This document shows, in pieces, positions 1 to 64,000 of a DNA stretch of 64,000 nucleotides. The notes beneath the pieces are model-generated. The model saw only the letters and a list, made by a program, of their open reading frames with translations, made no database searches and had not been told where the DNA came from. Position numbers and translations under genes: made by a program. Within the stretch, counting starts at the first letter, position 1; each line of letters opens with the position of its first letter. The DNA comes from an uncultured delta proteobacterium (GTDB taxonomy: Bacteria > Desulfobacterota > Binatia > UBA9968): contig CAVSLC010000022.1 of the NCBI GenBank assembly GCA_963728565.1, forward strand, positions 1 through 64,000. Reading direction: 5' to 3'.

Positions 1-979
1 GCCGCTCTTGTCCAGCTCGTGACGAAACTCGAATCGGTGAACTCCTCAGGTTTATGGTTCCAGACCTGTTGTCGTTGCGCGTCATCGCGACGTACTCATA
101 GCTGATTTTCATCCCGGGATGATTGGGATACGGCGTGGGCAGAAACATTTTTGAAAAGATGTCGTAGGATTCATTGACCAACTCATCATCGGGCGTTTTC
201 AGGTATTTTTTGATGACCTTGATGCCGAAATCGCGGTTGGTCTTGAACAGCGCGATGCCTTCTAGGTGCGCCTTCATATAGTTGCGTGATCAGTTCCCGA
301 TCGTTTTTGATTGCCGCCCGGCGCGTGGTGATTTCCATCCACGGGTAGTTGAGTTCCTTGGCGGAATCCCACAGCATGCTGTATCCCATTTTCCGCGCCA
401 GGCCATAGCCGGGATGGGACACGGCTGTCGCCTCGACCGCGCCGGCCTTGAGCGCCATGACCCGCTCGGTATCGCTGCCGCCGGTCGTGACCAGAGTGAT
501 GTCGCGATCCGGATTGAGCCCTTTCTTTTTCGCGATCGAGCGCACCAAAAAATCCGTAACGATCCCAAGCTCGAGACGCCGATCTTTTTGCCTTTCAAAT
601 CCTCCGGCCTTTTGATATCGGGCCGCACCATCAAGGCGTGAACCACAGCGGGCATGGTGTGCGCCAGGATGGCCATGTCGGCGCCGGCGAGATTGGCCGC
701 GATGACCGTCGGCGTGGCGATGGGAATGATGTCCAGGTTGCCGCTGATCAACGCTTTCGATCCGATCCCTGAGCCCATGACCGTAATGACCTCGGCGTCG
801 AGCCCGTACTTCTCAAACAGCTTACCTTCTTTGGTGACGAAGATGATGATGTTGCCCATGCCGACTGAAGGTACGCCGACACGAATTTTTTTGAGCGGTT
901 TGCTTTGCGCGTAGCCTGAACTGATGACGAACAGCGAAAGCACCAACGCAACCGCACAGCCAAATTTGACACGCACCAT
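1..979 (-). CDS. NMT1/THI5/SsuA-like ABC substrate-binding protein (frameshifted, 3' end runs off window)
   Basis: Signal peptide, GLFEKYGLD-like and DLKGKKIGVSSLGS motifs in ORF 290-979; continues in ORF 186-548 and further frames towards position 1; apparent frameshifts near 557, 285 and 60. Confidence 0.85.
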
Positions 980-994
980 GGATCTCCTCGAATC

Positions 995-1028
995 AAACGA
1001 TTGGAACCATTGGAACGACTGGAACGAC
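995..1028. repeat. 9-bp-period intergenic repeat (ttggaacca/ttggaacga/ctggaacga)
   Basis: aaacgattggaaccattggaacgactggaacgac read directly; related units at 17407-17535, 24220-24340 and 28057-28195. Confidence 0.75.
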
Positions 1029-1033
1029 CTAAA

Positions 1034-2781
1034 TCAAACCATCTGCATATACACATCGACCAAGGCCGGTCGTTTCTCTTCTTTGATGACCTTAATCGCC
1101 CGTTCCACCGCCGGGCGAATCTGCTCCGGTTCGGTGATCGGTCCCTCGCCGTGAACACTGAAGGTGCGCGCCAGGTTGGCAAAGTCCACCGGCGGCTTGG
1201 CCATTTCCATACCCACGAGTTTGTTCTCCACCGGCCGGCCGCGGTGGATCGCAACCTTTTCCTGATGCTCCACGTCATTGTAATAGACCCGATTATTGGT
1301 CATCACGGTCAGCAGCGGAACGCCGGTATTGGCGGCGGTCCACAGGGCACTCGGGGTGTACAGCATCTCGCCATCGCGCTGCAGATTGACGCAGATCTTG
1401 CCGGTGCCGCGATAGGGTAGCGATGCGCCGACCGACGCGGCCGGTCCGTAACCCAAACCGCCGCCGCCGTAGCCGCCGAGAAATAGCCCCGGCTTGTCCC
1501 AGGTCCATAGACGGCTCGGCCAACCACGAAACGCGCCGGCGACCAGCAGCCAGTCTTCTTTCTTGAGCGCTTCCCAAATTTCCCAGGCAAGACGCGGCGG
1601 CGAGATCGGCTTTTCGTCCCAGCGCTTCTTGAGATCGGCTTGCCAGCGCGCATGAACTTCTTCGTGCTGCGCTGCCATCGCTTTGCGCCGGTCCTCGACC
1701 ACGCTCTTGGAAAACTTTCCTTGCTTTCTGATTTCTTCGGCGAGCGCGGGGAGAAAGACTCTGGTATTGGCGACGATCGGCAGATCCACCGGCGCCAGTT
1801 CCTGAAAGTCGCTGGTCCAGCCGCGGACGACGATATCTTTGAGCGTGACGTTGATCACTTTACAGCCGGGTTTGGTCGCGGGAACGTTGGCGTGGGTGTT
1901 GGGATCCGAGCGCACCAGCGCGCCGTAGAGATCGGTCATGTCCAGTCCCATGATGACATCGGCGTTGGCGATCAATTCGCGGTTTCTGCCGGTGAGATTA
2001 AGCGAGTGAGTATTGGGAAAATTCAAGCGCGCGCCGAAATCGACCACCGGAATCGACAGCAGATCGGCGAGCGCAACCAGGCTCATCACCGCGTCGTTGT
2101 TGCGCCCGACGTAGTCGGCAAGGATCACCGGGTTTTGCGCCGTCGCTAGTAACTGCGCGGCTTCTTTGATCGCGTCGTAGTCCGCTTGCAGTGGCGCCGG
2201 CGGGCGAAATCGTTTCGGGTCAGGCAGCGGGATTTCCTTTTCGATCGCAGCCTCCTGGTCGGTCACGTCGAAGCAGAGATAGACCGGCCCGCCGGGATCG
2301 CTCATGGCGATGCGATAGCCGCGCATGATCGAGGACGGAAAAGCTTCGACCCCACCGGCTGGTCGTCCCACTTGACGAAGTCGCGCACCAGATTGCCCTG
2401 CACCTGCGCCGTGTGAATCCAGTCGATCCAAGGCCGCCGCTTGCTCGAATTCATCGGCCCGGTGCCGCCCATGACCATCACCGGTGTGTGGTCGCACCAG
2501 GCGTTGTAGATCGCCATCGAGGCGTGCTGCAGGCCGACCACGTTGTGCACGATGGCCGGCATGATTTTGCCGGTCGCCTTGGCGTAGCCATGCGCCACCG
2601 CCACGGCGATCTCTTCGTGGCAGCAGAGAATCATTTCCGGATTCGGCGTGCGGCCGCTCTCGTAGTTGACCAGAGAATCGTGAATGCCGCGAAAGCTCGA
2701 GCCCGGATTGAGCGCGACATATTCGATGCCGAGAACTTTGAGCAGATCGACGACCAGATCGGAACCATACCGTGCTGGCAT
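1034..2781 (-). CDS. Thiamine pyrophosphate-binding enzyme (acetolactate synthase/benzoylformate decarboxylase-like), one frameshift near 2352
   Basis: N-terminal half in ORF 2302-2781 (NPGSSFRG, CHEEIAVAVAHGYAK); C-terminal half in ORF 1034-2794 with variant TPP motif RDGEMLY...NN; GAGG RBS before ATG 2781. Confidence 0.9.
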
Positions 2782-2979
2782 AAAACCTCCTCATTATTCG
2801 ATTGACAAATGCGAAATCGTCGAAACCGAAGATCCGAAAAATTCATATCGCGCAAAATTCCAATCTGTAAATTCGACCGAACGAAGAAATCTTGTTTGGA
2901 TCCGCTCACATTCGTTCGGGATCGGATTTGCTGTCACTTCGGCGTGCTTTGCGTCGTTGTGCAGACTTCTTCTCAAGCC

Positions 2980-3024
2980 AAAAAAAGGCGCGCCCGCAGA
3001 CTTTTAATCGTCCGCAAGCGCGCC
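2980..3024 (-). terminator. Rho-independent terminator after amidohydrolase gene
   Basis: Minus strand GGCGCGCTTGCGGAC-loop-GTCTGCGGGCGCGCC followed by T7. Confidence 0.8.
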
Positions 3025-3054
3025 AATCGGTTCACATCTGACAAATCGCCGCTC

Positions 3055-4119
3055 CTACTGCACCGGATGGGCAATATCGATGTCATAGAGATTTTTGACG
3101 TTGGAATAAACCAGCTTTTTACGGACGTCCGCCGGCAAGTGGCCGAGATCGCGGTCGATATATTTGCTGCGACTCCGGCCAAGTCGAGTTGCCATGCGGA
3201 TAGTCGTTCGACCACATGCAGTTGTCCTGGCCCCACCATTCGAAACTGTGACCGGCCGCGGTGTCGCGGAAGAAAGTCCCAAAGATCTGAGTCTTGAAAA
3301 ATTCGCTGGGATCTTTGGTGATCGGCAGAGGATTCACGCCGCGGAACCGCCTATAATAGTAGTCCCACTGCTGCAGCATGAAGGGCATCCAGCCGATTTC
3401 ATTTTCTACGCTGACGAACTTGAAGCTTGGGATAACGCTCCAGCACGCCGTAGAAGATCAATTCAAAGAAGGCGTCGATGATCTCTTTGAGCTTTAAATT
3501 GACGCTGCCGCGGTAGGCCTCGACGCCGGTTCTTTTGTTGCCGAACACCGACTCCTTGTGGTAGCCGTGCCCGGTGAGAATGTGCAGGTGAACCGGCAAA
3601 TCCAGATGCCTGAGACGCGTCCCAGAATTTATTGTAGTGCTCGGAATGAAACGGCAGGTCAGGATGCGGCGCTTGCCAGATGATCGAACCCTTCACGCCC
3701 GCTTTGGCGCAGCGTTCAAGCTCTTTCACCGCTTCGTCAATATCGTAAACCGAAATGGCCGCGATGCCGAGCAAACGCTTGGGCGATGCGCTGCAATATT
3801 CGATCAGCCAATCATTGTAGGCGCGAAAACAGGCGGCCTGCAGCTTGGCGTCGTCCATAGCAAAGTGCGGCAGAAGATACGTCGGGTACAAGATTTCAGC
3901 GCTGACGCCGTCGGTTTCCATTTCGGTGATTCGGTGCGTCGGATCCGAACCTCCGGGATGAGTTTGAAAACTCTCACCGAGTTTCAACTGGGGAAAACGC
4001 GGCGCCTGGTCTTTGAAACCATTCGGTACCCGCTCGACCAAGATCTCAGACGGCTCCATTACATGAGAGTCGGAAGAGATGATTACTTCGAATCCCGCAT
4101 TATCACCATTACCAGCCAT
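3055..4119 (-). CDS. Amidohydrolase_2 family protein (frameshifts near 3605, 3420 and 3170)
   Basis: SSDSHVMEP, LYPT, PVHLHI and MWSNDYPH motifs spread over ORFs 3463-4119, 3399-3599, 3119-3388 and 3055-3282; collinear with the intact paralog at 35499-36581. Confidence 0.9.
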
Positions 4120-4225
4120 AACGTCCCTCCTTGTGTGTAACCTGATTGGTATTCAGTTCTGATGGTCTCTATTGAAGCTGTATCACCGCGCCCCTCAAAG
4201 CGTCAAGTTTCGGTCAAGGAGGGTC

Positions 4226-4293
4226 GGATTACTGGAGTATTGGAATATTGGTTTTAGCGCATCACTCCATGACTCCACCACTCCATTATTCCG
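4226..4293. repeat. 8-bp-period inverted intergenic repeat (ggagtatt / actccatt type)
   Basis: ggattactggagtattggaatattgg followed by complementary catcactccatgactccaccactccattattcc. Confidence 0.7.
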
Positions 4294-4295
4294 TT

Positions 4296-5294
4296 TTAGA
4301 AGAGCCCCTCTTTTTCAAGTTTGCGGACGATCCGATCATCGACGATATTATCCACTTTTACTTTCCTCAGTTGCTCGCTGCTGTTACCCAGCAAGCGGAT
4401 TACATTTCGCAGCCCCTCGGCATTGGGATAGATACGCCGGTCATAAAGGGTGCGCATCACTTCGTAGCCGGCCTGGGCATCCTCAGGTTTCGACAGGCGC
4501 AGTTCCTTGCTCAAGCTTTTTAGAACCAACGCTCTGTTCGCAGGATTGTTGATGAAGCCAATGGACTCCACCATTGCTCGCAAAGCTTTCTCGGCAACTT
4601 CCGGCGTACGATCGACGAGACTACGCTTGGCCATGACGCCAAGACCCTGATAGGGCACGCCGATTGTGGCCAGATCGGCCAATATCCGGTAGCCCTGGCG
4701 TTCCATCTGCGTGCCAAACGTATAGCCCAGATAAGCGCCGTCGACGATTCCTTGGGTTATCGCCTGGGCAATTACCGACTGATCGCCAAGCACTCTAAAC
4801 TGAATGTTGTCACGCTCAGGGTTGAGCCCCCATTTTTCGAATGCCAGCATCGTAAACATCCAGACGCCACCGCCGATGCTCTGCACGCCGATTCTTTTGC
4901 CTTTGAGATCCTCCGGCGCGCGAATCTTCGGCGCGACGACGAAGGTGCCGTCAAGTTTGTTGATGAGACCGGCAATGAACGCCAAATCGACTCCGCCGGC
5001 CATGGCGCCGATCGAAGAGCCGGTAGCGGAACCCACATGAAACTGTGTTTCGCCCGAAGCCAGGGCCGACATGCCAACGGCGGCGTTGCGAACGTTCACC
5101 ACGGTGGCATCGAGCCCATGTTTCTGAAATATGCCGGCGTCGCGGGCGACGAACAGCACACCGCTGCGCTCGTTGAGACCGCCGAAGGTAAAGATGGCTT
5201 TGTGCGGCGCGGACGCAGCAAAGAGTGGGACAGTAAATAGAAGAACCGTCATTACGATAGCGGGCGACAGAACGATCATAAGCCTTCGATTCAT
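4296..5294 (-). CDS. NMT1/SsuA-like ABC substrate-binding protein
   Basis: Signal peptide, GIFQKHGLD, DLKGKRIGVQSIGG, C-terminal LEKEGLF; probable start MNRRL at 5294. Confidence 0.9.
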   Translation of the reverse strand: MNRRLMIVLSPAIVMTVLLFTVPLFAASAPHKAIFTFGGLNERSGVLFVARDAGIFQKHGLDATVVNVRNAAVGMSALASGETQFHVGSATGSSIGAMAGGVDLAFIAGLINKLDGTFVVAPKIRAPEDLKGKRIGVQSIGGGVWMFTMLAFEKWGLNPERDNIQFRVLGDQSVIAQAITQGIVDGAYLGYTFGTQMERQGYRILADLATIGVPYQGLGVMAKRSLVDRTPEVAEKALRAMVESIGFINNPANRALVLKSLSKELRLSKPEDAQAGYEVMRTLYDRRIYPNAEGLRNVIRLLGNSSEQLRKVKVDNIVDDRIVRKLEKEGLF

Positions 5295-5304
5295 AGTTTC
5301 TCCC

Positions 5305-5338
5305 AATCTAAAATCCAAAATCGGAAAATCTAAAATTG
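5305..5338. repeat. 7-bp-period repeat (aatctaa/aatccaa)
   Basis: aatctaaaatccaaaatcggaaaatctaaaat read directly. Confidence 0.6.
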
Positions 5339-5354
5339 CTCGTCCACTCCTTCA

Positions 5355-8300
5355 TCACGTAAGTTCATCAAGCAGTGCCTTTGCATCTTTCAAATCTGCT
5401 GTGTCAAAGCCTTCCGTGAACCAGCCGTAAATTTCCGCAAGAAGTTTCCGCGCCTCGTCCCGCTTGCCTTGTCTCTGCCACAGGCGACTCAAGCTCATCG
5501 CCGCGCGCAATTCCCATGATTTAGCGCTCTGGCCGGCGCGCAACTGTCAATGCGTTTTGAAAGCTCGCTTCGGCCTGTACTGTGGCCGGCACGCTTTCCA
5601 TCAGCAATAGTTCGCCTTTGACGGCGATGCAGCTCAGCTTCATAGTAACGGTAGTCGGTCCGGTCCACTCGCGCTAATGCATTGTTCAGAACCTCGAGTC
5701 CTTCGGCGGGCTGCCCTGATTTTCTATAGGTGTCAGCCAGCAAAGCAGCACAACGCGCCATCCACCGTCCGGAAGCTCTCCCTCGCTCGATCAAAAAGTT
5801 AGACATCTGCGCTATGCCCTGTTGCCATTGACCACCCTCGGCCACCAGCCATCCTTCAAGGAACCTGACGTTCGCCCGCCCAAGTGCGAACCCCTTTTCC
5901 GTCGCCAGCCGTATGCCCTCTTCCACTCGCTCTTGAACTGCCTGTCCCTCACCGCGGTCCTGGTGGAACCAGGCGGCAAACGCCAAAGCAAAAGACACCG
6001 TGGCCGGGTGAGCTAGCTCGCGAGCCAATTCCACCGAGTCATGGCTTTTTTGCAGTGCTTGGTCTGGATAACCAAGCAGCCAGAGCACTTCAGCCGAATG
6101 AAAGGTGCAGCATACTGCAGGATCATGACCCCCGTACAGAAAGGCATGGTGCCTGTGTTTTTGGCGATCGTAGAGCGCGAAGCCTTGCTCGATGTGCAAC
6201 CGGGCAGAAACCAACTCACCTTGGATAGACAAGTTGGCCCAGAGTTCGTGGTGAGCTTCGAGTAACAACGCAGAATCGCCTGCTTCCTGTGCGAGATGCA
6301 GGAGTTGCTCTCCTAGGTTCTGTCCCCTCCTTAGCTCCCCGCGGCTATCGTGCATCCTGGCAAGTCCCCACAATATCGGGAAAAGGTTCGCTGTGTTCCC
6401 GATCCTGTCGCAGAGTTCGCGGGCCTTCTTGTAGTTTTCTTCGACTTCGATTGCCGCAAAGCTTAGAGTGACAATCAACAGTGGCCCTAGCTCGACTCGG
6501 ATGTGAATAGCTCGTTCGATTGTCTGGCGATTGTCCGGTAGATGACCGACGGCGGTCAATGCCTGCTCGAAGTACGCGATTGCTTCGTGACTGGCAGAAC
6601 GGCTTGCCGCTTTCTTGCCGGCCTGATGCAAATATTCTACGGCCTTCTCCCATAGCTCGCCGCGTGAAGCGTGGTGGGCAAGCAGCTCCACGTGCTCGCT
6701 CAGGCGATCAGGATAGAGCTGCTCGATAGATTCGACGATCTTCGCGTGAAGGGCGCGGCGCCGCTCCTGCAAGAGGCTTCCGTAAGCCACTTCGTGAGTG
6801 AGCGCATGTTTGAAAGTGTATTCCAGATCAGGAAATAGACTGGTCTCGTAGAGGAACTCCGCGGCTTGAAGCCGACTGAGGCTCCGGCGAAGTTCTTCTG
6901 CAGACTGATCCGCGATGGCTTGGAGCAGCACAAAGGGAATATCCTTTCCAACAACGGCGGCGGACTGGAGAAGCCGCTTCTCCTCCGGCGGAAGTCTATC
7001 GATCCGAGCAGCCAACACCGCTTGCACCGTCGCCGGCACCTGTGTGCCTTCCAGTGTTTTTTCCAGCAGATAACTCCCTCGCTCGCCCACTAAGAATTTT
7101 GTTTCGACAAGCGCCCTGACACTTTCTTCTAAGAAAAACGGATTCCCTTCGGTTCGGTTGAGCAATATCTGCTTTAGCGGCTGAAGCGCTGCATGGTCTC
7201 CCAACAGAGCTGCTAGGAATTCGTCGGCGTTTTGAGCCGGGAGCGGATCAACTCGAAGCTGCGTGTAATATGTTTTGTTTCCCCAAGCATGTTGGTATTC
7301 GAGCCGGTAATTAACAAGAAGGAGAAGTCGCACAGTAGGAAGAGTTTCGATCAGGCTGTCGAGAAAGGCTTGGGTCTCGGAGTCGATCCAGTGGAGATCT
7401 TCGAAAACAAGCAGCAGAGGCTGGACCTGGCTCTCGCGCAGAAGCAAACGCTTGATTGATTCCAGCGTACGCTGGCGACGCTGGGGAGGATCCGATGTCT
7501 CCCACTCTGCATCGTTGACGGGCACGATCTAAGAGCGAGAGAACGGCGGGCAGAGTAGACTCCAAAGTCTTATCCAAAGTGAGCAGTTTGCCGGTGACCT
7601 TTTCACGGATTTTCCGCGCATCGTCTCGATCCTGGATATCGAAGTAGCCCTTGAGCAGGTCGATCACGGGCAGATAAGCGGTGGCTTTGCCGTAGGAGAC
7701 CGAGCCGCTTTCGAGGATCAGCCATCCTTGGGTTCGATGCGAATGGATGAACTCGAAGAACAGACGTGACTTACCAACACCAGCTTCTCCGACTACACCG
7801 ACTACCTGACCATGGCCTGCTCGTGCTTGTTCAAGCGCTTTTCGAAGCTGCTCGGTTTCAGCATCACGTCCGACAAATCGAGTAAGTCCGCGACTCGTTG
7901 CCGCTTGCAGGCGAGAGCGCGCAACACCAGCGCTGGTAATTTCATAAATCTCAACGGCGTCAGTCATTCCCTTCATGGTGACCGGACCGAGCGGCTTCAC
8001 CTGCACGTAGCCTTCGGCCAGTTGTAGGGTGTCAGCGCTCATCAAGATGGATCCTGGTATTGCGATCTGCTCCATGCGCGCCGCTAGATGGGTGGTCTGA
8101 CCGACTGCGGTGTAGTCCATCTTGAGGTCACTGCCGATGGACCGCACTACAACCTCTCCAGAGTTCAGACCCACTCTTATCTGAATGGGAATACCCTCGG
8201 TCCGTCTTACTCCCTCAGCGTAATGCTTCACTGACTCCTGCATCTTGAGCGCCGCATAGCAGGCGCGCACCGCGTGATCTTCATGGGCGAGCGGCGCACC

Positions 8301-8735
8301 GAACAGAGCCATGATGCCGTCGCCCATGACTTGATTGACGGTGCCTTCATAACGATGGACGGCGTCGATCATATGCTCAAGGACGGGATCGAGAAGCTTC
8401 CGCGCTTCCTCGGGATCACGGTCGGCCAGCAGCTCCATAGAACCCTTGATGTCAGCAAAAAGAATCGTGACGTGTTTGCGCTCGCCTTCGAGCGCGCTTT
8501 TGGAAGTGAGAATCTTCTCCGCCAGATGCTTAGGCGTGTAAGTTTCAGGTGAAGCAAAGCGCGGTTGAATGACGGCGGCTTGAGCTTCCAATGCTTGCCC
8601 ACATTCAAGACAGAACTTGGCACCCGCGGGAAGCTCGGTGCCGCAGTTAGTGCAGCTGAGGGCAAAACGAGTCCCACACTCCAAGCAGAACTTGGCCCCC
8701 GTCGGATTGTCGTGCTGACACTGCGCGCAACGCAT
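5355..8735 (-). CDS. Double zinc ribbon + class III nucleotidyl cyclase + STAND/AAA ATPase + TPR protein, copy A (frameshifts near 7527 and 5620)
   Basis: Four CxxC, FADIKGS and [12 protein letters not shown] cyclase motifs, Walker A GEAGVGKS, Walker B VFEDLHW, TEGNPFF, FKHAL, C-terminal [11 protein letters not shown]; ORFs 7311-8777, 5495-7525 and 5355-5543. Confidence 0.9.
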
Positions 8736-11700
8736 CAACTCAATTCCTTGAGTTCCGCTTCCGCCCTTTCCAACCACAATCCCATTTCCATCTCGCGCAT
8801 CATTGCGACCGCGTTGCTGAGATGAAGCTTAGCTTTTTCATTATCACCGGTTCCCCGATAAAGTTTTCCAAGACCGCCGTGACAGTGAGCGAGAAGCGGA
8901 CGCATTCTAAGCCCTTCGGCTAGAGCGACCGCTCGTTGATAAGTTTCTTCCGCCTTCGCAAAATCGGTTGGAGTACCAACCCGCGCGATTTCACCGAGGA
9001 CATAGAGTGCCCCTGCTTCACGCGCCGGTTCCGCGTGGTGTCGGAAAATATCAAGGGCGTGGCTGGCGATCGAAGCGGCCTCTTCTAACTTGCCAATTAA
9101 AAGATAACCCTGGGCTAACTCTACACGGGTCGAGGTTAGCCTAATCCGCTGGTTCGCCAAGTCCAAAAGTGGCAGAGCCTCGCCAACTCGACCTGCAACA
9201 GCGTATGCACAACCGAGAGTAACCGCCACCCGGGTAAGATTCTGCCGAATGTCCCATAATCGACAAATTTCTAGACTATGCTCGAGTGCACCTATCGCCT
9301 CACCGATAGCGCCTTTTGCCAGGTCCAAATAACCCACAGCGTAATATGCCGTGTAGAGGTTGTACGGATGATTCGCCAGTTCCGCAATGCGAATCACTTC
9401 GTTCCCATGAGTGGTTGCTTCGGTAAACTCGCCGCGGTCGGAAAGGAGCAAAACCAATTGATAACGCGCCCCAACCGAGGCAAGAAACACTAAGCCGAAA
9501 CGCTCGTAAATCTGATCGCCTACCAGGGACTCGACATTACTTCTGAAATGATTCATCGCGCGATCATAGTCGCCTATCATGCGATGGGCCGCGCCAAGGA
9601 AGTGATTTGCTTGAATCTGGAGATCAAAATTTCCCGTTGCCCGGGCGATCGCGAGGGCTCGTTGTCCGTTTTCGATCGCCTGACTTGGCTCATCCCCCGC
9701 CTGAATAAAGTAACCGCTCAGATAGGCCGAGACTTGCCCGAGCCGATGTTGGTCATCAAAAGCCTCAGCGAGCACTTCCGCCTCACGCATGCGTTCTAAA
9801 ATTTTAGCTTGTTCCCCAAGCGGTTGGAGCGAGCTACGCATGTCGAGACGAATATCGATGGCTTGTTCGATCGTCTGACGATTTTCAGGCAGATGCTTGA
9901 GGGCTTCCAGTGCTCGCTCGAAGTAACTGACCGCTTCGCGATGAGCTGAGCGATCCGCCGCTTTGGCGCCTGTTTGGCGTAGGTACGTCGACTGCCTTTT
10001 CCCACAGCTCGCCCTGGAAAGCATGGTGCGCGAGCAACTCAACCTGCTCGATCAACCGATCTTGATAGAGCTGTTCGATTGCTTCGACGATTCTGGCGTG
10101 CAGCGCGCGGCGACGTTCCTGTAAAATACTTCCGTAAGCGACCTCGTGTGTCAGCGCATGCTTGAATGTGTATTCGAGATCGGGAAACAAGCGCGTCTCG
10201 TAAACAAACTCCGCGGCTTGCAGATGACCGAGGTCGCGCCGAAGTTCTTCTTCCGACAGATCGGCAATCGCGTGCAGCAGGACAAACGGCACATCCTTGC
10301 CGATTACTGCCGCCGACTGAAGCAGATGTTTCTCTTCGAAGCCAAGCCGATCGATACGAGCAGCTAACATGGCGTGGACCGTCGCTGGCACCCGCGCAAT
10401 CTCCAACGAACCGACAAAACGATATCTGCCTGATTCCCCGACCAGAACCCTTGTTTCGATCAGCGTCCTAACGCTCTCCTCAAGGAAAAACGGATTGCCC
10501 TCGGTGCGCTCGATCAAGACCTCCTTCAACGGCGGCAAGCTTGCGTCCTCTCCCAAAACAGCCTCGAGTAGTTGCTGTGCGCTATCGGCAGCTAAGGGAT
10601 CAATCCGCAGCTGGTGATAGTAAGTTTTGCTACCCCAGCCGTGCTGGTATTCTGGCCGGTAGTTAACCAGCAGGAGAAGCGGCGCAGTGGGCAAGCTATC
10701 GATCAAGCTATCCAAGAACGATTGAGTCTCCGAATCGATCCAGTGGAGATCCTCGAAGACCAAAATCAAAGGTTGCACGTGGCTCTCGCGTAAAAACAAG
10801 CGTTTGACCGCATCCAAGGTACGCTGGCGGCGCTGCAGTGGGTCCAGGGTCTGCCATTGCTGATCTTCTGCGGCGACATCTAAGAGCGACAGCAACGCCG
10901 GCATAGCGGGCTCCAGAGTCTTGTCCAACGTCAGTAGCTTACCGGTGACTTTCTCGCGCGCATCGCGCTGAGTGTCGCGGTCGTGAATTTTGAAATACGC
11001 CTTCAGCAAGATCGATGACCGGCAGGTACGGAGTAGCTTTGCCATAAGAAACCGACCCGGATTCAATGATCAAGCATCCCTCAGTGCGGTGCGAATGCAT
11101 GAACTCATAAAACAGCCGAGACTTTCCAACTCCAGGCTCGCCCATCACGGCGACAACTTGACCATGTCCCTTCCGCGCCTGCTCCAAGGCTTTGCGAAGC
11201 TGCTCGGTCTCGACATCCCGCCCAATAAACCGAGTAAGACCTCGACCAGTCGCGGCCTGGAGCCGCGTCCGCGCGCTCCCTGCGCCCGTGACCTCATAGA
11301 CGTCGACGGATTCGCTCATTCCCTTCACGTTAACCGGGCCAAGAGGCTTTACCTGGACATAGCCTTCCGCTAGACGAAGAATATTGGCACTCATCAGGAT
11401 CGATCCTGGCATGGCCATCTGCTCCATGCGTGCAGCCAGATGGGTCGTCTGCCCCACTGCCGTGTAATCCATCTTGAGATCGCTTCCGATCGAGCGCACG
11501 ACTACCTCTCCAGAGTTCAAACCCACTCTTATCTGAATGGGTATTCCCTCGCTCCGTCTGACTCCTTCAGCGTAATGCTTTACCGACTCCTGCATCTTGA
11601 GCGCCGCATAGCACGCGCGCACCGCGTGATCTTCATGGGCAAGCGGCGCACCGAACAGAGCCATGATGCCGTCGCCCATGACTTGATTGACGGTGCCTTC

Positions 11701-12078
11701 ATAACGATGGACGGCGTCGATCATATGCTCAAGGACGGGATCGAGAAGCTTCCGCGCTTCCTCAGGATCACGGTCGGCCAGCAGCTCCATAGAACCCTTG
11801 ATGTCAGCAAAAAGAATCGTGACGTGTTTGCGCTCACCTTCGAGCGCGCTTTTGGAAGTGAGGATTTTTTCGGCGAGGTGCTTGGGCGTGTACGCCTGAA
11901 GCGAGGTGAAATTCGATGCGACGACTTGACCGAGCGTCGCTCCACACTGGCCGCAAAATTTGTTTGTCGGGGGATTTGAAGCTTTACAGGAAGAGCATAG
12001 CGCCTCAAGTCGGGCGCCACATTCGCCGCAGAACTTCACCCCGACGGGATTTTCTTGCCGGCAACGAAGGCAGTGCAT
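8735..12078 (-). CDS. Double zinc ribbon + class III nucleotidyl cyclase + STAND/AAA ATPase + TPR protein, copy B (frameshifts near 11010 and 9990)
   Basis: Same motifs (GEPGVGKS, VFEDLHW, TEGNPFF) in ORFs 10939-12078, 9885-11066 and 8735-10042; its TGA overlaps the ATG of copy A (TGATG at 8737-8733). Confidence 0.9.
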
Positions 12079-12465
12079 TGCGATGGCTCGTTAACTGTTG
12101 ATTAAGAGCGACTCACAGGTCTTAGTCAAGGCGCGGTTTTCTTGCTGGAGCTGAATCGGCAGTAGCAGCGGCATCGAAAGAAGCACAGCGACAACGCGGC
12201 CAAAAACAGCCGATGTTTGGTCACTCCGTAATTCTGATTACTTCTATCCTCGCAGCAGCACGATTTGCAAGGAAGATTAAGGAATATGGATGCGGATAGG
12301 TTAGATCGGGCCTCGCTGGAGCTGGCCGAAGTCAGAGGCTGATGGAGGAATGATCAAGTGCTTTTATACAGCCTGTGACAGCAGCAACGGTGGCTCTCGC
12401 CCTCCACTAAACGATGCTCATTGACATACGCGTAAGCATCGTGCTCGCGCCATCTGTGAGATGTG

Positions 12466-15400
12466 CTAATGGGCGACGCTTACGGGCGCCGGAATCAGGC
12501 TGGGACCATCAAAGCTGATCTTATGCGGCGTAGCATTTGCTTTGATGCCATTTCCAGGATTGTCGGAAGTTCGGGTTGTAGTTGCGTCGATATTGGCTGT
12601 CAGGGTCGGCGCAAGAATTTTCATCAACGTGACCGGTAATGCGCTGGTAAAGCGATAGTCGGCGGCCTCGCGTCCCTGCACGTAAGCGGTGATCACGCCG
12701 AAGTAGCGGTCGCCGATGTAAAAGACAAAAGCCGCGGTACGATTGGTTGCCCGCGAAGAAATCACGCCGCCGTAACGGTTGAAGGTTTCGTACTTGTTGT
12801 CGCCTGATCCGGTTTTACCGCCAACCGTGAGCAGCTGGCCGTCGGCCAGCCTGAAAACTCCATTGAGACGCCGTGCCGTGCCGTGCTCGACCACATCGGC
12901 CATCGCCTTTCTGACGCTACGAGCTACCTCCGGGGCCAGCACCTGTACGCCGATTCGCGGCTCTAGTTCCATCAGGGTTTCATAAGGGGTGCTGCGGGCA
13001 AAGTGAATCTTGTTCAGGCTGAGGCTGCGCTTGCGTTGCCCATCGTTCACCAGAATGCCGATCAGTTCCGCCAACGCCACCGGCCGATCCGAGGAGTTGC
13101 CTAAGGCCGTGGCATAGGAGGGCACCATCGTTTTGAATGGAAAGCCGAGCCGCTGCCAGTAAGGAGTCATGCGCGCGAACGCGTCGCGCTCAAAACGTAT
13201 TCTCAGCCGGAGATCCTGCGCCTTGCGGTTGCGCGGCGTGAGCAGCCAAGCCGATCCGGTGCGCCGGGCCTCAGCGCTTTTATTGTAGAGCTCTTCCCAG
13301 GAAAGATTAGAGTTGCTGCGGAACTCGCTAGCGCACCAGAGATCCAGCGGATGCAACGATAACAGGTAAGCGTAATCGACCAACGTCAGCCGCGGATTGC
13401 GATAAGCCCGGAACAGCTTGCCGACGACTTCGCCGGTCGCCTGATGTTGGTTCTGCGCCAGCCATGACGCCAGCGCTTGCTCATCTGCGCCGATGCGCCA
13501 GGCAAAGAACAGGATCGCCAGACGCCGTTCGGCATTTCGTTTGTTCCCTAGCAATCGGGCGGTAATCTGTTCCGGAGTTTGAGCGCGAAAATTTTGATAG
13601 GCGCGGCGCAAAGCAGCGCGGGATTCTTCTTCGGCAATCCTCGCCAACATCGCCTGACGGTCCTTGTTATCCGGATCGCTGAGCACGGCATCGGCGTTGT
13701 AACCAAGGCGCGCCCGGTGATAGCTCACCACGTCCCGCATGAGGCGAATGAAGACGAGATTGGTGGAGTTCCTGAAGGCGTCGCGCAGCAGCAAAATCTT
13801 GCCGTTATCATCGCGGTCGAAGTTCTCGAAATGGTGCAAACCGCCGCCAGTGAAGAATGCTTCAAAGGGGCTGGCGGAATAGCGGCGCTCCATGGCGCGC
13901 TCAAGAAACGGCTGTAGGGCGATGCTGGGTTCAGTCTTTAACGTTTCAATGGCCCAACTGGTGAGTGGGTCACGAGCCTGGCGCATTCTTTGGGCTCGCT
14001 CTTTTTGATCCAGCGGAGAAAGCTCTTTGTGGAGTTCGGCCATCAGCTCGAGGTAATGTGTCAAAGTTCGCAGCTTGGCCGTGCTTCCCAATTCCAGTTT
14101 GACGCTTTTGTTGAAGTCGAAAGGCGCGGCCAGGTTATCGGCCTGCACCCTTACGAAGTTCCCTTGCCGCGTCGGTTCGATCAAAAGGAAAGAATAGATG
14201 ACCCGTTTCGGGTCGGAATTCTCCAACAGCCGCTCACCGTTCAACCCGTAGGCCTTGATCGTCTCCGGAAGCGTAAGAGATTGCAGAAATTCAACAACTT
14301 TTTTCTGCAATGGAACATCGATGGTGCTCTCGACCTCGACATGCAAGCGGTTCAGATCGTATAGATTAGTAACGCCCAACAGCTCCGTCATCGTCATCCG
14401 TATCGCATTGGCCGCCTTGTTTCGGCCGGAAGAAGGCTGGGGCGGTACGGGACCATGGGACAAGAACTGTATCGGCGTCTCTTGAACGGCAGCGGCAAAG
14501 TCGTCGTCAATGATCCCCTCGCGCGCGAGCAACTGAGTAAACTGGTTCACTTTGTGCTCGAGCGATCCCCGTTCCTCGACCAGGAATACCGACGGCGCCC
14601 GTACCGAGATGAGCAACGTCAAAACATGCTTATAGACGCGCACCTTGGGAATAGTGATCCCGGGGGTCCGGAGCGCGCGGACAGCATCTGCGAGCTGCAT
14701 GCCGAACCAGGCGTAAAGCCCTTCTCCCAAGCCATGGATCTCACCGTAACCGGGTGCCGCGGCGAGCGGAACGGTATTGAAATAATCAACAATAATTCGG
14801 TCTCTCCAGGCGCGGGTGTTGGGGCCGGCGCGGTAAGCCTTCAGGCTGGCGCCGACGATTTGCCGGAATTTATCCAGCGGCGAATCCGTGCGGCCGTGCG
14901 CCGAATGACGGAACTTCTCCAACTGCACCGCTAACGTGCTGCCACCTTGGACTGGAACATCCAGGTAGAGTTTCGAACCCAGATAGAGCAAAGCCGCTTT
15001 GAAGAAGCGGTCCCATTCGACCGCGGGGTTTTGACGCGAAAAATTAGGACTGTCGAGATCGCGATCCTCGAGAAAAAGCAGGGTTTTAACCAGTACCGGC
15101 GGAATGTTATCGATTTTCTCGAACAGGAATTCGGATTGCGCATGGCGAAAGAGCGGTACGCCGGCGGCGCCGCGTATGTCGATGCCGGTCTCCGGCGGCT
15201 CGGTATACGGCGGCGAAATGCCTTGGCTGATTAGATTGACCATGGTCTCTGATTGTCTTGCCTGTTGGCTGACCTGGAAACCTTGAGATAGAAGCCGGCT
15301 CTGAAAATCAGCCAACTTCGAATAACCACGACGATCGTCGAACGGCGCCGGGGCAGGAAACGCGATACTTGACGCCGCTCCTGGCGCCAGCTCAAAGGAG

Positions 15401-15594
15401 AGCCGTTCGTTGGTGCGGGTAAAAATCCACGCCTGAACGATCGAAGTCTTAAACTCGATGACTATGCCGGCAGCCAGCAACAGCAATGAAAGCGCGAGCC
15501 ATAACCATACCTTGAGCCGTCTCTTGGTTAGCACAGTTGAGAACCAGGAAGTGGACGACGAAACCTCGGTTAAGTCGATGGGTTTGCTGTTCAT
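12466..15594 (-). CDS. Large bifunctional transglycosylase/transpeptidase (class A PBP-like)
   Basis: N-terminal TM helix; GT51 motifs LEDR and QGGSTLAVQL; transpeptidase motifs STAK (SxxK), STN (SxN) and KTG; start could be 15594 or 15663. Confidence 0.85.
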   Translation of the reverse strand: MNSKPIDLTEVSSSTSWFSTVLTKRRLKVWLWLALSLLLLAAGIVIEFKTSIVQAWIFTRTNERLSFELAPGAASSIAFPAPAPFDDRRGYSKLADFQSRLLSQGFQVSQQARQSETMVNLISQGISPPYTEPPETGIDIRGAAGVPLFRHAQSEFLFEKIDNIPPVLVKTLLFLEDRDLDSPNFSRQNPAVEWDRFFKAALLYLGSKLYLDVPVQGGSTLAVQLEKFRHSAHGRTDSPLDKFRQIVGASLKAYRAGPNTRAWRDRIIVDYFNTVPLAAAPGYGEIHGLGEGLYAWFGMQLADAVRALRTPGITIPKVRVYKHVLTLLISVRAPSVFLVEERGSLEHKVNQFTQLLAREGIIDDDFAAAVQETPIQFLSHGPVPPQPSSGRNKAANAIRMTMTELLGVTNLYDLNRLHVEVESTIDVPLQKKVVEFLQSLTLPETIKAYGLNGERLLENSDPKRVIYSFLLIEPTRQGNFVRVQADNLAAPFDFNKSVKLELGSTAKLRTLTHYLELMAELHKELSPLDQKERAQRMRQARDPLTSWAIETLKTEPSIALQPFLERAMERRYSASPFEAFFTGGGLHHFENFDRDDNGKILLLRDAFRNSTNLVFIRLMRDVVSYHRARLGYNADAVLSDPDNKDRQAMLARIAEEESRAALRRAYQNFRAQTPEQITARLLGNKRNAERRLAILFFAWRIGADEQALASWLAQNQHQATGEVVGKLFRAYRNPRLTLVDYAYLLSLHPLDLWCASEFRSNSNLSWEELYNKSAEARRTGSAWLLTPRNRKAQDLRLRIRFERDAFARMTPYWQRLGFPFKTMVPSYATALGNSSDRPVALAELIGILVNDGQRKRSLSLNKIHFARSTPYETLMELEPRIGVQVLAPEVARSVRKAMADVVEHGTARRLNGVFRLADGQLLTVGGKTGSGDNKYETFNRYGGVISSRATNRTAAFVFYIGDRYFGVITAYVQGREAADYRFTSALPVTLMKILAPTLTANIDATTTRTSDNPGNGIKANATPHKISFDGPSLIPAPVSVAH

Positions 15595-15844
15595 TTGGGT
15601 GAGCGAAAGAATGATAGCATAATTGCTAAAAAATCCTAACTCGAAGTTCGCCTTAGATAGCATCCGGGCTATGGCACCCAGAGCTGTTCTCGGCGGGGGT
15701 TAAGGTCGTGTTAAATGGTGTTGTCGGAATCCCCGGAGGCAGATGTAATCCTACAAGCGTCATCGCTTATTCGCGAAATGCTTGCAGCTCAATTCCCATA
15801 CGAAATATGTATCTAAACTTCGCTTGTAGACGTCGCTCACTACA

Positions 15845-15881
15845 AAATAAAAAGTCCGGCGGGAATCACCCCGCCGGACTT
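15845..15881 (-). terminator. Rho-independent terminator after cupin gene
   Basis: Perfect 12-bp stem AAGTCCGGCGGG/CCCGCCGGACTT followed by TTTATTTT on the minus strand. Confidence 0.85.
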
Positions 15882-15908
15882 CTGTACAAGCGTAATCGGC
15901 TAATCGGC

Positions 15909-16334
15909 TCAGTCGGCCAGCACTCCCTCATCTCTGCCGCCGCCGTGCTGATAAATTATTCGCTTGCCGGTCTTGTCATCGATTTCGTTGCGTTGGCCGC
16001 CGGCCTTGGCAACATCCTCAGGCGTTGCTTTGTGACTGTTGCCCAGGAGAATCATCGGCTCATCGTGCGGGTTGGATCCTTCATAGTATTCGTGGGCGGG
16101 TATGCTGATGATCTGACCCGGAGAAAGCTCATGCGTTTCTTTGAGCCCCTTCATCACGCCGCGGCCGCTGAGGACGTAATAAGTTCGATCCGATGGATGA
16201 TTGTGCATCCTCTGTACATCTCCTGGAGGGAAATATAGGATCCACGTTTCTAGATTGTCCCTGCGAAAAAGATCCAGGCGCCGCTGTCCCTTTTTTCTTT
16301 CCTTCGCTAACGCGAAAACGTCCCTCGTCTCCAT
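15909..16334 (-). CDS. Cupin domain protein
   Basis: MHNHPSDRTYYVLSGRG and LSPGQIISIPA cupin motifs; GGAGG RBS. Confidence 0.85.
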   Translation of the reverse strand: METRDVFALAKERKKGQRRLDLFRRDNLETWILYFPPGDVQRMHNHPSDRTYYVLSGRGVMKGLKETHELSPGQIISIPAHEYYEGSNPHDEPMILLGNSHKATPEDVAKAGGQRNEIDDKTGKRIIYQHGGGRDEGVLAD

Positions 16335-16385
16335 GATGACCTCCTTTTTTTGGCAGGTAGTTTAACTGCACTTGCTTTTCCCGCG

Positions 16386-16415
16386 ACTCTATTCCCGCGC
16401 CAAGCGCGCTGTCAA
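16386..16415 (-). promoter_or_regulatory. Putative sigma70 promoter of cupin gene
   Basis: TTGACA-N18-TAGAGT about 50 nt upstream of the start. Confidence 0.4.
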
Positions 16416-16498
16416 TGTGGGACTTGTCCGCAATTTATTTGTCTGCCGCATCCATCCGTAATATAGAAAGGTGAAATCACCGGCACAGGAGAGCTCGC

Positions 16499-17398
16499 AT
16501 GGAACTCGCAAAGCTCAATGTCATGTATGGACACCTTGAAGGAACCGAGGGCAAGTTTGCGCGCGACCCCTCCGGCTACCTGTCCATCGATGCCGGCATC
16601 TATGAAAAATATGGACTGGATGTTTCATGGCGTCATGTGCAAGGCACGGAGGCGCGCTATCAGCAACTCGAAAGCGGCGCCGCTCATATTTCAATGGTAG
16701 TGGGCCGCGCCTCGCTGCAGCATTTTCTCGATACTAAAAAGACCCGACTGTTGGGTTGTGTCATGAATAGCTGTAGCTATTACCTAATGACAACTCAGGG
16801 AATCAAGACGATTAGTGAACTGAAAAACAAAACGATCACCTGCCGGGAAGGTCCTGCCCGGGGCGTGCCGTTTGGACGATTGTTGGAAGAAAGAGCCGGC
16901 CTAACACTCGGTAAGGATCTGACTCTTCAGTTTACCGAAGGCGACCAGGATGCTTTCCGGCTTCTGTTAGGAGGCCAAGTTCAAGGCGCCTGGCTGCCGC
17001 GCCCGTACGCATTCATTGCAGAGGAGGAGGGATTCGTAAGGCTTAACGAAGGGTCCGATATCGTTGATGACCCGCTGCCGATAACGATGGAAACGACGGC
17101 TTCACTATCACGAGAGCGCGCCGACGACTTCTCTCGATTTGTCCAGGCACATCGCGAAGGCATCCGGTATTTGCGCACTCATAGAGACGATACCCTGAGC
17201 CTTTTACAAACCCGCTTCGGGCACTCGCCGGAATTGGCCGCGAAGACGTTCGACGAATATTTAATTTGCATGGATGATCGCCTTACCGTGGACTTCAAGC
17301 ATTTGCAAAAACTGTTTGCGCAAATTGCGCCGAACATTCCAGGCGGCGCGCAGCAGATTGCTTCGGAGTGGATTATCCCGGGAGCGCTACGGATATGA
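16499..17398 (+). CDS. NMT1/THI5-like binding-protein fold protein lacking a signal peptide
   Basis: GIYEKYGLDV and ELKNKTI family motifs; AGGAG RBS; N-terminus MELAKLNVMYGHLEG has no hydrophobic leader. Confidence 0.8.
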   Translation: MELAKLNVMYGHLEGTEGKFARDPSGYLSIDAGIYEKYGLDVSWRHVQGTEARYQQLESGAAHISMVVGRASLQHFLDTKKTRLLGCVMNSCSYYLMTTQGIKTISELKNKTITCREGPARGVPFGRLLEERAGLTLGKDLTLQFTEGDQDAFRLLLGGQVQGAWLPRPYAFIAEEEGFVRLNEGSDIVDDPLPITMETTASLSRERADDFSRFVQAHREGIRYLRTHRDDTLSLLQTRFGHSPELAAKTFDEYLICMDDRLTVDFKHLQKLFAQIAPNIPGGAQQIASEWIIPGALRI

Positions 17399-17406
17399 TA
17401 AATAGC

Positions 17407-17535
17407 CGTTCAACAGTTCAACCGGCGCACAGTACGCGCCTAATCAACGGTCAACGACAAAAAGTAGGCGCGCTGTCTGACGTTGAACCATTGAACGTTT
17501 GAATAGCGACGTAGGCGCGGTTGAACGGATTAACA
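17407..17535. repeat. REP-like inverted repeat built from gttcaa/ttgaac units
   Basis: cgttcaacagttcaac (17407-17422) pairs with gttgaaccattgaacg (17482-17497); inner cgcgccta/taggcgcg pair. Confidence 0.75.
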
Positions 17536-17603
17536 TTGGCCGTAGCGGTTGAACAAAAGTTTTTACCAGCTACATATTAGACAATTACAGAAGGAGGTCA
17601 CTC

Positions 17604-18698
17604 ATGCCAGGTATCATCGATGCCGATACTCATATCTCAGAGTCCGAAGCGATGTGGACCTTTCTCGACAAGGACATGTACCATCGACGGCCGGTGCTGC
17701 TCAAAGCTCCGGAAGATACATTATACGGGCCGCGTAATGCTTTCTGGCTGATCGACGGCAATATCTTTCCCAAGCCCAATGGCAAGGGTAGTTTCCGTTT
17801 GATTACCCCGTCGGCGTCGAAGTTGGAATCATCCCGTGGCGATATCCATTTGGCTTATCGGGAGATGACCGATATTCCGGGCCGGCTCAAGGACATGGAC
17901 AAGCTCGGCGTCGACAAGCAGGTAGTATATCCGACATTGTTTCTGATCTACATCACTGACGATACAGCCTTGGACGTGGCGATGGCTCGCGCTTACAACC
18001 GGTTTCTCGCGCAGGCATGCGCCAAATCCGGCGGGCGCATGAGCTGGGTGGTGGTGCCGCCGCTCCACTCGGTAGAAGAGTCGGTGAAGGAAATCAAATG
18101 GGGCAAAGATAATGGCGCTGTGGGAGTTTTCTTCCGCGGTATCGAAGGGTACAGGACCCTCGACAATCCTTACTTCAACCCGATTTATCAGGCGGCGAGC
18201 GATACGGATCTGCCGGTATTGATCCATACCGGCGCGGGGTGCCCGCTGTTTTTGAACCTCTTCGATGTCGAACGCAATCATACCTTCGGCCATAGCCGTG
18301 TGCAGCCGCTATTCGCGTTTCGTGACCTGATTGCCAACAAGATTCCCGAGCAGTTTCCGCGCCTGAAATTTGGCTTCATCGAAGCATCCGCCGGGTGGGT
18401 GCCGTTCATGCTGCACATCATCAAAAGATTATTCCGCGAAAAATGGAAATTCTCCTCGGACCAGGACATGTTTCGCGAGTATCGGATCTTCGTTGCCTGC
18501 GAAGCGGATGAGGACGTCAGCTATATCGCTCAATATACCGGCGAGGATCATCTCCTGATTGGCTCGGACTACGGACATCAGGATCCTTCCGAGGAGCGCC
18601 AGCTGGTGGCGGCGATGCGCGCCCGGGAAGATATTCCACGCGCGCTCACCGACAAGATCTTCTTCGATAATCCAAAGCGGCTCTATCCGCTAAATTGA
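17604..18698 (+). CDS. Amidohydrolase_2 family protein
   Basis: IDADTH, VYPT, LIHTG, IEASAGW and GSDYGH motifs. Confidence 0.9.
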   Translation: MPGIIDADTHISESEAMWTFLDKDMYHRRPVLLKAPEDTLYGPRNAFWLIDGNIFPKPNGKGSFRLITPSASKLESSRGDIHLAYREMTDIPGRLKDMDKLGVDKQVVYPTLFLIYITDDTALDVAMARAYNRFLAQACAKSGGRMSWVVVPPLHSVEESVKEIKWGKDNGAVGVFFRGIEGYRTLDNPYFNPIYQAASDTDLPVLIHTGAGCPLFLNLFDVERNHTFGHSRVQPLFAFRDLIANKIPEQFPRLKFGFIEASAGWVPFMLHIIKRLFREKWKFSSDQDMFREYRIFVACEADEDVSYIAQYTGEDHLLIGSDYGHQDPSEERQLVAAMRAREDIPRALTDKIFFDNPKRLYPLN

Positions 18699-18779
18699 GT
18701 CGCGTCTCAGAATCGTAGGTCATCCTTTCTACCACCCGCTCTCTCATCGGCGAGAGCGGGTGGCAATCGGGAGTATTGA

Positions 18780-19788
18780 ATGAAAAAGTCGGTGAATTTG
18801 ACGAGGGTTTTGGCCCGGTGCCTCGTTGTCGCTGTAGTCTTGTTCGATAATGTCCTTCGACTCGGAGCCGGCCGCCGCTCAGTCGCTCCAGGTCGTCAAT
18901 GTGGCAATACCCGCCAAGAGTTTTCAAATGGTGATCTATCCGATCGCCCAGCAGAAGGGCTACATGAGAGAGGAGGGCATCGACCTGCGGGTGATTTATA
19001 TCGCCCCGACCACCAGCATCCAGGCCATGCTCAGCGAGGATGTTCAGTTTACCGGGGCGGGTTCGAGCGCTCTGGTGAGCATCGCTCGTGCCAATGCGCC
19101 TCTCAAGGTGGTGCTGGCTACCAACGATCGTGTTCTGCAATGGCTCCTGACCCGTCCCGATCTAACAAATCCGAAAGATCTCAAGGGCAAACGGATCGCC
19201 ACAACCGGCGTGGCGGCGATCGCGACCTTCATGCTCAAGCAGATTCTCAACAAACACGGGCTTGATGGAAACAAGGATCCGCTCTATCTCGACGTCGGCC
19301 AGGGAAATCAATTGACTGCATTACTGGCGGGCACCATGGACGCGGCGGTGCTCAGCGTCGAGCAGCGCTATGTCGGTCTCGACAAGGGCATGCGGGAGAT
19401 GTTCTTCTTCGGCAACGAAGTGAAGAATTCCTGGGGAACATTGGCCACCACCGACAAACTAATCAAGGAAAACCCCAAGATGATCAGCAGCTTTGTGCGC
19501 GCCGCTTTGAAGTCCTTGCGTTACATGCGCCAGGACAAGGAAGGAACTGTCGCAGCGATGATGAAGTTCGCCGGTGTTTCACAACAACAAGCCACCCGTG
19601 TTTATGAAGACTTGATCGGCACTTTTACTCGCAACGGCGCCGTCGATGACGAGGCGCAGAAAAATGACCTCGATATCATCCGGCAAGTGGTAAACGCCAG
19701 CCAACCCGTGCCCAACAATCGAGCCTACGATTTCACGTTCGCATTGCAGGCCGAGCAGCAGCTGGCCAAAACGGGTTGGAAGCCGTAG
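18780..19788 (+). CDS. NMT1/SsuA-like ABC substrate-binding protein (frameshift in signal-peptide region near 18845)
   Basis: Leader in ORF 18780, mature domain in ORF 18850-19788 (KGYMREEGID, DLKGKRIA). Confidence 0.85.
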
Positions 19789-19854
19789 ATCAGGATTTCG
19801 CGATAGAGAACCTACCGGCATCAGCTCTATGCAAGCTGATCCATCCGTAAAGCT

Positions 19855-20152
19855 ATGCGGATAATTCAAGTCGATTGGAATGCTCAGCGGCATTATCATG
19901 CCGCTCTTCAATATTTCCCTGATACTGCGAATGATCCGGCGCCGGTCTTCCGGAGATATCAGCCTGGTTTGGGTGATCGGCGTCTGGAGCTGTGTCATCG
20001 CCATGCTGCCGTCAAGCTTGCAGTCTCCGGATCCAGTTCCAGTGGTATTCGGGATCATCAACTCGCTCTTTTTCTCGGCGGTCTTTTTCACGGTTCTCTA
20101 CTTTCATCCGAGCGTCAAAAATCTACCAAAGCCGGTTTGTGAACGTGGATGA
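19855..20152 (+). CDS. PQ-loop / SemiSWEET-like small membrane transporter
   Basis: Three hydrophobic segments and RRRSSGDISL motif; probable start MRIIQV at 19855 with frameshift near 19872 into ORF 19880-20152. Confidence 0.7.
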
Positions 20153-20385
20153 ACCACTTCAGCATTTATAACACAGCTTGGTGATGGCCGCATGAATGCA
20201 CCACGCTCAATCGCGCATCTTAAATCCCGGCGCTCCATAAAATCGTCGGAACTCCCTGATCATTTTCCACATCAATGCAGGTAATTTTGGTGGGAAGACC
20301 GGCAGTTAAAGCTTCCACCGGAGTTTAACTCCGCTTGCGCTCGATATAGTCTATTTTGGTGGGCTCCTTACAAAAAAGAGAGACG

Positions 20386-21072
20386 ATGAAGGCTTTTCCG
20401 AACAGGTGCTTAAGCGCATTACTGATCGTAAGCCTATGGCTTGCCGGTTGTGCCGACTGGGGATATCGGCACATGAATGATCCTGCCCGAGATGCCTGGC
20501 AAAAACCTAAACAGGTGGTTGAAAGGCTTGATATCCAACCAGGAGCGCGAGTGGCGGATCTGGGCGCGGGCGGCGGTTACTTCACCTGGTATCTGGCGGC
20601 AGCGGTTGGACCGCAAGGAAAAGTTTATGCGGCTGAAATCGACGAGACCGCTTTGGCGATCATCGAGAAGGAAATGAAATCCCGAGGGGTAACGAATGTC
20701 GTGCCTATCCGCGCCGAACCCGATGACGCCAAACTCCCTGAGCCTGTGGATCTCGTGTTTAGCTGCGATACCTACCATCATATGGAAGATCGCGTAGCAT
20801 ACTTTCAGTCACTGGCACGCTACCTCAAATCTGACGGCAAAGTGGCGATCCTGGATTTTCACGCCGAAGGGTTTTTTTCCGGCTTGCTCGGCCATGGCAC
20901 GACCAAACAAGAAGTCCGACGGGAAATGGAATCCGCAGGTTACCGGCTTGCTGCCGATTACGACTTTATCGATCGGCAACATTTCCAGATCTTTTCCCGC
21001 ACTGATGTAGCGAGGGCGACCGCTTTGCTGCCGCAGGATGCGCAATCCTACTCTGTGAACGTGGCACGTTGA
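20386..21072 (+). CDS. Class I SAM-dependent methyltransferase with lipoprotein signal
   Basis: VADLGAGGGYF motif I, DTYHH; leader ending LAGC. Confidence 0.88.
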   Translation: MKAFPNRCLSALLIVSLWLAGCADWGYRHMNDPARDAWQKPKQVVERLDIQPGARVADLGAGGGYFTWYLAAAVGPQGKVYAAEIDETALAIIEKEMKSRGVTNVVPIRAEPDDAKLPEPVDLVFSCDTYHHMEDRVAYFQSLARYLKSDGKVAILDFHAEGFFSGLLGHGTTKQEVRREMESAGYRLAADYDFIDRQHFQIFSRTDVARATALLPQDAQSYSVNVAR

Positions 21073-21165
21073 TATTCACGTTTAGGTCGGAGATTACGTC
21101 TTGAGTTGGCAACGGCGTCCGGCAGAACTCGCGCATGTCTAATGTTTTAATTTGTCGCGACGGAA

Positions 21166-21192
21166 TGTCCATTTGGCGACTCGTCGTTCGTC
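21166..21192 (+). promoter_or_regulatory. Putative ECF42-type sigma promoter upstream of DGPF/YciI gene
   Basis: TGTCCA-N17-CGTC, one mismatch from the TGTCGA...CG(A/T)C consensus I recall for ECF42 targets, which are typically DGPF genes. Confidence 0.5.
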
Positions 21193-21259
21193 AAGTAGAT
21201 AGAATCCGGGCTGATACCCTTGAACAGTTCCGGACCTGATAAACAAAGGAGGCACGAAA

Positions 21260-21676
21260 ATGCGCTTTATGATTTTGGTAAAGGCGAGCAAGGAATCGGA
21301 AGCGGGGATGATGCCGAGCGAACAGATGCTTACCGAGATGGGCAAATTCAATCAGGAACTGGCGAAAGCCGGTGTGCTGCTCGCGGGCGAGGGGCTGCAT
21401 CCGAGCTCCAAGGCTACGCGCATCAAGTTCTCAGGCGATAAAAGAATCTTAATCGACGGGCCGTTTGCCGAGAGTAAAGATCTCATAGCCGGCTTTTGGA
21501 TCTGGCAGGTGAAATCGAAGGACGAAGCGATCGAATGGCTCAAGCGCGCCCCATTCGACGACACCGAAGTTGAGATTCGTCAGGTGTTCGAAGCGGAGGA
21601 TTTTGGCGCCGAATTAACGCCCGGGCTTAGGGAGCAAGAGGAGCGCCTCCGCAAACAAGTTGCTGAAAAAATCTGA
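21260..21676 (+). CDS. YciI/DGPF domain protein
   Basis: GEGLHPSS, DGPFAESKDLIAGFW, EIRQVFE motifs. Confidence 0.92.
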   Translation: MRFMILVKASKESEAGMMPSEQMLTEMGKFNQELAKAGVLLAGEGLHPSSKATRIKFSGDKRILIDGPFAESKDLIAGFWIWQVKSKDEAIEWLKRAPFDDTEVEIRQVFEAEDFGAELTPGLREQEERLRKQVAEKI

Positions 21677-21851
21677 TAGCTTTGCCGCTCCCGGCCTTTG
21701 TCAACATACTAAACTGTACGACTTCGCTCATGGACCGCCCGCGCTTGCGCCTGGGAATTGATGGCCGGGGCAGAGTTTCAAACAACAACAACAGGAATCA
21801 AACCATCGAAAAGTTTCGCAATGCGCAATGAGGAAAAAGAAAGGAGATGCC

Positions 21852-22274
21852 ATGCAAGTCCAAGTCTACTTATTTTTCGCTGGCAGGTGCGAGGAAGCAA
21901 TCGACTTCTACAAGAAGACTCTCGGCGCCGAGCTCCTGATGCTCATGCGTCTCAAAGACAGCCCTGAACCGCCACAGCCGGGCATGATTCCACCCGGTTC
22001 CGAGGATAAGGTCATGCACACTTGCCTGCGCATCGGCGATACCATGGTGATGGCCTCCGACGGCCGATGTGAAGGCGCACCCTCTTTTCAAGGGTTCTCT
22101 CTATCGCTTACGGTGGCGGATGAAGCTGAGGCGGATCGCATCTTCGCCGCTCTCGCTGAAGGTGGGCAGGTACAGATGCCGCTGACCAAGACCTTTTGGT
22201 CGCCCCGTTTCGGCATGCTCTCCGACCGCTTCGGCGTCGGCTGGATGGTCAGCGTCGCCGCTCAATCGTCTTAA
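21852..22274 (+). CDS. VOC family PhnB-like protein
   Basis: YLFFAGRCEEAIDFY, VMH, TFWSPRFGMLSDRFGVGWMV. Confidence 0.92.
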   Translation: MQVQVYLFFAGRCEEAIDFYKKTLGAELLMLMRLKDSPEPPQPGMIPPGSEDKVMHTCLRIGDTMVMASDGRCEGAPSFQGFSLSLTVADEAEADRIFAALAEGGQVQMPLTKTFWSPRFGMLSDRFGVGWMVSVAAQSS

Positions 22275-22433
22275 GCTTCGCACATCCATCAAGCCGCTTG
22301 CGGGCGCTGAATCTTTCGAGCAGCGAAGGAGGCCCAACAACTAACGAGAAGCCCGATCCTCAATAAGAGATGATTGTCTTGACGCATGCGAGCGCCGGTG
22401 ATACCCGATCGTTTGACGGATTACGGAGGAACC

Positions 22434-23429
22434 ATGTTGAAAGTGAAAGGATTGCTGATCGGGTTTGCTTTCGTTGTCGCATTCGCGGCAGAGGCGCTCG
22501 GGCAAAGCCTGCCCAGAATCCGCGCTGCCTACACCTCAATCGGCATCCAATTCGATCCGGTTTACATCATGAAGGAACTCGAGCTGCCGCGGAAACACGG
22601 CGTCGACGCTGAAATTCTTTTTGTGCCGGTGAGCTCGCGCGCGGTTCAGGCGGCTCTCGCCGGTGAGATTCAGTTCATCACCAGCGCCGGCGTCGCCAAC
22701 ATCAACGCTAATGTCAGCGGCGGCGACTTCGTCGGTCTCACCGCGACTCTCAATACTTTCGTGTTCAAGATTCTCGGCAGTCCGGAAATCAAAAAGCCCG
22801 AGATGCTAAAGGGAAAAAAGGTCGGTATTTCCCGGCTAGGCGGCGCCAGCGATTTCTCAATCCGCTATGCGCTAACGCGTTGGGGCCTGGTTCCCGACAA
22901 AGACGTGGCGATTATTCAGGTGGGCGGCGAGCAGGAAGAGTTTCTGGCGCTGCAAAACAAAGCGGTGGACGCCGTCGTTTTGTCCGAGCCCTTCGCGACA
23001 CTGGCGCAGCGGCAGGGCTCGACTATCGTCGCCGACCTGAGCCAGCTCGGCGTGGCTTATTCGATGCATGGTTTCGGCGCGCGAAAAAGCTTCATCCAGG
23101 CCAATCGCGACGTCACCGTCCGATTCATGAAGGCCTATCTCGAGGGAATCTATGTCTTCAAAACCAACAAAGATGTCGCTTTGAACGTGCTGAAAAAATA
23201 TACCCGGCTCGACGATCTCTCCCTGGTGCAAGTGGCTTACGACGAGATGTCGCAGCGACTGATTCGCCGGGTCCCTTATCCGGACCGTGAAGGAATTCAG
23301 ACCATCATCGATCAACTCGCCAAAACCCGGCCGCAGATGAAAAATCTCAACCCCGGAGACTTCATCGATCCGTCGATCTTGAAAGAAATCGAAGACAGCG
23401 GCTTCATCAGAAAACTCTATGGAAATTAG
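22434..23429 (+). CDS. NMT1/SsuA-like ABC substrate-binding protein
   Basis: Signal peptide, LKGKKVGISRLGGASD, C-terminal IEDSGFI; GGAGG RBS. Confidence 0.9.
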   Translation: MLKVKGLLIGFAFVVAFAAEALGQSLPRIRAAYTSIGIQFDPVYIMKELELPRKHGVDAEILFVPVSSRAVQAALAGEIQFITSAGVANINANVSGGDFVGLTATLNTFVFKILGSPEIKKPEMLKGKKVGISRLGGASDFSIRYALTRWGLVPDKDVAIIQVGGEQEEFLALQNKAVDAVVLSEPFATLAQRQGSTIVADLSQLGVAYSMHGFGARKSFIQANRDVTVRFMKAYLEGIYVFKTNKDVALNVLKKYTRLDDLSLVQVAYDEMSQRLIRRVPYPDREGIQTIIDQLAKTRPQMKNLNPGDFIDPSILKEIEDSGFIRKLYGN

Positions 23430-23721
23430 TTTTAGGTTCGACGACTACTTCATTAGAATCGATTCCACTCACGATTTACGGACAAGTTTACAACACCGCC
23501 TGTGATGACCGGATAGATGATTCTCTCGAGAAGTCTGCACTGCTCGCTAAGTAAGGTTCAGAAAAAATTTACGATTATCATGTCTCACCCCCCGCAGCGA
23601 TCGCTTCCAAAAAATCAGCCGCACAATCCGGCTTGACTGATTGTCGCATGCAGCGTTATAGGTTCCGAGTTCATCGTGGTTGAGGGCCCCCAACACTTCA
23701 ATGTTCGGAGGAACGATTTAG

Positions 23722-24144
23722 ATGGAATGGAAAGAAGCGCTCCCCTTATTGCAAGAAAATCACACCGGCGTCGCGATCAGCGTCATGCCCAACGGCCGTG
23801 CGCAGTCGACCGTCGTCTCGACCGCCGTATTGGATGGTAAGGTCGGGTTTGCATCGCGCGGATGGACGGTAAAAATCAAGAACATTCAGAGAACGGGCCG
23901 GGCGACGATCACAGTGATCAAGCTCGACACGCGGCGCTATGTCACCGTCGAGGGCCCGACCTCCATCGAGCCGTGGCAAGACACGCCAGCGCATATCAAG
24001 CGGCTGAAGGAGCTCTACACGGCCATGGGCCGCGCCCCCAAAGGAACGGACGAGGAATTCGCCAGGCAGATGCGTGAGGAAGAGAGAAACCTGGTTCTCA
24101 TTACCCCCGAGCGCCTTTATGGCAGTCTCCGATCAGGCGCCTAG
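23722..24144 (+). CDS. PPOX-class (putatively F420-dependent) split beta-barrel oxidoreductase
   Basis: PNGRAQSTVV, KIKNIQR, YVTVEG and MREEERNLVLITPER pattern of PNPOx-like proteins. Confidence 0.8.
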   Translation: MEWKEALPLLQENHTGVAISVMPNGRAQSTVVSTAVLDGKVGFASRGWTVKIKNIQRTGRATITVIKLDTRRYVTVEGPTSIEPWQDTPAHIKRLKELYTAMGRAPKGTDEEFARQMREEERNLVLITPERLYGSLRSGA

Positions 24145-24219
24145 TCGGGCTATTCACGCAGATTCGTCGAGAGAACAAGCCTCTTGGGTTGCAATGCGAC
24201 AGTACATATGAAAAGCACT

Positions 24220-24340
24220 CGTTCCAACGGTTCCAATCGTTCCAGCCCCCACCTGTTTCCTCCGCCGTTGATACGGGGAAGATCAAGGAGGGGGATTGAA
24301 CGACTTGAACCGTTTGACCGTCTGAAACGATTTGAACGGC
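24220..24340. repeat. 9-bp-period inverted repeat between convergent genes
   Basis: Left arm cgttccaacggttccaatcgttccagccccc; right arm ggggattgaacgacttgaaccgtttgaccgtctgaaacgatttgaacgg. Confidence 0.75.
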
Positions 24341-24376
24341 CAATATCGCTAAGTCTCGGCAGGGCGCGACAATGCG

Positions 24377-25480
24377 TCAGTCGCGTAAGAGATACTCTCC
24401 CGAAAACTTTACCTGCTCAGCTTCCGGCAACGGATGATAGCGCGCGCCTTGAATATCGCGGAAAAGCCGCTCCAAACCGAAATCACGGTACAAACCCTCA
24501 CCGCCGACGATTTCCATCGCCTTGGTGACAACGCCTATGGCGGCGTTGGCGACGTTGGTCTTTCGCGCGAGAATGTCATGGCCGTTTCGGTCGATGGCTT
24601 CAAACTCGTAATTGTTGGCGATGCGCAGCATGTCATTCAGCTGAATCTCAGCGGCCACCAGATCGTTGTTCATTGCACCGATCAAAGAGGGCACCTGCGG
24701 CTTCCTGGTTTTTTTCCGCCGGATATGGCTCACGGACAACTCCGCCGCCTTCTGCGCGATGCCCACATAGACCGACATGATCAGCGGCATCGCCACTGTT
24801 AGCACAACATTCCAAACCGGGTGATAGGCGCCGCGCGGCCGCCGCAGAGCGATGGCAGCCTCGGGTACGAAGACGTTTTCCAGTTTGACGGTATGAGATC
24901 CGGTGCCTCTCATGCCGAGCGCGCGCCAGTTGTTCAGGACTGTGACTCCCGGCGCGTTCATCGGCACCGGAAAATGCAGCACCTCGTCCATGAACGGCGC
25001 GCTCGTGACCAGCATGTCCCCGACCGCAGACTGGCTGGCGAAGTGTTTTTGGGCGCTGACGACATAGCCCCCGTCGGCTTTGCTCATCGAGCCGTTGGAC
25101 TCTAACCAATCGCCGGCGCCCGTGCTGACGAGCACGAGCTGGCTTTCGGCGACCTTCTTAAGCAAGGGCTCGCCGCCCTGACCGTGCCGGTATTTCCAAA
25201 CTGTGGCGGCGATGAGATGCTGGTGCATCGAGAGCGCCAGCGCGGTGGAGCCGCAGTATTGGGCAAGTACGCGAAGCATGTCTGAGATCTCACGGTGCGA
25301 GGCGCCGCCGCCACCCAATTCTTGCGGAACCGCCGCGGAGAACACCCCCCGCTCCTTCAGCTCCGCGTAGTTACCAATGACGAATGTGTCCTCCTCATCG
25401 TGGGCAGCAGCGCGGGCGGCGAATTCGCGGCCCAAACTGTGAGCAACCTCGGTCCATTGGGATTCGTTCGAATAGTTCAT
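24377..25480 (-). CDS. Acyl-CoA dehydrogenase-fold flavoprotein
   Basis: VPQELGGGG, GSTALALSMH, WRALGMRGTGSH, LERLFRD motifs. Confidence 0.9.
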   Translation of the reverse strand: MNYSNESQWTEVAHSLGREFAARAAAHDEEDTFVIGNYAELKERGVFSAAVPQELGGGGASHREISDMLRVLAQYCGSTALALSMHQHLIAATVWKYRHGQGGEPLLKKVAESQLVLVSTGAGDWLESNGSMSKADGGYVVSAQKHFASQSAVGDMLVTSAPFMDEVLHFPVPMNAPGVTVLNNWRALGMRGTGSHTVKLENVFVPEAAIALRRPRGAYHPVWNVVLTVAMPLIMSVYVGIAQKAAELSVSHIRRKKTRKPQVPSLIGAMNNDLVAAEIQLNDMLRIANNYEFEAIDRNGHDILARKTNVANAAIGVVTKAMEIVGGEGLYRDFGLERLFRDIQGARYHPLPEAEQVKFSGEYLLRD

Positions 25481-25498
25481 AATTGCCTCCTTAAAGGT

Positions 25499-26740
25499 TT
25501 ATTCTGCTGCCGAAGATAAAGCGGGGCAGAGAAAGATGCTTTGTTTGAGAGGCCAGATGTTTGACTGAGCGGCTCTTTCCATGCAGGTTGCTGAAAAAGG
25601 CTCATCTGCTTCGTTGCGCTCCGATGGACTCCGACGTAGTGCATGAGTATGCCTATGCGCTCGCCCCATTCTCACGCGCCTTCTATCTGGGCTTTTGAGC
25701 AACCTGCGAGAGCCTGCTAAAAATCCATAGGCTTCCGTGCTCTCGGCCGACTGTGCGTCAACGTGCAAGAGCACGCCTCCGCTTATCGATCTTCGCGCGG
25801 CTCGCCTCTGGATCTTTTTGAGCAGCCTGCAAGAGGTCTGCTTCACTAAGCTGCGAGACGCCGCGACCAGTGAAGTTTCTTTACGGTAATGCGCCGGGGA
25901 GGTGCCGAATTTTTCTTTGAACGCCCGGCTGAAATGCGACAGGTCTTCGAAGCCGCAATCCAAGGCGACTTGCGAAACGTTGAGCGCGGGATTTTTTAAC
26001 AGCACGGCTGAGTAGTCCAGTCGCTTTTGCAATAGCCACTTGCCCGGGGACTGGTTGTAGTACTTGCGGAAGTCGCGCTTGAACGTCGACAGGCTGCGAT
26101 GGGATAATCTTGCGAAATCTTCCAGCGACAGGTTGTAAGGAAAATTCGCCTCCATGATTTGCGACAGCACAGGCGCATCGCTTTTGAGCAGCGATTGAAA
26201 GTAACCGGCGAGCTCGGGGTTCCTGCCCCCCAAAAGTATGCTCACGATCAATTCCTTGAGCTTGAGCGTCAACAAAGTTTCGGCCGGCTTTATCGTCCCA
26301 GTGAAATAGGTCAGCATGGATTGAAAATAGGCGGCCAAAGTCACATCGCCATTGATTAGAATCGCGGCTTTTTGAAGCGCGTTGGCATCGCGTTGGCCGC
26401 TCAATTGACCGGAAACTTCTCTGACAACATCGCGGATGAAATTATCCGAAACGAAAAAGACCAAAACGCAGAAATCGTCCTTGAAATCCTGGTAGACGAT
26501 GGCGGCGCCTTTCTTGAAAAACAAAGTTTGGCCCTTTTCTGCTATCCAAGTTCCGTCAGTAGTGCGCCAGGTTTTTTTGCCGCTCAGCACATGAACAAAA
26601 TAATCCATCGGCGTCCACACGCCGGCGGCTTCCTGTTCAATCGGGCACTTGTATTCGACGAAAAGCAGCTCCCCGACCACGAATTTATTGAAGTGCAAAC
26701 TCGTGCGAATCGTGTCGTACGTATTCATCATCGGAATCAT
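25499..26740 (-). CDS. AraC family transcriptional regulator; ORF reads through the MITE-like element, AraC homology ends near 25870
   Basis: SLEDFARLSHRSLSTFKRDF and VSQVALDCGFEDLSHFSRAFKEKFG HTH motifs; GGAGG RBS before 26740. Confidence 0.88.
   Translation of the reverse strand: MIPMMNTYDTIRTSLHFNKFVVGELLFVEYKCPIEQEAAGVWTPMDYFVHVLSGKKTWRTTDGTWIAEKGQTLFFKKGAAIVYQDFKDDFCVLVFFVSDNFIRDVVREVSGQLSGQRDANALQKAAILINGDVTLAAYFQSMLTYFTGTIKPAETLLTLKLKELIVSILLGGRNPELAGYFQSLLKSDAPVLSQIMEANFPYNLSLEDFARLSHRSLSTFKRDFRKYYNQSPGKWLLQKRLDYSAVLLKNPALNVSQVALDCGFEDLSHFSRAFKEKFGTSPAHYRKETSLVAASRSLVKQTSCRLLKKIQRRAARRSISGGVLLHVDAQSAESTEAYGFLAGSRRLLKSPDRRRVRMGRAHRHTHALRRSPSERNEADEPFSATCMERAAQSNIWPLKQSIFLCPALSSAAE
25583..25830. 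mobile_element. MITE-like element(s): two tandem ~122-125 bp units with terminal inverted repeats
   Basis: GCAGGTTGCTGAAAAAG (25583) with CTTTTGAGCAACCTGC (ends 25707); second unit ends CTTTTTGAGCAGCCTGC (25830); no transposase. Confidence 0.65.
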
Positions 26741-27131
26741 AAAGCCTCCGCCCAAACTTACCTGTTTCCTGCAAGACTCTCGGCGCATCCCATCTTGCTA
26801 TTTTGCCGGGCGCTTTCCAAGCGCCTCGACGGCAATGGCGCACTATCCTTATTGCTTCGCAGCCATGCACAAGGATGATTTCTCCAGCGGCAACTCGAGC
26901 CAAGCTTGACGCCAAGCGGTGTAGAATTGTATCCAAGATAACGTAATGCGAGGTGCGGCTGTACACGTCCAAGTGCTAAACACTCGGAAACCGGGTTAAG
27001 AAATGCGGTAGAAGGGTAATTGAGAATACGGCGAGAGGAAATTCCGCTTGTTTACCTCTTCCTCGGCTTTTAACAATAGCTAGCAAAACTTGTTCTAGAA
27101 CCTAAAATTCAAATCAGACCACGGAGGAACG

Positions 27132-28007
27132 ATGCGCATCGCCATAGGCTTACCGAGTCGAGTATCCTCCGCTTCCGGCGCAGTGATGCTCGAATGGATT
27201 ACCCGCGCGGAACGCGGGCCCTTTTCGAGTGTCGTGGTCACCGATCGGGTGGTTTCCCAGTCACTCGAGCCGCTTACGGTCCTGGCGATGGCCGCCGGAG
27301 CGACCCAACGTGTAGGTTTGATGACGAGCGTCGTGATTGGGCCGACGCGTGAAACCACGTTGCTTGCCCGTCAGGCCGCGACGATCGATGTGCTTTCAGG
27401 CGGCCGGCTCACTCTCGGCTTCGGCATTGGCGTGCGCGACAACGATTATCTTGCCACAGGGTTTGACTTTCATCGCCGCGGCCGCCGCGCCGAAGAGCAG
27501 TTGCCGACCCTCCGACGGCTGTGGTCCGGTGCGGCAATGTCAGATCAAATCGGAGCCATCGGGCCACGGCCATCTCGCGCCACCGGTCCCGAACTGCTGA
27601 TCGGCGGTTATGTTCCCGCGATCGTGCAGCGCATTGCCAAGTGGGGCGACGGTTACATGGCGCCGGGCGGTGGCGAGCCGGAAAACCTGCTCAAGACATG
27701 GCACCAGATCGAGGACGCGTGGCAAGAAGCGGGCCGCACCGGAAAACCGCGTTGGGTGGGCGCGACTTATTATGCGCTCGGTCCCAACGCTCGGGATCAT
27801 GCGAGCCGCTATATCAACGCGAACTACGGCTACAATCCCGACCTTGCGGCGCGGCGCCTGAGTACATTGCCGGCTTCGGATACCGCCGTGGAAGAGTCGA
27901 TCAAGCGCCAGGCCGACATGGGGGTCGATGAATTCATTCTGCGGCCCTGCGCCGACGAGTTGGATCAAATGGACCGCCTCGCCGAAATCGCCGCCCGCAC
28001 CATCTAA
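27132..28007 (+). CDS. LLM class flavin-dependent oxidoreductase
   Basis: LARQAATIDVLSGGRLTLGFGIG, LLIGG, RIAKWGDG. Confidence 0.92.
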   Translation: MRIAIGLPSRVSSASGAVMLEWITRAERGPFSSVVVTDRVVSQSLEPLTVLAMAAGATQRVGLMTSVVIGPTRETTLLARQAATIDVLSGGRLTLGFGIGVRDNDYLATGFDFHRRGRRAEEQLPTLRRLWSGAAMSDQIGAIGPRPSRATGPELLIGGYVPAIVQRIAKWGDGYMAPGGGEPENLLKTWHQIEDAWQEAGRTGKPRWVGATYYALGPNARDHASRYINANYGYNPDLAARRLSTLPASDTAVEESIKRQADMGVDEFILRPCADELDQMDRLAEIAARTI

Positions 28008-28056
28008 GCAGCCGGTGCCGCTTGAGATTGAATAAATAGTTGCAGCGTTTTGAAGT

Positions 28057-28195
28057 TTGGAACGACTGGAACATCTGGATTTAGCGAAGCGATGGAACGA
28101 TGGGAGCCCGATGACTTTGAATGGCTTGAACGACGCATAGCGATCGTACGGCTTGAACGCACCCGCTTAGGGAACGCGTGAAACGTTTGGAACGT
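28057..28195. repeat. Degenerate tggaacg/ttgaacg intergenic repeat cluster
   Basis: Several copies, e.g. ttggaacgactggaac, tggaacga, ttgaacga, ttgaacgc, ttggaacg. Confidence 0.6.
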
Positions 28196-28221
28196 CCCGA
28201 ACCAATTGTTAAAAGTTAACT

Positions 28222-29310
28222 ATGCATCTTCCTGTGAATCCGCCAATCCTACCGATGCTCGCCAAGCGGGTCAATGAATTGCCCCCAGGCGCAAACTGGA
28301 TCTTCGAGCCGAAATGGGATGGATTCCGCGCCCTGGTGTTTCGCGACCGAGACGAGATCCTGCTCCAGAGCCGAGACGAAAAATCGCTGAACCGCTACTT
28401 TCCGGAGTTGCTTGAGCCGATCCGTTCACAGTTGCCGGCTCGCTGTGTTGTTGACGGCGAAATCGTCATCGTGAAGGACGACGCGCTCGACTTCGATGCC
28501 TTGCAGCTGCGCATCCATCCCGCTGCATCGCGGGTAAAGCTTCTTTCACAGGAGATCCCGGCATCAATCGTGTTGTTCGACATTCTTGCCGAGGGAGACC
28601 GGGATGTGCGTGGCATGGCTTTCAGAGATCGTCGCCGAATTCTCGAATCACTGGTTTCATCCGCGGCGCCGCCGATACACGTCACCCCCGTAACCAGCGA
28701 ATTAGGCGTGGCGCAGGACTGGTTTCGTCGCTTCGAGGGCGCTGGTCTCGATGGCGTCATTGCCAAACCGGCTTCGGGAACCTATGAGCCCAACAAGCGA
28801 GTGATGCTCAAGATCAAGCACGAGCGCGAGTGCGATTGTGTGGTTGCCGGCTTTCGTTGGCACAAAAAAGGTGAGCGCACCGCTGCCGGCTCGCTCCTGC
28901 TCGGACTCTTCGACGATTCCGGCACGCTGCAGCATGTCGGCGTTTGCGCCAGCTTCACCGACAAAAAACGGCGCGAGCTCGTGGAATTTCTCGCGCCATA
29001 CCGCCAGAACGCGCTGGTGGCCCACCCCTGGAAAGGTTGGGCCGAGCAGGAAGCGACCGGCGGCGATGCCGAGCATCGCATGCCCGGCGGTCAGAGCCGC
29101 TGGAGCGGAGGGAAGGATTTGTCTTGGGAGCCACTCCGTCCCGAACTGGTTGTCGAAGTCGCTTACGATCACATGCAGGGCAACCGCTTCCGCCACACGG
29201 CGCAATTTCGCAGGTGGCGCACGGACAAGAAGCCGAGCGACTGCACGTATGACCAGCTCGAAGTCGTTGCACCAGAAGAGCTGGCGGTGATTTTTGCCGG
29301 CGGCCGCTGA
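28222..29310 (+). CDS. ligC: ATP-dependent DNA ligase, LigC type
   Basis: PMLAK, EPKWDGFR (adenylated Lys), DGEIV, EGAGLDG, SRW...KDLSWEPLRPELVVEV, RFRH. Confidence 0.88.
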   Translation: MHLPVNPPILPMLAKRVNELPPGANWIFEPKWDGFRALVFRDRDEILLQSRDEKSLNRYFPELLEPIRSQLPARCVVDGEIVIVKDDALDFDALQLRIHPAASRVKLLSQEIPASIVLFDILAEGDRDVRGMAFRDRRRILESLVSSAAPPIHVTPVTSELGVAQDWFRRFEGAGLDGVIAKPASGTYEPNKRVMLKIKHERECDCVVAGFRWHKKGERTAAGSLLLGLFDDSGTLQHVGVCASFTDKKRRELVEFLAPYRQNALVAHPWKGWAEQEATGGDAEHRMPGGQSRWSGGKDLSWEPLRPELVVEVAYDHMQGNRFRHTAQFRRWRTDKKPSDCTYDQLEVVAPEELAVIFAGGR

Positions 29311-29441
29311 ATTTAGCGGCTTACTCGACTGTCATACTTCGAACATACCCGCGAACGCGGTTAGCTGGTTAATTTGCCGGATTAAGGTCGCGCTACTCTG
29401 CACTGTCATCCGGGTGCCTGGCAAGACAACTGTCGTCGTTG

Positions 29442-30491
29442 TCATTTCGACTGCATTTTGCTCAGTTCTGCTGCAAGCGCGGGAGGCACCGTCACCGATT
29501 TCTTATTAATGAATTGATTCGTGTACGCATCCTTGGGCGGACTGATATTCATTAGATCGGACATGAGCTTGATCTGAAAGGCCATCCGGTCCTCTTCCAT
29601 GTAACCCAAGCCTTTTTCCTGCGAAGCTGTCGTCATCATGGCGTCGATAGCGAAAAGGAGCGAAAGGCGGGCGGATTCCCGGTCCAGTTCAGGGTTGGCC
29701 TTGAGCGTGATATCGAGCGCCTCGTCGGGGTGCGCAATGGCGTGAGCATAGCCTTCCATGGTAGCGCTGACAAAATTAGCGACCGTTTTCGGCTCCCGCT
29801 TGAGCAGGTCATTGTTCGCAACGAGACCGTTGCCGTAAACCTTCCAGCCAAAGTCTTCCCAACGAATGAAATGGAGCTTTTTCCCTTCTTTCCGGGCGCG
29901 AATTATCAACGGTTCATCAAAGCCAGGGCGAAATCCGGGAACCCAATCGACCTGGCCGCTGAAAAACACCGCAGGCTTGGCAGCGGCCTCCACCGGAATA
30001 TGGGTCGTTTTGCTGATGTCTATTCCAGCCAGCTTGGCGAAGGCGGGCCAGGTCACCATGATAGCCGCTCCGGATGCCTCTGCGAAAGTCTTGCCCTCAA
30101 CATCTTTGGGCTTGCGGATTCCTTTGTCTGCAAATGACAGGATGCTCTCCGGAGCCTTGCCGATAATGACACCGATAACGGTTAACGGCAGTTCTTTGCC
30201 ACGCGAGATGATTGCCGTGGGCACATTCACTTCACCAAAGTGCGCGGTTCCGGTTGCCACTACCTTCGCGGTGTCGCCGCTGCCGAAGCCGCGGTTGATG
30301 ATCACGTCCAGGCCTTTGGAGGAGTAGAAGCCTTTTTCTTTGGCGACGAAAAATCCCGCATGCAGCCCGCCAACGACCCAGGCCAATTGAACCACGACTT
30401 TCTTGCTCTGCGCTTCAGAGTGAGGCGGAAAACCGGCTGATACGGCGACTGTGCAAATCGTAGCCAGCAATGCGCATAAAGTTTTTTTCAC
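29442..30491 (-). CDS. NMT1/THI5-like ABC substrate-binding protein
   Basis: Signal peptide, HAGFFVAKEKGFY..KGLDV, RGFGSGD. Confidence 0.9.
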   Translation of the reverse strand: MKKTLCALLATICTVAVSAGFPPHSEAQSKKVVVQLAWVVGGLHAGFFVAKEKGFYSSKGLDVIINRGFGSGDTAKVVATGTAHFGEVNVPTAIISRGKELPLTVIGVIIGKAPESILSFADKGIRKPKDVEGKTFAEASGAAIMVTWPAFAKLAGIDISKTTHIPVEAAAKPAVFFSGQVDWVPGFRPGFDEPLIIRARKEGKKLHFIRWEDFGWKVYGNGLVANNDLLKREPKTVANFVSATMEGYAHAIAHPDEALDITLKANPELDRESARLSLLFAIDAMMTTASQEKGLGYMEEDRMAFQIKLMSDLMNISPPKDAYTNQFINKKSVTVPPALAAELSKMQSK

Positions 30492-30619
30492 GACGACCTC
30501 CGCTTTTTCGCTTTATGTTCTCGAGAACTGAGAAACCTTCGTTGGACGTAAGCTATCACCCTGATTTCATCCAAGTCAAAGAAAACGGTGCCTTACTACA
30601 ACCCGCGCAGAGCATTCGC

Positions 30620-30649
30620 TTGACACATTCGCTAGGACCGCCTTATGAT
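30620..30649 (+). promoter_or_regulatory. Putative sigma70 promoter of Bug gene
   Basis: TTGACA-N18-TATGAT 65 nt upstream of ATG 30715. Confidence 0.5.
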
Positions 30650-30714
30650 CCGCGGCGTTTCCGCTTTATAGAGACATGGGTGCTTACGCCTAATCAGGCA
30701 GTTCGGAGGGTGCC

Positions 30715-31743
30715 ATGAAACGCTTCGTCTGCGCGCTGTTATTTCTGCTGGCGCCGATAGCTAACGTTCACGCTCAGGCGCCTTTCTATCAAGGAAAAAC
30801 CATCCGCATCGTCGTCGGTAATCTCGCCGGCGATGCTTACGATCTATGGGCGAGAATCTTCGCCCAGCACATGGGCAAGTACATCCCGGGAAATCCCACG
30901 TTCATCGTGCAGAACATGACCGGAGCCGGCGGAATCATCGCCGCCAATTACGTTTACTCCGTGGCGAAGCCGGACGGGCTCACTCTGGGCACGTTCGGGC
31001 CATCGATGTACTTCGACCAACTGGCCAAGCGTCCCGAGGTGCAGTTCGATTGGGCGAGATTCTCGTGGATCGGCACGCCGGAGCAAACGGAATTCATCCT
31101 GATCATGAGGACCGACACGCCGTATCAATCGATTGAGGATGTGCGCAAGGCCGCGCAGCCGCCCAAATGCGGCGCGACGGGTACCAGCACCTCGGGTTAT
31201 TACATGCCAAAATTTCTGGACGAAGGGTTGGGAATCAAGTTCAACATCGTCAGCGGTTATCCCGGCGGCGGGGAGATCGATCTCGGCATCGAGCGGGGCG
31301 AGCTCCAATGCCGTAATTTGACGATCAGCACCTACTTCGCGCGGGAGCCGTTTCTGACCTGGCACAAGAAGGGGTTTGTCCGGCCAATACTACAGACGGG
31401 CAAAAAAAGAGATCGTCTGGTTCCTGATGTTCCGTCGATCTATGAATTGATGGACCAACTGAAAACACCGGAGGAAACCCGGAGAGTGGCTACGGTGCTG
31501 CTCGCACCCGCGGTTTTCGGACGACCAATGGTGGCGACGCCGGGCGTACCGCCGGATCGTATAAAGATGTTGCGCGACGCATATGAACAGTCGCTCAAGG
31601 ATCCCGCTCTGCTGGAAGAGTTGAAGAAACGGCGATGGTCGGTAGATGCGGTCAGCGGTGAGGAGTTGGCCAAGCTCGCCAAAGAAGTGGTATCCCAGCC
31701 GGCGGACGTCGTCGAGCGGATGATGAAGTTGCTGGGAAATTAG
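30715..31743 (+). CDS. Bug/TctC tripartite tricarboxylate transporter substrate-binding protein
   Basis: FYQGKTIRIVVG, PGNPTFIVQNMTGAGG, KPDGLT, GYPGG. Confidence 0.92.
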   Translation: MKRFVCALLFLLAPIANVHAQAPFYQGKTIRIVVGNLAGDAYDLWARIFAQHMGKYIPGNPTFIVQNMTGAGGIIAANYVYSVAKPDGLTLGTFGPSMYFDQLAKRPEVQFDWARFSWIGTPEQTEFILIMRTDTPYQSIEDVRKAAQPPKCGATGTSTSGYYMPKFLDEGLGIKFNIVSGYPGGGEIDLGIERGELQCRNLTISTYFAREPFLTWHKKGFVRPILQTGKKRDRLVPDVPSIYELMDQLKTPEETRRVATVLLAPAVFGRPMVATPGVPPDRIKMLRDAYEQSLKDPALLEELKKRRWSVDAVSGEELAKLAKEVVSQPADVVERMMKLLGN

Positions 31744-31749
31744 CTCTGA

Positions 31750-33145
31750 TCACATTCCGGCTGAGGCTCCGCTCCGTTGCCCTCGCGAGTCCGGCAACTC
31801 GCCCCCTTCGAGGGATGAAAGCGTCGGCGGGCGTGCGATGCGCATTCGTCTTGCCAAAAAACGGACTCCGCCCCCCGCAATCAGAAGTCCCGCCAACCAA
31901 CGAGCGAGGATGGTGATGCCGGCTTCGTCGAACTCTGGCCACTCGACTTGCCACAGCACATCACCTCTCTCGATCATCCAGTGCCAGGCAGTGTGAGCCA
32001 CGATTGCCGAAAGGATAATCATGCCGGCGGGTCCGACGAGCACGCGCCGCAGAAGAAGTGCAAGCACGGGTAGCGTGATGATTAGGACGAAAATTTGGCC
32101 AATCTCGATCCCGACATTGAACGAGAAAAGCGAGACCACAAGATGTTTCCCGGCAAATTGTAAGTTCTCTTTCAAACCGTAGGAGAACCCGAATCCATGA
32201 ACGAGGCCGAAGACTGCGGCAATCAGCCATCGCGCGCGAAGGTTGCGACTCAGAATATTCTCAATCGCCATATATAGAATCGATGCCGCGATGAGCGTCT
32301 CGACCAACGGTGGGAACCACGCGCCCGCGGGAGCCAAGTCATAGGCTGAGCCGACCAGCGTGATCGAGTGACCGATTGTGAACGCAGTGACGATGCGCAG
32401 GATCTCGCCAACGCCTCGCACGGGGATGAGCAAACATAGCAGGAAAAGCAGGTGATCAATGCCGCTTAGAATGTGCACAATCCCGAGCGTCGCAAATCCG
32501 GCGGCAGCCTGATACCACGTCGGGTTGAGCGCAACTCGACCCGAACGGCTCGTAATCATCATCGCGCGGCCCTCATTAGTGAGCGGCAGATACCGAATCG
32601 CAAACTTGAGATAGTTCTTGAGCTCAGGCGCGACCGCCGTTTGAATCATGAAATGGGAGTTCGGCGAGCTGATGGAATACGCGAAGTGGACATCGAGGTA
32701 ACCCTGGTCGACGAAGATGCTCGTGCCGGATGTTATCGGCCGAGCAACGTGAGCGACGGCATCCGGGTAGCTCTCGAATGAGCGGTCCGATGGCAACGTC
32801 AGGCGACCCAAGGCACGGGATATCACCAGCGGCCGGCCAGCTTCCCAGATCGTGATCTCGCGGCCGAGCTGCGTCAGCGCCTGCTGGATTGCGGCGTCGG
32901 CAGCGGTGAGATCGATTTCGCGACCACTCACAGGGAACTTGACCGACTTGAGGATCTCGAGCGGCAGCCGTGAAGATTAGATGCGCCTCGTGCGAGTCAA
33001 TCTTGACGAACGCATTGATCAGGCTCTCCATCGTGAACTCGTGCGCGCTCGCCAGCCGCGAAATCCCAACCGGCCATAGCGCCGTAGCAACATAAAGGCC
33101 CAGCGCAAGTGCGTTAAACAGAATCCCACGGCGAAATGTCATCAC
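31750..33145 (-). CDS. HupE/UreJ family membrane protein with N-terminal soluble domain (frameshift near 32970)
   Basis: Leader ending ASA-HE in ORF 32624-33175; HILSGIDHLLFL, FTIGHSITL, GLVHGFGF, FNVGIEIGQ in ORF 31750-32931. Confidence 0.88.
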
Positions 33146-33206
33146 GATGTACCTCCAGGTGGAGGCCTGCCGCAAGCGCCTTCGCTTTCGGCAGGCGATG
33201 CGACGA

Positions 33207-33735
33207 TTACTTCACCGGATCGTAGTGAGGCAACAGCTGGTCCGGATTGCCGGCTGGAGTGAAGACATGAAGGTCGTTTCCTTTGCCGCGCCGTGGCACG
33301 AACTTTTGGATCCTGCGGCCGCCGACCGTCTCGGCGATGTACAGATTGCCTTTCGAATCCGCCGCGACGGTATGCAGAAATGTGAACTCTCCCGCATTGT
33401 GACCGGGACGCCCGAAGCCGGCGAGGATTCCCTGACCGGGCGTCGCAAAGAGAGCGGTGCCTGCGAGAGCAGCCAAGCGGTTGAAGGTCCACACGACCTC
33501 GTTGCCGCCATCGGCGTTAAACATCAACTCCTGCCTTCTGTCGGGAGAAAATTCGACATCCCAAGCCGACCCGGCTGTTCCTATACCAGGGGTGCCGGTT
33601 CCAGGGATCACGGGAATGATCTTTACCAGCTTACCTGACTTGTCGAACACCTGGATGCGATCCTGGCCACGGTCGCAGGTATATACGAGTCCGTCGTTGC
33701 CAAGAACGATGCAATGCGGATGGCCACCGCCGCCA
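33207..33735 (-). pseudogene. 5'-truncated NHL-repeat (PAL-like beta-propeller) gene fragment
   Basis: GGHPHCIVLGNDGLVYTCDRGQDRIQVFD, GEFTFLHTVAADSKGNLYIAE...RIQKF; no room for an N-terminal half before the next gene ends at 33850. Confidence 0.7.
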
Positions 33736-33849
33736 ACCCTTCAGGCAAACCTGGGCCGATTTCGGAAATCGAAATAGCGGCATCTATACCCATGCCACCG
33801 AGCCTCAGCGAGAGGTTCATTGGATGGACCGAGGATGCATCCAGAATCA

Positions 33850-35055
33850 TCAAGCCCCCCACAGCTTCTTGCTCGCCAGCGCGGCGCCTTCGGATAGCGC
33901 GCGCAGCTTCGCCCAGGCGATCTGGGGATGCACCCGGCCCCCGAGGCCGCAGTCGGTCCCGGCTATAACATTCTCGCGGCCAACGATGTCGGAGAAGGCG
34001 AGAATACGATCCGCCACCAACTCGGGATGCTCAACGACCGGGGTTGCGTGGCTCACCACGCCGGGAATGAGGATCTTCCCCGGCGGCAACTTGATGTCGC
34101 GCCATAGTTTGTACTCGTGCTCGTGGCGCACGTTGCCGGCTTCGGTCAAGTACGCCTGTGCCTTGACCTTGAGCAGCACATCGGCGATGTCGCGTAAGGG
34201 GATGTCCGTCGTATGCGGGCCATGCCAGCTACCCCAGCAAATATGATAGCGAACTCGATCCTCGGGAATGCCTTCCAATGCACGGTTGAGGGCTTCCACG
34301 CGCAGCATCGCATAGCGCCTGTACTCATTGACGCTCGGCCGCGGGTCCAACATATCCCAGGCGCCGGGCAAACCGGGGTCGTCAAGTTGCAAGATAAACC
34401 CGGCCTCTATGATCGCGCGATACTCTTCGCGCATAGCGGCGGCGATCGCTTCAATGAATGCTTCAGCTGTGGAGTAGTAGCTGTTCTGACCACGGCAGAA
34501 CATCTCCAGGCTGCCGGGAGCGATCGACGCGACGAATGCCTCTTCGGCGCCTGCTTCGTCCAACGCCGCTCGTAAGTTCGTAAGATCCCGGCGCAGCGCT
34601 TCGTGTCCGGTATAGGCGATCGGCGCCGCGCACATCGGCCGGCTCGCAGCAGTGCTGGGCGCTCCCAGTCCGGTGTCGGCATAGAACTCGGCGAACTCCC
34701 GTTGCTCCCAGCGCACCCCGACGATGCGCATCGGCGCTCCCGGAGCCGATGTATCCGGCGCAACCGCTTCGGGCGGCGTCGCTACGAACCCAGAGACGCG
34801 GTTAAAGATGTAATTGCCCCAGGCGCCGCGATCCGATGCCGCACGCATCGGCTTGCCGAACTCGCCATCGTTGGGAATATCGATGCCCGCGCTCTTCTGA
34901 GCGAGCACAACCTCCGCGACCGCGGATCGCAAGCGCGCCTGCAGCGCGTCTTCCGCCGTAGCGCTGGTTTGCCTCGACCACATTTCGCGCAGATCGGCGG
35001 GTCGCGGTAGACTGCCAACGTGCGTGGTCAGAATTCGATCAGTGCTTCGTCGCAT
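33850..35055 (-). CDS. Cobalamin-independent methionine synthase II family protein (single C-terminal barrel)
   Basis: ILTTHVGSLPRP, DGEFGK, LQLDDP, Zn ligands YHICWG and TDCG; GGAGG RBS before ATG 35055. Confidence 0.92.
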   Translation of the reverse strand: MRRSTDRILTTHVGSLPRPADLREMWSRQTSATAEDALQARLRSAVAEVVLAQKSAGIDIPNDGEFGKPMRAASDRGAWGNYIFNRVSGFVATPPEAVAPDTSAPGAPMRIVGVRWEQREFAEFYADTGLGAPSTAASRPMCAAPIAYTGHEALRRDLTNLRAALDEAGAEEAFVASIAPGSLEMFCRGQNSYYSTAEAFIEAIAAAMREEYRAIIEAGFILQLDDPGLPGAWDMLDPRPSVNEYRRYAMLRVEALNRALEGIPEDRVRYHICWGSWHGPHTTDIPLRDIADVLLKVKAQAYLTEAGNVRHEHEYKLWRDIKLPPGKILIPGVVSHATPVVEHPELVADRILAFSDIVGRENVIAGTDCGLGGRVHPQIAWAKLRALSEGAALASKKLWGA

Positions 35056-35210
35056 TTCTCGATACCTCCAAGCTGGATCGTAGCATTTAGGCTTTCGTCT
35101 TGAGTTATCGCTAAATACAACCTTACCGCAAGCACCGATTAATCTATCTCTGTCAATTCCGTTGCTTTGGGCGATGACACCGGACATAAAATCCCTGCGG
35201 TGGTAGGACA

Positions 35211-35400
35211 GTGTGGGTCGCCTTCATCGTCGCTTGTGCATTTCTTGCGGCCCATTATGTTCTCGGCAACAGCTGGGAGAGATTGATTGCCGATTACAAT
35301 GTGTTTCGCGGCTGCATCTGGATGTTGGTGCTTTTGATGAACTTATTTACAACGATCTGGGCGTTTTCGCAGAAGCAGAAGAAGAGGAGAGCCGGAATCG
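35211..35400 (+). pseudogene. Probable C-terminal remnant of a small membrane protein
   Basis: HYVLGNSWERLIADYNVFRGCIWMLVL resembles the C-terminal half of a conserved hypothetical membrane family (from memory); N-terminal part absent. Confidence 0.4.
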
Positions 35401-35498
35401 AGAATTCGACCGTATGCGCCGACCGAATGCGGAGTGCGGTACGGCGGCGACCGCACTCCGAGTCAACTGATGTGCAACGTTCCCGTCGCTATAGCCGA

Positions 35499-36581
35499 TT
35501 ATTGGATCGCAGTTGGAACGGGAATGTTGTAGAGCCGCGCGACGTTTTCGCGCACCAGTTTGGCGCGCACTTCGGAGGGGAGATCGCCTAAATCCCTGGC
35601 TACGACCTTGCGTGAATGGGGCCAGGTAGTGTTGCCGTGCGGAAAATCATTGGACCACATGCAGTTGTCTTGACCCCACCACGAGAGAATATGACCGCCG
35701 ACGGCGTCATTGAAGAAAGTCGTGTAGATTTGGTTGTGGAAGTATTCGCTGGGAAGTTTTTTGATGAGCAACCCCTCTCGCTTGGTGCCAAAGCGTTTGA
35801 AGTAGTAGTCCCATTGCTCCAGGACAAACGGAATCCAGCCCAGCTCGTTTTCGACGAGCACGACCTTCAGCTTCGGGAACCGTTCGAGCACACCGGAATA
35901 GATCAGGTCATAGAGGCTATCGACCGACTGGGCCAGTTTCGAGTTGACGCTATTGTGCTCGGCGGTCATTCCGGTTGCGGTATCGCCGAGGCCGAAGGAA
36001 CGGCTGCGACTGTAACCGTGCCCACTGAGGATATGCAGGTTGACCGGCATCTCGAGATCCTGAGAGGCGGCCCAGAACTTGTCGTAATGCGATGACGAGA
36101 ACGGCAGCTCTGGCGGCGGCACCTGCCAGATTACGGAGCCGCGCATGCCGGCTTTGCGGCAGCGCTCCAGTTCCTTAACGGCGCCGTCGGTGTCGTACAT
36201 CGACAGCATGGCGATCCCGATCATTCGCTCGGGCGCCGCACTGCAGTAATCGATCAGCCAGTCGTTATAGACTCGGCAGCAGGCCGCCTCCAACTCGTGA
36301 TCGTCGAGGCTCAAGCATTTCAAGCCATGGGTCGGATAGAGCACTTCGGCGCTGACACCGTCGGCGGCCATCTCGGAGACGCGCTTATTACCGTCCTGGG
36401 CCCCGCCGGGGACGTCGTTGGGCCTTTGCCCTCCCCAATCAGGAGCCCGATCCTGAAGGGCTTTTGGCAGGTGTTTCTGCCAAAGCCCGGCGGGCTCGAT
36501 GACGTGGGAATCCGATGAAATCAATAATTCATTGATAGCGGCGTTAGTCTCTTTTCCGTAGGTTCGTTCAATAATAGCCAT
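35499..36581 (-). CDS. Amidohydrolase_2 family protein
   Basis: SSDSHVIEP, LYPT, PVNLHI, VENELGW, MWSNDFPH. Confidence 0.92.
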   Translation of the reverse strand: MAIIERTYGKETNAAINELLISSDSHVIEPAGLWQKHLPKALQDRAPDWGGQRPNDVPGGAQDGNKRVSEMAADGVSAEVLYPTHGLKCLSLDDHELEAACCRVYNDWLIDYCSAAPERMIGIAMLSMYDTDGAVKELERCRKAGMRGSVIWQVPPPELPFSSSHYDKFWAASQDLEMPVNLHILSGHGYSRSRSFGLGDTATGMTAEHNSVNSKLAQSVDSLYDLIYSGVLERFPKLKVVLVENELGWIPFVLEQWDYYFKRFGTKREGLLIKKLPSEYFHNQIYTTFFNDAVGGHILSWWGQDNCMWSNDFPHGNTTWPHSRKVVARDLGDLPSEVRAKLVRENVARLYNIPVPTAIQ

Positions 36582-36914
36582 GTTCTTTGGCTCCTTTTGT
36601 ATTTTAGGTTGCGACCTAGCTCTCGTTGGATTCTTCAGGTTCGCTGAACGGCATCACTATGGACATAGCCCAATCGAGGGTCATGGCGCAAGCGAAGGGC
36701 AATGAACCGCGTGAGATCGGAGGGAGCTCTGGCGTCGCGTATTTAACACTCCAATTTCATGACGCAATCATGAAACTATCGCTGGTGCTCGGGGAGAAAG
36801 CTCTTTCAGGATCGAAGACTTGCCAGAGACATTCACTAGTTCGAATCATCGAGCTCTTGCTGTTTTACGAAACGAAGTACAATCGCAAAGTGTCCAATAC
36901 CGCCTGTTGGCTGA

Positions 36915-37673
36915 TCACCCGGCCCGCATCTTGAGCAGAGTCGGAATATCCATCGTTTCCTCATACAGCCGCAATTTTTTTTCCTTGCGCTGCGCGGCGA
37001 GCATGGCCATGCGGTCGGCGAGTTCATTGCCTTCGGTGCCTACATGCCCGGCGACATGAGTGAGCGTGAGCTTGTCTTTTATCCGGCGGTAGATTGCATA
37101 ACAGTCCTGGATGATTTTCAGGTTCTTGATCTCACCGCCAGGTTTCTTCCAGCCCCTCTTTTCCCAACCGGAGGCCCAGAGGCGAATACAGTTGATGGAG
37201 TACGCTGAGTCGCTGCACACCTCGACGCTGTTGCCGGCCTCGAGCTCTGCTTCGGCCATACGCAATGCATGATAGAGCGCGTTTAGTTCCGCGGTGTTGT
37301 TGGTTCCTATGGGGTTATACAGGCCGTACCACAATTCGGCGAGTTTGCCCGCTCGGTACACTACGATACCGGAGCCGGCGTTGCCTGGATTGGGATCACA
37401 GGCACCGTCACAATAAATGGTGACATCGAACCGATGAGCGATGTGCTCGGCACGTCGTTCGCTCGCCGATGCATTCGATATTTGCTTGCTAGATGGCTTG
37501 GACGGAGTGATTGCGGAGCCGCCACTGCGGAACGCTTGCTCCGCTTCCGCCCGGGTTGCGAAAGATTTGTAGCGCGCGCCGGCATACCCCATCACCGCGC
37601 GCCGGGTCGTCGCCCAATCGGTGAATACACCCGTCTGCCGTCCTGACCACACTACGTAATACTTTTCCGCCAT
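36915..37673 (-). CDS. rnhA: Ribonuclease HI with N-terminal hybrid-binding (viroplasmin-like) domain
   Basis: KYYVVWSGRQTGVFTDW...YKSF domain; catalytic YCDGAC, TNNTAEL, SDSAY, HVAGH, GNELAD. Confidence 0.9.
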   Translation of the reverse strand: MAEKYYVVWSGRQTGVFTDWATTRRAVMGYAGARYKSFATRAEAEQAFRSGGSAITPSKPSSKQISNASASERRAEHIAHRFDVTIYCDGACDPNPGNAGSGIVVYRAGKLAELWYGLYNPIGTNNTAELNALYHALRMAEAELEAGNSVEVCSDSAYSINCIRLWASGWEKRGWKKPGGEIKNLKIIQDCYAIYRRIKDKLTLTHVAGHVGTEGNELADRMAMLAAQRKEKKLRLYEETMDIPTLLKMRAG

Positions 37674-37788
37674 GCTGAGTCGATTTGGCTCCTGCGTCAA
37701 AAAATCTTCTTACCTGTCTGATGTGAAGAAACTGTTATCATAGATCCAGAGCGCGGCAGAGCTGAAAGCAGTCGGAGTCGGAAATTCC

Positions 37789-37970
37789 TCCCGCCAAGGC
37801 GCAAAGTCGCTAAGTTTATTAGGAAAGATGAAAACTTTACGAATGATTCGCACTCTCAATCTCCGAACTTCTCGAGCCTTTGCTCTTTGCCCGAGAGACT
37901 CCGAGATTTCGTTGAGGTTTTCTCGAAAGTTTGTGCTGCGCGCCTTCAGCGCCCGTGCGGCGCAATCTCC
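37789..37970. repeat. Degenerate REP-like intergenic palindromic sequence
   Basis: ccgccaaggcgcaaagtcgctaag arm with loosely complementary gcctttgctctttgccc arm downstream. Confidence 0.35.
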
Positions 37971-38000
37971 GGTTCCCTGATTCTAACTGGCGAAATCGGT

Positions 38001-38038
38001 GAAAACTTTGCGTCCCCCGGACGCGTTACTCAGGTGCC
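38001..38038 (-). promoter_or_regulatory. Candidate bacterial SECIS hairpin
   Basis: After the UGA: GGCACCU-GAGUAAC-GCGUCC-GGG-GGACGC-AAA-GUUUUC; perfect GC-rich upper stem with a G-rich loop 20 nt from the UGA. Confidence 0.6.
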
Positions 38039-39526
38039 TCAGAACGTTCGGTAATGACTTTGCCCTTCCGGTGGAGGTTCGGCATAGGCGGCAAACTCCG
38101 GCTGATCGTCGAAAGGCCGCGCTAGGATCTTCAGCAGCGTTTCGAACGGCGCGTAATCGCCTTCCTCCACCGCAGCACTCAAGGCTTCCTCAACTCGATG
38201 ATTGCGGGGAATGAACGCGGGATTGGCGCGCCGCATCGCCGGCGCACGGTCGGACTCTGCCACTGCTTCGCGCGAGAGCCGCGCCCGCCAATGTCCACTC
38301 CATCGGTCGTAGGCCGACGGATCGGCAAAGAGGCTTCGGATTCGTTCATGTTCACCTAGAGCCGCATCGGCGAGGTAACGAAAAGCCAACGTGTAATCAA
38401 CGCCGTTGCCCTCCATCGCCGCGAGAAACTCAGTCGCAAGGTTAAGATCGGCCTCTTCCTCAGTGAATAGTCCGAGCTTGGCGCGCATGCCTTTTACCCA
38501 GTAGCTTTCGTAACGTCCTGAAAAGGCGTTAACCACCTCCGTGGCGCGCGCGATGGCGCGGTTTGCATCCTCATCGATCAGGGGCAGAAGCGTTTCGGCC
38601 AGCCGCGCCAGGTTCCACTGCGCGATCCTTGGCTGATTGGCGTATGCGTAGCGGCCCTGAGTGTCGATGGAGCTGAAGACCGTGGCTGGATCGTAATGAT
38701 CCATAAAAGCGCAGGGGCCATAGTCGATCGTCTCACCGGATATCGTCATATTGTCGGTGTTCATCACACCATGGATGAAGCCCACGTGCATCCAGCCGGC
38801 AACGAGCGCCGCTTGTTTGTCGCACACCCGCTCGAGCAAGCCCAGGTAGGGGTTGGCCTGGCCCTTCAGCTCCGGATAATGGCGATCGATCACATAATCC
38901 GCCAGTTGCCGCACCTTGGCCTGCTCACCGCGGACGGCGAAAAATTGGAAGGTGCCGACACGGACGTGGCTGGCAGCAACGCGCGTCAAGACTGCGCCGG
39001 GCAGGGCTCGCTCGCGATAAACAGGCTCGCCTGTGACCACTGCAGCAAGTGCTCGCGTCGTCGGGATGCCAAGCGCATGCATGGCTTCGCCGATCAGATA
39101 TTCGCGCAATACGGGTCCGAGTGCTGCCCGACCGTCGCCTGCTCGCGAAAACGGAGTGGGACCTGAGCCTTTGAGCTGAATGTCACGGCGCCGCCCATAA
39201 CGATCGACCACCTCGCCTATCAGCAGCGCTCGCCCATCGCCGAGTTGAGGCACAAACCCGCCGAACTGATGCCCGGCATAGGCTTGCGCCAAGGGCACGG
39301 CTCCCTCGGGTGTTTCGTTGCCAGCAAAGATCCTGGCGCCCGCGTCCGAATCGAGAGCATCGGCATCCAGTCCCAATTCTTCAGCCAGCTGATGGTTTAA
39401 CTTTATGATCCGAGGCCGCGCCACTTGCGCCGCTTTCCATGGGACATAAAAACCCTCGAGTTCGCGGGCATAGGTGTTGTCGAAGGCGAATAGTTCGGCG
39501 CCGGAATCGTTAGTAATCTGGTTCAT
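38030..39526 (-). CDS. selO: Protein adenylyltransferase SelO/YdiU; probable selenoprotein ending YRTF-U-GT
   Basis: [38 protein letters not shown] motifs; in-frame TGA at 38041-38039 followed by GGC ACC TGA. Confidence 0.93.
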
Positions 39527-39728
39527 TGTCGGACTTCCTTGTTGCGGACGTTTAGCGGTCGTATCTATTATTGTTCTCGATATCGGTAGTAATATCCAGA
39601 CCCGTCAGAAACGGGTGCTTCGTGCAAGAAGTTTCTCGTCGGGCCTCTAGTGTACTTAGGAGAAGCTGTCCAGTCACGAGCGGTTAGAGGCAGCTTTTCA
39701 CCGTGAATATCGGACCAGGAGGATCATT

Positions 39729-40622
39729 ATGCGAGCCGCTTTAATCGTCATTCTTATCCTGGCTTCGATTGCGTTTGGATCTCAAGCCGCACAATCCCAA
39801 ACCGGGCTCCGCTTCCCCAACTCAGCACGTGACGCCTGAAGTGGCTCGGTACTGCCGGTTGGGAAATTCAGATTGCTCAGACCAAAATCCTGATCGATCC
39901 CTTCCTCACGCGCCAGCAGGCGGTCGCCTCGGAAGAATGGACGACCGACGAAGAAGCGGTCCTTAAAGTTATCAGCCGGCGCCGACTACATCTTCGCCGG
40001 CCACAGTCACGCTGATCATATCGGTGACATCCCATTCATCGCCAAGCGCTTCGGGGCCAAGATCCTCGGCTCCAGAACCACCGTGAATCTCTCGTTGAGC
40101 GCCGGTGTCGATAAAGCCCAATTGACGACCATTAGCGGCGGCGAGAAATTGGATTTCAAAGACTTCTCGGTGCAAGTGATTAAAAGCCAGCACGGCATAC
40201 TCACCCGCGATGGTCAAAAACGGCAACCCAGGTCCGCGGAAATCACCCGCCCGCTGTCGGGTCCGATTCTCGGAAAACATTTCGTCGAGGGTGGAAGTTA
40301 TCTTTACTACTTCACCTTCGGTAAACTCAGCCTGCTGCACCAAAGCACCGGCAACTTCATCGAAGAGAATCTCCAAGGCTTAGAGCCCGACATCGCCATT
40401 CTCGCCGAGAACAGCAACTATGATTGGACCGAGGCTCTCAAGATTCTCCGTCCGAAAACGGTCGTCGTCCATCACTACGACGACTGGCGGGTTCCATTGT
40501 CGAGCGGCATGACCGCAGCTGTTAGAAGAAGAGCGCAACGCTTGGAGAAGGACGTCAAGTCCGTGGATCGCAACATCAAGGTGATCATCCCGGAGTTTCT
40601 GCAGACGATCACGTTGGAATAA
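39729..40622 (+). CDS. Secreted MBL-fold metallo-hydrolase (frameshifts near 39830-39870)
   Basis: AGGAGG RBS, signal peptide from ATG 39729, ILIDPFLTR, GHSHADHIGD metal motif, HHYDD. Confidence 0.85.
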
Positions 40623-40634
40623 TACCGCGCGCTG

Positions 40635-41450
40635 CTAGATGATCGTTTTGCGCGGCATGGACGCTCCGGGGAACAGCCCGTGCTTGGCAAGAAACTCAAT
40701 CATAAAGCGATCGAACAGCCAAGGTTGCTCTATCTGGCAAGCGTGGCCGGCGCCCGGCAATGTTCTCAACTCACAGTTCGGTATGCGCGCTTGAAGTGCG
40801 AAAGCGCGTTGATGGCTGTTGTCTTCGCTGCCGGTCAGAATGATCGTCGGGCAGGCGATACGCTCATGATGCTCCTCGGGGTAGGGCTGCGCCAGTGCTT
40901 GGAATTGGTGGATGATCGTCTGCACGTCGGCGTGTTGATTGCGTTCGGTGAAAAGGTTCGCAAAGAAATGCGCCAGCGGAGTAGTGCGAAAGGCCGCGCT
41001 TAGATCTTCGAACGTGTAGGCCCAGCGATAATCAATCCCATTGGCCGTGTAGTTGGCGATCCTTCCCTTGGTGAATTCCTTGCTCGGATTGTAACCGGTG
41101 CCCGACAACACGAGTGCCGCCGTTTTGTCGGGACGAAGATGGTACATGTGGGGCGCGAGCGACGAGCCGACCGAGCAGCCGACCAGAACCGCTTTTTCAC
41201 CGGGTAGCGCATCGTCGACGGCTTCCCAACAGGCCTCGGCCATGTCGTTCATCGTCAGGCCGGGCTGGGCTTTAGGCGAGCGCCCATAGCCCGGGATGTC
41301 GATGGCAATACACCGGTACCATGTCGAGAGATGCGCCATTTGGAAAATCCAGCAAGATTGGTCCATTGGATTGGGATGAATAAAAGCAATCACCGGCCCC
41401 GAGCGTCCCATCCGCTCGTAATAAAGAGGTCCATCAATGTGTTGCGCCAT
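40635..41450 (-). CDS. Alpha/beta hydrolase
   Basis: DIPGYGRS, nucleophile GCSVG, GSED, GAGH. Confidence 0.9.
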   Translation of the reverse strand: MAQHIDGPLYYERMGRSGPVIAFIHPNPMDQSCWIFQMAHLSTWYRCIAIDIPGYGRSPKAQPGLTMNDMAEACWEAVDDALPGEKAVLVGCSVGSSLAPHMYHLRPDKTAALVLSGTGYNPSKEFTKGRIANYTANGIDYRWAYTFEDLSAAFRTTPLAHFFANLFTERNQHADVQTIIHQFQALAQPYPEEHHERIACPTIILTGSEDNSHQRAFALQARIPNCELRTLPGAGHACQIEQPWLFDRFMIEFLAKHGLFPGASMPRKTII

Positions 41451-41611
41451 GTTACTCCTCCGGGATTAACTGCGGTATTTGTGATCCTTGGGCATCAGTT
41501 GGGGGACTCGCACCGTCCTCGCTGTTCCGGCTCGAGAGACTCTTCCGCTCCGCTTGACCCAATCATCCGAGAGCAGTGCCAAACCTCACGGCGGTTGCGA
41601 GACCTGCCTTC

Positions 41612-42379
41612 CTATCGGACCTTTTTCGGCCGATAAAACTCAATTGCGTTCTTGTAAAAAACATCTGCCGCCTTTTGTTCGCCTAATGTCTCCAGAACCA
41701 GAGTGTAGTCTTCATCCTGATACGGTCTGGGCGCGCGGGTGGACGGTAGGTCGGTGCCGAACATGAGGACCCGTGGATTGGCCGCATAAAGATCGCTGAG
41801 CGCGGAACGCACGTCGAAGTCTACCCGTCCGAAACCGGTGGCCTTTACCCGCACACCTTTTTCAGCAAGCTTTAGCAGCGTCGGAAAACCTGCTTTCGAT
41901 AGACCGAGATGGTCGATGCTGACTGCCGGCAACGAAACCAGAGTCTCAAAAAGATCGGCAAGCTCGGTGGAATCGACATACAACTCGGTGTGCCAGCCGA
42001 CCAGCTCATGAACGCGCCGCGCCATGGTTTCCAGATGATGAATTTCTTCCGAACCGCCGCGCTTGACATTGAAACGAACGGCGCGAACACCCGCGCCATC
42101 GAGTTCCTGTAATTCCTGATCGGACACGGTCTGCGGCACTTGGGTGACTCCGACAAAAGATGGGCCGAGCACTTTTAAAGCATGGAATAGATAGCTCTGA
42201 TCGAAGGCCTGGAACGAGCCCGAGACGATCGCGCCGCCGCAAAGATCGACCGCTTTCGAACGCTCTAGATAATCCTCGCTGGTAAACGCGTCGGGCATGA
42301 ATCCTTGATTGGGCACGACGGGAAAGTTTTTATCGATGATATGGAAATGGCAATCAAAATATTTTGCTTTGGAGTTCAA
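41612..42379 (-). CDS. Amidohydrolase (2-pyrone-4,6-dicarboxylate lactonase-like)
   Basis: FDCHFH, VRFN, IDHLG, KATGFGR, MFGTDLP; TTG start with GAGGAG RBS. Confidence 0.88.
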   Translation of the reverse strand: MNSKAKYFDCHFHIIDKNFPVVPNQGFMPDAFTSEDYLERSKAVDLCGGAIVSGSFQAFDQSYLFHALKVLGPSFVGVTQVPQTVSDQELQELDGAGVRAVRFNVKRGGSEEIHHLETMARRVHELVGWHTELYVDSTELADLFETLVSLPAVSIDHLGLSKAGFPTLLKLAEKGVRVKATGFGRVDFDVRSALSDLYAANPRVLMFGTDLPSTRAPRPYQDEDYTLVLETLGEQKAADVFYKNAIEFYRPKKVR

Positions 42380-42625
42380 TGATTATCTCCTCTCAATTGC
42401 TGCCAACGTTTCCCGATAAGGGAACGCTGACAGCAGATCACGCCGGGATAATTTCCCTACCGCCATCGGTATATTCGATCAGCGTGATAGTGGCAAGTTT
42501 GGAGCGGGCATAACTACCAGCAAAATCATTACGCTCTACATTATTAAGGCCAATTTTTGGGACGAGGAGAGATTTCAGATTGAGGGGCGCTGCTAGGTCT
42601 TTCCGTCTACGCGTCCCGAACCCGT

Positions 42626-43273
42626 CTAGCGAAACAATGATTTCGCGACGCCGCTCACAAGGGTTAGGTAGAATCCTAACAGCAGCAGTGTGATCAGGAA
42701 GTTTTGTTTCCAACGATTGCTCAGAGCGATTCCAAATGGGATTCCGGTGATGAAACCGATGATATGCGCGACGTAAGCGACTTGCGGGTCGTATCCGGGG
42801 ATCCGACTCTTTTGATAGACCAGGACGACGTTGTAGATGAAGTAGATAATCGCGATCAGTCCCTGCGGCGCGAGAAAGAGCCAGGAGAATTTCAGCGGTC
42901 TTATGAGCATGACGCTCCCAGCCAACGCGAAAATTGCGGCCGAGGCGCCCAGCATTCCGGTGCCCCGCGGCAAAAAGGCCGGGCCAAGGATAAAGCTCAG
43001 AAAGCCGCCGGTGAAAAAAATGGCCAGGAGTTTGCTGTGGCCCGACCGTCTTTTCCAAGGTTCTTCCGAAGACAAATAGGAAATAGCATGTTGCCGAGAA
43101 GATGAAGGACGTTGGCGTGGACAAACAGGGCCACGACCAGTAGTCCAGAATCTGCCCTCTTCGAAGTTGCGCAGACTGAAGATAAGATTTTGTTCGGCAA
43201 ACGCCGGCTCCTGCTGCCATGCCCAAATGCTGGCTGCGATGCAGGCGATTATCAACAGTGAGTTGGTCTTCAA
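42626..43273 (-). CDS. Rhomboid family intramembrane serine protease (local frameshifts 43040-43140)
   Basis: FVHANVLHLLGNM (alternate frame), GASAAI catalytic Ser, AHIIG catalytic His; start uncertain. Confidence 0.88.
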   Translation of the reverse strand: MKTNSLLIIACIAASIWAWQQEPAFAEQNLIFSLRNFEEGRFWTTGRGPVCPRQRPSSSRQHAISYLSSEEPWKRRSGHSKLLAIFFTGGFLSFILGPAFLPRGTGMLGASAAIFALAGSVMLIRPLKFSWLFLAPQGLIAIIYFIYNVVLVYQKSRIPGYDPQVAYVAHIIGFITGIPFGIALSNRWKQNFLITLLLLGFYLTLVSGVAKSLFR

Positions 43274-43346
43274 TGATCGACAGAGAGCCGGAAAGTAGAG
43301 GTTCGCAAAGTCGCTTAGGGGAGGGTGAGGTCCATGATGGCGATCG

Positions 43347-44366
43347 CTAAACGGCGTCTGCAAGGCGGTCTAATAACTCTTCCGTTTCCTCGAATCCCAG
43401 ACATGCATCGGTGATGCTCTGACCGTAGGTTACAGGCGCATTCTGACGCCCGGCGACGAGATGGCTCTCAATCATCAGCGCTCGAATCGGTGAACCCCTC
43501 AGGTTCTCCATGACAGCGTTGGCCACATCGATCTGCCGCGCCGCATCCTTTTCGCTGTTACCGTGGCTGCAATCGATCATAACGGCCTCGGGAAGACCCG
43601 CCGCGCGCAGCATTCGGACAGCGCTTTCAATGGAAGCACCATTAAAGTTGGGTCCGGTCTCACTGCCCCCACGGAGCACGAGATGGGCGTAAGGATTGCC
43701 GGTGGTTTCCAAGATCGCAGGCGCGCCTTCTTTGGTGAGTGACGGAAACAAATGCCGGCTGCGCGCGGTTTGTATGGCGTCCACGGCAATCTGCACGTTA
43801 CCGTCTGTGCGATTCTTGATCCCCACAGGCATCGACAAACCCGATGCCAGCTCTCGATGTATCTGGCTCTCCGCGGTGCGCGCTCCGATCGCACCCCAGC
43901 TGATGAGATCGGCATAGAACTGGCCAAACGTGGTATCGAGAAACTCGGTCCCGGCAGGGATTCCTACATTCAAAATATCGGCGAGCAACTGCCGGGCTAG
44001 GCGCAACCCCTTGTTGATATGATACGATTCGTCCAGATCCGGATCGTTGATGAGTCCCTTCCAGCCAACAACCGTGCGCGGCTTCTCGAAGTAGACCCGC
44101 ATGACAAGGAGAAGCGCATGGGATAACGCGTCGGCAACCGGTTTGAGTTTGGTCGCATACTCGAGCGCGGCCTTGGTGTCGTGCACGGAGCAAGGACCGA
44201 CCACAACCAGGAGCCGGTCATCCTTGCCGTCGAGAATCGCCTCGATGGCTCGGCGCGTCTCGTGTACTCGTGCTGCCGCGGTGTCGGTGAGAGGGATCTC
44301 CTCGGCGAGTATGGCTGGCGCGAGCAGTGGCCGGGTTTTGACGATGCGAAGATCGTCAGTCTTCAT
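43347..44366 (-). CDS. 3-deoxy-7-phosphoheptulonate (DAHP) synthase, class I-alpha (AroF/G/H family)
   Basis: GPCSVHD, RVYFEKPRT, GWKGLINDP, IGART, IDCSHGNS, YGQSITDAC. Confidence 0.95.
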   Translation of the reverse strand: MKTDDLRIVKTRPLLAPAILAEEIPLTDTAAARVHETRRAIEAILDGKDDRLLVVVGPCSVHDTKAALEYATKLKPVADALSHALLLVMRVYFEKPRTVVGWKGLINDPDLDESYHINKGLRLARQLLADILNVGIPAGTEFLDTTFGQFYADLISWGAIGARTAESQIHRELASGLSMPVGIKNRTDGNVQIAVDAIQTARSRHLFPSLTKEGAPAILETTGNPYAHLVLRGGSETGPNFNGASIESAVRMLRAAGLPEAVMIDCSHGNSEKDAARQIDVANAVMENLRGSPIRALMIESHLVAGRQNAPVTYGQSITDACLGFEETEELLDRLADAV

Positions 44367-44578
44367 GGCTAAATTGCCGGCTAGAGAAAAGCCGAGATTT
44401 CTCGCCTAAGCTAGTCGCCGCGGCCGACCGAAGAAGCCGACCGAGATCGATTGAATAGCTGGAACACATTTTGGAAGAGTACTCGACTATCGGAAATTGT
44501 GTCAAACCGCGTGTGATGAATCGCTTTGCTTCACAGGTGGTCGAACGCTTTGGGAGGCCAAGATACCGGATCGCAGGG

Positions 44579-44830
44579 TCACTGCCTTGGGATGTCGCCG
44601 TTGAGATAGGCTTGACCGCGAGGCGTGAGCGTAACTTCGGGCTCGTCAACTGTCTCGACGCGGCTCACTTGAACCAAGCCGCCAATGATCGCGTCCTCCC
44701 AAATCGTATGTCTCGGACACGTGCTCTGCCATGCATTCATGGCGTCCGCATAAGTCCGAGGACGGCTAGAGATCCAGGTAAGAAACTCCAGCATCAAGGG
44801 GTCGGCGATTCTGCCATCGATAGACTCCAT
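44579..44830 (-). CDS. Small hypothetical protein
   Basis: GGAGG RBS; LEFLTWISSRPRTYADAMNAWQSTCPRHTIWEDA...LTPRG, possibly winged-helix-like. Confidence 0.65.
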   Translation of the reverse strand: MESIDGRIADPLMLEFLTWISSRPRTYADAMNAWQSTCPRHTIWEDAIIGGLVQVSRVETVDEPEVTLTPRGQAYLNGDIPRQ

Positions 44831-45079
44831 CACTTGCCTCCTGGTGAAGTGATGATTCATTATTCCGGAAGGTATTGATTTTATACCGTGCAGAGCTGAG
44901 TTCAAGCGTGAAAAATATCCGATGGGTTCAAGCTTGCGACTCTGCGCAGAGGATGAATAAAGGCTCTACGCCATGCCACCGTTAGCGGGACTCGCAGGGC
45001 TTGCGGTAAGGTGATCCCCAAAGCCACCTGCGGGAGAGCTGCATTACGGGGAAACCGACTTGGTTTGATGCACGGTTCT

Positions 45080-45340
45080 AAGCGGTCGAATCTAAAAACA
45101 CCGAATGCAGCCTGAGGATCGATTTCACCAGACCCAGCCTTTTGCAGCTTCTGCCGCCTCTTCCGACTGAATTGCTACCGCGGCAAATTTGGATTGCTCG
45201 GGACGGGTGACACGTGCAGGGGCTGGACACCACCTCTTTGAGCAGCTCCGACCGTTTACCGTTAAATTCGGTCGAAGCATACGGAGTCCGGTGATGTTTG
45301 CTACGGGGCTTAGAACTGGAGACAAGGCATGCGGCCACGC
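45080..45340 (-). pseudogene. Degraded remnant of an ABC_sub_bind-type substrate-binding protein gene
   Basis: NITGL and GKRSELLKEVV fragments in two different frames match the family's GNITG...GKRLELLKE motif. Confidence 0.55.
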
Positions 45341-45443
45341 GGTTCGGCCGGAATCCTTTGAAGTTCGTTCACTTTTAGACAGCAATCGTAACCGTTAAGC
45401 TCATAATCAAGTGCGAAAGTATTCAGGCGAACCAAAATGACGA

Positions 45444-45752
45444 ATGTTCATTCAGACCGGCGTTACTCATAGCTCATCGATGGAGTTTACACCTATGCAA
45501 GCGGAGATTGTCCTCAAGTCCGAAGAAAAAGAACGCTTACTTCAAATAGCTTTGGAAAACTCACCCGCCCGGGCTGTTCTTACGAGCGCTCGATCCGACA
45601 GCAATCACCCGGAGTTAGTGATTATGAACTGCGACGAGCAAGCAGCCTATGCCCTGCTGGAAGTTGCAGCAGTCAACTGTGGCAGCGCCTGGAGAGTAAT
45701 GAATTATCAGATGAGCAGACTTGGTCTTTTGAAGTCCAGAAGCACCGCTTGA
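45444..45752 (+). CDS. Small hypothetical protein (start may be 45495)
   Basis: ORF of 85-102 aa with helical character and two Cys; no recognised family. Confidence 0.5.
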   Translation: MFIQTGVTHSSSMEFTPMQAEIVLKSEEKERLLQIALENSPARAVLTSARSDSNHPELVIMNCDEQAAYALLEVAAVNCGSAWRVMNYQMSRLGLLKSRSTA

Positions 45753-46023
45753 AGATAAGAATCAGATCACCTCGTGTCGCAGCGGCGAGTTCGGTTCCTC
45801 GGCGTTGGCGGAACTCTATCACAAGGCATGATGCTGAAGGAGCCTTGTGTTTGCCTGCTGCATACTTCCTATACCCTTGGTTCTCGTAATCACCTGAACA
45901 GGCTGGCGATTTGGATTGTGAATGGCGTGTTCTTTATGAGCAGCGTATTCAATAGGATCGCCTCGTGCAGCAAGGATTCGACGATTCACATTCGCATACG
46001 ATTCCTTGCTCGTTTCTGAATAC

Positions 46024-46923
46024 TTAGTTTTCCTCCGCCAGCGCAGTATTCGCCAGCTCCTCGACAAGCTTTACCAGCGCCGAGTGATCCAGATCGCCGT
46101 AGCCCATCGCTTTCATGGCGCTCATCATTTGTGCGACTTGGCCGGTGACCATCAGCGGCACCCCATACTCGAATCCCGCTCCCAGGGCGATCTTCATGTC
46201 TTTCTCGTGCAGCCGGATGCGAAAGCCGGGCTTAAAACTATGGTCGAGCATTTTCTGACCGTGAGCCTCGAGTATTTTCGATTGGGCGAAGCCGCCTAAG
46301 AGCGCCTGCCGCACCTTCGCCGGATCCACGCCGGCCTTGGCGGCCAGTACCAAAGCTTCGCTGACGATTGCGATAGTCGTTCCGACAACCATTTGATTAG
46401 CCGCCTTGGTCACCTGGCCTGCGCCGGCCCGGCCGACATGAACGATGTTCTTTCCTAGCGATTCAAATATCGGCATCGCTCGCTCGACGGCGGCTGCCTC
46501 GCCGCCGATCATGATGGATAAGCTCGCGCTGATTGCGCCCGCTTCGCCGCCACTCACCGGCGCATCGAGCATATCGCAGCCTCGCCTTTGCGCCTCACCT
46601 GCAAGTTTGCGGGCGACGGCAGGTGAGATGGTCGACATATCGATGAGCAGGGTTCCCGGTTTCAATGCCGAGAAAATCCCGTTCTCGCCGGCATAAACGA
46701 GATCGACATCGGGTGAATCGGGTAGCATGGTGATGATAATTTCCGCGCGCCCGGCGACCTCGTTTGCATCTGTCGCGGCATGTGCGCCTTCCCTTGTCAA
46801 TTCGTCCACTGCTGCGCGACTACGATTGTGCACGATCAGCGGGCAGCCTGCCCTAATCAAATTCCGAGCCATGGGCTTGCCCATGATCCCGAGGCCAATG
46901 AAACCGATAATCGGCTTACTCAT
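46024..46923 (-). CDS. 2-hydroxy-3-oxopropionate (tartronate semialdehyde) reductase, GarR/GlxR family
   Basis: GFIGLGIMGKPMA, DAPVSGG, KAANQ, FKPGFRIRLHEKD; GAGGAG RBS. Confidence 0.9.
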   Translation of the reverse strand: MSKPIIGFIGLGIMGKPMARNLIRAGCPLIVHNRSRAAVDELTREGAHAATDANEVAGRAEIIITMLPDSPDVDLVYAGENGIFSALKPGTLLIDMSTISPAVARKLAGEAQRRGCDMLDAPVSGGEAGAISASLSIMIGGEAAAVERAMPIFESLGKNIVHVGRAGAGQVTKAANQMVVGTTIAIVSEALVLAAKAGVDPAKVRQALLGGFAQSKILEAHGQKMLDHSFKPGFRIRLHEKDMKIALGAGFEYGVPLMVTGQVAQMMSAMKAMGYGDLDHSALVKLVEELANTALAEEN

Positions 46924-47338
46924 GATCAGCTCCTCTTGCTCGGCATGCCAGCCAATCTGGCAAGCTTGTCGAAACGACGGGCCAGCAGCGCCCACGAAAA
47001 TATCGCTCTTTAAAACTCCTGATTACGACGATTATTACTCGAGAGGCCCCATGGCAAGTCAATTTTGTTGTCGATGCCTTTACCCAAATTAGATCCGTTC
47101 AATTTGCTGCACAGCCGGCGAAAAAGAAGGTAAGATCGAATGTAAATCGCTCTTCGCAACTTATCTTACTCATGTTCTCTATGAGTCTGGGAATGTGGCT
47201 GCACCGCGATTTATTATCGACTTGCTGATGACGATCTGGAGTCTCAGGTTGATGTTGGCGCGTTGTTTATGCCGGGATCAAAAAAATAATCGCTCATACT
47301 TGTGGGGCCACGAATTTAACTGCAGCGCCAACAGCAAT

Positions 47339-47824
47339 TCAGTTTAGCTTCGGTGACTCGGCGCGCCAGGTTTTTAACGTCCATAGAAAGCTGCCGAAAT
47401 CCTGGATTGAAAAAACGAGTGCTAGAGGCGCTGGGATAATTTCGAGATGCCACAACATAAGCATGGCGAACGGCACAAGCGGCCGGTCCAGCAACGATGC
47501 GAAAACAAACCCCGCGGCATTCAACCGACCGCTGGCAATGTAAATCATGCCGAGCCCGCTGACCAATAGGCCGACCAGGCGGAAATAATTCGCCGCTTGT
47601 TCAACCAGCGGCGGCAAGTTTAGTATTCGTGCGACGAAATGCGGGAGCAGCACAACCAACGACCCTTCAAGAAGTATTAACCAGCCGAAGACTTCCACGC
47701 TCTTGGCTGACCGGCTCTGCCCTCGAGCAGTAATAAGGCGTTCTAGCGTTTCAGTGAAGTACGACAATTTATCCGCTCCTGATTGAAGTGCCCAGACAAG
47801 CAATACCTGACAATTCATGGTCAT
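47339..47824 (-). CDS. Hypothetical membrane protein (start uncertain)
   Basis: Four hydrophobic segments in a 161-aa ORF. Confidence 0.6.
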   Translation of the reverse strand: MTMNCQVLLVWALQSGADKLSYFTETLERLITARGQSRSAKSVEVFGWLILLEGSLVVLLPHFVARILNLPPLVEQAANYFRLVGLLVSGLGMIYIASGRLNAAGFVFASLLDRPLVPFAMLMLWHLEIIPAPLALVFSIQDFGSFLWTLKTWRAESPKLN

Positions 47825-48048
47825 AGATCAACATTCGAGGTAGTAGCAAATTGTCGCTCCTGATCTGCGCCCTGATCATAGTCGAAACTCCCCTCCCTGT
47901 TCTCCCGGTCCAGGAGAACGGCACGGCTGGCGACATGCCGTCCAGAAAGCCTGAGAGCATAACTTCGATCGTAAGCAGACCAGAAACGACAAGATCGAAA
48001 CGATGGCTATCGTTTCGATCTTGGTGCGGTTTTGGAGAGGTGTGTGCC

Positions 48049-49288
48049 TTATAGTCTGGGCACCAGCACTGTCGATCCGGCGCGAAGTAGGCTAGCTTTG
48101 CGCAGACCGTTGATCCTGAGGATGCGCTCGGCTGACGTACCGTAACGTTGAGCGATCTGCATGAGCGTCTCACCACGTTTAACGCGATGCCGCACCACGC
48201 TCGATTGTGCTTGTTGGCGCGCAGGTGTCTCGCGTGCCTGGCTCACCTCACGAGTCTCGACAATGGCTGCCATCTGTTTTTGGACGGGCAACTTCACGCG
48301 GTAGCCTGCGGGAATAATCTTTGGAGCATTTGCCAGGGCCGGGTTCCACTGCAAAAACTCATCTCGTTTAAGCCCGGTGGAGCGCATGACCGCTGCCAGC
48401 GATGTTTGCGACCTTAACTCCACTTCTTGAATGGCAACCGGCGGATCTAAATCGAGACCGGGAAAATATCGCTCGGGGTTTTTGCCGATTTCCACGGCGA
48501 CGAGAAATTCGGCGTAGAAATTTTTCGGCGGATATCCAAAGTAAGGACTATTATATTTCTGGATCACGTCCACCAGGTTGTCCGAGCCGACTTCAGCCAC
48601 TGCGCGAGCCATGCCGCCGGGCCCGAAGTTGTAAGCAGTGATGGCCAATGGCCAATTGCCCAGTGACTCATAGGCTTGCTTGAGAAATGATGCCGCGGCC
48701 CGGGTAGATTCGATGGGGTCTCTTCTTTCATCGATGGCACGGTTGACCCGCATATACTGTCTGCCGGTAGCGGGCATAAACTGCCACATGCCCAAAGCGC
48801 CTGCATGGGAACGTGCGTTGCTGTTGAATGACGATTCGATCAGAGGGAGATAAGTCAATTCCACCGGCAAGCCCCGGTCCCGGAAGATTTGCTGCATTTG
48901 CCCGATATAGCGGTTCGAACGTTTGAGTCCCGCGGCGGTTCGTTCTTTGACGCCCCGCTGTGCCTTCACTCGTTCTATGCTGACTTCATGCGCCGCCGCA
49001 ATCCGCGCTCTTTCACCGTCGACATATTCGTTGGAGCGATTCTCTTCGCCGACCTCCAAGACTTCATATATCCTGGACATCTCCAATGGATCAAAAAACA
49101 CCAGTTGGGATATGCTGTACTCGGTAAAAATTTTGGTCCAGAACTCGACGGGCTGCTCGAGTCCGGCAAGAAGTGGGAACGGATTATTATCGATTTTCAC
49201 TGGGAACGGATTGAGCTCTCGCATGAACCGGCAAGAACACTATCCAAGACACGATCAGTGAGAGGAACCATCGTTGCGCTCGCTTCAT
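48049..49288 (-). CDS. Lytic transglycosylase with LysM domain (MltD-like), frameshift near 49200
   Basis: Signal peptide MKRAQRWFLSLIV from 49288 with GGAGG RBS; IESSF, GMWQFM, AYNFG SLT motifs; C-terminal LysM. Confidence 0.9.
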
Positions 49289-49560
49289 TGCCGCCCTCCT
49301 TGTAGTGAGCCCCCAATTGAGCAACCCACGTGCCATCAGCGTGGTAGTCATAACCAGCGCATATTAAAGAAAATCCGCCCGAGAAACAATTGCTATCCGT
49401 GAATCCGGCAGACATTTTGACTCTCGATGGTCGATTCTCGGCATCTTCCTCAACCGAGAGCTCTCTGGGCTCAACCATGTGTCGAAAGCCACGTAGGTTT
49501 GACCGCTGCTTGACCGGTGCATATAGTGCGACCGAGTTTCACCATGACGCGGAGGAAAGC

Positions 49561-50067
49561 TTGGAACATTCAACCCTGGTCGGCATCGTTGAAGCGTTCT
49601 TGCGACTGATTTTGGGCTGGCGCTTTTTGATCAGCGGCTTGAGCAACGTGCGCCGTTGGCCAAACCCGGTAAATACCGCAAGCATTCTGTTTTCTAAGCA
49701 TGCGAAACTTTTCGGGCTCATCGCCACCGTGCTCATGGTGGGCGGCGGTGTTGGTCTTGCAGCCGGCTTCCAGACGCCGATTTCATCGACGATGCTGGTT
49801 GTGTTTTTAGTTCCAACGTTCAGTGTGCACTACTATTGGCTCAAGGTGCTGCCGACCATGGCACCGACAGTTAAAAACTCGATTGCCGATGACAAGGCGC
49901 TGGGATATTTCCGAAGCTTTGAGCGGCAAGCGTTCCATGCTCACGAAGTGGGAATCCGCGATAATCTAGTTTTGTTAGCCGCGGCTGCATACTTTGCAGT
50001 CCGGGGCAGCGGGCCGTACGGTCTGGATAATTTGATTAGCAATTGGGTGGTGTGGATCTTCCGGTGA
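49561..50067 (+). CDS. DoxX family membrane protein
   Basis: GGAGG RBS with TTG start; LRLILG..FLISG, C-terminal GSGPYGLD. Confidence 0.8.
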   Translation: MEHSTLVGIVEAFLRLILGWRFLISGLSNVRRWPNPVNTASILFSKHAKLFGLIATVLMVGGGVGLAAGFQTPISSTMLVVFLVPTFSVHYYWLKVLPTMAPTVKNSIADDKALGYFRSFERQAFHAHEVGIRDNLVLLAAAAYFAVRGSGPYGLDNLISNWVVWIFR

Positions 50068-50077
50068 TACTCTGCGG

Positions 50078-51386
50078 TCATAAACGACCGACAAAGCGGC
50101 CCGGATTCATCAATCTCTGAGGATCGAATTGCTGTTTAATCCTGCGCATAAGGAAAAACGCCTCTGGAGCCAGTCCCCAGATGTCCAAATCCCGCTTCAG
50201 ATCAGCCGGAGCATCAAGCAGCACAACATGCCCCTTGTGTCGGGCCGCCTTGGATCGGAGCTGTGCAAAGCGCGCGGCGGCTGAGTTGATTTCGTTCGAC
50301 CCAATCCAGATCGCGCCTGCTGCCATGTCCGCGACAATTGCCGGACTAAAATCCGTTGATTCCCAATCCTGAACGCAGCGTAGCAAATCAGCAATCGCTG
50401 ATCGCGGCACCGTTACACGAAAGACCACCTGATGGCCGAGAAGCGGGAAATCGCAAATACCCGCCCATGATCTTTCATGAGCCGCAGTACTACAAACCGC
50501 TGTTCTCAGGCTCAACCGCTCAGCCATCAATTGGAGATCTCGAAGATGACGACTGACTTGCTCGGCAAAACCTTCGGCGCGAACCGCCATTTGCCAGCCC
50601 GACTGCGGCGCTTCGCTGCTCGAGCTTGTTTCACTTTTCCAAAGCACTGTTGCGCTCGGCAACAAAACTGAATCCAGGATCTCGCCGGCAAACTCCGAAA
50701 GTTGCAATAAATCTCCGGATGCGGCCAGCGTCGCTTCCGCTTGCGGGAGCGGTGTCAGTCTGAGTGTCACTTCCGTGATAATCCCCAGCGTTCCTAAAGA
50801 TCCAACGAACAGTTTACACATGTCGTAACCGGCGACATTTTTAACGACCTTGCCGCCGGCCTTGATATGCTCTCCCGTAGGCAGGGCTACTTTCATGCCA
50901 ATCACGAGATCTCGCACGCTGCCGTAACAGACGCGGCGCGCTCCGTTGAGATTGCCTGCGACAATGCCGCCAATGGTGGAACGTTGTGGGTTGGGCACAT
51001 CGAACGGCACGAACTGCCGGGCTACGGCAGTGATCCTTTGGGATGCGGCCAACGTAATGCCGCTCTGCACGATAGCGGTCAAATTTGCATCATCGTGTTC
51101 GACCATGTGGTTAAGCTTGGATACGTCGATGATGATCTCGACACGCTCGGGTAAGTTGCCGATTTGAATGGCCGTGCCGCCGCCCCAGGGAGTTACGGCG
51201 GCATCCGTCTCGCTGCAAACCCGTAACGCCGCGCTGACTTGCTCGGCAGTTGGCCGGCGAACAGATTAGGCACGGATAAACTCCGTCGACGGCGCGGGCG
51301 GCAAGCAATTCCGGCTGCCTCCTTACCGCGGCGCGGCCAAGCTCGGCTTCTAACCGGCTCGCCAGCCGGTCCGGGTCAACCTTCAT
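50078..51386 (-). CDS. glcE: Glycolate oxidase FAD-binding subunit (frameshift near 51250)
   Basis: PWGGGT, STIGGIVA, GGKVVKNVAGYD, GSLGTLG, FDP..LMNPGR. Confidence 0.85.
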
Positions 51387-52692
51387 TGCCTGGGGAAGAT
51401 CCGCCGCTCGCATAGGCGCGATCGAGGAGATCCATCAAATGGTAGACTTCGACATTCGGCCCATACTTCTGCGCGCCATAGCGGAGCTGCAGCATACAGC
51501 CTGGATTGGGCGCGACCACCGCTTCCGCACCGGTGGCGGCGATGGCCGGCATTTTCTCTTGAAGAAGCTGCTGTGACATTTCAGCATGAGTGATATTGTA
51601 AATTCCGGCACTGCCGCAACAGCGTTCAGAGCCATTCATCTCGACCAGTTTCAAACTCGGAATCGCCTGTAATAATTGACGGGGCTGACTGCGCACGCGC
51701 TGACCATGCGCCAGATGGCAGGGATCCTGATAGGTAACGGTCATCCGCAATTCGCCGAGTTTGCCGGCCAATCCAATCTGCGCGAGGAATTCAGCGGCAT
51801 CCTTGACTAAAGAACTGAACCTTCGTGCCTTGTCCGCATAATCAGGATCATCTCCGAGCAAATGGCCATATTCCTTCATCGCGGCGCCGCAGCCGGCGGC
51901 ATTGACGACGATGGCGTCGAGCCCGGCGGTTAAAAATGCGTCGATGTTGCTCCGGGCCATTTCTTTCGCGCTGCTCGTCTCGCCATTGTGAGTGTTGAGC
52001 GCGCCACAGCAGGTCTGTCCCTTTGGGAAAACAACCTCGCAGCCGTTGCGTTGCAGCACGCGCACGGTGGCGTCATTGATGTCGCCAAAGAGCAACGGCA
52101 TGACGCAGCCGTTTAGAAACGCGACCCGGGCGCGCCGTGGGCCGATCGCAGAAAGAGCCTGAGCGTTTGCTCGAAAACGACGTTGCGGGATGGCCGGCAG
52201 CATTGCATCCATCTGCCGAACCTTGCGCGGCAATAACGGCCGCACCAGCCTCTGCAAGCCGGTTCGTTGATAGAGACGCAACACGCCGAAGAGGATTTTT
52301 AGACGTCCGGGAAAAGGAAGTAGCTGAGTGAAAGCCAGATTCAGGATGACCCGTCCGAGCTTCGATCCCGGCGGGCCGATTACCGCCCGGGCGGTTTCGG
52401 CTATATGGCCGTATTGAACTCCAGACGGACAGGCCGTTTCACAAGCACGGCACAACAAGCAGAGATATATATGCTCCTTGAACCGCTCGTTGAGCTCGAT
52501 CCGGCCGTCCGCAGCCGCTTTTACCAGGTGAATCCTGCCGCGTGGCGATTCCGGCTCGAGACGCAGCGCGCGGTAGGTCGGACACTGGTTTAGACATAAG
52601 CCGCAGTGCACGCATTGATAGAGTTCCGGAATATCAAGCGTGGCGATCTTGGGTTGATCGCCATGTCGCAGATTGTGCAGACTGTCTTCCAA
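51376..52692 (-). CDS. glcF: Glycolate oxidase iron-sulfur subunit
   Basis: CVHCGLCLNQCPT, CLLCRACETACP, two CCG domains, YQDPCHL; probable TTG start at 52692. Confidence 0.9.
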   Translation of the reverse strand: MEDSLHNLRHGDQPKIATLDIPELYQCVHCGLCLNQCPTYRALRLEPESPRGRIHLVKAAADGRIELNERFKEHIYLCLLCRACETACPSGVQYGHIAETARAVIGPPGSKLGRVILNLAFTQLLPFPGRLKILFGVLRLYQRTGLQRLVRPLLPRKVRQMDAMLPAIPQRRFRANAQALSAIGPRRARVAFLNGCVMPLLFGDINDATVRVLQRNGCEVVFPKGQTCCGALNTHNGETSSAKEMARSNIDAFLTAGLDAIVVNAAGCGAAMKEYGHLLGDDPDYADKARRFSSLVKDAAEFLAQIGLAGKLGELRMTVTYQDPCHLAHGQRVRSQPRQLLQAIPSLKLVEMNGSERCCGSAGIYNITHAEMSQQLLQEKMPAIAATGAEAVVAPNPGCMLQLRYGAQKYGPNVEVYHLMDLLDRAYASGGSSPGNEG

Positions 52693-52714
52693 GGCAAACT
52701 CTAGATGTTTTTTC

Positions 52715-54151
52715 CTAAATCCACAGCCCCGCCGGAATTTGCGCCGGCTGGCGCCGCACTTCGCCGCAGCCAGCCGGCGTTGGAAATAGCTTTGCGGGAT
52801 TAAAGCGGCCGTCCGGGTCCAGCGCCGCGCGGACTCGCGCCATCGCCTCGAGATCCGCATCACTAAATAGCAAGCCGATGTAGGCTTTCTTTTCAATGCC
52901 GACGCCATGCTCGCCGGTGATACTGCCGCCGAGCTCTACGCATGCGTTCAATATTGCCGCGCCCGCTTCGATGACTCGATCGAGCTCTCCCGGCGCACGC
53001 ATGTCGAAGAGAATATTGGGATGCAGATTGCCGTCGCCGGCGTGAAATACATTAGCGATGCGTAGATTGTAGTGTTTGCTGATGGCAGCCACTCGCCTCA
53101 TGATTTCCGGCAATTGACTGCGCGGGACAACGCCGTCGTTGACATAGTAATTGGGCGCTAACGAACCCATGGCGCCGAAAGCCCCTTTTCTGCCTTTCCA
53201 AAGCCGTTGCCGTTCGGTTTCGTCCCGCGCCAACCTGACCTCCCGCGCGCCGCTCTGCTCGCAAATCGCATACGCCAATTGCACGGAACGCTCGGTATGC
53301 TCGCGCAAGCCTTCGATTTCAACCAGCAGCACCGCTTCGGCATCGCGGGGAAAGCCTACCGGCGCCCCGGATTCGACGGCTTCAATGGTCGTGCGGTCCA
53401 TCATCTCTAACGCGGCGGGAATGATTCCGGCTCCGGTGATTTCAACCACCGCTCGAGTGGCGTCATCCATGCGATCGTAGATGGCGAGAAGGGTGCGCAC
53501 CGACTCGCGATTGCGCATGAGTTTGACAATTACTTTGGTCACCACACCCATGGTTCCTTCCGAGCCGACAAACACACCACGAAGATCATAGCCGGGCGTG
53601 TCCGGCACTTCGCCACCGAGCCAGACAACCTGACCATCGTCCAAAACGATTTCGAGACCAAGAACGTGATTGGTTGTCACCCCGTAGGCGAGGGTATGCG
53701 GCCCTCCGGAATTGTTGGCGACATTGCCGCCGATGGAGCATGCGGCTTGGCTGCTAGGATCTGGCGCATAAAAAAAGCCGTCATTGGCGACTGCTTTGGT
53801 GAGGTCGAGATTGATAACGCCGGGTTCGACGATAGCAAGGCCGTTCTCGAGATCGATTCTCAAGATACGATCCAAGCGCGCCAGAGATAGCACGATGCCG
53901 CCCTCAGCAGGCACGGCACCGCCGGCCAAACCCGTGCCCGAACCGCGGGGTACGACCGGCACAGCGGCTTGTTTAGCCGTTTTCACCACCGCAGCAACCT
54001 GTTCGACATCGGCAGGCAGGACAACGATCTCCGGCATGACCTGGAAGATTGAGCCGTCTTGTTCGTAGACGATGACGTCCTCCTTTTCGACCAGCACATA
54101 ACGCTCGCCAACGATGGCGCATAGCTGGCGGACGAGGTTGTTCTTATCCAT
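52715..54151 (-). CDS. glcD: Glycolate oxidase subunit GlcD (FAD-linked oxidase)
   Basis: PRGSGTGLAGG, YAPDPSS, GSEGT, HAGDGNLHP, GEHGVG. Confidence 0.9.
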   Translation of the reverse strand: MDKNNLVRQLCAIVGERYVLVEKEDVIVYEQDGSIFQVMPEIVVLPADVEQVAAVVKTAKQAAVPVVPRGSGTGLAGGAVPAEGGIVLSLARLDRILRIDLENGLAIVEPGVINLDLTKAVANDGFFYAPDPSSQAACSIGGNVANNSGGPHTLAYGVTTNHVLGLEIVLDDGQVVWLGGEVPDTPGYDLRGVFVGSEGTMGVVTKVIVKLMRNRESVRTLLAIYDRMDDATRAVVEITGAGIIPAALEMMDRTTIEAVESGAPVGFPRDAEAVLLVEIEGLREHTERSVQLAYAICEQSGAREVRLARDETERQRLWKGRKGAFGAMGSLAPNYYVNDGVVPRSQLPEIMRRVAAISKHYNLRIANVFHAGDGNLHPNILFDMRAPGELDRVIEAGAAILNACVELGGSITGEHGVGIEKKAYIGLLFSDADLEAMARVRAALDPDGRFNPAKLFPTPAGCGEVRRQPAQIPAGLWI

Positions 54152-54429
54152 TTGGCTCTATCTGTTTCCCGGCGATCCCTTGGAAGCGTAGCGGAGACTG
54201 GAATACAGTGTCAATGAGCGAGACCAAAGAACTCGAGCCGATGCAATGAGCTGAGATCAGCAATTGATATTCTAAGCGACACGACTTCCGTGAGACAACC
54301 GTAAGGATTAACACTTTCCAATCGCCGTGAGTTGTGCAGGCTGGACACGCCATTGACGTAAGTCCGGAACCTGTAATATAAACCGTGAACGCCAAGTTGC
54401 CGTGTCGTGCTTATCTGAGAGGAGAAACC

Positions 54430-55608
54430 ATGGCTAGTCAAGAGAAGCTACAAGATCAAGATGCCAAGAAGATCTCACGCCGGAACGTTCTCAAAGCGGC
54501 GGTTGTCGCGGGTGGCGCTGCGGCTCTCGGCTTCCCGATGATTGCCCGAGGCCAAACAGGGCCGGTCACAATGCGCTGGCAGAGCACGTGGCCGCAAAAA
54601 GACATTTTTCACGAGTTCGCCCTCGACTTCGCCAAGAAGGTCAACGACACGACCGGCGGCGATTTGAAGATCGAGGTCTTGCCTGCGGGCGCTGTAGTGC
54701 CGGCCTTCCAGCTTCTCGACGCGGTGTCGAAAGGCACACTCGACGGCGGCCATGGCGTGGTCGTGTACCATTATGGCAAGCAGACGGCCCTGGCGCTTTG
54801 GGGCTCGGGTCCGAGCTACGGGATGGATGCCAATATGATGCTTGCGTGGCACAAGTACGGTGGCGGCAAGGACTTGCTCGAAAAGCTCTACAAGTCCATC
54901 GGCGCCAACGTGGTCTCTTTCTTGTACGGCCCGATGCCGACTCAGCCGCTTGGCTGGTTCAAGAAGCCGATCACCAGGGCCGACGACATCAAGGGGCTCA
55001 AATTCCGCACCGTCGGCCTCTCGATTGACGTGTTCACGGGGTTGGGCGCGGCGGTGAACGCGCTCCCGGGCGGCGAGATCGTGCCGGCGATGGACCGGGG
55101 ACTGCTCGATGCCGCCGAGTTCAACAATGCGTCCTCGGATCGCCTCCTTGGCTTCCCTGACGTTTCCAAAGTTTGCATGTTGCAGAGCTACCACCAGAAC
55201 GCTGAGCAGTTTGAAATTTTGTTCAACAAGACGAAGTTCGATGCGCTGCCGGCGAAGATGAAGGCGCTGATCGAATCTACGGTGGAAGCCGCTTCGCAGG
55301 ATATGTCGTGGAAGGCGATCGATCGCTACTCAAAAGATTATGTCGAGATGCAGGCCAAAGACAAAGTCAGATTTTACAGGACGCCGGACTCCGTGCTCCA
55401 GAGGCAACTCCAGGCATACGACGCCGCAGCCGACAAGAAGGCCGCCGAAAATCCAATGTTCAAGGAGATTACTGCGTCACAGCGGGTTTTTGCTGAGCGG
55501 GCGGTGAAGTGGGATTTGGACACTAACGTTGGTCGCCGCATGGCCTACAACCACTATTTTGCCAAAGCGGCCGGCAAAACCGCACCGGAAGGAAGTAAAA
55601 AGAGCTAA
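54430..55608 (+). CDS. dctP: TRAP transporter substrate-binding protein (TakP-like) with Tat signal
   Basis: SRRNVLK Tat motif, QPLGWF, GLKFRT, LPGGEI, AAEF. Confidence 0.92.
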   Translation: MASQEKLQDQDAKKISRRNVLKAAVVAGGAAALGFPMIARGQTGPVTMRWQSTWPQKDIFHEFALDFAKKVNDTTGGDLKIEVLPAGAVVPAFQLLDAVSKGTLDGGHGVVVYHYGKQTALALWGSGPSYGMDANMMLAWHKYGGGKDLLEKLYKSIGANVVSFLYGPMPTQPLGWFKKPITRADDIKGLKFRTVGLSIDVFTGLGAAVNALPGGEIVPAMDRGLLDAAEFNNASSDRLLGFPDVSKVCMLQSYHQNAEQFEILFNKTKFDALPAKMKALIESTVEAASQDMSWKAIDRYSKDYVEMQAKDKVRFYRTPDSVLQRQLQAYDAAADKKAAENPMFKEITASQRVFAERAVKWDLDTNVGRRMAYNHYFAKAAGKTAPEGSKKS

Positions 55609-55670
55609 TTCTTCCGTGGATCGTATCCAGCTTCTCCATCAGCCATAATCTCGGGCTGATCCCTGGTGTT

Positions 55671-56360
55671 TTGTACACCGTGAATGCCTACCGACTACTC
55701 CGAGCCATCGATCAACTCAGCTACTGGTCGGGCAAGGCTTTTGCCTGGCTGATCGTCGCGCTCACACTCGTTGTCTCGGTGGAGGTTTTCAAACGCTACA
55801 TCCTGAATGCTCCCACGGCCTGGATCTTCGACTTCAACAACATGCTTTATGGTACGCTGTTCATGATGTGCGGCGCTTACACCTTGTCGCTCAGTGGGCA
55901 CGTGCGCGCCGACTTCATATACGCCCGGCTGTCGCCGAAGATGCAGGCGGCGCTGGACTTAGCACTTTATATACTTTTCTTTGTCCCAGGCATTCTGGCA
56001 CTTATCTATGCCGGCTACGGTTACGCCGCCGAGTCGTGGCAGATCGGAGAGCACTCGACTGTGACCGCGGAGGGACCACCGGTTTATCACTTCAAGTCCG
56101 TGATCCCGATCGCCGGCGCGCTGGTGATGCTCCAGGGTGTCGCAGAGATCGCGCGTTGCATCCTGTGCTTGCGCACCGGCACCTGGCCGGCGCGATTGGA
56201 AGATGTCGAAGAAATAGACGTCGTCGGCGGACAGCTTGCTCACAGCGAGTTTGTCGACGAAGAGTCGCGCCGCGCTGCGGCCGGATCGGCACACGCGCTG
56301 GACGAAGCCGCGCGCCAGCGCACCCTGGTGGATGAAAGAAAGGACGGCAAGGGTGAGTGA
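55671..56360 (+). CDS. dctQ: TRAP transporter small permease
   Basis: RYILNAPTAW, GHVRAD, four TM segments. Confidence 0.9.
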   Translation: MYTVNAYRLLRAIDQLSYWSGKAFAWLIVALTLVVSVEVFKRYILNAPTAWIFDFNNMLYGTLFMMCGAYTLSLSGHVRADFIYARLSPKMQAALDLALYILFFVPGILALIYAGYGYAAESWQIGEHSTVTAEGPPVYHFKSVIPIAGALVMLQGVAEIARCILCLRTGTWPARLEDVEEIDVVGGQLAHSEFVDEESRRAAAGSAHALDEAARQRTLVDERKDGKGE

Positions 56361-58393
56361 CCCAGCGCTCGGATTGACCATGCTTGGGCTCATCGTGATC
56401 GCGATCATGATGGGCTTTCCAACCGCCTTCACCTTAATGGGGCTGGGGATGCTCTTTGGCTTTCTCGCTTTTTGGACTCCTTCACAGCACTGGTACGACA
56501 ATCAGGTCTTCGATCTCATGGTGCAGCGCACGTATGGTGTGATGACCAATGATACTTTGCTGTCTGTGCCGCTCTTCGTTTTCATGGGCTACATTATGGA
56601 GCGCGCCGCTCTGGTCGACCGAATGTTTCATAGCGTCCAGCTTGCGTTTCGGCGAGTGCCCGCCTCGCTCGCCGTGACCACCTTGCTGGTGTGCGCCTTT
56701 TGGGGAATCGCTTCGGGCATCGTCGGCGCGGTGGTGGTTCTGATGGGAGTGATCGCCATGCGTCCGATGCTGAATGCCGGTTACGACGTACGGCTCGCGT
56801 CGGGTGCAATCACGGCGGGCGGCACGCTGGGTATTTTGATTCCGCCCTCGGTGATGCTCATTGTCTATGCGGCGGTGGCCGGAGAGTCGATCGTCAAGCT
56901 CTATGCGGCGGCAATGCTGCCCGGGTTTTTCCTAACGTTCCTCTATCTCGCCTTCATTCTCGGCTGGGCAATCATCAATCCGAAGATTGCGCCTAAGTTG
57001 CCGCTGGAACAGTATCGGATCGCGACGCCGCAATGGCTCCGACGGCTCGAACGTGGTTCGGCCCGACGGATCGTTGCCGGTCTCCTCGCCGCCATGTTTC
57101 GACCGAAATTGTTGCACGGCGCGACTTCACCCGACGGTCATCGGATAACCTATGGTCTGATCGTCAAAAACGTCCTGACGCTGATGGTTCCGGCAGTATT
57201 GACGATCGGAATGTTTGCTACCGCCTGGTGGTATGTCGTCATCTATAACGCTCCCAGTACCGCCGTCGCTCCGGAGAACGGGGCTGCGCAACCGCTGAAC
57301 TTGCCGCCAGCTGCTTTGGAGAGGCCGCAGGAAACGCCGCAGGAAAAATTGCAAGAGCTCGGAGGGCCACCAACCGCGTCGGAGTTCTCCGAATCGCCTC
57401 TGCTCCCGGACGGGCCGCCTCAGGAAATGGGCTCACTGGCCGAGCCGCCAGGCGCATCGGCCACCCGCAAAACTCCGGAATATTTCTATCTCGTGTTCTG
57501 GGGAATGGCGGCTTTTTCGACGATTCTTCTTGCCATCTACTATTGGCGTATGGATGGCGAGCAGCTCGAGATATTGAAGGAACTGGTCGTCTCGGTAGTG
57601 CCGCTGGGAGTGCTGACGGTGGTGGTGCTCGCAGTGATTTTGTTCGGCATCACTACGGCCACCGAATCGGCTGCAGTGGGAGCGCTCGGAGCTCTCTATC
57701 TTGCGGTGATGGCCAAATACCCGCGCCACGTTTGGTCCTGGAGTCTGGTCGGAGCCAGTTATTGGGGTGATCCTCAGCTGGCCGCGCGGCGGCGTGGTGA
57801 CTGTGCTCGTCTCGGGTTCTCTTGGAGGCGTATTCGCCGGAACGCTCGTTCCCTGGTTTTGGGGGCTGAGAAGGTCCAAGCAGCTCTGGCAAAATCTCAA
57901 AGAATCGGTTTTCCTGACTGCGAAGACCACGGCTATGGTCTGCTGGCTCTTCATTGGCTCGGCGCTTTTCTCCGGTGTCTTTGCGCTTCATGGCGGACAG
58001 GCGCTCATCGAACGCTGGGTTCTGGGGATGAACCTCTCTCCCGTCGGTTTTTTGATCATGGCGCAATTGATTATATTTCTACTTGGCTGGCCGCTCGAGT
58101 GGACTGAGATCATCGTTATCTTCTGTCCGATTTTCATACCGCTGCTCGGCCATTTTAACGTCGATCCGATTTTGTTCGGCACCATGGTAGCGGTTAATTT
58201 GCAAGCGGCCTTTTTGTCGCCCCCCGTGGCGATGTCAGCCTTTTATCTGAAGGGGGTTGCGCCGAAGCACGTCACTCTCAACCAGATTTTTGCCGGCATG
58301 ATGCCGTACATGCTGATTGTCCTTCTGTGCCTGGTGTGCATGTACATCTGGCCGGGCATGACGCTCTGGCTGCCCGAATTCCTGTATGGTTAG
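56353..58393 (+). CDS. dctM: TRAP transporter large permease (frameshift near 57760)
   Basis: VPLFVFMG, GGTLGILIPPS, TATESAAVG, LSPPVA; ORFs 56236-58107 and 57767-58393. Confidence 0.9.
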
Positions 58394-58538
58394 TGCAGGT
58401 GCAACTGACTTCGCTATACCGCGTTCTCGGTCGTCGCCGATCCTCAGCGTACTAACAACGTACGCTTCCGGTGCGGCTTCTTCCTCGGGCCTTGTCTGGC
58501 TCGTCATTTGTATCTGCACGATCGCTGAGAAATATAGG

Positions 58539-59879
58539 ATGGAACTAACCGATCTTCACTTGCTCTCGGCTTCGGAGGCTGCCCGTTTGATCCGTGACGG
58601 CATCATCAGCTCGGAGCAGCTGGTCGAGGCTTGTCTAGCGCGCATACGCGAAGTGGAGCCGCGAGTTCAGGCCTGGGCGTTTCTCGATGCGGACTATGCA
58701 CTGACACAGGCGCGTTCCCGCGATGAGCTGCGTTTATCGGGCGGAGCAATCGGTCCGCTGCACGGCGTTCCGATTGGCCTTAAAGATATTTTCGACACGA
58801 CAGACATGCCGACGGAATGCGGTTCGGTGCTATACGCCGGGCGAACTCCGTCGCGCGACGCGACCGTGACGGCCATGTTGCGCGCCGCAGGCGCGGTGAT
58901 CATGGGGAAAACCGTGACCACCGAGTTTGCCTACTTCTCACCCGGTAAAACGCGCAACCCGCATAATCTTGAACATACTCCCGGGGGATCCTCCAGCGGT
59001 TCAGCAGCCGCGGTGGCGGCAAGCATGGTGCCGCTGGCGCTGGGAAGCCAAACCAACGGTTCAACCATTCGTCCCGCGGCGTATTGCGGTGTGATCGGGT
59101 TCAAGCCGACCCACGGTCTGATTTCTCGCCATGGCGCCTTGGCCCTCTCGCGCACCCTCGATCATGTCGGCCTGTTCGCTAATTCGCTTGACGACATCGC
59201 TCTCCTCGCCGAACAAATCGTCCGGTACGACGAGAACGATCCCGACACGAGGCCTCGGGCGCATCTCCCATTTGCCGGGATCACCGCGGAAGAGCCGCCG
59301 TTACCGCCGATGTTCGCATTCATCAAAACGCCTCATTGGCAATGCGCCGACGAAGAAACCCGAGAAGGATTCGCCGAGATCATTGAACATCTCGGTAGTC
59401 AGGTCGAAGAAGTCGAATTATTTGCTTCGGCGGGGGACGCTTGGCAGTGGCACCAGAGTATCATGAGCGCCGAAATGGCTTACAATCTCGAGCGCGAATG
59501 GAGGATCGGCGGGGCTCGTCTATCGGAACAACTGCGGGTGCAGATCGAGGGCGGACGCGAAGTGCGCGCGGCGGAGTATCTTGACGCGCTCAGGCGCATA
59601 AGGTTGCTCAATGACAGTTTCATCGAGCTTTTCGAACAGCGCTATGACGCAATTCTCACTCCTGCCGCACCGAGCGCGGCGCCGAAAGGTCTGGCCAGTA
59701 CCGGCGATCCGTCGTTCTGCACGCTCTGGACCTTCTGCGGCATGCCCGCGCTGAGTTTGCCGTTGTTGCAGAGCAGTGCCGGCATGCCTCTCGGTGTTCA
59801 ACTCGTCGGTCCCCGTTACGGTGATGCGCGATTGTTGCGAACGGCGCGCTGGCTGGCGGCGAAAGTTGCAACGTCTTGA
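58539..59879 (+). CDS. Amidase signature family protein
   Basis: GPLHGVPIGLKD, PGGSSSGS, GSQTNGSTIRPA. Confidence 0.93.
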   Translation: MELTDLHLLSASEAARLIRDGIISSEQLVEACLARIREVEPRVQAWAFLDADYALTQARSRDELRLSGGAIGPLHGVPIGLKDIFDTTDMPTECGSVLYAGRTPSRDATVTAMLRAAGAVIMGKTVTTEFAYFSPGKTRNPHNLEHTPGGSSSGSAAAVAASMVPLALGSQTNGSTIRPAAYCGVIGFKPTHGLISRHGALALSRTLDHVGLFANSLDDIALLAEQIVRYDENDPDTRPRAHLPFAGITAEEPPLPPMFAFIKTPHWQCADEETREGFAEIIEHLGSQVEEVELFASAGDAWQWHQSIMSAEMAYNLEREWRIGGARLSEQLRVQIEGGREVRAAEYLDALRRIRLLNDSFIELFEQRYDAILTPAAPSAAPKGLASTGDPSFCTLWTFCGMPALSLPLLQSSAGMPLGVQLVGPRYGDARLLRTARWLAAKVATS

Positions 59880-60089
59880 GCATTATCATTTCGGATGGGG
59901 ACCGGCTGGTCGCCGCTAACTAATCTAATCTAAAGATTCGTTTTTGTATGCGATTCGTCCGGTGTCGGACCTCGGAACGAACCTTAGTCTTTGGCAAAGC
60001 TCGATGGTAACGGCGGCACCAGATCGGTCAAAGCCAACGTCGACTAGAAGGGCAAGGGCAATTGAGTTCGATAATCCAAAATCGCACGC

Positions 60090-61368
60090 CTACCAGTTCA
60101 CCAGTTCGACCAAGCCGAGGCTGATCCATGGAACATAGGTGACTAGCAGAGTAACCAAAACGAGAACGACCGTGAACGGCCAACCCGCTTTGAAGACCTC
60201 CCAGAAGGGCAAACGCGCGATGGTAGCGACGGTGAAGAGCACGGTGGCGACGGGCGGGGTCTGCTGGCCGACGCCGAGGTTGATCGTCACGATAATACCG
60301 AAGTGGATCGGGTCCACGCCGATCTGGCGAATCAGCGGCATGACGATGGGAACGATCAGAATAATCGCCGCTGCCGAGTGGAGAAACATCCCGGCAATGA
60401 AGAAAGAAAATGTTTAAAAAGAGCAGTATCAAGTATCTGTTCGATGTCGTCTCAAGGATCATGCGAGCAAACTTCTGCGGAATCTGCTCACTCGTCAGAA
60501 ACCACCCGAGCACGGCAGATGACGCGACGATCAACATGACCACGGCGGTCTGTCCGCTTGAATCATTCACGACGCGGGTGATCTCGCGCACCGGCAGCTC
60601 GCGGTAGAGTAAGGCGCCAATGATTAATGCCGCGACTACAGACAGCGCGGCCACCTCGGTGGCGGTGGCGATGCCGAGAAAGATGCCGCCCCAGATCACA
60701 ATCGGAATCAAAAGTGCCCAGAATGCTCGAACGGTAGCTTTTCCGACCTCGTTTAAAGAGAATTTCTGCTCTACCGGTAAATCTAATTTGCGCGCGTAAT
60801 AGTAGCTGAGCCCCATCATGCTTGCGCAAGCGATAAAGCCGGGGAGAAAACCCGCAAAAAAGAGCTTGGCTACTGACACCTCGGCCATCCAGGCATAGAT
60901 GATCATAGGAATGGAAGGGGGGATGAGAATGGCAGCCGAGGCAGCGTTGGAAACGATGGCCGCGCTTAGCGCCCTTGGATAACCCCGCTTCTCCATGGCA
61001 GGGATCACAACGTTTCCGATCGCAGCCGCGTCAGCGACCGATGATCCCGAGATCTCGCTCTGAATCATCGTCGCCACCACAGTCACCATCGCAAGTCCGC
61101 CGCGGATAAACCCGACAAAACTATTGGCTAGGTTCACGAGCCGCAGCGAGATGCCCGAAGTCTCCATCAGGCCGCCGGCCAAGATGAAGAGCGGAATCGC
61201 GAGTAACGGAAAACTCGACGCCCCGGAAAAAAGATTTAGCGGGACGACGCTGAGCGATGCGGTTCCCTTCCAGAGAAGAAACAGAATGGTGGTGATCGAA
61301 AGGCCGAACCCGATCGGGACGTTGAAGACCGTGAGGAGAATGATTACTCCGAGGATGAGCCACTCCAC
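60090..61368 (-). CDS. dctM: TRAP transporter large permease (frameshift near 60400)
   Basis: AIPLFILAG, SGSSVAD, IPPSI, DPIHFG, TPPV. Confidence 0.9.
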
Positions 61369-61859
61369 GCCGCTTCAGCTCCTTTCCCAGTCGCGTTGCC
61401 GAAGAGAAGATGATGCAGTCGCTCAAGGCTGATAAGGAGCATGAGCCCACCGGCAATAGGGAGCACGCTGTAGACCCACGCCATTTTGACCCAAGGAAGC
61501 GAAACCGCAGTCTCGTTGCCCATCTTCTGCGTGAGGGTCCATCCATAGTAGAAAAGCACAATTTGGAATCCCAAGACGAAGAGCTCGGCGATAACGTCGG
61601 CCATCCTTCTGGTGTTCGGCATGAACCGATTTACCACCAAGTCAAATCCGATATGTCGGCCACGGTAAGAGGCCGCCACCGCTCCGTAGAAGGTCAGCCA
61701 GACCAGCAGGTAGGAAGCGAACTCGTCATACCAGGCAAGAGATGCGCCGAGGACGTAGCGGAAGAAGACCCCCATGAAAACCACGACGACCATCAAGACC
61801 AGCAGGAACATCGACCACCAGTCGAGAACGCTGATCAATCGATCGAAGATTCGCCGCAT
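61344..61859 (-). CDS. dctQ: TRAP transporter small permease
   Basis: FRYV, WYDEFA, HIGFD, four TM segments. Confidence 0.9.
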   Translation of the reverse strand: MRRIFDRLISVLDWWSMFLLVLMVVVVFMGVFFRYVLGASLAWYDEFASYLLVWLTFYGAVAASYRGRHIGFDLVVNRFMPNTRRMADVIAELFVLGFQIVLFYYGWTLTQKMGNETAVSLPWVKMAWVYSVLPIAGGLMLLISLERLHHLLFGNATGKGAEAAWSGSSSE

Positions 61860-61943
61860 GGATTGCTCCAGTTTAAATTTTTGATCTTGCGTATCGAGTT
61901 CTAAATGCCAGGTTCTAAGACCCACGGTGCGAATATTTTTGCT

Positions 61944-62922
61944 TCAGCGCAGCGACTGGACTACCTTGATGAGATCTGTCCCGCCGGCGACTTCTTTACC
62001 AAATTCTTCGTAGATCGCCGCCGAGCGCCTTAATGAAAGCTTCTTTGTCGGCTTCGTTTACCTTCATTGGCGGGGAAAGTTTGCCCATCAGTTCCTTATC
62101 CAGCCGTTCGCCCTCAGAGCGGGCAAAGTCCCCGAGGTCCCAGGCGATCTTGACGAGCGTGCTCTGGATATCTTTAGGCAGCTTTGACCACACATCTTCG
62201 CCAATCACCAGATAAGCAGGTGTATAGACATGGCCGGTCAACGAAAGAAATTTTTGCACTTCGTAAAATTTCGCGGAGGCGATTTGTGGGAACGGGTTTT
62301 CCTGCGCGTCCATGACGCCGGACTGCAGTGCCGAATAGACTTCCGCCAAGGGCATGGGCGACGGATTCGCCCCGTAGTCTTTAAACATCTTTACCCGCCA
62401 GACTCCGCCGGGCACTCTCAACTTGATCCCTTTCAAATCCTCTGGCTTTATGATCGGCCGTACATTGTTGGTGATATGGCGAAAGCCGTTCTCCCATACC
62501 CCCAGGACCCTGATTCCTTTTGTCGGCAGGCCGCCGAAGAGCTGGTCCTGCACCTGTTTGTTCTCAGCCACTTTCTTCATATGGGCTCGGCTGACAATGA
62601 GGTAGGGCATCTCGAAGACGCCGAATTTGGCATCCATGGTGCTCATGACCGTTGAGGGCGCCACCATCTCCGGGGCGCCAACCTTGATGCCTCGCATCAT
62701 CTGCTCGTCGCTGCCGAGCTGGCTTGAATGAAAGACCTTGACCTCTAATTTACCTTTGAGCGCAGCGTTGACTCGCCTGGCATATTCATCAGTCGTCACG
62801 GCGAAGAGCGAGCCGGGAAAACCGACGTGACCCAGGCGCAACGTTGTTGTCTGCGCCAGGGACGCTTGAGCCCATATACTGAACAAGGTCATCACAAGAA
62901 TAGTGATCAATGTCCGCTTCAT
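61944..62922 (-). CDS. dctP: TRAP transporter substrate-binding protein (frameshift near 62025)
   Basis: Signal peptide, SQLG, ENGFRH, LKGIKLRV, EVYSALQSG..DAQENP; corrected end IKVVQSLR* at 61944. Confidence 0.9.
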
Positions 62923-62973
62923 CTCGTTTCTCCTTTTCGCCATGTCCAGCTTACGGCTAGAGTTATTGAAGCC

Positions 62974-63677
62974 TTATCGAAGCTTGGTCCGTGCCTCGAT
63001 CAGGATGGTTTCAGCCCGCCTGATGTTGAACACCCCGCAGCTGCAAAATCGCGCCATCGTGCGCGCGACTTCCGCCGCGCCGCGCCGATTTTCCTTGACC
63101 CAATCGATCATCTTTTTGGCGAAAGTGGCGGATACCATGCATGACCGCACATGGTCGTGAGCTCAAGAACAGTGGCGTCCGGCAAACGGTCCACTCGCCC
63201 GCAAAACCCCAGAGAGTATTCTACGCTATGACGGGTAATCCCGGTGTCACGGCAACAACGGACCGCATCTTCAATGGGCGCGCTGATGTTCACCGAGATG
63301 CCTAAGTTTGCGCGCTGGACGTCGTCGACGAAGGCCTTCATATTCTGATAGCTGTCAAAGACCGCTGCCGCCGTCGTGTGGCCCTCAATACCCGCGATCA
63401 CTTCTTCGGGGTTGGATCGATGATCGCGCCTCCAGTGGGCTTTCGGATTCAGATCTTGCTTTGGTCGAAGCATGCCGCCTTTGGCAGCGTCGCCGATGTT
63501 CACGGGATGATGCTTCAGTGCGAGGCGCAAAAAAGTGCGATACTTTTCAACCAGACCGTCGTCGTTAATGCCGCGGCTCGCCATCGCGAAGACGATGAAA
63601 TCGTCGGCAACCGGCGCCGGGTTCGCCGGCTTCTCAGAGGCATAGTGCTCGCTGTAGCGATGCAGCGTGTTGGTCAT
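62974..63677 (-). CDS. Conserved uncharacterised Cys/His-motif protein (frameshift near 63140)
   Basis: MTNTLHR, HSVEYSLG, TTMCGH; restoring one G gives CGHGMVS...FCSCGVFN...KLR* at 62974. Confidence 0.75.
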
Positions 63678-63735
63678 TACGAATCATTCCAAAAGGACAA
63701 GCGCAGCTCGCAATTGATTTTGCATTTCTCAATTT

Positions 63736-64000
63736 TCATTCTGCGTTTTGACTTTGAGTCCTGACTCGCCCCAGCCCCAGATTGGTTTTTCCCCGATAGG
63801 TGGGATAGCCTTCACGTTCCAAAATCTCCCGCAACGTTTCTTCGCCACCGCCGTCGCAGCGCGTCGACACTCCGACGCTGATCACCGTATCTACTTCGCG
63901 GGACAGCTCTTTGATCTTTCTCAAGATCCAAGGCACTTCTGCCAATCTCGTTTTGATCTCCACGATTGCCGAAAGAACCTTCTCGTTGAGGATCTCCGGC
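63736..64000 (-). CDS. C-terminus of a conserved protein, probably 4Fe-4S-binding (5' end outside window)
   Basis: PEILNEKVLSAIVE...KTNLGLGR, recalled from a family annotated as 4Fe-4S binding proteins; no Fe-S motif visible in the window. Confidence 0.6.
   Translation of the reverse strand, partial: PEILNEKVLSAIVEIKTRLAEVPWILRKIKELSREVDTVISVGVSTRCDGGGEETLREILEREGYPTYRGKTNLGLGRVRTQSQNAE

Follow-up and report, generated by a model that had tools for sequence, protein, structure and literature searches.

Near its 3′ end the selO gene of the window (the whole stretch of 64,000 nucleotides analysed here) carries a UGA codon that is followed by two sense codons and a second UGA. This raises the question of whether the first UGA ends the protein or is read as selenocysteine (Sec). 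The order of elements in the window sequence is YRTF-TGA-GGC-ACC-TGA, then 5 nt, then a hairpin GCGUCC-GGG-GGACGC (Table 1); a preliminary description of the locus had given the same ending, which the window sequence and its open reading frames confirm. Under translation table 11 the reading frame (38039..39526, reverse strand) is 495 amino acids long and ends in HYRTF at the TGA at 38041-38039. Judging from sequence comparison, UGA496 is very probably read as Sec.

The SelO protein and the hairpin downstream

The product matches the SelO family profile PF02696 with 394.8 bits (cut-off 22.8) and the NCBIfam model NF000658 (YdiU) with 584.3 bits (cut-off 431). Two NCBIfam equivalog models both score under their cut-offs (451 versus 850, and 421 versus 900), so that the protein represents a distinct SelO subfamily. 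Its HGVMNTDN and D[YF]G(P) segments, which we take to be the catalytic-loop and metal-binding segments, are identical or conservatively replaced in the alignment to solved SelO chains; the intact catalytic motifs noted earlier are in keeping with this. The ending previously ascribed to this subfamily, YRTFCGT, was recovered as [FY]CGT in all 88 distinct non-TGA relatives, where the column of the UGA codon is always TGC or TGT. The only other invariant Cys of the subfamily is that of DYGPC, conserved in every one of the 106 full-length sequences aligned. In the alignment this residue, Cys272, falls opposite E. coli SelO F260. E. coli Cys272 itself falls opposite Phe284 of the window protein, so that the invariant DYGPC Cys lies 12 residues before that column.

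Table 1. Features of selO and its 3′ region (positions in the window)
Feature	Position	Strand	Basis
selO CDS read with UGA as Sec, 498 codons, M1...Y-R-T-F-U496-G-T498	38033..39526	-	translation; family profiles; E 2.2e-108 to solved SelO 6eac
TGC, Cys272 in IDYGPCAF, candidate partner of putative Sec496	38711..38713	-	Cys in 106/106
UGA codon 496, proposed Sec	38039..38041	-	aligns with C-terminal Cys of Cys-type relatives and of P. syringae SelO
GGC ACC, Gly497-Thr498, translated only upon UGA read-through	38033..38038	-	third-position variation in relatives
True stop codon TGA	38030..38032	-	TGA in 26/26 TGA-type relatives
5-nt spacer GUAAC between stop and hairpin; sequence variable, length nearly constant	38025..38029	-	alignment of relatives
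SECIS-like hairpin GCGUCC-GGG-GGACGC in 3′ UTR	38010..38024	-	centroid fold; conserved in TGA-type relatives
Hairpin 5′ arm GCGUCC	38024-38019	-	window sequence
Hairpin loop GGG	38018-38016	-	window sequence
Hairpin 3′ arm GGACGC	38015-38010	-	window sequence

Folding of the 76-nt region gave z = 0.30, with 116 of 200 shuffles as good, and the hairpin can therefore gain significance only through comparison with relatives. Nor is the hairpin motif alone diagnostic, because the 15-mer of the window has 55 matches genome-wide with up to two mismatches, including one exact or near-identical copy without UGA. An Rfam scan of 37900-38150 (E up to 10) returned a chance snoRNA match only and no SECIS family; to our knowledge, Rfam lacks a general model of bacterial SECIS elements. 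With 5-6 bp the stem is short; in most relatives a 5-bp stem GCGUC/GACGC carries a loop CGGGN. The loops seen among TGA forms (GGG, CGGGN, CGUGC, GUC, GGC and GGU) have a G in their first two positions, and bSECISearch reportedly describes bacterial SECIS elements as having a G among the first two loop nucleotides. As stated in the preliminary description, the loop begins 20 nt downstream of the UGA, and the distance found here (19-20 nt) falls within the 16-37 nt range given for bacterial SECIS elements in the text of PMC10778597. The same description had added a possible lower stem GAGUAAC/GUUUUC; this part did not stand, since relatives differ freely in both the spacer and the 3′ flank. An A/T-rich stretch lies downstream of the hairpin.

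Association of UGA and hairpin among relatives

We compared 114 distinct SelO C-termini from genomes, 26 with TGA and 88 with TGC or TGT (20 Cys forms from the same order and 68 distant ones). The motif GCG[TC]C-N5/6-G[AG]CGC was present in 26/26 TGA forms and 0/88 TGC/TGT forms, although the TGA-type relatives are not independent and 26/26 thus overstates the number of independent observations. An unbiased scan of metagenomes returned 33 TGA contigs with 29 additional distinct TGA forms, all followed by a hairpin; in three of these forms the stem has another sequence and the distance to the loop is unchanged. We then defined the hairpin by position, after the data had been seen: at least 5 bp in the stem, a loop 3-6 nt long whose start lies at +21 to +27, and a G at loop position 1 or 2. 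By this definition a hairpin was present in all 26 genome and all 29 distinct metagenome TGA forms (55/55), in none of the 20 in-order Cys forms, in 4 of the 68 distant Cys forms, and in none of 42 distinct non-SelO sequences that match the same 24-nt pattern by chance. Whether close relatives all have Cys, a check proposed earlier, was settled by a survey of the order: 25 of the 44 genomes with a recoverable SelO C-terminus have TGA, each with the hairpin. The tally for the order (48 of 123) includes the unpublished genome G452, represented by an N-terminal fragment only, which is left out of the C-terminal and hairpin claims.

In the 26 distinct TGA-type relatives the first two positions of both codons after the UGA are invariant, and every third-position change is synonymous (GGC 13, GGT 9, GGG 4; ACC 24, ACA 1, ACT 1). 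Together with the invariance of the next TGA, this suggests that coding goes on beyond the UGA. It does not go on past the true stop, as indicated by 1-nt indels in the spacer 3′ of that stop in L149 and L164. Synonymous-only change in two codons ahead of an invariant TGA (26/26) would be unexpected in untranslated sequence, and this argues against UGA496 being an ordinary stop, in which case SelO would lack its last three residues and the hairpin would be a terminator-like or stability element. That explanation fits the location of the hairpin in the 3′ region with the A/T-rich stretch next to it, the unexceptional fold of the single sequence, and the use of UGA as the genuine selO stop three codons on. 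However, TGA-type and Cys-type genes would both need a terminator, whereas the hairpin accompanies TGA in 26/26 and in-order Cys in 0/20; a terminator and promoter scan did not call the hairpin, because it has no T run; and the C-terminal Cys that would be lost is otherwise invariant (88/88 relatives). We therefore regard an ordinary stop as very unlikely.

In the main clade the hairpin hardly changes, whereas the bases immediately 3′ of it are randomised. Five stem pairs form in 26/26 TGA-type relatives (a covariance-model alignment, A3, had Cys forms and junk matches mixed in and was left out of the pair counts). Covariation of the hairpin, the other comparative check proposed earlier, was absent within the main clade, where 4 of the 7 pairs are constant and 218 of 500 shuffles reached the score of 0.023. 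Support for the hairpin thus comes from its association with UGA, from the synonymous-only change after the UGA, and from three divergent hairpins. The hairpin is CUGCUCC-GUC/GGC-GGAGCGG in L213 and L236 (about 61% protein identity) and GCGAGCCG-GGU-CGGUUUGC in L200. In these three sequences, representing two or three lineages, the stems differ in sequence, yet the loop keeps the place that it has in the window, +23 to +26.

Selenocysteine machinery and the reading of UGA496

All components of the Sec machinery whose presence had been proposed as a check (selA, selB, selC and selD) were found in the genome: a tRNA-Sec (selC; 74.2 bits, anticodon TCA), and selA (607.5 bits), selB (395.7 bits) and selD (382.3 bits) together on contig C28, all over the curated cut-offs. 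In-frame TGA codons also occur in five AhpC-TSA (peroxiredoxin-family) genes, and selD itself carries one. The genome has no match to PF10262 (Rdx). Matches to PF00384 contain no stops within the matched part, which is uninformative because the Sec site of formate dehydrogenase lies outside that domain. Across the order selA is present in 110 of 123 genomes (a count that includes the unpublished genomes G455, G474 and G494, on which no other claim rests); it occurs in 22/25 Sec-type and 17/19 Cys-type genomes, and the machinery does not, then, tell the two types apart.

The full machinery and the six other UGA genes of known selenoprotein families also weigh against selenium-free read-through, by a near-cognate Trp or Cys tRNA or by Cys-tRNA(Sec), with the hairpin as a general read-through stimulator. 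This explanation draws on the fact that the identity of the inserted residue comes from sequence comparison, and on the GGG/CGGGN loop of the selO hairpin, which is unlike the GUU loops of the three other SECIS-like hairpins of the same genome (after the TGA of two AhpC-TSA genes and of selD). Yet the UGA stands for a redox Cys, forming a classic Sec/Cys pair, and the hairpin agrees with the description of bacterial SECIS elements in size, distance and G-first loop; we give selenium-free insertion no better chance than an ordinary stop. Finally, a sequencing or assembly error in a TGC/TGT codon, which the apparent indel errors noted elsewhere in the window in the preliminary description might suggest, is refuted by the same TGA in 25 genomes of the order, 33 metagenome contigs, and contigs of four public runs from four studies.

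In these runs, comprising two DNA and two RNA libraries (contigs of the latter are not proof of transcription), the TGA is unchanged and no other letter occurs at 38039-38041, so that the proposed check for TGC or TGT came out in favour of TGA. Differences among runs at 38036, 38042 and 38045 are all synonymous. X3, X15 and X17 have stretches without cover below about 38002-38010, and no reading is placed on these gaps.

We thus favour, with high confidence, the explanation that selO is a selenoprotein gene in which Sec would be inserted at UGA496 via SelB and the 3′-UTR hairpin, and would serve a redox role. The 15-17 nt hairpin, which starts 14 nt past the UGA and has its apical loop 19-20 nt past it, would recruit SelB and Sec-tRNA(Sec) to UGA496; Sec would be inserted, Gly and Thr added, and translation terminated at the next UGA, with the SECIS lying wholly within the 3′ UTR. 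The predicted product is a SelO-type AMPylase with Sec as its antepenultimate residue in place of Cys. Sec496 may form one half of a selenylsulfide redox switch, and the likeliest partner would be Cys272, the invariant Cys of DYGPC. The original proposal that the ending reads YRTFUGT is supported by the alignment of the UGA with Cys, the Sec machinery, the association of UGA and hairpin, and the coding pattern after the UGA. Standard annotation would shorten TGA-type SelO proteins by three residues, losing the regulatory residue.

In the tree of the order Sec and Cys forms of SelO interleave, and in-order Cys forms retain decayed remnants of the hairpin. In the order the Sec form is probably ancestral, with several later replacements by Cys of which the decayed hairpins are the remains. 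A more detailed scenario, which we offer tentatively and consider rather doubtful, is that an ancestral Sec-SelO with a 3′-UTR SECIS changed to Cys several times, that the Cys forms tend to gain a Cys at -5 (CYxTFC), as if two Cys replace one Sec, and that the distant L213 and L236, with the same predicted Sec and another hairpin sequence, represent a second Sec lineage, in which case Sec at this site either arose twice or was kept over a long divergence. When the -5 Cys was set against Sec over phylogenetically independent pairs, only 3 such pairs were supported, and the test hence had no power. If true, the scenario would make this soil lineage a natural experiment on why Sec is retained.

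Comparison with known SelO proteins and SECIS elements

According to the text of a 2020 review, all prokaryotic SelO proteins carry an invariant Cys instead of Sec (PMC7278666). The first bacterial Sec-SelO was predicted in 2025 by deep-Sep, in a report in mSystems whose text also describes TGA- and Cys-containing SelO homologs in other bacteria (PMC12013277). The selO gene described here is, accordingly, a further example and not a new kind. The protein of that prediction, from Desulfosediminicola ganghwensis IMCC35004 (listed as a SelO-like protein, PF02696, WP_136798779.1, in the text of a 2026 AEM review, PMC13188914), is likewise bacterial; according to the text, its gene has a Sec-UGA by prediction, followed by a structure resembling a SECIS (PMC12013277). 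Desulfosediminicola belongs to Thermodesulfobacteriota/Desulfobulbia in the table of PMC12013277, whereas the closest relatives here are labelled Candidatus Binatia or Deltaproteobacteria bacterium. The word 'Binatia' is absent from the texts of PMC12013277 and PMC13188914, figures and supplements apart; sequences of the present clade may already be among the 'TGA-containing homologs' of PMC12013277.

Among solved structures, E. coli SelO/YdiU (6iii, 6k20) and P. syringae SelO (6eac) are of the same family (E about 1e-106 to 1e-108). Both carry Cys, in contrast to the Sec predicted for the window protein, and the C of EISCS in 6eac is aligned with U496. In E. coli SelO a regulatory disulfide joins the C-terminal Cys476 to Cys272 of the activation loop, according to the review text (PMC7278666); residue 272 of the solved chain 6k20 is S (GFISNHSD), whereas it is C in other chains. 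SelO forms with another motif in genomes of the same phylum end in CSMLSCSS, compared with TF[C/U]GT here; the E. coli tail lies outside the aligned stretch.

Eukaryotic SELENOO has a CxxU motif and a distant kink-turn SECIS in the 3′ UTR, read through SBP2/EFSec. Neither CxxU nor an Rfam SECIS match (37900-38150, E up to 10) was found here; unlike vertebrate SELENOO, the window gene has a bacterial-type mini-hairpin directly after the UGA, and its product has Arg, not Cys, at -3 (YRTFU). What the two would share is a SelO AMPylase whose Sec, close to the C-terminus, takes the place of the Cys found in other lineages, as described for the vertebrate protein in the text of PMC7278666.

An engineered system offers a parallel in arrangement. 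In E. coli, mammalian thioredoxin reductase (Sec-Gly-stop) can be made with a SECIS that follows the stop codon, in the 3′ UTR; there too Sec lies few codons before the stop and the hairpin entirely behind it, which shows that translation of the hairpin is not required (PMC10778597, text). That construct is artificial and uses the E. coli fdhF SECIS, whereas the arrangement here is natural, conserved across the order, and has its own hairpin sequence. It would represent a natural bacterial SECIS entirely within a 3′ UTR. The present analysis extends the earlier prediction of a bacterial Sec-SelO by a large and well-sampled clade, comprising 25 genomes of a single order and 33 metagenome contigs, in which the evidence for recoding is comparative and not one lone prediction. 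The closely related pairs of predicted Sec and Cys AMPylases in this clade, of a family with a known redox-regulated C-terminus, should be useful for studying the benefit of Sec over Cys.

The C-terminal UGA of selO

Under translation table 11 the selO reading frame stops after ...HYRTF at a TGA directly followed by GGC ACC TGA. When the first TGA is taken as a residue, the protein ends ...YRTF-U-G-T and has 498 residues in total, the proposed selenocysteine (Sec) being residue 496. Assignment of the protein to the SelO/YdiU family is firm (394.8 bits against PF02696, 584.3 bits against NF000658), and solved P. syringae SelO (E 2.2e-108) aligns its C-terminal Cys with residue 496. The gene ending and the hairpin behind it are as the preliminary description gave them. 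The TGA was unchanged in assembled contigs of four runs (two DNA, two RNA-library) drawn from four studies: at 38039-38041 they carry no other letter, which speaks to presence only, not to expression level or transcription. Neighbouring differences at 38036, 38042 and 38045 (GGC>GGT, TTC>TTT and ACG>ACC on the coding strand) are all synonymous. One contig of sequencing run X1 diverges, with a loose end at window 38060, and its sequence, read in the coding direction, finishes on a TGC at the Sec position; judged by this TGC, that soil sample holds a Cys-type relative alongside the Sec type.

Features of selO, its relatives and the Sec machinery
Feature	Location	Strand	Remark
selO start codon (ATG)	39526	minus
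First TGA (codon 496)	38041-38039	minus
Second TGA, behind Gly-Thr	38030-38032	minus
SECIS-like hairpin GCGTCC-GGG-GGACGC	38024-38010	minus	5 bases past second TGA
Codon of residue 491	38056-38054	minus	five before Sec/Cys496
selA-selB-selD cluster	G000 (window's genome) C28:34981-39495		outside window; head to tail; 607.5, 395.7, 382.3 bits, all above cut-off
AhpC-TSA matches with one in-frame TGA each	G000 C9:22016-22393, C9:28019-28399, C5:16158-16541, C13:63718-64089, C16:14356-14730		outside window
Split SelO locus L164	G477:C13:143336-144815		TGA and hairpin retained
Split SelO locus L165	G483:C14:2683-4178		TGA and hairpin retained
Divergent second SelO copy L160	G445:C946:829-2304		Cys type
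Second SelO lineage (metagenome contigs)	L213:1089-1134, L236:38-83		TGA type

When each species was represented by one genome, 575 SelO relatives were found, and among the best 80 of these TGA occupies the Cys codon in 12 of the 79 that reach the C-terminus. SelO was matched in 48 of the 123 genomes of the window's order; 44 have a readable C-terminus (25 TGA, 19 TGC), and the remaining four, with N-terminal pieces only, lie outside the C-terminal counts. Pooling and deduplication left 114 distinct C-termini, 26 with TGA and 88 with TGC or TGT aligned at the codon. The motif GCG[TC]C-N5/6-G[AG]CGC is present in 26/26 TGA forms and 0/88 Cys forms, and every one of the 88 Cys forms has the ending [FY]-C-G-T earlier ascribed to this subfamily. 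A 401-genome sample of the phylum yielded no additional C-terminal TGA in SelO; its more distant forms end ...CSMLSCSS. In two relatives (L164, L165) the SelO match is broken into two or three pieces in differing frames by frameshifts, which reflect either pseudogenes or assembly errors. One in-order genome carries, besides its main copy, a second SelO (L160; 61% identity, ...QQTFCGT) lacking the hairpin.

Behind the UGA, the next six bases of the 26 TGA forms differ at two third-codon positions only, always synonymously (GGC 13, GGT 9, GGG 4; ACC 24, ACA 1, ACT 1), and the stop behind Gly-Thr is TGA in every one. The spacer behind it is not constant: its bases differ, and two sequences depart by 1 nt in length; coding therefore ends at the second TGA. 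A plain stop at codon 496 predicts neither the synonymous-only variation nor the invariant TGA that follows; both are the pattern predicted by recoding. The in-order Cys forms use TAA or TAG as stop in 6/21.

The hairpin as a candidate SECIS

The centroid fold of the window hairpin has a 6-bp stem and a 3-nt loop. Taken alone it is unremarkable, because shuffled versions of its region fold just as well (z 0.30) and the genome has similar 15-mers at other places (55 matches at two or fewer mismatches, one exact). No Rfam family matched the region, and the hairpin was not among the calls of a terminator scan. In the main clade, five stem pairs form in 26/26 TGA sequences; four never vary and one changes once from U-A to U-G, so that stem covariation is nil in these 26 forms, its measures being no better than for shuffles. 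Most of the 15 nt are invariant and the sequence right 3' of the stem is unconserved; a lower stem GAGUAAC/GUUUUC, also suggested previously, found no support in relatives.

An unbiased sample was taken from metagenome contigs by searching them with just the coding pattern Y-x-T-[FY]-TGA-G-T-TGA, ignoring the hairpin; the pattern fixes the stop as TGA, and no stop-codon count comes from this set. At least 118 stretches were found. Among the 80 loci listed, 33 belong to SelO C-termini: 30 were identified by BLAST against the window protein, and 3, fragments at contig ends, by their tail. The other 47, chance matches, served as control. The criterion for a hairpin was positional and was set after the data were seen: a stem no shorter than 5 bp that includes three or more G-C pairs, a 3-6 nt loop whose first base falls at +21 to +27 counted from the U of UGA, and G in the first two positions of that loop. 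Such a hairpin was present in 26/26 genome TGA forms, 29/29 distinct metagenome TGA forms among the matches listed, 0/20 in-order Cys forms, 4/68 distant Cys forms and 0/42 distinct chance matches among those listed.

Three metagenome TGA forms have different stems in the same place. L200 (81% identity to the window) has GCGAGCCG-GGU-CGGUUUGC; L213 and L236 (about 61%) have CUGCUCC-GUC/GGC-GGAGCGG, a 7-bp stem capped by a 3-nt GUC or GGC loop. From the loop outwards, the inner three pairs of the L213 stem are those of the window, and the next three are altered on both sides. L213 and L236 form a second SelO lineage, ending ...NYRTY-TGA-GG[TC]-ACC-TGA, with 61% identity to the window protein and 62-64% to alphaproteobacterial Cys forms. 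The apical loop lies 19-20 nt past UGA, like bacterial SECIS elements, for which PMC10778597 gives 16-37 nt; that paper also describes a bacterial SECIS that functions from the 3' UTR in E. coli, the protein there carrying a C-terminal Sec.

Sec decoding in the genome

The genome (28 contigs, the window being C22; 80.6% complete) contains all the components that the Sec proposal called for: a tRNA-Sec (74.2 bits, anticodon TCA by ARAGORN), selA, selB and selD. SelD, too, seems to be a selenoprotein, since its gene has an in-frame TGA (...VKAAG-U-AAKLGP...) and then a hairpin, GUGCAA-GUU-UUGCAC. Of 13 AhpC-TSA (peroxiredoxin-family) matches, five contain one in-frame TGA each, and in two of these it lies at a ...T-P-x-U-T/I-K... 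site. Three UGA genes other than selO, these two and selD, have a GUU-loop hairpin 3' of the TGA. The C16 match is less clean, with several stops close by. Because tRNA-Sec and selA-selB-selD occur together with other UGA-containing genes followed by hairpins, Sec decoding is actively used here. The sel machinery, the association of TGA with the hairpin and the coding pattern after UGA bear out the main reading of the preliminary description, and UGA496 very probably encodes Sec.

Sec/Cys exchange, a possible redox partner and known Sec-SelO

When 47 SelO proteins, trimmed of their last residues, were placed on a quick maximum-likelihood tree, Sec and Cys forms interleaved within the order's clade; the best tree has 10 Sec/Cys changes, at least three of them forced by well-supported branches. 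Many in-order Cys forms retain a homologous but mismatched hairpin (for example GAGTCA-GGG-AGACGC), and these remnants score 14-25 bits versus 46-68 bits for main-clade Sec forms, whose scores are high by construction, the covariance model having been built from Sec forms. The decayed hairpins fit an ancestral Sec form and repeated Sec-to-Cys replacement, in a poorly resolved number of events. selA is present in 110/123 genomes of the order, in 22/25 of Sec type and 17/19 of Cys type; where SelO has lost its Sec, the Sec trait has therefore not been lost with it. Across loci L100-L167, residue 491 is Arg in 17, His in 6 and Cys in none of the 23 full-length Sec forms, and Cys in 11/15 in-order Cys forms and, among the 68 distant ones, in about 4%. 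This suggests that a CYxTFC pair may replace the lone Sec, the phylogenetically independent comparison consisting of only three supported pairs and having no power. The exception is L163, a Sec-type fragment that has Cys at this site.

Regulation of E. coli SelO works through a disulfide that joins Cys272 of the activation loop to the C-terminal Cys476, whose site is Sec in higher eukaryotes (PMC7278666); chain 6k20 has Ser at 272, where other E. coli SelO chains have Cys, which fits that account. The E. coli Cys272 column is Phe284 in the window protein. The sole other invariant Cys of the subfamily (106/106 sequences) is Cys272 of DYGPC in window numbering, 12 residues before the Phe284 column in the same segment. 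Since this Cys is invariant and near the E. coli Cys272 column, a candidate Sec496-Cys272 selenylsulfide switch is a reasonable proposal.

Bacterial Sec-SelO is already known as a kind, as a prediction only: TGA-containing SelO homologs are reported in other Sec-using bacteria (PMC12013277), and a 2026 review includes the family (PMC13188914), the text of neither, figures and supplements aside, naming Binatia. The Sec-SelO finding is solid and useful, not new in kind. What it adds to the known forms is a new, much better sampled clade, of the ...TF[C/U]GT subfamily, in which the whole of the putative SECIS comes after the stop codon and close relatives toggle between Sec and Cys.
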